Source: Ktedonobacterales bacterium
GTDB lineage: Bacteria; Chloroflexota; Ktedonobacteria; Ktedonobacterales; JADMIN01
Length of the DNA: 32,000 nt
Direction of reading: 5' to 3'
Assembly (NCBI GenBank): GCA_030167145.1
Contig: CP126532.1
Location: 4,980,001 to 5,012,000 of the forward strand
Shown here: positions 1 through 32,000 of the stretch, piece by piece
Layout of the letters: each line of letters begins with the position of its first letter
How positions within the stretch are numbered: position 1 is the stretch's first letter
The notes under the pieces: generated by a model
Databases searched by the model: none
What the model was told of the DNA's origin: nothing
What the model saw: the letters and a program-made list of their open reading frames with translations, nothing else
Position numbers and translations under genes: made by a program

Positions 1-355
1 CTCGTTCACCTATCTTGGACACGCACTAGGGCTGCCTTCTCATGTGCTTTGGCGAGTCTGGCAGGGTATAGATAAGCTGGCCATTTAGCTAGCGTATAGA
101 TATAGGTGTACAGAAATGCAATGCTAGGTGATGCCATGTAGTACCCACCCTATGGCATCGTTCTCTAGCTTCTCGCATGGGGGCGTGTAGCCCCTGCAAC
201 GGGCTTCCCCACCGTGCCCGCTCATGCATCTTTGCTTGCTCTTCGTATCTACTTGCACCCCACCCCCTCGCTAGTCCGTTGCTCACCCCTCGCTCACCCC
301 CACAGCCGCACCCCCAGCAGCGCCCGCTACCACCCCACCTGCTCCACCTGAGCGC

Positions 356-1237
356 TCAAAGGCGCTTTTCGAACCAATGATGGGCGTAGGGCTCGGCGTT
401 AAAGGCCGCGACCTCTTCGTATCCGGCCCGCCGATAGAGCGCGATAGCCTCGGTGAGCGCACGATTGGTCTCCAGGCGCAGCACGCTGACCCCAGCCTCG
501 CGCGCAGCATGCTCCAATGCAGCGAGGAGGCGCTGTCCCAGCCCGAGGCCGCGCACCTGTGGCGCCACCCACATCCGCTTCAGCTCTGCCGGGGCATGCG
601 CGTGGAACTTCACGGCGCCACACCCCACCGGCGCCTCGCGCATGTGGGCCACGAGGAGGATCCCGGCGGGCGGCGTGAGTTCGTGCGGCTGGGCAGAGAT
701 GCTGCGGGCCGGATCCCACCCCGCGTCGAAGCGCTCGTTGAGTTCCGCGGCGTACTGCTCCAAGCACCACCGGGCATCCGCACTGGTCGGATCGCTGACG
801 GCGATGCGCACCAGCGAGGCCAGCAGCAGCCGTTCCACCTCCGCCATCGCCGCAGCCAGCCGGACCTGTTGGCGCACGCTCAGCGGCTCGAGCAGGGCCT
901 GGGCGAACGCGTCGGCGCGCTGATCCAACTCGGCACGCTCCGCCAGCCCCGCCGCAGTGAGCCGCACCCGCCGCACCCGCCGATCCTCCCGGCTCGCCTC
1001 GACCACCACCAAGCCCTGCCGCTGCAACGACCGCAGCAGGCGGCTGACATAGGCGGAATCGAGCGCCAGGCGGCCACGCACCTCGCGAATCTCGGCCCCC
1101 ACGCCCCCAATCTCCCAGAGCAGCCGCGCTTCGCCCAGCGCATGCGCACGGCCCAGGAAATGGTCATGCAACGCGCCGACCCGCTCGGTGACGGTGCGGT
1201 TGAAGCTGCGGACGCGCTCAACCAGGGTCCTCTCCAT
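356..1237 (-). CDS. MarR-type winged-HTH regulator fused to a C-terminal GNAT N-acetyltransferase domain
   Basis: 293-aa ORF. The N-terminal half (VRSFNRTVTERV...ARLLWEIG...SAYVSRLLRSLQRQGLV) looks like a MarR wHTH. The C-terminal half (LKRMWVAPQVRGLGLGQRLLAALE...AIALYRRAGY) carries GNAT motif A. A GGAGG SD (complement of 1245-1249) lies 7 nt upstream of the ATG at 1237. Confidence 0.85.
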   Translation of the reverse strand: MERTLVERVRSFNRTVTERVGALHDHFLGRAHALGEARLLWEIGGVGAEIREVRGRLALDSAYVSRLLRSLQRQGLVVVEASREDRRVRRVRLTAAGLAERAELDQRADAFAQALLEPLSVRQQVRLAAAMAEVERLLLASLVRIAVSDPTSADARWCLEQYAAELNERFDAGWDPARSISAQPHELTPPAGILLVAHMREAPVGCGAVKFHAHAPAELKRMWVAPQVRGLGLGQRLLAALEHAAREAGVSVLRLETNRALTEAIALYRRAGYEEVAAFNAEPYAHHWFEKRL

Positions 1238-1253
1238 CGTGAGACCTCCTTCG

Positions 1254-1301
1254 TCGCTCTATCGCTCTATCGCTCTATCGCTCTCTCGCCCTATCGCACG
1301 A
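1254..1301. repeat. 8-bp tandem repeat TCGCTCTA, 3 perfect plus 3 degenerate copies
   Basis: Read directly: tcgctcta x3, then tcgctctc, tcgcccta, tcgcacga. It starts 17 nt upstream of the MarR-GNAT start codon, so it lies in that gene's leader/promoter. Confidence 0.9.
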
Positions 1302-1402
1302 TCGATCAGGTCGGCGCGACGCACCTCGCCACGCATTCTCTGACTATAGTCAGACAATGCGCTCTGCGACAAGGGCACATCCCGCATGCCTGGTGCTGCC
1401 CG

Positions 1403-1444
1403 CACATGCCGTATGCACATGCCGTATGCACATGCCGTATGCAC
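1403..1444. repeat. 13-bp tandem repeat CACATGCCGTATG x3 plus a partial copy
   Basis: Perfect copies at 1403-1415, 1416-1428 and 1429-1441, followed by a partial 'cac'. Confidence 0.95.
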
Positions 1445-1485
1445 CGCAGAACAGCAGCTGGGCCACCCCTGCGCTGGTGAAGACG

Positions 1486-1518
1486 CACCACCAGCACACC
1501 ACCAGCACACCACCAGCA
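1486..1518. repeat. 11-bp tandem repeat CACCACCAGCA x3
   Basis: Perfect copies at 1486-1496, 1497-1507 and 1508-1518. Confidence 0.95.
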
Positions 1519-1558
1519 GATACCGTGCGTCTCCTAACGCTGCGGCCAGTTCTCCTCA

Positions 1559-1597
1559 CACCCCTTGCTCGCACCCCTTGCTCGCACCCCTTGCTCA
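1559..1597. repeat. 13-bp tandem repeat CACCCCTTGCTCG x3
   Basis: Copies at 1559-1571, 1572-1584 and 1585-1597; the last base of the third copy is a instead of g. Confidence 0.95.
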
Positions 1598-1618
1598 CAT
1601 CATTCCCGATGCGCCCGG

Positions 1619-1684
1619 CCCCACATCAGCCCCACATCAGCCCCACATCAGCCCCACATCAGCCCCACATCAGCCCCACATCAG
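1619..1684. repeat. 11-bp tandem repeat CCCCACATCAG x6 (G4-motif on the - strand)
   Basis: Six perfect copies. The complement reads (CTGATGTGGGG)6, i.e. GGGG tracts separated by 7-nt loops. Confidence 0.97.
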
Positions 1685-1728
1685 CCACGCCCGCTCCACC
1701 CGCCCCAGCACCTCCACCACCCGCGCCC

Positions 1729-2121
1729 TCAGTCATAGACCGTATCCAGCACCCACACCTCCCGCGCCGCATCCTCATACACGTCGCAAATCAACCCCTC
1801 CACCCCACCTCCGTACCCCTCGCACCGCACCCGCCAGTACGTCCGCTCGCTCGCACCCCAGCTCGCCCCACCGAGCCGTCGTCCTTGCCTGTGTCCTTGT
1901 CCTGGTCCTGGCTGCGGTTGTTCCCCTGGCAACAGCGCATCCGAAAGTGGCGGCAATTCCTCCCACCACAGATCCCGCAGCCGCCACGTGCTCAGCACCT
2001 CCGCCACCCTGTACTCCCGCCCACGCCACACCAGCCGCTCCGGCCTCATCTCGCCCGCAGCAGCGCCATTTGCCGTCGCGCTCACCGTCACCGCAATCGT
2101 CTGTAAATACACATGCCCCAT
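1729..2121 (-). CDS. Small conserved protein resembling the C-terminal module of ImuB / DUF6504-type proteins
   Basis: 130-aa ORF. The motif pattern RPERLVWRGREYRVAEVLSTWRLRDLWWEE ... RTYWRVRCEG ... VYEDAAREVWVLDTVYD matches my recollection of the 'P-x-R-x-x-W-x-G-R ... WW ... R-x-Y-W-R-V ... W-x-L ... D' signature. The family name is from memory and is not a search result. Confidence 0.6.
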   Translation of the reverse strand: MGHVYLQTIAVTVSATANGAAAGEMRPERLVWRGREYRVAEVLSTWRLRDLWWEELPPLSDALLPGEQPQPGPGQGHRQGRRLGGASWGASERTYWRVRCEGYGGGVEGLICDVYEDAAREVWVLDTVYD

Positions 2122-2170
2122 CGCATCGCTCGCTCCCGCATTGTCCTCGCCTCAGCGCCATCTCTGCGCC

Positions 2171-2196
2171 ATCAGATCGTCACATCAGATCGTCAC
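2171..2196. repeat. 13-bp tandem repeat ATCAGATCGTCAC x2
   Basis: Perfect copies at 2171-2183 and 2184-2196, inside the presumed 5' leader of the 1729-2121 gene. Confidence 0.9.
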
Positions 2197-2231
2197 CACC
2201 AGCGCCAATCGCAGCCACCTTCCACCAACCA

Positions 2232-2277
2232 AGAACACGTGTTCTACGTTATGCGGAAGCGCACCCCCTCCTGTCAA
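2232..2277 (-). promoter_or_regulatory. Candidate sigma-70 promoter (TTGACA-18 nt-CATAAC) with an abutting LexA/Cheo-type SOS box AGAACACGTGTTCT
   Basis: On the - strand: -35 TTGACA (complement of 2272-2277), an 18-nt spacer, -10 CATAAC (complement of 2248-2253), then 2 nt later a perfect 14-bp palindrome AGAAC-ACGT-GTTCT (2232-2245). This lies 111-156 nt upstream of the ATG at 2121. Confidence 0.45.
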
Positions 2278-2350
2278 CAGAGGGGCAGCGTCCTGGCCGC
2301 CCCCATCTCCATCTCCCACCACATCCGTGACGACCTCTGACCATCCTTGT

Positions 2351-2400
2351 CCGCATCTGACCGCATCTGACCGCATCTGACCGCATCTGACCGCATCTGA
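2351..2400. repeat. 10-bp tandem repeat CCGCATCTGA x5 (extra isolated copy at 2451-2460)
   Basis: Five perfect copies fill 2351-2400 exactly. The same decamer recurs once at 2451-2460. Confidence 0.97.
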
Positions 2401-2679
2401 CCGTCCATGCCCGTCTGCACCCTGCGCTCGTTCCTACCCACTCCGCTGTGCCGCATCTGACGCACATAGTACCTCCTCAGCACAAGCCTGCAAAACTCTG
2501 ACGCACACCCGGAACGTGATTGCCTCTTGACAGGCTTGCTATACTCATACCATCGAGTAGACAGTATCGAGACCCCTCCTCGGACGCTCAGTAATTCGTT
2601 GACTTCGTTTGCTTCTTTGCCTTCGTTGGTGTGGTGTATGAAGTAGTCTCTTCCGTAGCGTGTTCACGTCAAACGTGCG

Positions 2680-5649
2680 GTGCATCATCTAGAGCGACAG
2701 GCTGCTAGAAAGTGCAGGCAAACCATGGCGATGCGGGAGTCGGCGGCAGACGGGCGGACGTCACGGCAAGTAAACGCGAGCAGCGATGGAATGAGCGACG
2801 CGAGCAGCCGTGGTCAGCAGGGCCAGTATACGGGTGTCGTGCTGATTCACGGCCTCGGTCCAATCCGGCGCAATGGCATGCTGGAGCAATCCCTGAACGC
2901 CCTGAGCTACTGGTTCAACCATACGGCCCAACTTGCCGTGCGCCCTGAGGGTCCAGGGCGTATCTGGCTCGCTCCTGAACTCACTGACGACCCTGATCCC
3001 GATCAGCCCGCCTCACGGGCAAGCGTCGAACTGGTCGCGCCTGACTCGCCCGATTCCCTGCCGAGCGGCGCTGCTGGCGTGCGGCTGGAGTTCCGCGAGG
3101 TGTGGTGGGCAGAGTCGTTTGGCCTGCCCGACATCGGCGCCACCATCGCCTGGGCGCGGCTTCAGTGGCGCGAGCAGGCCGCACACCTGCTGATTCCCAT
3201 CGGCAAGCTCGTCGGACCCTCGAAGACCGCCGCGCGCACGCCTGCACGCCAGACTCCCCAGGCGCTTACCTATCGCCCGGCACATGACACCACCGGACGC
3301 GACAGTCACGGCGCCACCAGAGCTGCCTCCCGATCCGCCACCGGAGCCGCGGCACAGCCTGCTCCCCCCAACCAAATGGGCCGGCCGATGCGTGCGGCGC
3401 TACGCACGCTGCTCTGGTTGTACGACCTCTACCAATACCTCTGGAAAGGCGTACAATGGCTGTTCCTCACACCCGTCATCACCCTGCTGTTGATCGTGAT
3501 GGGCATCGTGCGCGTGCTGGCGGTTCTGCCCTTCTTGCGCCCGGCGATCATCGCTACCTTCCAAGCAATCACCAACAACATCATGCTGCACTGGGTCTCC
3601 GAGATCAAGGTCTACCTGACCGACTACACCCGCGCCTCGGCCATCCGACAACGCTTCGCACGCGAAGTGGAAGAACTCCTGCGCGACCTACACTGTGACC
3701 GCGTCGTCGTGATCGCCGAGTCAGGGGGCACCTACATCGCCTATGAAGGGTTGACGACCCTCCTGGCGAAACCGGACCTGCCACTCGACGACCAGGGCCA
3801 GCCCAAGCCCGTAACCTTCGTCAGCATCGCCACCGCGCTGCGTCGCATCTGGCTGCTCGCCGCGGCCGATCCCCATCGGGTCCATGGCGTCCTGCCTCAA
3901 CATGTCAAATGGATGCACTTCTGGGCACGCTACGACCCAGTCGCAGCCGGTCCACTCACCACGGACTCGCTTCCCCCGATCACCACCTGGGACGATCCGA
4001 CCGACCCGAACCCCTATGATCGGATCCGCACTTCACTAGCGCACTGCGAGAACGTAGCCGTCGTCAACACCGACAGCACCTTCACTGACCACGTGAGCTA
4101 CTGGGATAACCTGGAGCAGGTCGTAGGGCCGATTGCGTATGAGTTGGTGGCAGGCCATCCCGCCTTGGAGCAGGTCGTGCAGGACCACCTCGCCTCGCGA
4201 GATGACGTACTGCTGCGCCGCTGGAGCGTGGCCTGGCGCTATACACTGGCCTTCGCAGCCAGCGTCGCCGCTGGACTCGGTCTCCTGGTATGGGCAGTTC
4301 AGCACCCAGCATTTGGCGACACCCTGACGAGCCTCTTGCGGCGCGTCGACTGGGGTGGCCTCGTCGGCTCCGTGTGCGCACCCTGCAAGGCAGTGGTCGG
4401 CAATCCTGGTCCACCACTGCCGCCAAACCCCACCGTCGAACAGTTCGGCTTTTACGCCCGCGCGCAAGCCGTAACCTATCTGTTCACACAGTACGTGACG
4501 ATCCAGGCTCTCGTTGTCGGAGCCATCGCCGTGGCGGTGATGGCATTGACGCATGTGCTGGTTGGGCGGCTGGCGGCGAAGCAGACCTTCGTTGCGTTTC
4601 CCGACTTCCATCCCCCTGCCATGCTGCGCCTGGGCGGGCTGTTTGCAACCTCCGCCATCGGGGTGGGACTGATATTTCTCGCGTCCCTCATTTTCAGCAG
4701 ATACGTGCATCAGCGCGTGAGTCTCGCAGCCCTTCCCAATGACCCGCTGGTGTTCGCCTACATCTGGGCACTGGGGCTCGGTGAGCTTATCTATACCGTA
4801 TCCTTTGTCGCGACGCTAGTCGTCACCTTCCAGCAGCGACAATGGGGTTGGCTCGTCGGCGTGCTTCTCAGCCTCACCCTCCTCACCACCTTCGACCCGT
4901 TCTATCGCACTGCCCTGCTCGCCGTCGCCGTGGTCGGCTGTCTCGTCTGCCTGACCCAATCGCCCCGACCCTCTGGCGCCAGCGGAAAGATCATCCTCGC
5001 AGCCCTGGCGCTCATGTCCGCCAATGCGGGCATTGGCGTGACGCTGGCCGATTTCAAGGTCCTGAGTACGCCGCTGCTCGGTGCGGGCGTCTTCGTGGAG
5101 TACCTCCTGCCCCCGCTGATCTACGCCCTCTGGTCAGGCAGGTTAGCCAGCGCACACGTCAGCGACCATCTGATCGGTGTCAGCATCTGGCGGCGCACGG
5201 TTCTCGGCCTGGCGCCAGTGTACCTGGGTCTCGCCACCCTGCTTGCGGTGCCATACATCATCAATCGGCAGCTCTACACCTGGCTGTACAGCCACACGCA
5301 GTTCAGCATCTTGTCATTGCACGACTTCCTGGGCGCCGGAGCATCGTCCACCCTCACCCTACGAGCGTTCGGAGTGACGCTCGCCGTGTTCCTTGGCGCC
5401 ACTATGCTGCTGCTCAGCATGGCCGATGCGCTGCGGCAGCGGCGGTGGGCCTGGCTGCTGGGCATTCCGCTCTTGTTCGCCGGGCTGGCCATCGGATTCG
5501 ATACGCTCGCGCAGTTGGGAGTCAAGTCCACCGTACCTGAGGCAGGCCTCGTGCTCTCGTTCGCGCTCGCTGCGGCGGCCCTGATGTATGCGCTCTGGGC
5601 CGGGCCGACGAAATGGCGAGGTGCGCCCAAACCCATCAAGCCCGTATAG
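2680..5649 (+). CDS. Large polytopic membrane protein with an N-terminal alpha/beta-hydrolase-like domain
   Basis: 989-aa ORF; the start is uncertain (GTG 2680, ATG 2725 or ATG 2791). It has VVLIHGLG (oxyanion HG), VVVIAESGGTYIAYEG (AxSxG nucleophile elbow, Ser codon 3721-3723), WARYDPVA and FTDHVSYW as candidate Asp/His, and more than 12 hydrophobic helices from about residue 520 to the C-terminus. Confidence 0.8.
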   Translation: MHHLERQAARKCRQTMAMRESAADGRTSRQVNASSDGMSDASSRGQQGQYTGVVLIHGLGPIRRNGMLEQSLNALSYWFNHTAQLAVRPEGPGRIWLAPELTDDPDPDQPASRASVELVAPDSPDSLPSGAAGVRLEFREVWWAESFGLPDIGATIAWARLQWREQAAHLLIPIGKLVGPSKTAARTPARQTPQALTYRPAHDTTGRDSHGATRAASRSATGAAAQPAPPNQMGRPMRAALRTLLWLYDLYQYLWKGVQWLFLTPVITLLLIVMGIVRVLAVLPFLRPAIIATFQAITNNIMLHWVSEIKVYLTDYTRASAIRQRFAREVEELLRDLHCDRVVVIAESGGTYIAYEGLTTLLAKPDLPLDDQGQPKPVTFVSIATALRRIWLLAAADPHRVHGVLPQHVKWMHFWARYDPVAAGPLTTDSLPPITTWDDPTDPNPYDRIRTSLAHCENVAVVNTDSTFTDHVSYWDNLEQVVGPIAYELVAGHPALEQVVQDHLASRDDVLLRRWSVAWRYTLAFAASVAAGLGLLVWAVQHPAFGDTLTSLLRRVDWGGLVGSVCAPCKAVVGNPGPPLPPNPTVEQFGFYARAQAVTYLFTQYVTIQALVVGAIAVAVMALTHVLVGRLAAKQTFVAFPDFHPPAMLRLGGLFATSAIGVGLIFLASLIFSRYVHQRVSLAALPNDPLVFAYIWALGLGELIYTVSFVATLVVTFQQRQWGWLVGVLLSLTLLTTFDPFYRTALLAVAVVGCLVCLTQSPRPSGASGKIILAALALMSANAGIGVTLADFKVLSTPLLGAGVFVEYLLPPLIYALWSGRLASAHVSDHLIGVSIWRRTVLGLAPVYLGLATLLAVPYIINRQLYTWLYSHTQFSILSLHDFLGAGASSTLTLRAFGVTLAVFLGATMLLLSMADALRQRRWAWLLGIPLLFAGLAIGFDTLAQLGVKSTVPEAGLVLSFALAAAALMYALWAGPTKWRGAPKPIKPV

Positions 5650-5837
5650 CAGCCCGTATAGCAGCATAGGTACAGATCAGCGTGCTACAGCCGCAAGCGA
5701 CGACGTTCCCAGGCTACCCGTCCCTACGAAACGCCGCCGCTTGCCCTGCTTGCCCTTGCGCTAAAACACACTCCCCTGCTCCGCCGCCTCCCCTCTCTCC
5801 CCCGTCCCTGCCCCCCGTGTCGCCCACCGCAACTCCT

Positions 5838-5881
5838 CTCCGTCATCTCTCCGTCATCTCTCCGTCATCTCTCCGTCATCT
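5838..5881. repeat. 11-bp tandem repeat CTCCGTCATCT x4
   Basis: Perfect copies at 5838-5848, 5849-5859, 5860-5870 and 5871-5881. Confidence 0.95.
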
Positions 5882-5970
5882 CCTGCCGCCCCCAAGCGTG
5901 AGCACGCCCTCATCCTACAGCAGCAGCTGTGGTAGGATTGAGCGGACGCTGAGACCTGTAGAGCCCAAAG

Positions 5971-5990
5971 TGGGGGAACGTGGGGGAACG
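5971..5990. repeat. 10-bp tandem duplication TGGGGGAACG x2
   Basis: Copies at 5971-5980 and 5981-5990, ending 2 nt before the methyltransferase GTG start. The duplicated unit contains the purine-rich SD-like GGGGGAA. Confidence 0.9.
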
Positions 5991-5992
5991 GA

Positions 5993-6655
5993 GTGGATCA
6001 ACACATTCTTGACGAACAACTGACCTACTACCGAAAGATGGCTCAGGAATACGACACAACCAATGGCCAAACCGACGATCTGCAACGGGCATTTGCACGA
6101 GCCAGCGAGCTCCTGCAGCAACTCGCACCAGTGGAGCAGATGCTCGAACTGGCCTGCGGAACGGGCATCTGGACGCGTACGCTGCTCCCACTTGGCCGTG
6201 CATTGACCGCGATCGACGCCTCTCCAGAGATGCTGGCCTTGGCTCGGCAGAATGTGGGTACGACCGTCCAGTTCGAGCAAGCGGACCTCTTCGCGTGGCA
6301 GCCGCGACAGCAGTACGACTTAGTCTTTTTCGCCAATTGGTTGTCGCATGTGCCTCCGCGACGGCTCAACGCCTTTCTTGATACCATCGCTGGTGCAGTC
6401 CGCCCCGGCGGTTCGGTTGTCATTGTGGACCAGTATGCTCCCATGCCAGAGGATCGCGAGATCAGCGTGCAGACGGAGGACGGGGCCATCTATGCCAAAC
6501 GCTCCTTACGCGACGGTCAAGCGTTCACCATCGTGAAAGTCTTCTACGACCTGCCGATCATCGCGAACCTCCTGGAGGCGCTGGACTTTACGGTCGCGGT
6601 CCATACGCTGGACGACGTCTTCTTCTTCCTCCACGCCCAGCGTCAAGCCACCTGA
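5993..6655 (+). CDS. Class I SAM-dependent methyltransferase
   Basis: 220-aa ORF. It has an N-terminal LDEQLTYYRKMAQEYD, motif I LELACGTGIWT, a post-I IDASPEML, and VFFANWLSHVP. Confidence 0.85.
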   Translation: MDQHILDEQLTYYRKMAQEYDTTNGQTDDLQRAFARASELLQQLAPVEQMLELACGTGIWTRTLLPLGRALTAIDASPEMLALARQNVGTTVQFEQADLFAWQPRQQYDLVFFANWLSHVPPRRLNAFLDTIAGAVRPGGSVVIVDQYAPMPEDREISVQTEDGAIYAKRSLRDGQAFTIVKVFYDLPIIANLLEALDFTVAVHTLDDVFFFLHAQRQAT

Positions 6656-6773
6656 GGCTGGAGATGCACGGTCACCGCTGCATGTCTATCACCACTGCAT
6701 GTATCGACCGTCTCACCAGCTCGTAGCCTGTACGCATAGCCTGAACTGTAGGTCTACCGGCCGCACAGGTCGA

Positions 6774-6851
6774 GCGCCATCTCCTGCGCCATCTCCTGCG
6801 CCATCTCCTGCGCGACCTCTGCCGCCGCCATCGCCGCCTTCTCCGCCTTCT
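6774..6851. repeat. 12-bp tandem repeat GCGCCATCTCCT x3 (plus a degenerate 4th), followed by the 9-bp repeat CCGCCTTCT x2
   Basis: Perfect 12-mers at 6774-6785, 6786-6797 and 6798-6809; CCGCCTTCT at 6834-6842 and 6843-6851. Confidence 0.92.
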
Positions 6852-7115
6852 CGTCGCTCTCCGCCGGGTCCGCAGGCCTCCTGCATCTGCCCCCTATCGT
6901 CGCGCATCGTCTCCCCCCTCTAGTCTCTTGTTGCTGTCATGCTGGTGCAAGGGGGAGCCATAAGGCTCCCCCCACCTCGCCCGAATTCCTCACCCTCGCG
7001 CACACGCGCAGCGCGCCAAACGTGATGCATTCTGACGTGTGCTCGCTTTTCAGTCGCACCCGACCCCGCTCATTTCCTTAGAGCAACTTGCGAGAAGCAA
7101 TGGCAGGCATGGGTT

Positions 7116-7506
7116 ATGCGGAGCTCCCAGGTATGCGGAGCTCCCAGGTATGCGGAGCTCCCAGGTATGCGGAGCTCCCAGGTATGCGGAGCTCCCAGGT
7201 ATGCGGAGCTCCCAGGTATGCGGAGCTCCCAGGTATGCGGAGCTCCCAGGTATGCGGAGCTCCCAGGTATGCGGAGCTCCCAGGTATGCGGAGCTCCCAG
7301 GTATGCGGAGCTCCCAGGTATGCGGAGCTCCCAGGTATGCGGAGCTCCCAGGTATGCGGAGCTCCCAGGTATGCGGAGCTCCCAGGTATGCGGAGCTCCC
7401 AGGTATGCGGAGCTCCCAGGTATGCGGAGCTCCCAGGTATGCGGAGCTCCCAGGTATGCGGAGCTCCCAGGTATGCGGAGCTCCCAGGTATGCGGAGCTC
7501 CCAGGT
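7116..7506. repeat. 17-bp tandem repeat ATGCGGAGCTCCCAGGT x23, all copies identical
   Basis: 391 bp equals 23 x 17 exactly, and I can see no mismatch. A 24th partial copy (ATGCG, 7507-7511) forms the first 5 nt of the transposase gene. Each unit contains the 8-bp palindrome GGAGCTCC and an ATG. There are no stop codons in any of the six frames. Confidence 0.98.
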
Positions 7507-8449
7507 ATGCGTGCCTATTCGACCGACCTGAAAGAACGCCTGGTGCGCGCGGTGGCAGCGGGTCAGCCCATGCGAGAAGCCGCGCGCCGCTTTGGAGTGG
7601 CCGTGAATACGGTGAAACGCGCCGTGGTGCAACAGCGCGAGACGGGTTCCCTGGAGCGCAAACCGATTTCCGGCTGCCCGCGCCGCATTGGCCCGGAGCA
7701 GGAAGCCAGTTTGCGCGCGCGGCTGGAAGCCGCGCCCGACGCGACGGTGCTGGAGCACTGTGCCTGGTGGGAGGAGCAGACCGGCCAGGTGTTGAGCGAG
7801 GCCACCATGTGGCGAGCCATGCGCCGTCTGGGCTGGACACATAAAAAAAGCAGTGGCAGCCAGCGAGCGCAACGAGGAGGCGCGGGCAGCTTGGTGCGCG
7901 GCGGTCGTCCGGTTCGACCCCCAGCAGTTCGTCTTTGTCGACGAGAGCAGTACCCACACCTCCTTGACCCACCTCTATGGGTGGGCGCCCCACGACCAGC
8001 GCGCCAGGGGAGCGGTCCCGCGCGAGCACCGCACGAACACGACCTTGGTGGCCGCGCTCACCCCCGACGGGCTGCACGAACCCTGGATGATTGAGGGGGC
8101 GATGAATAGCGAAACCTGCCACTGGTATATCCGGGAGCAGTTGGGGCCAACACTGCGACCCGGGCAGGTGGTGGTGCTGGATAATTTGAGCGTCCATAAG
8201 GCGGCCAGCATCCGGCAGGCGCTGGCCGCCCGTGGCTGCGACCTGCTCTTCTTGCCGCCCTACTCCCCCGACTTCACCCCTATCGAGCAAGCGTTCTCCA
8301 AACTCAAGGCGATCCTGCGCGGGCTGGGCGCTCGCACCCGCGCGGCGTTAGAGCAGGCGGTAGGAGTGGCGGTGGATGCGATCACCCCCCAGGATGCCTC
8401 CGCCTGGTTCGCTCATGCTGGCTACTCCCTCCCTGCTCCACCAACTTGA
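7507..8449 (+). CDS. IS630-family transposase, N-terminal HTH part and C-terminal DDE part in two frames joined at an A7 run (7843-7849)
   Basis: Frame 1 from ATG 7507 reads MRAYSTDLKERLVRAVAAGQPMREAARRFGVAVNTVKR...RLGWTHKK (HTH domains). Frame +1 from 7850 reads AVAASERNEEARAAW...FVFVDESS...VVVLDNLSVHK...PPYSPDFTPIEQAFSKLK up to the TGA at 8447-8449. Removing one A from CAT AAA AAA AGC fuses them in frame. Confidence 0.85.
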
Positions 8450-8658
8450 AAGTTGCTCTAATGCCAATATGTCGTCTGAAGTATGTCGTCCTGAAGTCCT
8501 TGCACTTCCGTCTGCATGGCGATGACTCCCCAAGTGTACCGGTGCAAGGCGACCTGGCGTGCTGGCGTGATATAGTTGCCTCAACTGGCAAGTTTTTCAA
8601 GAGTGGCGCACCAACTATCCCGAAGAATCCCGGCGATTCGAATCAAGTAGGAGCAAGT

Positions 8659-9963
8659 ATGACGGCTGCGGATGCAGTGCGGACAAGTGAGCGTGATGAA
8701 GCGCGTCGCTATGATGTTCTCGTCGTTGGCGGCGGACCCTCCGGGCTGGCAGCAGCCGAGGCCGCCGCCCTGGGTGGGGCACGTGTTGCGCTCCTGGAGC
8801 GACAGAAGGAAATCGGATACCCTATTCATACGAGCGGTGGCAGTTGGGTCAGCGACATGCGTGTACTCGGCATACCAAGCGACCTCTATCACCCTATCCG
8901 CTCGGTCACATTCCTCTCGCCACGCAAATCAGCGACCTTCGCCTACGATGATCCCGTCTGCTGTGTATTGGATGTTCGTGGCGTCTACCAGCATCTCGCC
9001 GGGCGCACTGTCAAGGCAGGCGCCGAACTGCACCCCAATTCTCCTGTGGAAGGGCCGATTCTCGAAGACGGGCGTGTCGTTGGTGTTGTCGCCAAAGATC
9101 ATCGCAACCGGCCAGGCGAATGGCGCGCGCCCGTCGTGATTGACGCCAGCGGCTTCTCCTGCACCCTTTCCACCCGTGCCAATCTGCACGCAGGCTATCG
9201 CCGCTATGGCTACGGCGCGGAATACGACCTGTACGCCCCAAACTACGACCCTGACAGCCTCTATCTCATCATGGGCAGCCAGGTTGCCCCGTCGGGCTAC
9301 GCCTGGGCATTTCCGCGCGGCAAGGGCCGTGTGCGCCTGGGCGTGGGCGTCATTCGCCCAGATGTTGACGCCGATGCGCGCGAATACCTCGACACCTTCA
9401 GCGAACGGCTGCCATCGCTCGCCCCAGCCTTCGCCGGAGCCAGTGCGGTGGAATACCATACCGGTCTCTTTCCATCCGAGGGCGTTGTCCCGCATTTCGT
9501 TGGCGAGGGACTCCTGGCGACCGGCGACGCGGCGGGCCACGGCTCCACCCTGGTAGGTGAAGGCATTCGCTTTGCCATCTACAGTGGCCAGATGGCCGGC
9601 GCAGTAGCCGCCGAGGCCACTCGCGCAGGTGACGCTTCGGCGCGATTCCTGGAACGCTATGAGCGCCAGTGGCGCGCGCGATTTGGGCGTGAGATGGACA
9701 TCTCCTACATGGTGAACCAGCGCATCGCCGCCTGGAGCGATACCCGCTGGGATGAAAGCATGGACCTCCTCAACCGCTTAACGCCCGCGCAGGCAGCCGA
9801 ATTGTTGCGCGGCGACTACAGTGTCGGCCTGTTCCTCGGTGTGCTACGTCGCAACCCGGGGCTGCTGCGCTCTGGCGCGCGCAAGTTCTTTGATGTCGCC
9901 TTCCAGCGGCTCGGCCGTCCCACACCCGTCACTGAAGCCGAGATCGCGACGAGCGGCGCCTAA
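8659..9963 (+). CDS. FAD-dependent oxidoreductase of the geranylgeranyl-reductase family
   Basis: The start is chosen at ATG 8659, with an AGGAG SD at 8648-8652. The N-terminal YDVLVVGGGPSGLAAAEAAALGGARVALLERQ is a Rossmann GxGxxG dinucleotide fold, followed by ...LLATGDAAGH...GEGIRFAIYSG, which is typical of this family. The upstream part of the tracked ORF (8446-8658) abuts and slightly overlaps the IS right end and does not look coding. Confidence 0.8.
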   Translation: MTAADAVRTSERDEARRYDVLVVGGGPSGLAAAEAAALGGARVALLERQKEIGYPIHTSGGSWVSDMRVLGIPSDLYHPIRSVTFLSPRKSATFAYDDPVCCVLDVRGVYQHLAGRTVKAGAELHPNSPVEGPILEDGRVVGVVAKDHRNRPGEWRAPVVIDASGFSCTLSTRANLHAGYRRYGYGAEYDLYAPNYDPDSLYLIMGSQVAPSGYAWAFPRGKGRVRLGVGVIRPDVDADAREYLDTFSERLPSLAPAFAGASAVEYHTGLFPSEGVVPHFVGEGLLATGDAAGHGSTLVGEGIRFAIYSGQMAGAVAAEATRAGDASARFLERYERQWRARFGREMDISYMVNQRIAAWSDTRWDESMDLLNRLTPAQAAELLRGDYSVGLFLGVLRRNPGLLRSGARKFFDVAFQRLGRPTPVTEAEIATSGA

Positions 9964-10016
9964 AACGCCACGGCTGGTGCTGCGCGATATCAGTCAGAGT
10001 TGTAGGGAGGATCCCG

Positions 10017-11498
10017 ATGCTTCCCGGTAACCAACAGCGGCGTGCGGTTACGCAGCAACGCTCGCTCGACTCCGACCTCGCTCGCGCGCTCGCGCACCCT
10101 GTCCGTATCGGCATCCTTCGCTCTCTGCTGGCCGCGCCCGCTGGCCTCACCCCTGCCGCGCTTGCGGAGTCCCTCCAAACCACCACACCCACGATCCACC
10201 GCCACTTGCGCGTTCTGCGAGACCTTGGCGCCGTCTCACCGCCTCCGTCTGGCGCTCGCACGGCTCCCGCACGGCGCGTCACCCTCGCCACGGGGACTCT
10301 CACACATACACTGGCTGCTATGCTCAGCGCTGCCGGAGATGCGCATTCGGCTCCGCCCGCGCTTTCGGCAATCGCTGTCTTTGCCCGTATCCCGCTCGAA
10401 TCCGTTCTTAATTACCTCGCCAGTGGCGTTGCCGTCTACAGTCCGTCCGGTGAGCTGCTGTACATGAATCCCGCCGGCGGACGCATCACGCACCAAAATA
10501 TCATACTTGGCGAGCATGTAGCCGAGCGGCAGCAGCGCTTCTCCTTGCGTTTGCCCGACGGCACGCCCATGCCGGAAGTAGAGTCGCCGTCTGGGCGTGC
10601 GCGGCGCGGCGAGACCTTTGCCGATGTGGAGTGCGTCATCACCGGTCAGCATGGCGAAGAAGCGTATCTGCTCACCAGTGGCGCACCATTGGTAGATTAC
10701 CAGGGCACGATTCAGGGCGCGATTGTCATCTTCTCTGACATCACCCGCATCAAAGCGCTTGATCGCCAGCGCGACGAGTTTTTGAGCATTGCCGCCCACG
10801 AGCTACGGACGCCGCTCACCAGCATCCTCGGCACCCTCCACGTCCTCAACAAGCAAGTAGATCGCATTTCTATCGAACATGAAGGCGAGCGTCTTGCTTT
10901 CGCCAGGGGATTCGCCCGCATCTCCCGGCAATCACAACGCATCAACAAACTTGTCGAGGACATCCTCGACATTACCCGCATCGCGTCAGGCCAGCTCGAA
11001 TTCACCTTCGCTCCACTCGATTTGGTCGCTGTTGCCCAGGAAGCGATAGACGGCCAGGCGCTTATCAACCCCAACCGCGCCATCGCACCATTGCTGCCCG
11101 CCTCCACAGTGGAAATGCGCGGCGATGCCGGCCGGCTAGGGCAAATGTTCGACAACCTCATCTCGAATGCGCTGAAGTACAGCAAGGAAAGTCAGCCGGT
11201 GGAGGTGCGGCTCGCCGTTCTAGGCAATACAGCGCATCTCACTGTCACCGATCACGGCCCTGGCATCCCATCCGAACACCTGGCTCATCTCGGCGAACGC
11301 TTCTTTCGCGTCCCCGGCATGACCGTGCGCTCTGGCTCTGGTTTGGGTCTGGGGCTGGGACTCTTCATCACCTATAACATTGTCGGACGGCACGGAGGCA
11401 AGATCTGGCCCGAATCCAAACCAGGAGTGGGCACAACCTTTCATGTGGAACTGCCGCTCAACATGAAAGCCGCCTCAGCCGCCACGACGGATTCGTAG
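10017..11498 (+). CDS. Cytoplasmic sensor histidine kinase with an N-terminal ArsR-type wHTH and a PAS domain
   Basis: 493 aa. It has LAHPVRIGILRSLL...LTPAALAESLQTTTPTIHRHLRVLRDLGAV (ArsR/SmtB-like) and GVAVYSPSGELLYMNPA...IVIFSDITRIKALD (PAS). The kinase motifs are the H-box LSIAAHELRTPLTSI (His codon 10797-10799), N-box DNLISNALKYS, G1 DHGPGIP and G2 GSGLGLGLGL. I saw no TM segment. A GGGAGGA SD precedes the ATG. Confidence 0.85.
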   Translation: MLPGNQQRRAVTQQRSLDSDLARALAHPVRIGILRSLLAAPAGLTPAALAESLQTTTPTIHRHLRVLRDLGAVSPPPSGARTAPARRVTLATGTLTHTLAAMLSAAGDAHSAPPALSAIAVFARIPLESVLNYLASGVAVYSPSGELLYMNPAGGRITHQNIILGEHVAERQQRFSLRLPDGTPMPEVESPSGRARRGETFADVECVITGQHGEEAYLLTSGAPLVDYQGTIQGAIVIFSDITRIKALDRQRDEFLSIAAHELRTPLTSILGTLHVLNKQVDRISIEHEGERLAFARGFARISRQSQRINKLVEDILDITRIASGQLEFTFAPLDLVAVAQEAIDGQALINPNRAIAPLLPASTVEMRGDAGRLGQMFDNLISNALKYSKESQPVEVRLAVLGNTAHLTVTDHGPGIPSEHLAHLGERFFRVPGMTVRSGSGLGLGLGLFITYNIVGRHGGKIWPESKPGVGTTFHVELPLNMKAASAATTDS

Positions 11499-11684
11499 CG
11501 CCAGAGCTGCTACCTGCGGCATATCCTCTGCGTAGACCCCGTGAGAGGATGATATGGCGAGGACATTGTAATAGCGGTTTTCGCATGCTATAACGGCGGA
11601 GGATACACCGGTCAGATACTTCATTCCTCGCGCACACGCAGCCGAAACCCACCACCGACGACCAGCGAAGACAGGAGCCAGAGC

Positions 11685-12875
11685 GTGCCGAAGCAAAGCG
11701 ACAATACCAGCGGATCCCGGCGGGGATCTAGGATCAGCCCGCGCGACTTTCTGACGTTCTCGACGCTGGCCAAGCTGCCCTCAAATCTGGCAACCATGCG
11801 CCGCTTCATGGGCGCGGTCAACTGGCAAACCGCGCAAGATGATGTGCGTGGTGAGATGCGGCACAAAGTCGCGATCCTCGGTCTGGCGAACTCTGGCAAA
11901 TCCACGCTCTTCAATACCTTGCGCGGACGCTATGAGTCCGCTGTCGCCGCCGAAGAAGGCACCACGAAGACGATGGTGCGCGGTGAGTTCGGCCCATTTC
12001 AATTGATTGATACGCCGGGACACCTGCCCGACGTGCAAGATCAGGCTGTCGAGGAAGCCGCTGCAGTCGTCTATCTGCTCGATGCCTCCCAAGGCCTGCG
12101 GGCACAAGACACCACCATTATCTCGAAGCTACGGCTCTCCGAGAAACCGCTGGTTGTGGCGCTCAACAAAGCCGACCTTCTGCGCGATGGCGCTGACGAA
12201 GCCTCAGCCGAAGCTGCCGCACGCCTGCATATTCGCGACGTGATCCCCATCTCATCGCGCACCGGCGACAACATCGGTGAAGAGTTGATCCCCGCAATCA
12301 TCGAAACCAGCCAGGAGGCCGCGCTAGCGATTGGGCGTGCGCTACCGCAATATCGCCGCCGTGCCGCGAATAAGCTCGTTCGCACCGCCGCGATGGTGAG
12401 TCTCGTCGCTGGCCTTGAGCCAATTCCGCTGATAGACATTCCCGTGCTGCTTGCCAACCAGATTCGCCTGGTCGTTCGCATCGCCGCACTCTATAGTGAA
12501 CCGCTGGGCAGCAAGCCTACTCGCGAGCTATTTGGCACGGTAGGCATGGGGCTGTTCTTCCGCTATTTGGCCGAGCAAGCTGCCAAGGCAGTGCCCTTTG
12601 GCGGCGACCTCATCTCTGGCGCCATTGCTGGCGCGGGCACCTGGGCGCTGGGGCAGGTCGCGGTCGAATACTTCGAGGGCGGCAAGCAGCTCAGCAGCAC
12701 CCAGCTCCGCGAGCTATTCACGCGACTGTATTCCCGCTACCGCTCCGAAGGTGTGGGCGATGAATTGTTCGACGAGGCGCTCAAGCAACAACAACAGCAG
12801 TCCTCACGTGTAACCTACTCGATTCGCGAAGAGCCACCCACACCTGTGGACAGCGACGAGCGTGTGTACCCCTAA
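11685..12875 (+). CDS. P-loop GTPase fused to a C-terminal DUF697-like hydrophobic domain
   Basis: 396 aa starting at GTG with an AGGAG SD 7 nt upstream. Motifs are G1 GLANSGKST, G3 DTPG and G4 NKAD. The C-terminal half (AANKLVRTAAMVSLVAGLEPIPLIDIPVLLANQIRLVVRIAALY...) resembles the YcjF/DUF697 type; the family name is from memory. Confidence 0.8.
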   Translation: MPKQSDNTSGSRRGSRISPRDFLTFSTLAKLPSNLATMRRFMGAVNWQTAQDDVRGEMRHKVAILGLANSGKSTLFNTLRGRYESAVAAEEGTTKTMVRGEFGPFQLIDTPGHLPDVQDQAVEEAAAVVYLLDASQGLRAQDTTIISKLRLSEKPLVVALNKADLLRDGADEASAEAAARLHIRDVIPISSRTGDNIGEELIPAIIETSQEAALAIGRALPQYRRRAANKLVRTAAMVSLVAGLEPIPLIDIPVLLANQIRLVVRIAALYSEPLGSKPTRELFGTVGMGLFFRYLAEQAAKAVPFGGDLISGAIAGAGTWALGQVAVEYFEGGKQLSSTQLRELFTRLYSRYRSEGVGDELFDEALKQQQQQSSRVTYSIREEPPTPVDSDERVYP

Positions 12876-12902
12876 GCAGCGGGTGCAGGAGAGGACTGGA
12901 CT

Positions 12903-13286
12903 GTGGCCCCGGTTTCGATTGTCCTGGCGATCTGCGTCGCGGGCGCCTGTGGCGCGGTGGCGCGCTATCTCCTATCAGAGCGCATTGCCCGTCATTGGCA
13001 GGGGCGTTTTCCCCTGGCGACATTTCTCATCAACGTGACCGGCGCGTTCGCTCTTGGCTTCCTCTTGACGGCTGGCGCAGCGTCCCTCCCAGCGCTGGCG
13101 AACCTGCGCATTGTGATTGGCAGTGGCTTCCTCGGCGGCTACACCACCTTCAGCACCCTCTCTTTTGAGACACACTCATTCACCCGTCGCGGCCAGCACG
13201 CCTCCGCCACACTCAACGCGCTCGGCTCGCTGCTGGCCGGTGTCCTCGCTGCCGCTCTTGGCATCATCCTTGGCCACCTCGTGTAA
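12903..13286 (+). CDS. crcB: Fluoride ion channel CrcB/FluC
   Basis: 127 aa with four hydrophobic helices and the signature GFLGGYTTFSTLSFE. It starts at GTG with a GGAGAGGA SD upstream. Confidence 0.9.
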   Translation: MAPVSIVLAICVAGACGAVARYLLSERIARHWQGRFPLATFLINVTGAFALGFLLTAGAASLPALANLRIVIGSGFLGGYTTFSTLSFETHSFTRRGQHASATLNALGSLLAGVLAAALGIILGHLV

Positions 13287-13300
13287 AGTCGCGCAGTACC

Positions 13301-13801
13301 TCACGCCTCGCGCCACATCTCCATAAAATCGCGTTCGCCGTGAATATTGCGGATGTGAACCGTCCGCACGCGCATAAAGCCCGCACGCTCATAGACACGC
13401 ATCGCGCGCTGGTTGAATGACAGCACGAAGAGACGGAAGCCACTGGGCGCAAACTGCCGCCATGCGAAGTCCAATCCCGCCACCACGAATGCTTCGCCCA
13501 GGCCTTGTCCCGTCAGATCGGGCCGCAGTCCCAGGCCGACCGTGATGCTCTTGCCCTCGCCGTAGAGCGTCGGTGCGCCCATGTCCGTCACCTCAGCCGC
13601 TGTGCCGTAGGCAAAGAACCCCACCAACGACCGGTTCGCGTCATACACCGCATAGTGCGGACTGCGCCGATCCAGCATCTCACTCAGGTCCGCTTCATCC
13701 TCAATGTTGTAGATCGAATAAGGGCCGTCGTAGCGCCACCCGGCGATGGCCCGCGCGTCCGCCTCACTCATCGGCGTGAAGGTCAAACGCATCGGTATCA
13801 T
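13301..13801 (-). CDS. GNAT-family N-acetyltransferase
   Basis: 166 aa with GLGLRPDLTGQGLGEAFV (motif A) and RAMRVYERAGF. Its ATG overlaps the upstream gene's stop (ATGA at 13798-13801). Confidence 0.85.
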   Translation of the reverse strand: MIPMRLTFTPMSEADARAIAGWRYDGPYSIYNIEDEADLSEMLDRRSPHYAVYDANRSLVGFFAYGTAAEVTDMGAPTLYGEGKSITVGLGLRPDLTGQGLGEAFVVAGLDFAWRQFAPSGFRLFVLSFNQRAMRVYERAGFMRVRTVHIRNIHGERDFMEMWREA

Positions 13802-14916
13802 TGCAGCGCCTGCGCCAGATCTTCGATCAGATCATCGTGATGCTCTAAGCCGATGGAGAGTCGCAGTAAATTCTGCGGCGTGCGTGTCTCTGGGCCTTCG
13901 ACGGAAGCGCGGTGCTCGATCAGGCTCTCCGGACCACCCAGGCTCGTTGCGCGCGTAAAGACCCGCACCTGTGCCGCCACCGCCATGGCCCGTGTGGAAT
14001 CGCCGCGCACCTGGAACGAGATCATCCCACCCGGCAGTGTCATCTGCCGTTGTGCCACCGCATAGCCAGCGTGCGTCTCTAATCCTGGATAGTGAACCAC
14101 CTCGACGGCTGGATGCCCGTTCAGGAACCGCGCGACCGCCAGCGCATTTTCAGAGTGGGCGCGCATGCGATACGGTAGCGTGCGGATACCCCGCAACACC
14201 AGCCAGCACTCAAATGGTGACGGTACCGCCCCACCAGTGGTCTGAATGCTCCGCACGCGCCGGAAAAACTCGCTCGCCTCATCTCCAACCACTCCGCCGC
14301 CCAGCACATCGCTATGCCCGCCCAGATACTTGGTCGTCGCGTGAACCACTAAGTCCGCGCCCAGTGCCAGCGGCCGCTGCAAGATCGGCGTTGCCCACGT
14401 GTTATCGCAGACCACCAGCGCCCCCGCCGCATGCGCCAGCGTTGCGAGCGCGGCGATATCCGTAATCTTCAGCAGCGGATTCGAAGGTGTCTCCACCCAG
14501 AGCAGCCGCGTCTCTGGCCGCAGCGCCGCCTGCACCCGCGCCAGATCAGTCATGTCCACGAAATCCATTGCCAGCCCCCAGGGCACGAAGGTTTCGCGCA
14601 GCAGCCGCGCGGTGCCGTGGTACACATCGTCGGGCGCCAGCACATGATCGCCGGGCGCGAGCGCCTGGAACACCGTCATCGCCGCCGCCGAACCTGACGC
14701 GAACGCCGCTGCTCCTGTGCCTCCCTCAAGCGCAGCCAGGCTCGCCTCCAGCGCCGCGCGATTTGGATTGCTCGTGCGGGAATACATATGCCCATGCGGG
14801 TAACTGCCGTCAGGCGCCCGCTCGAATGTTGTAGACAGATGGATTGGCGGCGTCACCGCACCCGTCGCGGGATCTGGCTCCTGGCCAGCATGCACCGCCA
14901 GCGTCTCGATTCTCAT
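13798..14916 (-). CDS. Cys/Met-metabolism PLP-dependent enzyme (cystathionine gamma-synthase/lyase, beta-lyase family)
   Basis: 372 aa with ETLAVHAGQ...PPIHLSTTF...YSRTSNPNR and the PLP-lysine motif ATTKYLGGHSDVLGG. Confidence 0.9.
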   Translation of the reverse strand: MRIETLAVHAGQEPDPATGAVTPPIHLSTTFERAPDGSYPHGHMYSRTSNPNRAALEASLAALEGGTGAAAFASGSAAAMTVFQALAPGDHVLAPDDVYHGTARLLRETFVPWGLAMDFVDMTDLARVQAALRPETRLLWVETPSNPLLKITDIAALATLAHAAGALVVCDNTWATPILQRPLALGADLVVHATTKYLGGHSDVLGGGVVGDEASEFFRRVRSIQTTGGAVPSPFECWLVLRGIRTLPYRMRAHSENALAVARFLNGHPAVEVVHYPGLETHAGYAVAQRQMTLPGGMISFQVRGDSTRAMAVAAQVRVFTRATSLGGPESLIEHRASVEGPETRTPQNLLRLSIGLEHHDDLIEDLAQALQ

Positions 14917-15091
14917 GCGTGCCTCCTGAACAGCTTTCCCGCTGGCTATTGAACGACTACTCAGCAGTATAGCACCTACCCCCTCGCATCCTGTGGCAAC
15001 ACTTCTCAGCTAATTTTCACCCAACACCGCCAGCCATATGACTATCCTATGGCAGAGTATGTCCGCCTGCCTTCATCGTGAGGTGCCTTTC

Positions 15092-16528
15092 ATGCGCAGA
15101 ACTCCGCTCGCTACTCTGCGACATCCTCCCCGCGCCCTCGCCTCCACACTGCTGACCCTCTGCGTTGCCCTGCCCGTGCTGGCAAGCTGCGCCACCGCCC
15201 CGAAGACCTACCCCATCGCCACCAAGATCAAGCACGTCGTCATCATCATGCAGGAGAATCGCTCGTTTGATAGCTATTTTGGCACCTTCCCTGGCGTCAA
15301 CGGCATTCCCATGCGCGATGGTGTACCCACTGTCTGCGTGCCCGACCCCAAGACCGGCGCATGTGTCAAGCCGTTTCACGACGCCAGCGACCTGAACCAT
15401 GGCGGCCCACATAGCCAGGCCGCTGCTACCGCCGATATGGATGGCGGCAAGATGGACGGCTTCATCGGCGTCGTGCGTAATGCGAAGAACAACTGTGGCG
15501 GCCCCTTCGACCCCGAATGCGCCACGCAAGCCCAGCCCGACGTGATGGGCTGGCACGATGCCCGCGAGATTCCCAACTACTGGACCTATGCCCATGACTT
15601 CACACTGCAAGACGCCATGTTCGAGCCAAACGCATCGTGGAGCCTGCCCGCGCACCTCTTCATCGTCTCCGAATGGTCAGCCAAGTGCAACGTCAAAGAC
15701 GACCCGATGAGTTGCGTCAATGCGGTACAAAGCCCCGCTCAGCTCCGCATGAAGAACGGCTCCATTGTCGGCCAGACTCCAAACTACGCCTGGACCGATC
15801 TCACCTACCTCATGCACAAATACAATGTCAGTTGGGGCTACTATCTCGACCAGGGCACCCAGCCCGACTGCGCCGATGACGCGATGGACTGCGCGCCACA
15901 GCCGCAGAGCGTCAGCGTGCCCGAAATCTGGAACCCCCTGCCCTACTTCACCACTGTTCACCAGGACGATCAGCTTAGCAACATCCAGCCCGTTCAGCGC
16001 TTCCTCGACGCCGCGCACAACGGCACGCTGCCCGCCGTCTCATGGGTCGTGCCCAACGGCGACCATAGCGAGCACCCGCCGTCGCTCATCAGCGACGGCC
16101 AGGCCTACGTCACCAATCTCATCAACACCGTCATGCGCGGCCCAGACTGGAATTCCACCGCCATCTTTCTCGCCTGGGACGACTGGGGCGGCTTCTATGA
16201 CCACGTCGTGCCGCCATCAGTGGATCAGAATGGCTATGGGCTGCGCGTGCCAGGGCTGGTCATCAGCCCGTATGCCAAGCGCGGCTACATTGATCACCAG
16301 ATCCTCAGCTTCGACGCCTACGCCAAGTTCATCGAAGATAACTTCATTGGCGGCCAGCGCCTGAACCCACAAACCGACGGACGCCCGGACCCGCGCCCCG
16401 ATGTGCGTGAAAGCGCCTCCATCCTTGGCAATCTCATGAACGACTTCGACTTCAGCCAGCGCCCGCTCGCGCCTGTGCTCCTGCCACTCGACCCACCCCC
16501 TGGCCCCGCCTCACTCCCCAGCACTTGA
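15092..16528 (+). CDS. Phosphoesterase-family protein (PlcN/AcpA-type phospholipase C or acid phosphatase), predicted lipoprotein
   Basis: [23 protein letters not shown] is the hallmark of this family, together with [12 protein letters not shown]. The start is chosen at ATG 15092 (GAGGTG SD), giving the signal peptide MRRTPLATL...[10 protein letters not shown]|C with a lipobox. The tracked ORF start at 15038 is also possible. Confidence 0.9.
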
Positions 16529-16623
16529 TCTGCCTGCTGGCGGCGCCTCGCGCCTTGTAAGCGCCGGATGCGAAAGTGGTAGCATTGAGGCGAGTATGAA
16601 GGCATAAGAAAGGCTGTTGCATC

Positions 16624-17457
16624 ATGGCTATCAACGTGTGTGTGGCAGGCGCGACCGGCTGGACCGGCAGCGCTGTGACCCGCTCCATCCTGGCATCCAG
16701 CGAATTTCAGCTTGTCGGCGCCATTGCCCGCCGTCAGGTTGGCGGCGATATTGGCGAGTCGCTCGGCCACGAGCGCGCCAATGTCATCATCGTCGGATCC
16801 CTGGATGAGGCGCTAGCGATACCTACCGATGTTCTCATTGATTACACCGGACCCGACGTGGTGAAGGGCCACATCCTGACGGCGCTCAACAAAGGCGTCA
16901 GGGTAGTCGTTGGCACATCCGGGCTGACGGCGAGCGATTTCGCGGACATAGACCAGCAAGCGCGAGAGCGACAACTCGGCGTTATAGCCGCTGGCAACTT
17001 CTCCATAACGGCTGTCCTGGCAAAGCATTTTACTTTGATCGCGGCTCGGTATCTCCCATCATGGGAAATCATTGATTATGCCAGTGCCGCAAAAATTGAT
17101 GCCCCCAGCGGAACAACGCGCGAACTGGCCGAAGAACTCGCCGCCGTCTCCCAGAACCAGTTGGGTGTTGCGCTTGAACATACCCATGGTCCAAAAGAGG
17201 CGCGCGGGGCCACGATTGATGGAACCCAAGTTCACTCGATACGCCTGCCAAGCTATGTCATTGCCTTTGAAACACTCTTTGGCGCGCCCGATGAGCGCCT
17301 GACCATTCGCCACGATGCTGGATCCAGCGCCGAGCCGTATGTGAGCGGCACCCTCCTGGCCGCACGGAAAGTGATGCAGGTGAGTGGACTGGTGCGTGGC
17401 TTAGACCGCCTCCTCTTTCAGCCAGAAGACACCGGCACGGAGCAACGAGGCGGATAA
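16624..17457 (+). CDS. Dihydrodipicolinate-reductase (DapB)-family NAD(P)-binding protein, atypical active site
   Basis: 277 aa. It has an N-terminal Rossmann INVCVAGATGWTGSAV and a C-terminal-domain motif KIDAPSGTTRELAEE, but the position of the E. coli HHRHK motif reads YASAAK. Confidence 0.75.
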   Translation: MAINVCVAGATGWTGSAVTRSILASSEFQLVGAIARRQVGGDIGESLGHERANVIIVGSLDEALAIPTDVLIDYTGPDVVKGHILTALNKGVRVVVGTSGLTASDFADIDQQARERQLGVIAAGNFSITAVLAKHFTLIAARYLPSWEIIDYASAAKIDAPSGTTRELAEELAAVSQNQLGVALEHTHGPKEARGATIDGTQVHSIRLPSYVIAFETLFGAPDERLTIRHDAGSSAEPYVSGTLLAARKVMQVSGLVRGLDRLLFQPEDTGTEQRGG

Positions 17458-17532
17458 ATCAGCGCCAGACTGTAGCGTCGAACGTATGTTGCGCGATAGG
17501 TTCCCAGCCAAGATGACCGGGAACCCCATTGC

Positions 17533-19338
17533 TTATAGCAACTCTTCGAACTGCGCCAGATAGTCCGCGAACGTATCAAGCGCCTGTTGCACCGGCGCCG
17601 GCGTCGAAAGGTCCACGCCCGCTTCGCGCAGCAAATTGATGCTGTAGTCCGAAGACCCCGACGAGAGGAAACCTAAATAGCGCTTCACCGCAGGCTCACC
17701 CTCAGCCAAAATCCCCTTCGCCAGCGCCGCCGACGCCGAGATGCCCGTCGCATACTGGTAGACGTAGTAGCTCGAATAGAAGTGCGGGATGCGCGCCCAT
17801 TCGTTCTCGATCAGCTCGTCCACCGTCACCACTGGCCCATAGTACTTGTCATTCAGTCCCTTGAAGACGCTGCTCAGCAACTCCGGCGTCAGCGCCTCGC
17901 CCGCTTCCGCGCGGCGGTGCGCCTCGCGCTCGAACTCCGCGAAAAGCGTCTGGCGGTATAATGTCGTGCGGAACGTCTCCAGCGCGTGGTTCAGCACATA
18001 CTTCCGCACCGACGTATCCGTCGTGTTGTGCAGCAGATAGTGCGTCAGTAGCGCCTCATTCAGCGTCGAGGCCACCTCAGCCACGAACAGCGTGTAGCTC
18101 GCGTAGGGGAAGGGTTGCGTCTGCCACGTGAAGTACGAGTGCATCGAGTGCCCCATCTCGTGCGCCAGCGTGAACATGCTGTCCATCGTCTCCTGATAGT
18201 TCAGCAGCACGAACGGATTGGTCCCATACGACCCCCAGCTATACGCGCCCGACCGCTTACCCTCGTTCTCCAGCACGTCTATCCACCGCGCGCCGAAGCC
18301 AGTTCGCAGCGCCGACACATAGTTCTCCCCCAACGGCCCCAGTGCCCGCGCCACCTGCTCTTTCGCCTCCACGAACGGCGCTTTGTACTCCACGTCCTTC
18401 ACCATTGGCACGTAGAGATCGTACATGTGTAGCTCATCCAGGCCGAGCAGACGCTTCCGTAGCTCCAGGTAGCGATGCAGCTTCGGCAGGTTCGCATCCA
18501 CTGTGCTGAGCAGATTGTCATACACGCTCACAGGAATATTGTTCGGATCCAGCGCAGCCTGGACCGTGTCTTCGTACTTGCGCGCGCGCGCAAAGAACAT
18601 GTCGCCTTTCACCTGCGCCGCGTAGGTCGCGCCGAGTGTGTTGCGGTAGTCGCGATACGTGCCCAGCATCGCCTCGAACGCCGCGCGCCGCACGTCGCGA
18701 TTCTGGCTCTCCAAGAACTTCGCCACATAATTGCCCTGGGTCAGCCGCACCTCCTGCCCCTGCTCGTCGCGCACCAGCGGCAGCTTCAGATCAGCGTTAT
18801 TGAATAGCTCGAAGATGTGTTCTGGTCCTTGGCCGAGTTCCGCCGCTTGCGCCAGCAACCCCTCCATCTCCGCCGAAAGCACATGCGCGCGCTGCCGGTT
18901 GATCTCATCCAGCGCGTGCCGGTACAAATCCAGCCCCGCCGTTTCTGCCAGGAAGCTCTCGATACGCTCCTGTGGAATAGCCAGAATCTCCGGCGTCATA
19001 TACGCGTTTGCGGTGTTCAGATCATTGGCCAGCGTCGTAGATCGGTCGGCTAGCGCCTGATATGTGCTGTTCGCGCTATCCTCGTGCATCCGCATGTTCG
19101 CGTAGACAAACAGCCGCCCCCAGACTTCATACGCCGTGTCGCGCACCTTGAAAGCCGCGAGCATCGTCGTTCCCGATTCGCCCAGCCGTCCCTCATACGC
19201 CCGAATATCGGGCAGCAGTGCGGTCACACGCGCGAAATCCGCCTCCCAGACGTCATTGGTCGCATAGATCGTTTCCAGGTTCCAGGTATACTCGGTAGGG
19301 ATCTCACTGCGCTTAGGCAGAGTCGTTGCGCTGGCCAT
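17533..19338 (-). CDS. pepF: Oligoendopeptidase F (M3B metallopeptidase)
   Basis: 601 aa with the zinc motif TLAHEMGHSMH and typical PepF length and N-terminal region (IPTEYTWNLETIY). Confidence 0.92.
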   Translation of the reverse strand: MASATTLPKRSEIPTEYTWNLETIYATNDVWEADFARVTALLPDIRAYEGRLGESGTTMLAAFKVRDTAYEVWGRLFVYANMRMHEDSANSTYQALADRSTTLANDLNTANAYMTPEILAIPQERIESFLAETAGLDLYRHALDEINRQRAHVLSAEMEGLLAQAAELGQGPEHIFELFNNADLKLPLVRDEQGQEVRLTQGNYVAKFLESQNRDVRRAAFEAMLGTYRDYRNTLGATYAAQVKGDMFFARARKYEDTVQAALDPNNIPVSVYDNLLSTVDANLPKLHRYLELRKRLLGLDELHMYDLYVPMVKDVEYKAPFVEAKEQVARALGPLGENYVSALRTGFGARWIDVLENEGKRSGAYSWGSYGTNPFVLLNYQETMDSMFTLAHEMGHSMHSYFTWQTQPFPYASYTLFVAEVASTLNEALLTHYLLHNTTDTSVRKYVLNHALETFRTTLYRQTLFAEFEREAHRRAEAGEALTPELLSSVFKGLNDKYYGPVVTVDELIENEWARIPHFYSSYYVYQYATGISASAALAKGILAEGEPAVKRYLGFLSSGSSDYSINLLREAGVDLSTPAPVQQALDTFADYLAQFEELL

Positions 19339-19407
19339 AGGTTCTCCTTATGTGCTCGCCGCCTTCGGGCTGCCAGACATTTCTGGTACTGTACCATACC
19401 GCCGCCC

Positions 19408-20052
19408 ATGCTGACGCCGCAACATTCAAGGGTAATTGCACACTTCATGCGAACACATCATCAGCCGCCGCTGCCGCGCTCCTTCTACGCGCGCCCCACA
19501 CTTGACGTAGCGCGTGATCTGCTCGGCAAGACGCTCTGGCGCGCGTCCGATGCCAGATGCAGCGCTGGCGTCATCGTCGAGACCGAGGCCTACATCTCTG
19601 CGATTGACCCCGCCGCCCACGGCTATCGCGGCAAAACTTCCCGCAACGCCACCATGTTTGGTCCACCTGGCCATCTCTATGTCTACTTCACCTACGGTAT
19701 GCACTACTGCATGAATGTGGTCACGGAAACCGACGGGCAGGCAGCAGCGGTGCTCCTGCGCGCCGTTGAACCGCTCCACGGCATAGACCTCATGCGTGCC
19801 CGTCGTCGCCCCACGATTCCCGACCGCGACCTGTGCCGTGGACCGGCGCGGCTCTGCCAGGCGTTCGCCGTAGATCGCACGCTCGATGGCGCGGACCTCA
19901 CCGGCCCTGAACTCTGGATCACCGAGACACCCGGCTTCTCGCCAGACACCCCCACAGCCACCTCGCCACGCATCGGCATCACCCAGGCTGCCGACTGGCC
20001 CTGGCGCTTCTATCTCCCTGGCAACCGCTTTGTCTCCGGCCGTCCCGTATAA
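19408..20052 (+). CDS. mpg: DNA-3-methyladenine glycosylase (Mpg/AAG family)
   Basis: Family motifs are FYARPTLDVARDLLGK, IVETEAY...DPAAHGYRGKTSRNATMFGPPGHLYVYFTYGMHYCMNVV and CRGPARLCQAF. The start could be ATG 19408 or ATG 19447. The upstream part of the tracked ORF is antisense to pepF. Confidence 0.88.
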   Translation: MLTPQHSRVIAHFMRTHHQPPLPRSFYARPTLDVARDLLGKTLWRASDARCSAGVIVETEAYISAIDPAAHGYRGKTSRNATMFGPPGHLYVYFTYGMHYCMNVVTETDGQAAAVLLRAVEPLHGIDLMRARRRPTIPDRDLCRGPARLCQAFAVDRTLDGADLTGPELWITETPGFSPDTPTATSPRIGITQAADWPWRFYLPGNRFVSGRPV

Positions 20053-20163
20053 GGCTACCAAATTTCCAATCCGATTGCGAAGTAGCGTTATATGTTTGTA
20101 TTGCCTCGCGACAACCACATAGACACTCGTTTCGGCTGCGCGTTCTCGCGAGGTAACACAGAT

Positions 20164-21348
20164 ATGAATACGCTCACAGCGATAGCGGACAACATACACG
20201 GTGACTGGCTTTCCGAACGCGGGCGGCTGGTGAAGCTCTGCGCCCACCTCACCAGCAGACCCGACATCGCCGAAGACCTTGCCCACGAGGCGCTACTCGA
20301 AGCATGGCGACACCAGGGAACCTTGCGTGACCCAGATCGCTTCGCGCAGTGGCTCTCTGGCATCGCGCGCAACGTCTGCCTGCGCTGGGCGCGCCGCCAG
20401 GGCCGCGACCTCGCCCACATAGCCGAATTGTCACACAATGGTGATGGCGCACCGCTCGACCTCGACGATGCGCTCCTCGCTGAGACCGATCTGGAGTTTG
20501 ACTTAGAGCGCCACGAACTGGCGCTCCTGCTCGACCGCGCGCTCGCTCTCCTCCCGCCAGAAACGCGCTCCGTGTTGATCGCTCACTACGTTGAAGAGTC
20601 GCCGCTGGCACAGGTCGCCGCACAACTTGGCGTGAACGCCAGCGCCGTTGCCATGCGCCTGCAACGTGGCAAAGTTGCCCTCCGGCGCGTGCTCACCACC
20701 GAGTTCAGCGCCGAAATGGCGGCATATCGCCCAGACGTGACGAGCGCGCACGGCTGGCAAGAGACGCGCATCTGGTGCCTCTCTTGCGGCCAGCGCCGTC
20801 TGCTCGGACGCTATCATCCCAGCGAAGGCGAGCTATGGCTCAGGTGCCCAGATTGTTCTCACGGTGAAGATCTTATGATCCATACCCACGCGCTTGAGAT
20901 TCTGGGTGGCGTGCAAGGCTACCAACGTGCGTACAACCGGCTCTTTGGCTGGATTGATCGTTTCTATCGCCCGCACCTCGCCACGCGGACCGTGCCGTGT
21001 CTGCGTTGTGGCAATATACTTCCGCTCCATGTGAAACCGCTAACACCTTCAGGGCCGCCCACTGGAGCTACCCCTCCACTTCCCCCAGAGATAGACGCCG
21101 GCCTCTACTATACCTGCCCTCTCTGCGAGAGAGATTGCTGGGAATCACTCGGCGGGCTGGTGCTGGCCTTGCCAGAAGCAAGGCGATTCCAGCGCCGCAA
21201 TCAGCGCATCCGCTCACTGCCCACCTCCGAGGTCGAATACTCCGGGCGCCCCGCGCTGGTCACGCGCTTCGCCAGTGTCGCTGGCCAGGAGCAACTTGTC
21301 GCTGTCTCCGCCGCCGACACCCTTGAACTTCTCATGGTTGAAGGGTAG
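20164..21348 (+). CDS. ECF-type sigma-70 factor with a ~200-aa C-terminal Cys-rich (four CxxC) extension
   Basis: Region 2 is DIAEDLAHEALLEAWRH...WLSGIARNVCLRW. Region 4 is LPPETRSVLIAHYVEESPLAQVAAQLGVNASAVAMRLQRGKVALRRVL. The extension contains CLSC-x19-CPDC ... CLRC-x37-CPLC. The start is chosen at ATG 20164, with a GAGGT SD 9 nt upstream. Confidence 0.85.
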   Translation: MNTLTAIADNIHGDWLSERGRLVKLCAHLTSRPDIAEDLAHEALLEAWRHQGTLRDPDRFAQWLSGIARNVCLRWARRQGRDLAHIAELSHNGDGAPLDLDDALLAETDLEFDLERHELALLLDRALALLPPETRSVLIAHYVEESPLAQVAAQLGVNASAVAMRLQRGKVALRRVLTTEFSAEMAAYRPDVTSAHGWQETRIWCLSCGQRRLLGRYHPSEGELWLRCPDCSHGEDLMIHTHALEILGGVQGYQRAYNRLFGWIDRFYRPHLATRTVPCLRCGNILPLHVKPLTPSGPPTGATPPLPPEIDAGLYYTCPLCERDCWESLGGLVLALPEARRFQRRNQRIRSLPTSEVEYSGRPALVTRFASVAGQEQLVAVSAADTLELLMVEG

Positions 21349-21357
21349 GTCAGCGCC

Positions 21358-22698
21358 ATGAAAACCGAGACGACGCTCATCGCGCGCTCCCAAGTCACGC
21401 GCAGATCCCGCGCGCCGCTGTATCTCTTCTTCACAGCCAACATCATCTCATCCATCGGTGACGTGCTCACATTTCTCGCCGTTCCCTGGTTTGTGCTACA
21501 AACGACTGGCAGCATCACCCAGACGGGCATCACCGCATTCTTCTCCACAGCCGCTATCGCCTTCTCCGCTTTCTTCGGCAGCGCCCTTGTAGACCGCCTT
21601 GGCTTCAAGCGTGCCAGCGTGGTCAGCGATCTCATGGGCGCGGTGTCCGTCGCGCTCATCCCGCTGCTCTATTTCTTGGGTGCCCTGGCATTCTGGGAAC
21701 TGCTCGCCCTCGTCTTTCTCGCTGGCCTCTTCACCACCCCCGGCGCGACAGCCCGTGCGGCGCTCGTGCCAGAGCTAGCCGAGCTGGCTCAGATGCCGCT
21801 AGAGCGTGTCAGCGCCGCCACCGACGGCATCACTCGCGTCTCCCGCTTCATCGGCGCGCCACTCGCCGGCTTGCTGATCGTCATCATTGGGGCCAGCAAT
21901 CTGCTCTGGATTGATGCGCTATCCTTCGCCGTCTCCGCTCTGCTCATCGCTCTTTCCATCCCCCGCACCCTGCACTCCAAGAGCGCTGCGGGCGCAGATG
22001 CCACCGCAATCGCCGCTGCCGCACTATCAGGCGATACCGCCACCGAACTACGTGGCATGCGGCGCTACCTGGCGGGCCTGGCCGTGGGTCTGCGCTTCAT
22101 CTGGCGCGACCGCCTCATCCTCAGCATCGTCGCCACAGTCCTGGTGACGAATCTCCTGGACGCTGGTTTCAGCGCCGTACTTGCCCCCGCCTATATCCGC
22201 CAGACGTTTGGCAACGCCGTCGTGTTGGGCGGCATCGTCGCGGCCTTCGGCGGCGCCGCATTCCTGGGTACGCTCGTCTTCGGCGCCATCGGCCATCGTT
22301 TGCCACGTCAGCTAACACTTGGCATCGGCTTCACGCTTGCTGGGTTGCCCCGCTTCTTGGCGCTCGTCTTCGTCCCGTCCGTCCCGCTCTTACTTGCCAT
22401 CTTCGCCTTCGCTGGTTTCTGTATCGGCCCCGTCAACCCACTGCTCGACACCGTCCAATATGAGCGCGTGCCCATGCAGATGCGCGCCCGTGTCTTCGGC
22501 GCCGTCACTGCGGGCGCGATGATCGGCACCCCCCTCGGCGGCCTGCTCAGCGGCGTTTTGGTTGGGCTAATCGGCATCCGCACGGCGATTCTGCTCTTCG
22601 GCGCGGTGTACTTCCTCGCCACAGCCAGCCTGCTCATCAACCCCGCCATGCGTAGCATGGAAAAGAACCCTACCATATCACAGCTTATGGAAGAGTGA
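21358..22698 (+). CDS. MFS transporter
   Basis: 446 aa with about 12 hydrophobic helices, an MFS-like loop motif GSALVDRLGFKR after TM2, and a start 10 nt after the sigma-factor stop. Confidence 0.85.
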   Translation: MKTETTLIARSQVTRRSRAPLYLFFTANIISSIGDVLTFLAVPWFVLQTTGSITQTGITAFFSTAAIAFSAFFGSALVDRLGFKRASVVSDLMGAVSVALIPLLYFLGALAFWELLALVFLAGLFTTPGATARAALVPELAELAQMPLERVSAATDGITRVSRFIGAPLAGLLIVIIGASNLLWIDALSFAVSALLIALSIPRTLHSKSAAGADATAIAAAALSGDTATELRGMRRYLAGLAVGLRFIWRDRLILSIVATVLVTNLLDAGFSAVLAPAYIRQTFGNAVVLGGIVAAFGGAAFLGTLVFGAIGHRLPRQLTLGIGFTLAGLPRFLALVFVPSVPLLLAIFAFAGFCIGPVNPLLDTVQYERVPMQMRARVFGAVTAGAMIGTPLGGLLSGVLVGLIGIRTAILLFGAVYFLATASLLINPAMRSMEKNPTISQLMEE

Positions 22699-22775
22699 GC
22701 AACGATCTCAGCGTCAATATCTGTATGTTAGGCACAGACACCAATTGCGGTCCACTCGTTATTAGGCGGTTCGCG

Positions 22776-24032
22776 CTACCCTCGATACCCCAGATACACT
22801 GCGTGCGCCCGATCCTCGCGCGCCGGCAGCGCCTGCCCCAGCCGCTCATGCACATCCGCCCGTCCGGCGAACGCCTCAGCCGCCTCCGGATCCAGCGAAA
22901 TCGCCCGGTTCAGCGCCGCCAGCGCCTCGCGATAGCGCCCCAGCGCCGCCAGCGCCCGCCCCACTGTCAGCGGCCCGCGATAATCCCCCGGCACCCGCAG
23001 TTCCATCAACTCACCCAGATTCAGCGCCTCCGTCACATGACCAGTGCTCAAGAATTGCGCCGCCTTCAACGCGAGCGCCGCGCAATCATCAGGTTCAGCC
23101 GCCAGCACCCGCTCCAGCGTTTCCAATGCAGCGGTGATCTGCCCCTCCCGCACCTGCCGCTCCGCGTCTGCCAGCGCCATACGCTTCAGCATCCGCACCG
23201 GCGAGATGCCCTGGCGCTCGCCCGGCAGCGCGCTATCCACCAGTCGCAGCCTTCCATATGGCGCCTGATGCTCGGCGTCCACCGGCGCAGCCACCGCCTC
23301 CGCCAGCCCAAACTCACCCATATCCACCTCGCCGCCTGCCGCCAGTTGCGCCCCACTTGCCAGGCTCGCCGCCACATCGCGCAGAAACGCCTCCCCTTCA
23401 GCTTCGAGCGTATTTGGCACCGCGACCATATCAATCTCTGCGCAGCCAAACTTTCGCAGCCCATGCGTATGCAGCCAGCGGCTATCCGCATTCCAGGCCT
23501 CTGCGTGGAAGCTGACATGTACCAGTGGATCTGCGTCCGTCAGCCGCGCCATCTGCTCTCGTCCATAGCAACGCTCCGCCGCCGGATCTATGCAGACGCC
23601 CTCCACAAGCTCCAGCAGCGCCCCCTCCACCTTCACCATCCACTCCGTCGCGGCCAACGTCCGCTCCTGTGGCACGGTCACCCGCAGATCGAACGCCAGC
23701 GTGCTCTCGCGCAGCGTCTGCGTATCGCTCGCCGCCAATCCGCGTGTCAGCACCAGGAATGCTGGCTCACCAATCCCCTCAGTGATAGCGCCGCCATACC
23801 GATACACGATTGCCCGTAAAGACTCGCCGCCCGCGCCCATCGTCAGCGTATACATCCCTAGCCGCTTGCGCATTCCAGGCGCAAGCACCATCTCTGCCTG
23901 CTGTATCTCTGCCGCCGCATACGAGCCAGACCCCAGACCTGCCGCAGCCAGCGCGCGCAACACCGTTGCGTCCATGGGTGGCTGTTCATGCCGCGCGACA
24001 ACAAGCGCTTCGAGCACAATCTCCCGGGACAT
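22776..24032 (-). CDS. Hypothetical protein with an uncharacterised central domain (WLHTHGLRKFG motif) and C-terminal TPR repeats
   Basis: The start is chosen at MSREIV (ATG 24032, with GGAGAGAGG upstream); the tracked ORF extends to 24056. The C-terminal ~130 aa contain TPR-like repeats (ALGRYREALAALNRAISLDPEAAEAFAGRADVHERLG). Confidence 0.75.
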   Translation of the reverse strand: MSREIVLEALVVARHEQPPMDATVLRALAAAGLGSGSYAAAEIQQAEMVLAPGMRKRLGMYTLTMGAGGESLRAIVYRYGGAITEGIGEPAFLVLTRGLAASDTQTLRESTLAFDLRVTVPQERTLAATEWMVKVEGALLELVEGVCIDPAAERCYGREQMARLTDADPLVHVSFHAEAWNADSRWLHTHGLRKFGCAEIDMVAVPNTLEAEGEAFLRDVAASLASGAQLAAGGEVDMGEFGLAEAVAAPVDAEHQAPYGRLRLVDSALPGERQGISPVRMLKRMALADAERQVREGQITAALETLERVLAAEPDDCAALALKAAQFLSTGHVTEALNLGELMELRVPGDYRGPLTVGRALAALGRYREALAALNRAISLDPEAAEAFAGRADVHERLGQALPAREDRAHAVYLGYRG

Positions 24033-24370
24033 GCCGATCCTCTCTCCACCTCGCACGGCGCTTCATACGGTCGGGCATCACCGCGATGGCCATTGTACCA
24101 TGCCGTAGCACGCTCATGCATGGGCTGATTGGGGAATGCGAAACAATTGGTTGCTGTCATCCGTCACAGAATGCGTGACATCCGACGAGCCTTCAACATC
24201 GAGCAGTTTGCCGTGTCACATACCTATCGCAAAATAGTCCTGGTTCGCACTATCAGCCCGGTGGCTATTCGTACAAAAGGTAGCGACAAGAAAACACGAT
24301 TCCTGACGCTACGCCCATACGCCGCATTGGACTTCATGTGGGTGGTGGATGAAGAGGAGGACATATCATC

Positions 24371-24610
24371 ATGGCAAACCTACCGAGTGGTCTCCACATT
24401 ACGTATCAGTTGCAATACCGCAAATGCGGCAAACCGAGCTGTGGCACCTGCAAACGCGGACCGGGCCACGGACCGTACTGGTACGCCTATTGGCGCGAGG
24501 GCGCAAAGCTGCGCTCTGGCTATGTCGGCAAGACCCAGCCCGTAGGCGTGCCTGCCGCAGTCGTTGCTCGCGCCGAAGCGAAGGTCAAGCTCGTTCGTGT
24601 CCCCGCGTAA
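24371..24610 (+). CDS. Small Cys-rich zinc-ribbon-like protein (CGKPSCGTC...GHGPYWY motif)
   Basis: 79 aa with an AGGAGG SD ~10 nt upstream of the ATG. The motif YRKCGKPSCGTCKRGPGHGPYWYAYWREGAKLRSGYVGK recalls a conserved small-protein family (I believe DUF6788, from memory). A strong terminator hairpin follows. Confidence 0.65.
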   Translation: MANLPSGLHITYQLQYRKCGKPSCGTCKRGPGHGPYWYAYWREGAKLRSGYVGKTQPVGVPAAVVARAEAKVKLVRVPA

Positions 24611-24626
24611 CCTTCTGGATACAGTC

Positions 24627-24656
24627 GAGCGCCGCTTCACATCTGAAGCGGCGCTC
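24627..24656. terminator. Bidirectional hairpin terminator between convergent genes
   Basis: GAGCGCCGCTTCA-catc-TGAAGCGGCGCTC is a perfect 13-bp stem with a 4-nt loop. It lies 17 nt after the 24371-24610 stop and 27 nt after the 24683-25111 stop. The flanks are only moderately T-rich. Confidence 0.6.
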
Positions 24657-24682
24657 GTCACGTTCATCTATTCTTTCGATCA

Positions 24683-25111
24683 TTACGCGGAAAATTCGTT
24701 GAGCATTCCCTGCTCCACTAGCCACCGTGTGAAACGCAACCGGCGCAATGTTGCTTCGGCCTCTTGCGCCTCATGCGATGTCGCCATACGCTCCGAAACC
24801 GTGAGCAGCCGCTCTGCCTCGTCTTCGGTGAACCCTTGCGCCACCAGCGCAGACATCTCGTCCGTCTGTGGCTCACTCACCTGTGCACCACGTTCTGGCA
24901 GCCGCAGCACCGTCTCGCCTTCGCGCCGGACCGCGCCGCCGCGCGATTTCGCGGTGCGCCGCGTTCGCCGCCGCTCGGTCAACTCGTCCGTCTCGCCTTC
25001 TGCGCTATCTTCGGGTTGCTGCTTGCTCGCATCGGTCTCGCCCGCGCGCAATTCATCCTGGTCCTGCGCATCCTGGCGATTTCGATCCCGGTCGTCATAG
25101 TCATTGTTCAT
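24683..25111 (-). CDS. Hypothetical charged protein (acidic N-terminus, basic centre, conserved-looking C-terminal helix region)
   Basis: The start is chosen at MNNDYDD (ATG 25111) with a GGAGGT SD 7 nt upstream, giving 142 aa. The C-terminus reads GFTEDEAERLL...TLRRLRFTRWLVEQGMLNEF. I did not recognise a family. Confidence 0.6.
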   Translation of the reverse strand: MNNDYDDRDRNRQDAQDQDELRAGETDASKQQPEDSAEGETDELTERRRTRRTAKSRGGAVRREGETVLRLPERGAQVSEPQTDEMSALVAQGFTEDEAERLLTVSERMATSHEAQEAEATLRRLRFTRWLVEQGMLNEFSA

Positions 25112-25325
25112 AAGGATACCTCCGGGCGGGCCTGCGACCCGCGTCGTAACGACGCATCGTTGCGCGTTCCGGCCTCTATGCCCTGCACTCACTACTACGA
25201 TTGTACCACCCGGTGTGTTGGAAAGTTGAAACTCTGTTCAGATTTCGCTCTTGCCTGTGCTACGATACCGCTGGTATCTCCTCATAAGAGTTCTTTTTGT
25301 ATGGACAGAACGGGGTAATCCACCC

Positions 25326-25568
25326 ATGGCTACCATAATCTTGTACAGCAAGTCCGGCTGTCACCTCTGCGACCTCGCCCGCACCTATCTAGAAGACGCC
25401 CTCGCGGGCAGCGAAGTTCCTCTAGACGAGATAGATATCCGTCGCGACCCCGACCTGTTCGAGCGCTATCGCTACCGCATCCCCGTCATCACCGTCAATG
25501 GCGTCGAACGACTGGAAGGGCGCATCGAAGCCGCCGACATCAATGCTTTAGTGGCATCGCTGGCTTGA
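25326..25568 (+). CDS. Glutaredoxin-like small thioredoxin-fold protein (DUF836-type)
   Basis: 80 aa: MATIILYSKSGCHLCDLA (CxxC) ... RYRIPVITVNG. Confidence 0.8.
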   Translation: MATIILYSKSGCHLCDLARTYLEDALAGSEVPLDEIDIRRDPDLFERYRYRIPVITVNGVERLEGRIEAADINALVASLA

Positions 25569-25698
25569 AACGTCATCTCACCTCGCCTCATAATCTTCCA
25601 GTCATACCATTTGGTGCATCAGATAAAAGGGGCTTTAGCCCAGCGTTCCGTGCGTCGGCTTATGAACAGCCGCGCGAGAATAGATAGAGTGCTATGCT

Positions 25699-27159
25699 AT
25701 GGCATTTCAAGATTTGCGCGAGTTCATTACCTTCATCGAGAAGCGCGGACAGTTGCGGCGCATCAGCGCGCCCGTCTCAGCGGATCTGGAAATCACCGAA
25801 ATCACCGACCGCGTCAGCAAGGCTGGTGGTCCGGCTCTGCTCTTTGAGAATGTGCGCGGCTACGCTATGCCTGTCGTCATCAACCTCTTCGGCAGCGAGG
25901 AACGCATGGCATGGGCGCTCGGAGTCCAGAATCTTGACGAGCTAGGCGCGCGCATCCAAAAATGGCTCGACATCGTGCAGAATCGCCCACCTGAGGGACT
26001 GATCGAAAAGGCCAAACTACTGCCCGAACTCGCCGAACTGGCCCGCATCTTCCCACATACCGTCAGCCATGCTCCCTGCCAGGAAGTCGTCATCACTGAC
26101 AAACCGGACATCACCACCCTACCAATCTTGCAGTGCTGGCCGCAAGACGCTGGCAAATACCTTACGCTGACCATGTGCCACTCCAAAGACCCCAACACCG
26201 GTAAGCGCAACATTGGCATGTATCGCGTCCAGGTGCGCGACGGCCAGACAGTAGGCATGCACTGGCAGATTCACAAGGGCGGTGCAGCCCACTTCCGCGA
26301 TGCCCAGGTCCGCGCGAAGCAACGCATGGAGGTTGCCGTCGTCATCGGTGCGGACCCTGCCAGTGTCTATTCCGCCAGCGCTCCCCTGCCACCTGGTGTG
26401 GACGAACTGCTCTTCGCTGGCTTCCTGCGGCGCAAAGCCGTCGAGGTGGTGCAGTGCAAAACGGTGGACGTGAAAGTGCCTGCCCACGCGGAGATTGTCA
26501 TCGAAGGCTACGTGGATACCGACGAATTGCTCCCCGAAGGTCCTTTCGGCGATCACACCGGCTACTACACCCCTGTCGAGCCATATCCCGTGATGCACAT
26601 CACTGCCGTCACTCACCGCCGCAACCCCATCTACGCGACGACCATCGTTGGCAAGCCGCCAATGGAAGACGCCTACCTCGGCAAGGCAACTGAGCGTTTC
26701 TTCCTGCACCTGCTCCGCGTCGTGTTACCTGAAATCGTAGACATGAATATGCCCATCGAAGGTGGCTTTCACAATGTCGTCATCGTCTCCATTCGCAAAC
26801 GGTATCCGGGGCAGGCAAAGAAGGTGATGGCGGGCATTTGGGGTATGATGCTGATGATGCTCTCCAAATTCATCATCGTCGTGGATGAGCATGTCAACGT
26901 CCAGAATCTGCGCGACGTGCTCTTCTACGTTGGCAATAACGTAGATCCCAAGCGCGATACCCTACTGGTAGATGGACCTGTGGACGCGCTGGATCATTCT
27001 TCGCCCTACGAAAAATACGGCTGGAAGATGGGCCTCGACGCAACCGCGAAGCTGCCAGAAGAGGGCCACCCGCGCCCCTGGCCGGATGAGATCGTCATGT
27101 CTCCTGAGATTAAGGAACTGGTTACCAAGCGATGGGCGGAATACGGAATCCAGATGTAG
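25699..27159 (+). CDS. ubiD: UbiD-family prenyl-FMN-dependent decarboxylase (menaquinone/ubiquinone biosynthesis type)
   Basis: 486 aa with an N-terminal MAFQDLREFITFIEKRGQLRRI...GGPALLFENVRG and the motifs NIGMYRVQV and GPFGDHTGYY. The assignment is at family level only. Confidence 0.92.
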   Translation: MAFQDLREFITFIEKRGQLRRISAPVSADLEITEITDRVSKAGGPALLFENVRGYAMPVVINLFGSEERMAWALGVQNLDELGARIQKWLDIVQNRPPEGLIEKAKLLPELAELARIFPHTVSHAPCQEVVITDKPDITTLPILQCWPQDAGKYLTLTMCHSKDPNTGKRNIGMYRVQVRDGQTVGMHWQIHKGGAAHFRDAQVRAKQRMEVAVVIGADPASVYSASAPLPPGVDELLFAGFLRRKAVEVVQCKTVDVKVPAHAEIVIEGYVDTDELLPEGPFGDHTGYYTPVEPYPVMHITAVTHRRNPIYATTIVGKPPMEDAYLGKATERFFLHLLRVVLPEIVDMNMPIEGGFHNVVIVSIRKRYPGQAKKVMAGIWGMMLMMLSKFIIVVDEHVNVQNLRDVLFYVGNNVDPKRDTLLVDGPVDALDHSSPYEKYGWKMGLDATAKLPEEGHPRPWPDEIVMSPEIKELVTKRWAEYGIQM

Positions 27160-28445
27160 ACAAACGTACAGGCAAACGCGCGGCCATAACGCGAAACGAC
27201 TCCTCCTCTCACATCGCAGAAGCAGCACGCAGCGTTCGTAGGGGTGGGCAGCGTGCGCCCGTCAGCGACGATGTAGGAGCGGAGCGGACTGAGAGTGTAG
27301 CAGAGGGGCCAGCAAAGGGGTCTTCGACTTCCATACGCCGCGACACCTGGTTCGGCCTTGGCATGCTGGCGCTTGGCGTCATTACGGTCTTTATCCTGTC
27401 GCATGGCGGATCCTCGTTTGGCTCATCCAATCGTAACGCCGCAATCACCCGGCCTATCGCCACTGCTACCCAGTCTGGCTCATCCGCAGCTCAGCCGCGC
27501 ATCATTGCCGCCCAGGAGCGCGTCTATTCGCTGCCGCAACCCGCCGCAGGATTGATGCAACCCGCCGTGGACGCTCAGGGCAATGTGTGGGTTGGCATGA
27601 TGCAAACCAATCAGCTTGCCCGCCTCGACTCGAAGACCGGAGCCGTCACCACCTGGACACCGCCCAATGGCAAGTTCGGCATCATGGCAACGGCGGTGGA
27701 TGCGCAGGGTCGTGTCTGGTTCACCGAGCAAAACGCGAACTACATCGGGCGCTTCGACCCCGCAACCCAGCAGTTCACCACCTACCCACTCGAGGCTGTC
27801 AACGGACATGCTTCCGCACCGCAAGATCTCATCTTTGACAAAGCGGGGATGCTCTGGTTCACCGAAATCGGCGCGACGAAAATCGGACGCCTCGACCCCA
27901 CCACTGGCGCCATCATCACCTGGGACGCTCCAAAGCCAAAATCCGCCTCGTCCGCATGGCTTTTCAGCCTCACCACTCTCCCCGATGGCTCAGTCTGGTT
28001 CGGCTATCTCGGTGGCGCGCTTGGCCGCCTTGATCCCATCACCGGTGCCACACAACTCTACGCTACGGGCGACGCCAACGCCCAACTCTACGCTATGGCT
28101 GGCGACGCGCAAGGCCGAATCTGGTTCACCGAACTGAGCCAGGGCAAGCTTGGTATGCTTGATCCCGCCACCGGCAAAGTCACGGAAATTCGGGTTCCCA
28201 CCACCACCAGCGCTCCCGCCTCCGGCCTCTACGACATCGTCACCACCCGCGATGGCTCCGTCTGGTTTGCTGATGCCTCCGCCAATGCGCTGGTGCGCTA
28301 TACTCCGCAGAACGGCCAGTTCAGCTTCTATCAACTTGCTGAGCCATCCAGCATTCCCTTCGGCCTCGCCCTCGACACCACTGGCGCTCTCTGGTTCACC
28401 GCCGATAGCAACCCCAACAACTACATCGGCGTGATCCGACCGTAA
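27132..28445 (+). CDS. Membrane-anchored seven-bladed beta-propeller protein of the Vgb (streptogramin-lyase-like) repeat family
   Basis: There are seven repeats of the type G-x-[VIL]-W-F-[TA]-E...[IL]-G-R-[LF]-D-P-x-T-G, e.g. GRVWFTEQNANYIGRFDPATQQF and GMLWFTEIGATKIGRLDPTTGAI. A single TM helix is WFGLGMLALGVITVFILS. The ATG at 27132 overlaps the ubiD end by 28 nt; the only in-frame alternative, ATG 27363, would truncate the TM helix. Confidence 0.78.
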   Translation: MGGIRNPDVDKRTGKRAAITRNDSSSHIAEAARSVRRGGQRAPVSDDVGAERTESVAEGPAKGSSTSIRRDTWFGLGMLALGVITVFILSHGGSSFGSSNRNAAITRPIATATQSGSSAAQPRIIAAQERVYSLPQPAAGLMQPAVDAQGNVWVGMMQTNQLARLDSKTGAVTTWTPPNGKFGIMATAVDAQGRVWFTEQNANYIGRFDPATQQFTTYPLEAVNGHASAPQDLIFDKAGMLWFTEIGATKIGRLDPTTGAIITWDAPKPKSASSAWLFSLTTLPDGSVWFGYLGGALGRLDPITGATQLYATGDANAQLYAMAGDAQGRIWFTELSQGKLGMLDPATGKVTEIRVPTTTSAPASGLYDIVTTRDGSVWFADASANALVRYTPQNGQFSFYQLAEPSSIPFGLALDTTGALWFTADSNPNNYIGVIRP

Positions 28446-28667
28446 TCTGCCACCACCGCAGCCGTGTAGCGCCGCCATCTCACCAGCTCGTGCCTACCTG
28501 CCCTCAGCTAATAGCCGTCTCTACTGCTCCCCGCTCCCAGTTCTCTTCTATCTTCGTGGCCCCAACTGACCGTATTCGACCGCACCACATCCCCGTATCC
28601 TCGTGCCACGCATGCTACACTATCCACAATTGCCTATCTTCCGGCGTAAGGAGCACGCCCCCCATGA

Positions 28668-29231
28668 AACATCGGCCACATCGGCCACAGGTAGGGCAGA
28701 CATTCTTGTCTGCCACAATGCGAAATTCTGCCACAACGCGAAATCGGCGGCATCGGCAACTCAAATGTTTGGCCACTTTGGCAACCCCGCTCGCTTCGGG
28801 GTTACACATGGCATTCATGCTGGGAACTCGCTTTACCACCCAGCCTACCCTTTTCGCCCAATCGGCCACTCCGGCCACTCCGGCCACTGCCACACATGTG
28901 AAATTGCGGCGAAAACGGCGAAAATTACTCCGCCATCTCCAGTCATGTCCCGTCATTCATCCCCACACCACCGCGAAAATCGGCCACATCGGCCACTACC
29001 CCTCCGCAAAATCGGCAGAATCGGCAACTCACCTTCGCGGCGAAAAGGGCGAAATCTATGCGCTGCATATTCGGCCACATCGGCCACTGCTCATCATGTG
29101 CGCGACACGAGACTGCGGCGAAAACGGCGAAAATTCTCCCTCCATCTCCACCCGTTTCCTGCCATTCGCCCCCACCCAAACGCAGGAATCGGCCACATCG
29201 GCCATTCCGGCCATTCCGGCCATTCATGGCC
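28668..29231. repeat. Composite non-coding repeat locus: 9-bp doublets/triplets (ATCGGCCAC-type) embedded in ~210-bp higher-order repeats
   Basis: ATCGGCCAC-ATCGGCCAC occurs at 28671, 28979, 29070 (first copy TTCGGCCAC) and 29188. TCCGGCCAC x2 is at 28870 and TCCGGCCAT x2 at 29206. An identical 22-mer TGCGGCGAAAACGGCGAAAATT occurs at 28905-28926 and 29114-29135 (209 bp apart). ATCGGC[GA]G[CA]ATCGGCAACTCA occurs at 28743 and 29011. Confidence 0.85.
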
Positions 29232-29244
29232 GAGATCGCTACCA

Positions 29245-29286
29245 CAAAAAGACGAGTCCACCACACGCTCTGCGGGCGGACTCGTC
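29245..29286 (-). terminator. Rho-independent terminator of the YtxH-like gene
   Basis: On the - strand GACGAGTCC-(18 nt)-GGACTCGTC is a 9-bp perfect stem (29251-29259 / 29278-29286) followed by TTTTTGTGG (complement of 29242-29250). It starts 26 nt after the stop at 29312. Confidence 0.6.
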
Positions 29287-29311
29287 CCTGGGAGGCAAAA
29301 TGTTTCAGCGC

Positions 29312-29716
29312 CTAGGCATTCGTCGAAGAACGCATCTGATCGGCGGCCCGGTCGGTCAACTGCTGCGCCTTGTCGGCAGTGGTATTTGTCGCCCGCTGTG
29401 CCTTCTCGGCGGCCGTATCCGCCGCCTGCTGAGTCTTGTCAGCGGCGCTGCTCGTTGTCTGGCGCGCCTTGCTCACCGCCGCATCGGTCGCTCGCTGCGC
29501 CTGGCTGATACCGCTATTCAGTGCCTTCCGGCCCGATTCAATAGCGTTCGAAACACTCGGCGGCAGGTTGTTCATTCGCTCCTGCGCCTTGCCCTGCCAC
29601 TCATTCAACCGCTCTTGCAGTTGCGCTCGTGTCACCTCGCCCCGCTGCGGAGCAAACAGCAAACCCAGCACCGCGCCAATCGCGGAACCCCATATGAAAG
29701 CACGAATCGTCTTCAT
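29312..29716 (-). CDS. YtxH-domain protein (general-stress-type, N-terminal anchor plus Ala/Gln/Thr-rich repeats)
   Basis: The start is chosen at MKTIRAF (ATG 29716) with an AGGAGG SD ~9 nt upstream, giving 134 aa. FIWGSAIGAVLGLLFAPQRGEVTR is the YtxH signature. The C-terminus has reiterated ADKTQQAADTAAEKAQRATNTTADKAQQLTDRAADQ. Confidence 0.8.
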   Translation of the reverse strand: MKTIRAFIWGSAIGAVLGLLFAPQRGEVTRAQLQERLNEWQGKAQERMNNLPPSVSNAIESGRKALNSGISQAQRATDAAVSKARQTTSSAADKTQQAADTAAEKAQRATNTTADKAQQLTDRAADQMRSSTNA

Positions 29717-29921
29717 CGCGTTGCCATCCTCCTGGACCTGTCTATGCACAACATCTTCAGCCAGACAAACGCCGGTGAACCATATGTTTCCCGGCGTATC
29801 CTATCGGAGCAATCTTCATGCCAGCGAAATCTATCGCCGCACGCTCTCCGCGCCGCAACATCTGACGCAACCGTGGCCGTATCCTTTCGTACTACGCTTC
29901 GGGGAAAGAGGAGGTTCTAGC

Positions 29922-30014
29922 TTGACCCATGCCATGCAGGTGAAAACGCCACATACCATCAGAAAAGTGCATGATCTGTTCGACAGGGGGAAAGATGACT
30001 TTTCGCACTGGTGA
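29922..30014 (+). CDS. Candidate small ORF (30 aa from TTG, or 26 aa from ATG 29934)
   Basis: GGAAAGAGGAGGT lies 7 nt upstream of TTG 29922. The peptide is (M)THAMQVKTPHTIRKVHDLFDRGKDDFSHW. It sits in a 548-bp gap between divergent genes. There is no other support. Confidence 0.25.
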   Translation: MTHAMQVKTPHTIRKVHDLFDRGKDDFSHW

Positions 30015-30264
30015 TTGCGGTCTCACGTCTCCTATCATATGCGGTGGCATGCCTCGTGACAGCGCCGTCTGATGGCGGTTCACCGCGCCAACTTGGAGCA
30101 ATGACGCTCTTTGAGCCTTCGGGGGCTGGTCCATACATCGTGAAATTGCAACAGTTTTGTCATATCGTGCCCACATTTCAACGGCACACTGTTGCTCAGC
30201 GACACCACAGCACGCAGGTCTGCAGCGTGTCGCGCGTAGTCTGAGAAAGGGCGAATGTACCAGG

Positions 30265-31044
30265 ATGGATACGACCAATGACACCGTGAATGCACCCTCT
30301 GGAGCCAATACCACGCCGCGAGTATCCGCGCTCGAAGCGATTGCTGTCTACAAATCGCTACCGCTGGGCCGCGAGCGCATTGACATCCTCAAAGGGGTCA
30401 GTCTGCGCATCCAGCACGGCGAACTCGTCGCGATCATCGGCCCCTCCGGCTCCGGCAAATCGACGCTGCTGGGCATCATCGCCGGCCTCGACCGCCCCAC
30501 CCAAGGCCAGGTGCTGGTGGATGGGGTGGACATCACCCGCGCCAGCGAAGGCCAGCTCGCCAGCATCCGCAACCAGAAGATCGGCATGGTCTTCCAAGCC
30601 TTCAACCTCATCCCCACCCTCACCGCCCAGGAGAACGTCGAGGTGCCGCTCTACGTCGGCAAGCATCCTGGCAGTCCCGCCAGCCGCGCCCAGGAGTTGC
30701 TGACCCTGGTGGGCTTGGGGCACCGGCTGGGCAACAAGCCCAACCAGCTTTCCGGCGGTGAGCAGCAGCGGGTGGCGGTGGCGCGTGCCCTGGCCACCAA
30801 CCCGGCGATCATCATCATGGATGAGCCGACCGGCAACCTGGACCGGGCGAACAGTGAGAATGTGCTGCGCATGGTGCGGGATCTGCGCGCCTCGACAGGC
30901 ACGACCTTCATCATCGCCACCCATGATCCCACCGTCGCCGCCACCTGTGACCGCGCCATCACCATCGTGGATGGCCTCATCGCGGGCGATGCAAGCACGG
31001 CCAGTGGCGCCACCTCCATCGCTGAACCAGCGGGCGAGGCCTAG
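30265..31044 (+). CDS. ABC transporter ATP-binding protein (MacB/LolD-type)
   Basis: Motifs are Walker A GPSGSGKST, the Q-loop, the signature LSGGEQQRVAVARAL and Walker B IIIMDEPTGNLD. The start is chosen at ATG 30265 (MDTTNDT...); the tracked ORF start at 30157 is less likely. Confidence 0.92.
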   Translation: MDTTNDTVNAPSGANTTPRVSALEAIAVYKSLPLGRERIDILKGVSLRIQHGELVAIIGPSGSGKSTLLGIIAGLDRPTQGQVLVDGVDITRASEGQLASIRNQKIGMVFQAFNLIPTLTAQENVEVPLYVGKHPGSPASRAQELLTLVGLGHRLGNKPNQLSGGEQQRVAVARALATNPAIIIMDEPTGNLDRANSENVLRMVRDLRASTGTTFIIATHDPTVAATCDRAITIVDGLIAGDASTASGATSIAEPAGEA

Positions 31045-31067
31045 AAGCGCATGGGAGAAGTAGCGAT

Positions 31068-32000
31068 ATGAAACGAATTGGCATGTACTGGGCCTACACC
31101 ACGCGCTCGCTGGTGCGTGGCGGGCAGCGCACGCTGCTGGCCATATTCTGCGTCGCCGTCGGTGTCCTCGCCATAGTCGCACTCCAGTTGGTTGGCAACA
31201 TGGTGAACTCCGCGCTCACCACCAACGTCCAAGCTGGCAACGGCGGCGACCTCTCCATCCGCAGCGACGTGAACCCACTGACCCAACAGCAGATCGCCGT
31301 GTTCGACCAGTTCAAATCTCAAGGGCTAATCACCAATTACACCGCGATGGCCACCACCAGCGGACAAACCGTTGATAATGCCGGTGATACCCAATTTTAC
31401 AATGTTCGCGCGGTGAATCCCACGAACTTCCCCATTGCTGGTGAACCTGCATTCATCACCCCCAGCGATGGCTCACTTGCCTCGCTGCTCAACGGCAGCA
31501 CCGTTGTCATCACCGATGACCTCCGCAAACAGCTTGGCGTGCAGGTTGGCGATAGCGTCAGCGTCGCCACGAACGATGGGCGCACGCTCAACGTCACTAT
31601 CGGTGGGATCATCGCCAACACCGGCTTCTTCAACTTTCCGCAGATGCTCATCTCGCTGGATGGCTACGCCTCGTTCCCCAGCAGCGCGGGCCTCCCCGTG
31701 ACCTATAGCGCCGTCTTCGCCAACGTCCCTGGTCACACCGACGCCAATGCTGCTCAGGCCAAGAAAGAGATTCAGCAGGCGTTGCCGCTGACCAATATCA
31801 CCACCACCAAAGACGCCTTGCAGCAAAACCAGGATAGCGTGCAGCAGATCCGTTACTTCCTACAAATCGTCGGCCTGCTGGCACTACTGATCGGCGGCGT
31901 TGGCATTATCAACACCATGCAGGTGTTGCTACGTCGCCGTCGCACTGAGATCGCCATGCTCAAGACGGCTGGCTATCGCCGCGGCGACCTCTACGCGCTC
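31068..32000 (+). CDS. ABC transporter permease, FtsX/MacB-type (5' partial, runs off the window)
   Basis: An open frame runs from ATG 31068 (GGGAGA upstream) to the window end, 311 codons. It begins MKRIGMYWAYTTRSLVRGGQRTLLAIFCVAVGVLAIVAL (TM1), followed by a large extracytoplasmic domain and then QIRYFLQIVGLLALLIGGVGIINTM...RRRRTEIAMLKTAGY, which is typical of FtsX-domain permeases. It is not in the ORF track because there is no stop inside the window. Confidence 0.85.
   Translation, partial: MKRIGMYWAYTTRSLVRGGQRTLLAIFCVAVGVLAIVALQLVGNMVNSALTTNVQAGNGGDLSIRSDVNPLTQQQIAVFDQFKSQGLITNYTAMATTSGQTVDNAGDTQFYNVRAVNPTNFPIAGEPAFITPSDGSLASLLNGSTVVITDDLRKQLGVQVGDSVSVATNDGRTLNVTIGGIIANTGFFNFPQMLISLDGYASFPSSAGLPVTYSAVFANVPGHTDANAAQAKKEIQQALPLTNITTTKDALQQNQDSVQQIRYFLQIVGLLALLIGGVGIINTMQVLLRRRRTEIAMLKTAGYRRGDLYAL

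Follow-up and report, generated by a model that had tools for sequence, protein, structure and literature searches.

The insertion sequence in this window (the whole 32-kb stretch of Ktedonobacterales DNA that was analysed) carries 23 perfect tandem copies of a 17-bp unit directly upstream of its transposase gene. The array is probably a recent minisatellite, generated by slippage from the initiation region of the element itself, in a repeat-prone genome and in a solitary, possibly crippled copy of the IS. As a slippage product it would be of little importance in itself and a clear natural case of a translation-initiation region amplified in place. It would also show how errors of host replication can disable or destabilise an IS copy.

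From 7116 to 7511 the sequence consists of ATGCGGAGCTCCCAGGT repeated 23 times and followed by ATGCG, with zero mismatches in an exact string test. TRF calls the array at 7115-7511, with a period of 17, 23.4 copies, 100% matches and a score of 794. It starts 35 nt past the first base of the element (a G at 7081, directly behind the TA of 7079-7080), and its 3' edge is the transposase ATG at 7507, which is the conserved start (MRAYSTDLKERL) in all relatives. Every unit contains a GGAG, a 9-nt spacer and an ATG. The palindrome GGAGCTCC occurs 23 times in the 32-kb window, every time within the array. Over 374 bases in a row each base is identical to the one 17 positions earlier, which excludes chance as the origin. 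The periodic sequence lacks TAA, TAG and TGA on either strand, so that all six frames are open. Seven upstream ATGs (7150, 7201, 7252, 7303, 7354, 7405 and 7456) are in the frame of the transposase, and the remaining two frames of the array terminate at 7531 and 7844.

An initial annotation of this DNA had already described the 23 mismatch-free copies ending on the transposase ATG, their place within an IS at 35 bp from its left end, the stop-free frames, the seven ATGs, the two ends of the upstream ORFs and the self-complementary octamer in each unit. The string test, the coordinates, a triplet check of both strands, the frame translations and the octamer count all agree with it, and its statement that the array is recent held up as well. 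The units are contiguous and without spacers, according to both TRF and the string test. A CRISPR array was considered and rejected, as unique spacers between the units are absent. Rfam covariance models gave zero matches at E <= 1 across 6600-8700.

The carrier of the array is a TA-flanked IS630-family element at 7081-8458, Table 1. The arms of its inverted repeat, I1, extend over 7078-7094 and 8445-8461 and are 88% complementary. ORF2 matches PF13358 (DDE_3) with E = 4.8e-30 and 104.8 bits, the cut-off being 28.6. For ORF1 the Pfam scores of HTH_32, HTH_28 and HTH_Tnp_IS630 are just below the cut-offs, 33.0 versus 33.7 in the case of HTH_32. A protein search with ORF1 and ORF2 together found full-length transposase homologues with 74-78% identity over 99% of the length. 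These homologues bear precomputed HTH Pfam domains, and some lower matches are named IS630-family by their source. The DDE_3-type domain, the short terminal inverted repeats and the TA target-site duplication place the element in the IS630 family, as had been proposed from the sequence.

The exact 198-aa product of ORF2 is found in JGI and Logan records, and for most homologues in the databases the gene call is a stand-alone ORF2 of 198-213 aa. Among the best 120 homologues the host contig contributes this ORF2 alone, so the element looks solitary at that identity level. A different IS630-family element is located just left of the window, 6 kb away, and has an ordinary leader. Exact-protein look-ups with the methyltransferase, P0122 and a right-hand gene returned no contigs with an empty site or the left flank.

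Table 1. Coordinates of the insertion sequence, its tandem array and its transposase ORFs in the 32-kb window.
Feature	Position	Strand	Evidence
Left TA target-site duplication	7079..7080	.	Read from sequence; TA also precedes GAGCAACTT in relatives
Left terminal inverted repeat GAGCAACTTGCGAG	7081..7094	+	Inverted-repeat search; core GAGCAACTT at the matching position in relatives
Unique 35-nt part of the leader	7081..7115	+	Base-for-base alignment with the L031 leader and the family consensus
Tandem array, 23 perfect copies of ATGCGGAGCTCCCAGGT	7116..7506	+	TRF; exact string test; single-unit state in 114 relatives
Transposase ORF1, N-terminal helix-turn-helix part	7507..7851	+	Frame open on to 8094; weak Pfam HTH hits
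A7 slippery run at the ORF1/ORF2 junction	7843..7849	+	Three-frame translation; comparison of 50 related sites
Transposase ORF2, DDE_3 catalytic domain	7853..8449	+	PF13358; stop codon inside the right inverted repeat
Right terminal inverted repeat	8445..8458	-	Inverted-repeat search
Right TA target-site duplication	8459..8460	.	Read from sequence

Relatives were obtained by protein-guided scans, which yielded 80 loci from species-representative genomes, almost all of them Ktedonobacterales MAGs, and 80 loci from JGI metagenomes. Arrays in their leaders were sought by TRF and by the distance from the end of the element to the ATG. About 45 of the related elements are full-length, with 76-81% DNA identity, and all of these are approximately 1,010 bp long. 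In the 114 relatives with both landmarks, 52-60 nt separate the flanking TA from the ATG, and the mode is 54 nt (76/114). A tandem array in the leader is present in none of the 114, which come from Ktedonobacterales genomes and metagenomes. The comparison of repeat number that the initial annotation had called for thus finds every relative unexpanded, in line with its remark that no IS630 member with such a leader was known. The translated array, from both strands, matched only two gene calls among 5.8 billion proteins, both at this locus. When JGI metagenomes were scanned at the DNA level for the left junction, with either GGAGCTCC or GGAGATCC allowed, there were 0 hits, and in the literature on tandem repeats in Ktedonobacteria or in IS630 leaders we found nothing directly relevant.

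After removal of 22 units the leader in the window is exactly 54 nt long, which is the mode of the relatives. Its sequence is then that of the L031 leader (Ktedonobacterales SMAG_U1423) except for one base, which makes GGAGCTCC in the window and GGAGATCC in the relative. Because the one-unit leader is modal in length and one base away from L031, the unit is the last 17 nt of the native leader of the element and not foreign. One of the 23 units is accordingly ancestral and 22 (374 bp) are extra. Each unit would be a copy of the translation-initiation region, with a GGAG that precedes the ATG by 9 nt, a distance that suits a Shine-Dalgarno sequence. This GGAG is the candidate Shine-Dalgarno sequence, and not the AGG located 1 nt upstream of the ATG.

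The palindrome occupies positions -13 to -6, the least conserved stretch of the leader, and a palindromic octamer is found there in 0 of 60 distinct 54-nt leaders of relatives. It is therefore a one-base accident of the copy in the window, and not a feature of the family.

The sequence TATGCG is present at both boundaries of the 17-nt segment, in the window as well as in the single-unit L031, and at the same two places the family consensus reads GGGT(T)ATGC, an imperfect direct repeat. Direct repeats of this type (TATGCG/GGGT(T)ATGC) are a standard substrate of slippage duplication. The ancestor would have been an IS630-family element of about 1,004 bp, with a leader of 54 nt and TATGCG at -18 and -1 relative to the ATG. 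A misalignment between the two TATGCG copies would have duplicated the 17 nt, and further replication slippage or unequal exchange would then have raised the number to 23 copies, giving a young minisatellite (VNTR). What is observed has the marks of a slippage minisatellite: the copies are uninterrupted, the partial last copy matches the flanking TATGCG, and the relatives have the single-copy state.

The array belongs to the class of bacterial VNTRs or minisatellites, its copy number of 23 being known from one assembly. It shares with them the perfect head-to-tail copies, an incomplete last copy that corresponds to a short direct repeat at the flanks, the absence from the equivalent site in relatives and the presence of similar tracts nearby. 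It differs from them in being located inside an autonomous IS and in consisting of the ribosome-binding region and start codon of that IS. The nearest precedent in a bacterial mobile element is the BrickBuilt MITE of Porphyromonas gingivalis, which has an internal spacer-less minisatellite with a 23-nt unit, a 'leader' and a 'tail', and small inverted-repeat ends (PMC4596501). BrickBuilt is non-autonomous, is present in 19 copies in ATCC 33277, and its repeat is constant across the family (PMC4596501). In contrast, the element in the window encodes its own transposase, and the repeat is found in only 1 of 115 copies.

The genome around the element is rich in similar tracts. We counted perfect arrays with a period of at least 7 and a TRF score of at least 50. 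The window has 11 of them in 32 kb (34 per 100 kb), related Ktedonobacterales loci have 20 in 399 kb (5.0 per 100 kb), and there are 0 both in 66 kb of loci from other phyla and in 50 kb of E. coli K-12. Ten of the arrays in the window are short and have no visible role, the eleventh being the 17-bp tract, and seven are clustered in 1254-2403. The 9.6 kb left of the window contain zero perfect arrays, so the density is patchy and the sample small. All perfect arrays in the window with at least 3 copies end either on a whole copy or on a fraction of one (about 0.3, a few bases), the pattern that short direct repeats at the flanks should leave. Perfect arrays reach up to 12.7 copies in unrelated Ktedonobacterales MAGs of other projects. 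The host genome is unusually prone to events that form arrays, and a density of perfect arrays far above that of the controls points to unusual replication or repair in the lineage.

The 17-bp tract is the largest that we saw, 3.4 times the size of the next perfect array in about 470 kb of the lineage, and as such an outlier it counts against the slippage account. Folding energies were also calculated for the single-stranded DNA. A hairpin of two palindromic units has -9.6 kcal/mol, and the total for four units is -5.8 kcal/mol with the L031-type unit versus -19.2 kcal/mol with the palindromic one. Expansion driven by the palindrome via such hairpins is not supported, as energy and copy number are not correlated over 31 perfect arrays of the lineage (Spearman 0.05, p = 0.77).

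The IS630 family uses frameshifting or transcriptional realignment, and an example from Chloroflexi is included among the described cases (PMC5009743). The element in the window resembles these two-ORF elements in that an HTH ORF and a DDE ORF are joined at an A-run (PMC5009743). At 50 related junctions the A-run is A7 in 32 and A8 in 18. A GCAGCC-type sequence usually follows after A7 plus 13 nt or A8 plus 12 nt, so that ORF2 lies in the -1 frame downstream of an A_AAA_AAG motif. The junction in the window is A7 plus 12 nt, 1 nt off the family pattern, and two relatives (L004 and L038) have A7 plus 12 nt too. The copy in the window is thus 1 nt shorter past the A-run and the usual -1 shift is unusable, as it leads to a dead frame. 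Fusion of the two ORFs would require a +1 or a -2 shift, or the loss of one A in the mRNA. Given that it looks solitary at this identity and that its frameshift window departs from the pattern by 1 nt, the element may be crippled and already non-functional. Apart from this, both transposase ORFs are intact and the element is not plainly dead, which counts against the slippage account as given above.

The array could instead be a selected, slippage-driven switch or throttle on translation of the transposase, i.e. a contingency locus that acts in a graded manner or by the parity of the unit number. We consider this unlikely, although it is the strongest of the alternatives. Tracts of contingency loci are found in the promoter, the 5' UTR or the 5' coding region, and the array, within the 5' leader, extends right up to the start codon. 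The leader RNA with the full array is predicted to fold with -259 kcal/mol (z = -5.9 versus shuffles), and a one-unit leader is less structured than its own shuffles. The predicted fold is a chain of hairpins, in which adjacent units pair via GGAGCUCC and two further pairs including the UG of the AUG. The earlier suggestion that neighbouring units pair as hairpins is therefore reproduced by RNA folding.

The predicted accessibility of the start depends on the number of units, N. Opening of the authentic SD-AUG costs 10.0 kcal/mol at N = 1, about 11.3 kcal/mol at odd N and about 18.4 kcal/mol at even N. With a non-palindromic unit this odd/even alternation is absent. The authentic GGAG is unpaired with a probability of 0.37 at N = 23 and of 0.00 at N = 22 or 24, and for the decoy GGAGs the probability is at most 0.03. 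Folding therefore predicts an odd/even switch of SD exposure and not a graded throttle. At 23 units the authentic site is predicted to be nearly as open as the ancestral one, and the effect should be small.

Precedents for regulation of this kind are known. In H. influenzae the 7-bp repeats upstream of hmw1A and hmw2A, in 9-28 copies, show an inverse correlation with the transcript level (PMC2424069). These repeats are the nearest model for a copy-number throttle, being likewise a long tract upstream of a coding region. They are kept across nontypeable Haemophilus influenzae strains and their variability and effect have been measured (PMC2424069), whereas the tract in the window is missing in relatives. 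In ISPpu9 a structure in the 5' UTR sequesters the RBS and regulates the transposase (PMC8450116). The leader in the window is likewise predicted to pair with the ribosome-binding site and to limit translation of the transposase. The ISPpu9 structure is fixed and is accompanied by dedicated small RNAs (PMC8450116), whereas in the window the RBS would pair with a duplicate of itself.

The comparative evidence argues against selection for such a switch or throttle. Contingency tracts are kept across relatives, and here the array is found in 0 of 114, with no second instance in the protein and DNA searches. The palindrome that the alternation requires is unique to the copy in the window. The host genome makes many similar arrays elsewhere, and an apparently solitary element with an off-pattern frameshift site leaves little for selection to act on. 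A sigma-70-like promoter was not detected in 6650-8700. The copy-number-tunable throttle proposed by the initial annotation therefore lacks comparative support, the array being unique, the palindrome absent from the 60 leaders and ten other arrays being present in the window.

A narrower version is a parity-coded translational switch. As the SD of every unit lies within the self-complementary octamer, the units would pair in twos along the mRNA, so that an even number of units would lock the authentic SD in a hairpin and an odd number would free the last SD only, with the decoys masked. The combination of GGAG, AUG and palindrome gives a strikingly clean predicted odd/even effect, which fits a selected switch too and to that extent counts against the slippage account. 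If the parity switch were true, slippage by one unit would toggle synthesis of the transposase with the reading frame untouched, a phase variation of an undescribed kind. We regard this specific mechanism as quite improbable.

It is also unlikely, slightly less so than the parity switch, that the tract is an artefact of assembly or polishing, i.e. that the tract, even if present, was given its length or uniformity by long-read assembly or by short-read polishing over units that cannot be told apart. Copy number and perfect identity come from one long-read metagenome assembly, JGI 3300045419, in which the contig is Ga0494333_323 with 5,069,600 bp. The NCBI version, a Ktedonobacterales MAG with the locus-tag prefix OJF49, likewise has 23 units and is the same contig, which the window matches near 4.98 Mb. 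A reverse-strand gene call at NCBI covers the entire array and agrees with the window. The independent Logan k-mer assembly of SRR22113990 matches the window at every base in 7704-11449 and in 1-1647. It leaves 7116-7703 uncovered, with a contig that begins at 7704, and arrays longer than the k-mer cannot be spanned by it. The second Logan contig, over 1-1647, reproduces four neighbouring perfect arrays base for base and ends inside a 69-bp array that exceeds the k-mer. The short perfect arrays are thus real in the reads, and the Logan assembly breaks only where an array is longer than the k-mer. The perfect arrays of up to 12.7 copies in the unrelated MAGs also speak against an artefact. The junctions of the tract are moreover clean and biologically sensible, with the TATGCG microhomology on both sides and the conserved ATG.

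A further proposal of the initial annotation was an array of protein-binding sites, with the GGAGCTCC palindromes serving to titrate the transposase or a host factor that binds as a dimer; such sites could also build a nucleoprotein complex. There are indeed 23 identical 8-bp palindromes at a fixed spacing of 17 bp. Against this, neighbouring sites that are 17 bp apart in B-DNA face different sides of the helix. The unit has no relation to the terminal inverted repeat GAGCAACTTGCGAG, and the right end has nothing comparable, which sets the array apart from the IR/DR transposase-binding repeats of Sleeping Beauty and Tc3. No relative has the palindrome, so the transposase of the family cannot depend on it, and the octamer is found nowhere else in the 32 kb. 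Binding as the role of the array is accordingly very improbable, and the proposal did not stand.

Equally improbable is a coding repeat that encodes an N-terminal extension of the transposase with a period of 17 residues: seven upstream ATGs share the frame of ORF1, which can be read without a stop from 7039, but the unit length of 17 is not divisible by 3, none of the six frames has a stop, the peptide is found among 5.8e9 proteins only in gene calls on this locus, and the relatives begin at MRAYSTD with upstream sequence that is not conserved as coding.

If the array is a slippage minisatellite, as we think probable, its influence on translation of the transposase would be an incidental by-product of the expansion and not a selected regulator. 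Transcription from within or upstream of the left end would lengthen the leader from 54 to 428 nt, and the mRNA would gain 23 decoy GGAG-AUG sites distributed over all three frames. Initiation at a decoy could lead to reading across the true start in the frame that ends at 7844, to termination 24 nt beyond the true start (7531), or to the N-terminal extension with the 17-residue period. On balance, transposase output would probably fall or become erratic. By eye, TTGCGA-18 nt-GGTTAT can be seen across the left edge of the array, a weak promoter candidate.

Perfect short tandem arrays, counted at a period of at least 7, number 11 in the 32 kb of the window, compared with 5.0 per 100 kb in the related Ktedonobacterales loci among those found by the genome scan (L002-L081); the density is patchy and the sample is small, with 0 arrays in the 9.6 kb to the left of the window. 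By the same count, other phyla (66 kb) and E. coli (50 kb) yield no array. The high density may be due to unusual replication or repair in this lineage.

Seven distinct arrays are crowded into one stretch of about 1.4 kb, Table. Six of the seven are perfect, the remaining one reaches 91%, and most of the periods are not divisible by 3. In the JGI annotation the stretch contains just two short genes, of 86 aa and 130 aa, the longer of which matches DUF6504. Arrays 1-4 are identical in an independent Logan k-mer contig (L165), which ends within array 5. Neither the 989-aa ORF bordering the cluster nor a 476-aa ORF further along the window matches a Pfam family at E <= 1e-5. The 476-aa ORF itself holds two 9-bp arrays, i.e. 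with a period divisible by 3.

Table. Positions of the features discussed, in window coordinates unless a locus is named.
Feature	Position	Details
Seven tandem arrays	1254-2403	periods 8, 13, 11, 13, 11, 13, 10; 2.1-6.3 copies
GNAT/MarR gene	356-1237	minus strand; one border of the array cluster
989-aa ORF	2680-5649	other border of the array cluster
476-aa ORF	28490-29920	
9-bp arrays in the 476-aa ORF	28863-28888, 29199-29225	
Second IS630-family element	L164 (stretch left of the window) 11190-12395; window 1-~30	172-aa HTH ORF and 174-aa DDE_3 ORF, A6G run between
GGGT(T)ATGC repeat in the array-bearing IS	7111-7121, 7503-7513	
Frameshift window of the IS	7843-7862	
12-nt repeats	6774-6838	~240 nt ahead of the left TA
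14-nt repeat	8468-8497	2.1 copies; begins 8 nt past the right TA
FAD oxidoreductase gene	8656-9963	

A second IS630-family element, distantly related to the array-bearing IS, terminates within about the first 30 nt of the window and has an ordinary leader that is free of arrays. Across the family leaders (L002-L162, including metagenome loci), an imperfect direct repeat, GGGT(T)ATGC, is conserved at about -21 and -4, together with (A/G/C)TGC at -17. The latter often begins a 13-codon uORF that overlaps the transposase start and stops at a TGA 24 nt downstream.

The A-run frameshift window of the IS is A7 followed by 12 nt, 1 nt below the family pattern (A7+13 or A8+12). At this site the usual -1 shift leads into a dead frame, and fusion of ORF1, the HTH part, with ORF2, the DDE_3 part, requires a +1 shift, a -2 shift or one A missing from the mRNA. 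The same A7+12 state is found in two relatives, L004 and L038. The Logan contig carrying the right half of the IS (L001) begins at 7704, which is within ORF1 and away from the array edge; this start could reflect a branch, created where the community contains related IS copies, or low coverage.

Small tandem repeats flank the IS on both the left and the right side. A gene for a geranylgeranyl-reductase-like FAD oxidoreductase is located 195 nt downstream of the IS, in the same orientation.

Follow-up and report, generated by a model that had tools for sequence, protein, structure and literature searches.

Intergenic minisatellites and VNTRs are well known from bacteria, with the MIRU-VNTR loci of mycobacteria and the STRR heptamer arrays of cyanobacteria as examples. 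Short direct repeats also form the tandem-box architectures of the MetJ metboxes, the omega heptads and the parC repeats of ParR. Reports of SSRs with units of 6-9 nt in prokaryotes are described as rare (PMC4692102), and our literature search on tandem repeats in Ktedonobacter returned nothing relevant. Here we analyzed a repeat locus of ~830 bp (28446-29311) within a 32-kb stretch of DNA, referred to as the window, that lies at ~5.008 Mb of the 5.07-Mb contig Ga0494333_323 from a JGI metagenome. Judging by the closest UbiD loci, the host is an uncultured member of the Ktedonobacterales (Chloroflexota). The locus is most likely a lineage-specific spacer under no constraint that separates the 3' ends of a Vgb-like gene (+ strand) and of ytxH (- strand). 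We assign a probability of roughly 55% to the reading that it is a minisatellite-like spacer which was built by slippage, evolves concertedly and has no dedicated function.

In common with minisatellites, VNTRs and long-unit SSRs, the locus is non-coding and intergenic, appears lineage-specific and lacks a fixed function as far as its features suggest. It consists of short units arranged head to tail above chance expectation, and these lie outside coding sequence. As in VNTRs, copy number differs between related arrays, here within one and the same locus. The likeness to MIRU and STRR loci would hold only in part, since the arrays described here comprise 2-5 units, draw on a set of related 9-mer words and lie inside a 209-bp higher-order repeat. 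Overall, the locus is a real repeat spacer, probably functionless, and adds a further example to a kind already known.

The locus sits between two convergent genes. The gene of the Vgb lyase family on the + strand ends at 28445 and ytxH occupies 29312-29716 on the - strand; the neighboring genes encode UbiD, the Vgb-like protein, YtxH and an ABC transporter. The end of the contig is ~60 kb away. At every base of the locus the two recorded assemblies (JGI 3300045419 and Logan SRR22113990) agree, and the repeat array is therefore not an artefact of one assembly pipeline. The proximal part of the spacer contains the 14-mer TCTCACCAGCTCGT at 28478, which is found again at 6711. An earlier note on this DNA had listed a set of repeat elements, and all of them were found in the sequence with coordinate slips of at most 1-10 bp (Table 1). 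This applies to the four ATCGGCCAC doublets (28671, 28979, 29070 with T as first base, 29188) together with the runs of 3 (28861) and 5 units (29188), to the type-1 words at 28743 and 29011 and to the exact 22-mer at 28905 and 29114, 209 bp apart. Both hairpins are present as well, the first at 28695-28714 and hence one base off its previous position, and the tandem duplication proved to be 18 bp ×2 at 28709-28744. Likewise, the terminator of ytxH is real, with a hairpin at 29251-29286 and a T-run on the minus strand.

Table 1. Features of the repeat locus in window coordinates
Feature	Position	Strand	Remarks
Proximal spacer part	28446..28655	.	directly after the Vgb-like stop codon; without 9-bp arrays and without hairpin terminator
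Doublet ATCGGCCAC ×2	28671..28688	+	TRF, motif matching
Hairpin GGCAGACA-ttct-TGTCTGCC, perfect 8-bp stem	28695..28714	.	sequence, folding
18-bp tandem duplication TCTGCCACAAYGCGAAAT ×2	28709..28744	+	TRF; 94% matches
Type-1 word ATCGGCGGC-ATCGGCAAC-TCA	28743..28763	+	motif matching
Degenerate doublet TTTGGCCAC-TTTGGCAAC	28768..28785	+	added in this analysis
Hairpin AACCCCG-n7-CGGGGTT	28783..28803	.	sequence, folding
3-unit run ATCGGCCAC-TCCGGCCAC-TCCGGCCAC	28861..28887	+	opens higher-order copy 1 (28861-29069, 209 bp)
Type-2 22-mer TGCGGCGAAAACGGCGAAAATT (CGGCGAAAA ×2), copy 1	28905..28926	+	
Doublet ATCGGCCAC ×2	28979..28996	+	TRF, motif matching
Type-1 word ATCGGCAGA-ATCGGCAAC-TCA, copy 2	29011..29031	+	
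Degenerate type-2 word CGCGGCGAAAAGGGCGAAATCT, third copy	29036..29057	+	
Doublet TTCGGCCAC-ATCGGCCAC (first base T)	29070..29087	+	opens higher-order copy 2
Type-2 22-mer, copy 2	29114..29135	+	identical to copy 1, 209 bp downstream
5-unit run ATCGGCCAC-ATCGGCCAT-TCCGGCCAT-TCCGGCCAT-TCATGGCC	29188..29231	+	partial third higher-order copy
Intrinsic terminator of ytxH	29251..29286	-	12-bp stem, then T-run on the minus strand; bounds the repeat locus

The nesting of the repeats that had been described before is borne out by tandem arrays, by motif excess and by autocorrelation. In the locus TRF reported seven arrays with a 9-bp period, plus a single one with a period of 18 bp. The motif ATCGGCNNNATCGGC, allowing at most one mismatch, matched six times within the locus, always on the + strand, and once more in the rest of the window, compared with an expectation of 0.48 ± 0.64 matches for the whole 32 kb; 0 of 100 shuffles reached 7. 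Over positions 28656-29235 the base autocorrelation has a baseline with a mean of 0.269 and an sd of 0.03, from which it rises to 0.413 (+4.8 sd) at lag 9 and to 0.420 (+5.0 sd) at lag 209, with lesser peaks at lags 327, 218, 302 and 268. The higher-order repeat is composed of 118 + 91 = 209 bp and runs through ~2.2 copies within ~0.6 kb. Its copies are 79% identical when 28900-28995 is compared with 29109-29204, and the edges of the 118-, 91- and 209-bp blocks fall at doublets. There are 11 doublets and runs in total, separated by irregular gaps of 72, 25, 93, 44, 74, 32, 25, 34, 44 and 74 bp. All of them point in the same direction on one strand, an observation that speaks against slippage.

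With its nested periods of 9 and 209 bp, the closest likeness between neighbors and a reticulate pattern of similarity, the locus resembles the concertedly evolving higher-order repeats of satellite DNA, although it reaches far fewer copies over a much shorter distance, belongs to a bacterial host and shows nothing centromere-like. Two other repeat systems were considered and rejected. In a CRISPR array the repeats measure 23-50 bp, whereas here they are 18 bp long, irregularly spaced and separated by spacers that are themselves repeated, and there is no cas gene among the called genes. The template and variable repeats of a DGR do not fit either, as the copies do not differ specifically at adenines and no reverse transcriptase is encoded nearby.

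Several features bear on the origin of the repeats. Matching arrays differ in their number of units, with 3 at 28861 vs 2 at 29070 and 2 at 28979 vs 5 at 29188. These differences, together with the perfect arrays of 8-17-bp units that are numerous in other spacers of the window, indicate that slippage is active in this genome, and they cast doubt on the earlier view that the pattern reflects more than random slippage. The lags of 209, 327, 218, 302 and 268 are reticulate and thus cannot be explained by a single duplication. Furthermore, units are more alike within one array than between arrays. Taken together, this likeness within arrays, the unequal unit numbers, the block edges at doublets and the reticulate lags suggest slippage combined with misalignment between words. 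The starting material could have been a family of CGGC-containing words, mainly ATCGGCCAC and CGGCGAAAA, of which slippage during replication, or a related process acting on microhomology, would have repeatedly doubled or tripled 9-bp units and, in one case, an 18-bp unit. Misalignment or unequal exchange between such words may then have duplicated larger blocks and yielded the repeat of 118 + 91 = 209 bp. Ongoing slippage and exchange, that is, concerted evolution, would keep the words alike and let the intervening DNA drift. We infer both the mechanism of slippage and unequal exchange and the lack of a dedicated function from these patterns. At most, a passive role is conceivable, in which the C-rich + strand would form the untranslated tail or termination zone of the Vgb-like transcript.

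The contrast between conserved words and semi-conserved spacers, to which the earlier note had drawn attention, is backed statistically. Between the higher-order copies 54 of 56 positions match within the words vs 44 of 68 in the remainder (Fisher p = 1e-5, or 0.0015 when each tandem array counts once). Either constraint on the words or concerted evolution could explain this higher conservation equally well.

The locus resembles the other long spacers of this genome in composition and repeat habit. Perfect arrays with units of 8, 10, 11, 12, 13 and 17 bp are present in the spacers 1238-1728, 2122-2790, 5650-5992 and 6656-7511, among them GCCCCACATCA ×6, CCGCATCTGA ×5, CTCTCCGTCAT ×4 and, as the largest, a 17-mer ×23. 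The locus and the other repeat-laden spacers have in common a strong excess of C on the + strand, with a GC skew of -0.285 and of -0.20 to -0.40, respectively, compared with -0.06 to -0.10 in ordinary short spacers of the window. At third codon positions the skew of the same strand amounts to -0.27 for genes on the + strand and to -0.33 for those on the - strand. Gene orientation has no bearing on it, which marks it as mutational. Since the skew of the locus equals that of synonymous sites, it fits weakly constrained DNA. Similar arrays were absent from the sampled relatives L005, L208 and L210, so that the habit ascribed to this genome rests on one genome and on ~50 kb of it.

The nearest sampled relatives are distant, with ~80% nucleotide identity to this genome in UbiD and Vgb proteins that are 57-62% identical at the amino-acid level. 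The gene order TPR-Glrx-UbiD-Vgb is kept in the relatives' loci L005, L006 and L208/L209. Downstream of Vgb, L208 carries a hydrolase gene after a gap of 46 bp, L005 an ECF sigma factor and a hydrolase, and L006 another gene, and neither ytxH nor the repeat locus follows Vgb in these relatives. Because other genes come directly after Vgb there, the locus is situated at a synteny break. None of the nearest relatives sampled has the locus, which thus, judging from these sequences, appears to be lineage-specific. No word of the locus was found again elsewhere in 50.7 kb of this genome, and the 12-mers common to the locus and the rest of these 50.7 kb do not exceed chance level.

Given that conservation is higher in the words than in the intervening DNA, an array of binding sites has to be weighed against slippage. 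The doublets could be recognition sites of a sequence-specific DNA-binding protein and serve in titration, in partition, as an insulator or as an operator array in the style of MetJ or omega. Selection would then preserve the words and leave the spacers to drift, and such selection would account for the difference in conservation between the higher-order copies. We regard this as unlikely. Like iterons and tandem-box operators, the locus consists of short direct repeats in one orientation, its 11 same-strand doublets and runs hold 2-5 contiguous units per site, and the motif is strongly over-represented locally. However, it differs from these systems in lacking a cognate rep, par or regulator gene, a promoter and an AT-rich region, in its irregular spacing of 25-93 bp and in its chromosomal site between two gene ends. 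In particular, the locus lies downstream of both of its neighbors and there is consequently no promoter there to control, which together with the lack of an adjacent regulator tells against the operator array that had been suggested. The restriction of the words to this one place within the 50.7 kb, the absence of the locus from the nearest relatives and the unequal copy numbers of corresponding arrays argue in the same direction. A related proposal, in which ATCGGCCAC-type doublets would be putative sites for a DNA- or RNA-binding protein of this lineage in a decoy or organizing array of 11 sites, seems more doubtful still.

We also considered that the locus might act as RNA, be it as tandem sRNAs with the anti-Shine-Dalgarno-like sequence CUCCCUCCAUCUCCA, as a sponge or as a C-rich 3' UTR or Rho-loading region of the Vgb-like mRNA, and we see in this a slim chance. 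Tandem sRNA families such as the CcsR or 'cuckoo' RNAs and Qrr are comparable in that their repeated modules measure ~100-200 bp, are C-rich and could pair with Shine-Dalgarno sequences. The terminator scan found no intrinsic terminator 3' of the Vgb-like gene, which makes read-through from its stop codon into the locus plausible. The + strand is rich in C and poor in G (C 0.375, G 0.209), the C-rich tails of the type-2 modules are predicted to be unpaired, and on the minus strand both copies of the type-2 module would fold into a G-U-rich hairpin of 13 bp. Still, the richness in C equals the strand-wide skew at synonymous sites and needs no functional explanation. For the same reason the composition, which does fit a Rho-dependent terminator (rut), is non-specific. 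The 13-bp hairpin shows no compensatory changes and is missing from the third type-2 copy. Folding z-scores of -2.1 to -2.5 are weak and alike on both strands, as repeat-containing DNA would give.

The modules also differ from tandem sRNA genes, as which the earlier note had tentatively read them, in that they have neither promoter nor terminator of their own, match no Rfam family and do not fold strongly. Rfam gave no match at the gathering threshold for the window and nothing relevant for the locus even at E up to 10; a single match with E = 3.3 falls in the coding sequence of Vgb. The promoter scan, which addressed promoters of the sigma-70 type only, detected none. Inside the repeat array the terminator scan picked up a single terminator-like site, a weak match to the consensus on the minus strand at 28673-28687, so that the modules are not each equipped with a terminator. 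A scan for tRNA and tmRNA found none. A CsrA sponge was rejected as a further candidate, since a hand count of ~16 GGA motifs on the minus strand equals the number predicted from composition.

The locus is non-coding. A present or recent protein-coding role, either for a repeat-rich protein or as a decayed pseudogene at a rearrangement site, is very improbable and already largely refuted, in agreement with the earlier judgement that no credible ORF is present. Two + strand frames do remain open through the entire locus (28490-29920 and 28603-29508), AAGGAG precedes an ATG at 28665 by 10 nt, and the Logan gene caller predicted a product of 298 aa where JGI called none. Yet the GC content of the locus ORFs is flat over the codon positions GC1/GC2/GC3, with 0.62/0.54/0.60, 0.61/0.62/0.57 and 0.57/0.54/0.57 vs ~0.65/0.48/0.75 in real genes of the window. 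The long + strand ORFs moreover traverse all of ytxH in antisense, and the doublets are spread over all three reading frames. A Pfam search of the locus ORFs gave no match, and the translated locus matched nothing among 5.8 billion proteins except its own spurious Logan gene call. Likewise, tblastn in all frames found no match in 200 fetched loci that included the downstream genes of the relatives. Stop codons on the + strand are scarce, with 8 observed vs 14.1 ± 2.8 expected for the whole locus and 1 vs 7.6 ± 2.2 in the interval 28700-29311 that was picked post hoc. This scarcity is mostly explained by dinucleotide composition and repetition; it is, in addition, an observation against slippage in its own right. 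The Logan call serves as a warning that gene callers place spurious ORFs of 300 aa on DNA of this type.

That the modules are fragments of an IS or MITE, or members of a dispersed repeat family, is hardly tenable. IS630-like transposases are encoded at other places of the window and immediately before its start, and the synteny break would be compatible with a mobile element. The exact IS630 transposase protein is on record at this site only. The combination of terminal inverted repeats and target-site duplication that marks a MITE or IS was not found at the locus, where the sole inverted repeat of at least 12 bp is the terminator of ytxH. The words have no further copy within 50.7 kb of the genome and shared 12-mers are at chance level, as set out above. 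A distant blastn search of 72,556 plasmids returned no match to the locus, and the 22-mer is absent from the viral contigs scanned. In metagenomes, at least 120 matches to the 18-mer doublet each cover only 21-22 nt. The matches listed belong to unrelated satellites of 9-bp units or fall in coding sequence by chance, for example L153 and L181, and do not include the source contig.

Least probable of all is an iteron-like replication origin or DnaA-box cluster, because, despite a near-perfect DnaA box CTATCCACA at 28620, a 9-mer unit of the same length as a DnaA box and the position ~60 kb from the end of the 5.07-Mb contig, only 2 sites of the locus come within 2 mismatches of TTATCCACA (no enrichment), GC never drops below 0.45 over 40 nt and leaves no AT-rich element for unwinding, the cumulative GC skew declines steadily across the 32 kb without a turning point, no dnaA, dnaN, rep or par gene lies nearby, and the units of 9 bp at spacings of 25-93 bp differ from the regular repeats of ~17-22 bp that characterize iterons.

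In summary, the earlier interpretation of the locus as a whole is partly supported: its repeat elements and their nesting were recovered, and no support was found for the iteron, operator and sRNA identities proposed for them. As analyzed here, the significance of the locus is small, as it adds one more lineage-specific repeat spacer without sign of function. Should the words bind a protein, they would constitute an unusual chromosomal array outside any promoter. If one-strand arrays of 8-17-bp units hold genome-wide, they would point to a system of replication or repair that is unusually prone to slippage in this organism and could provide useful markers for strain typing.

Gene order is shared between the window and its nearest sampled relatives (L005, L006 and L208) along the TPR-DUF6788-Glrx-UbiD-Vgb series and stops precisely at the Vgb stop codon (28445/28446). 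Beyond Vgb, the relatives continue into a BD-FAE-type alpha/beta hydrolase; the window genome continues into the repeat locus, the non-coding spacer of nested 9-bp repeats, followed by ytxH and a MacB-type ABC transporter. The gene ytxH carries coding repeats of its own (Table), which are consistent with the weak LEA_4/apolipoprotein-like Pfam matches of its product.

Within the repeat locus, the + strand of a segment picked after seeing the data (28700-29311, 612 nt) holds a single stop trinucleotide over all + frames, compared with 7.6 +/- 2.2 in dinucleotide shuffles. Because stops are so scarce on this strand, two frames stay open across the locus, and the spurious 298-aa gene call of the Logan assembly is a consequence of this scarcity.

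Repeats of 9 bp also occur in other contigs. In a distant relative (L210), Vgb is followed by a gene for a CsrA-like protein whose C-terminus is an (NGA)n tail coded by the 9-bp repeat GCCATTCGC (x6.9). The metagenome contig L153 (Ga0302125_10068835, 1187 bp) is a 9-bp satellite from end to end with units including GGCATATTG, GGCCATATC and GGCCACATC, and it has the word ATCGGCCAC in common with the repeat locus. Over its 1187 bp, no flanking similarity to the repeat locus was found. The presence of ATCGGCCAC in L153 is a matter of chance or convergence.

Inside the window, the 14-mer TCTCACCAGCTCGT occurs at both 28478-28491 and 6711-6724 (about 0.3 such matches expected by chance). The copies follow two + strand genes, 33 and 56 bp after the respective stop codons, and both stand where a repeat-laden spacer begins.

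Table. Repeat features and associated genes
Feature	Sequence	Position	Strand
DUF6504 gene	window	1729-2121	-
952-aa protein, no Pfam domain	window	2791-5649	+
Long spacers dense with perfect tandem arrays	window	1238-1728, 2122-2790, 5650-5992, 6656-7114	
Perfect 17-bp tandem array, TATGCGGAGCTCCCAGG x23.4	window	7115-7511	
IS630-like transposase, HTH ORF	window	7507-7844	
IS630-like transposase, DDE_3 ORF	window	7853-8449	
Three 33-bp (11-residue) coding repeats inside ytxH	window	29340-29443	
CsrA-like protein	L210	11374-11808	-

The 17-bp array abuts the ATG of the split IS630-like transposase with no gap: the last, incomplete repeat (TATGCG) extends over the start codon at 7507, and the gene called by JGI at 7167-7844 runs through the array. 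Another copy of the transposase lies just left of the window (11258-12381 of contig L205), so that two copies flank the DUF6504 and 952-aa protein genes, which sit amid repeat-laden spacers.

Third-codon-position GC skew on the + strand, calculated for all window genes, is strongly negative irrespective of gene orientation (-0.27 for + genes, -0.33 for - genes), a sign of strong mutational asymmetry along the whole strand. The window would lie on the lagging-strand side if the origin is close to the contig end. The + strand is also C-rich in each of the four long spacers (GC skew -0.20 to -0.40), whose arrays have 8-13-bp units in 3-6 copies apiece. In the region of these four spacers the Logan short-read assembly is fragmented into small contigs (L206, 1.6 kb; L211, 8.2 kb). 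Together, the array-packed spacers and these contig breaks suggest a habit of slippage across the genome.
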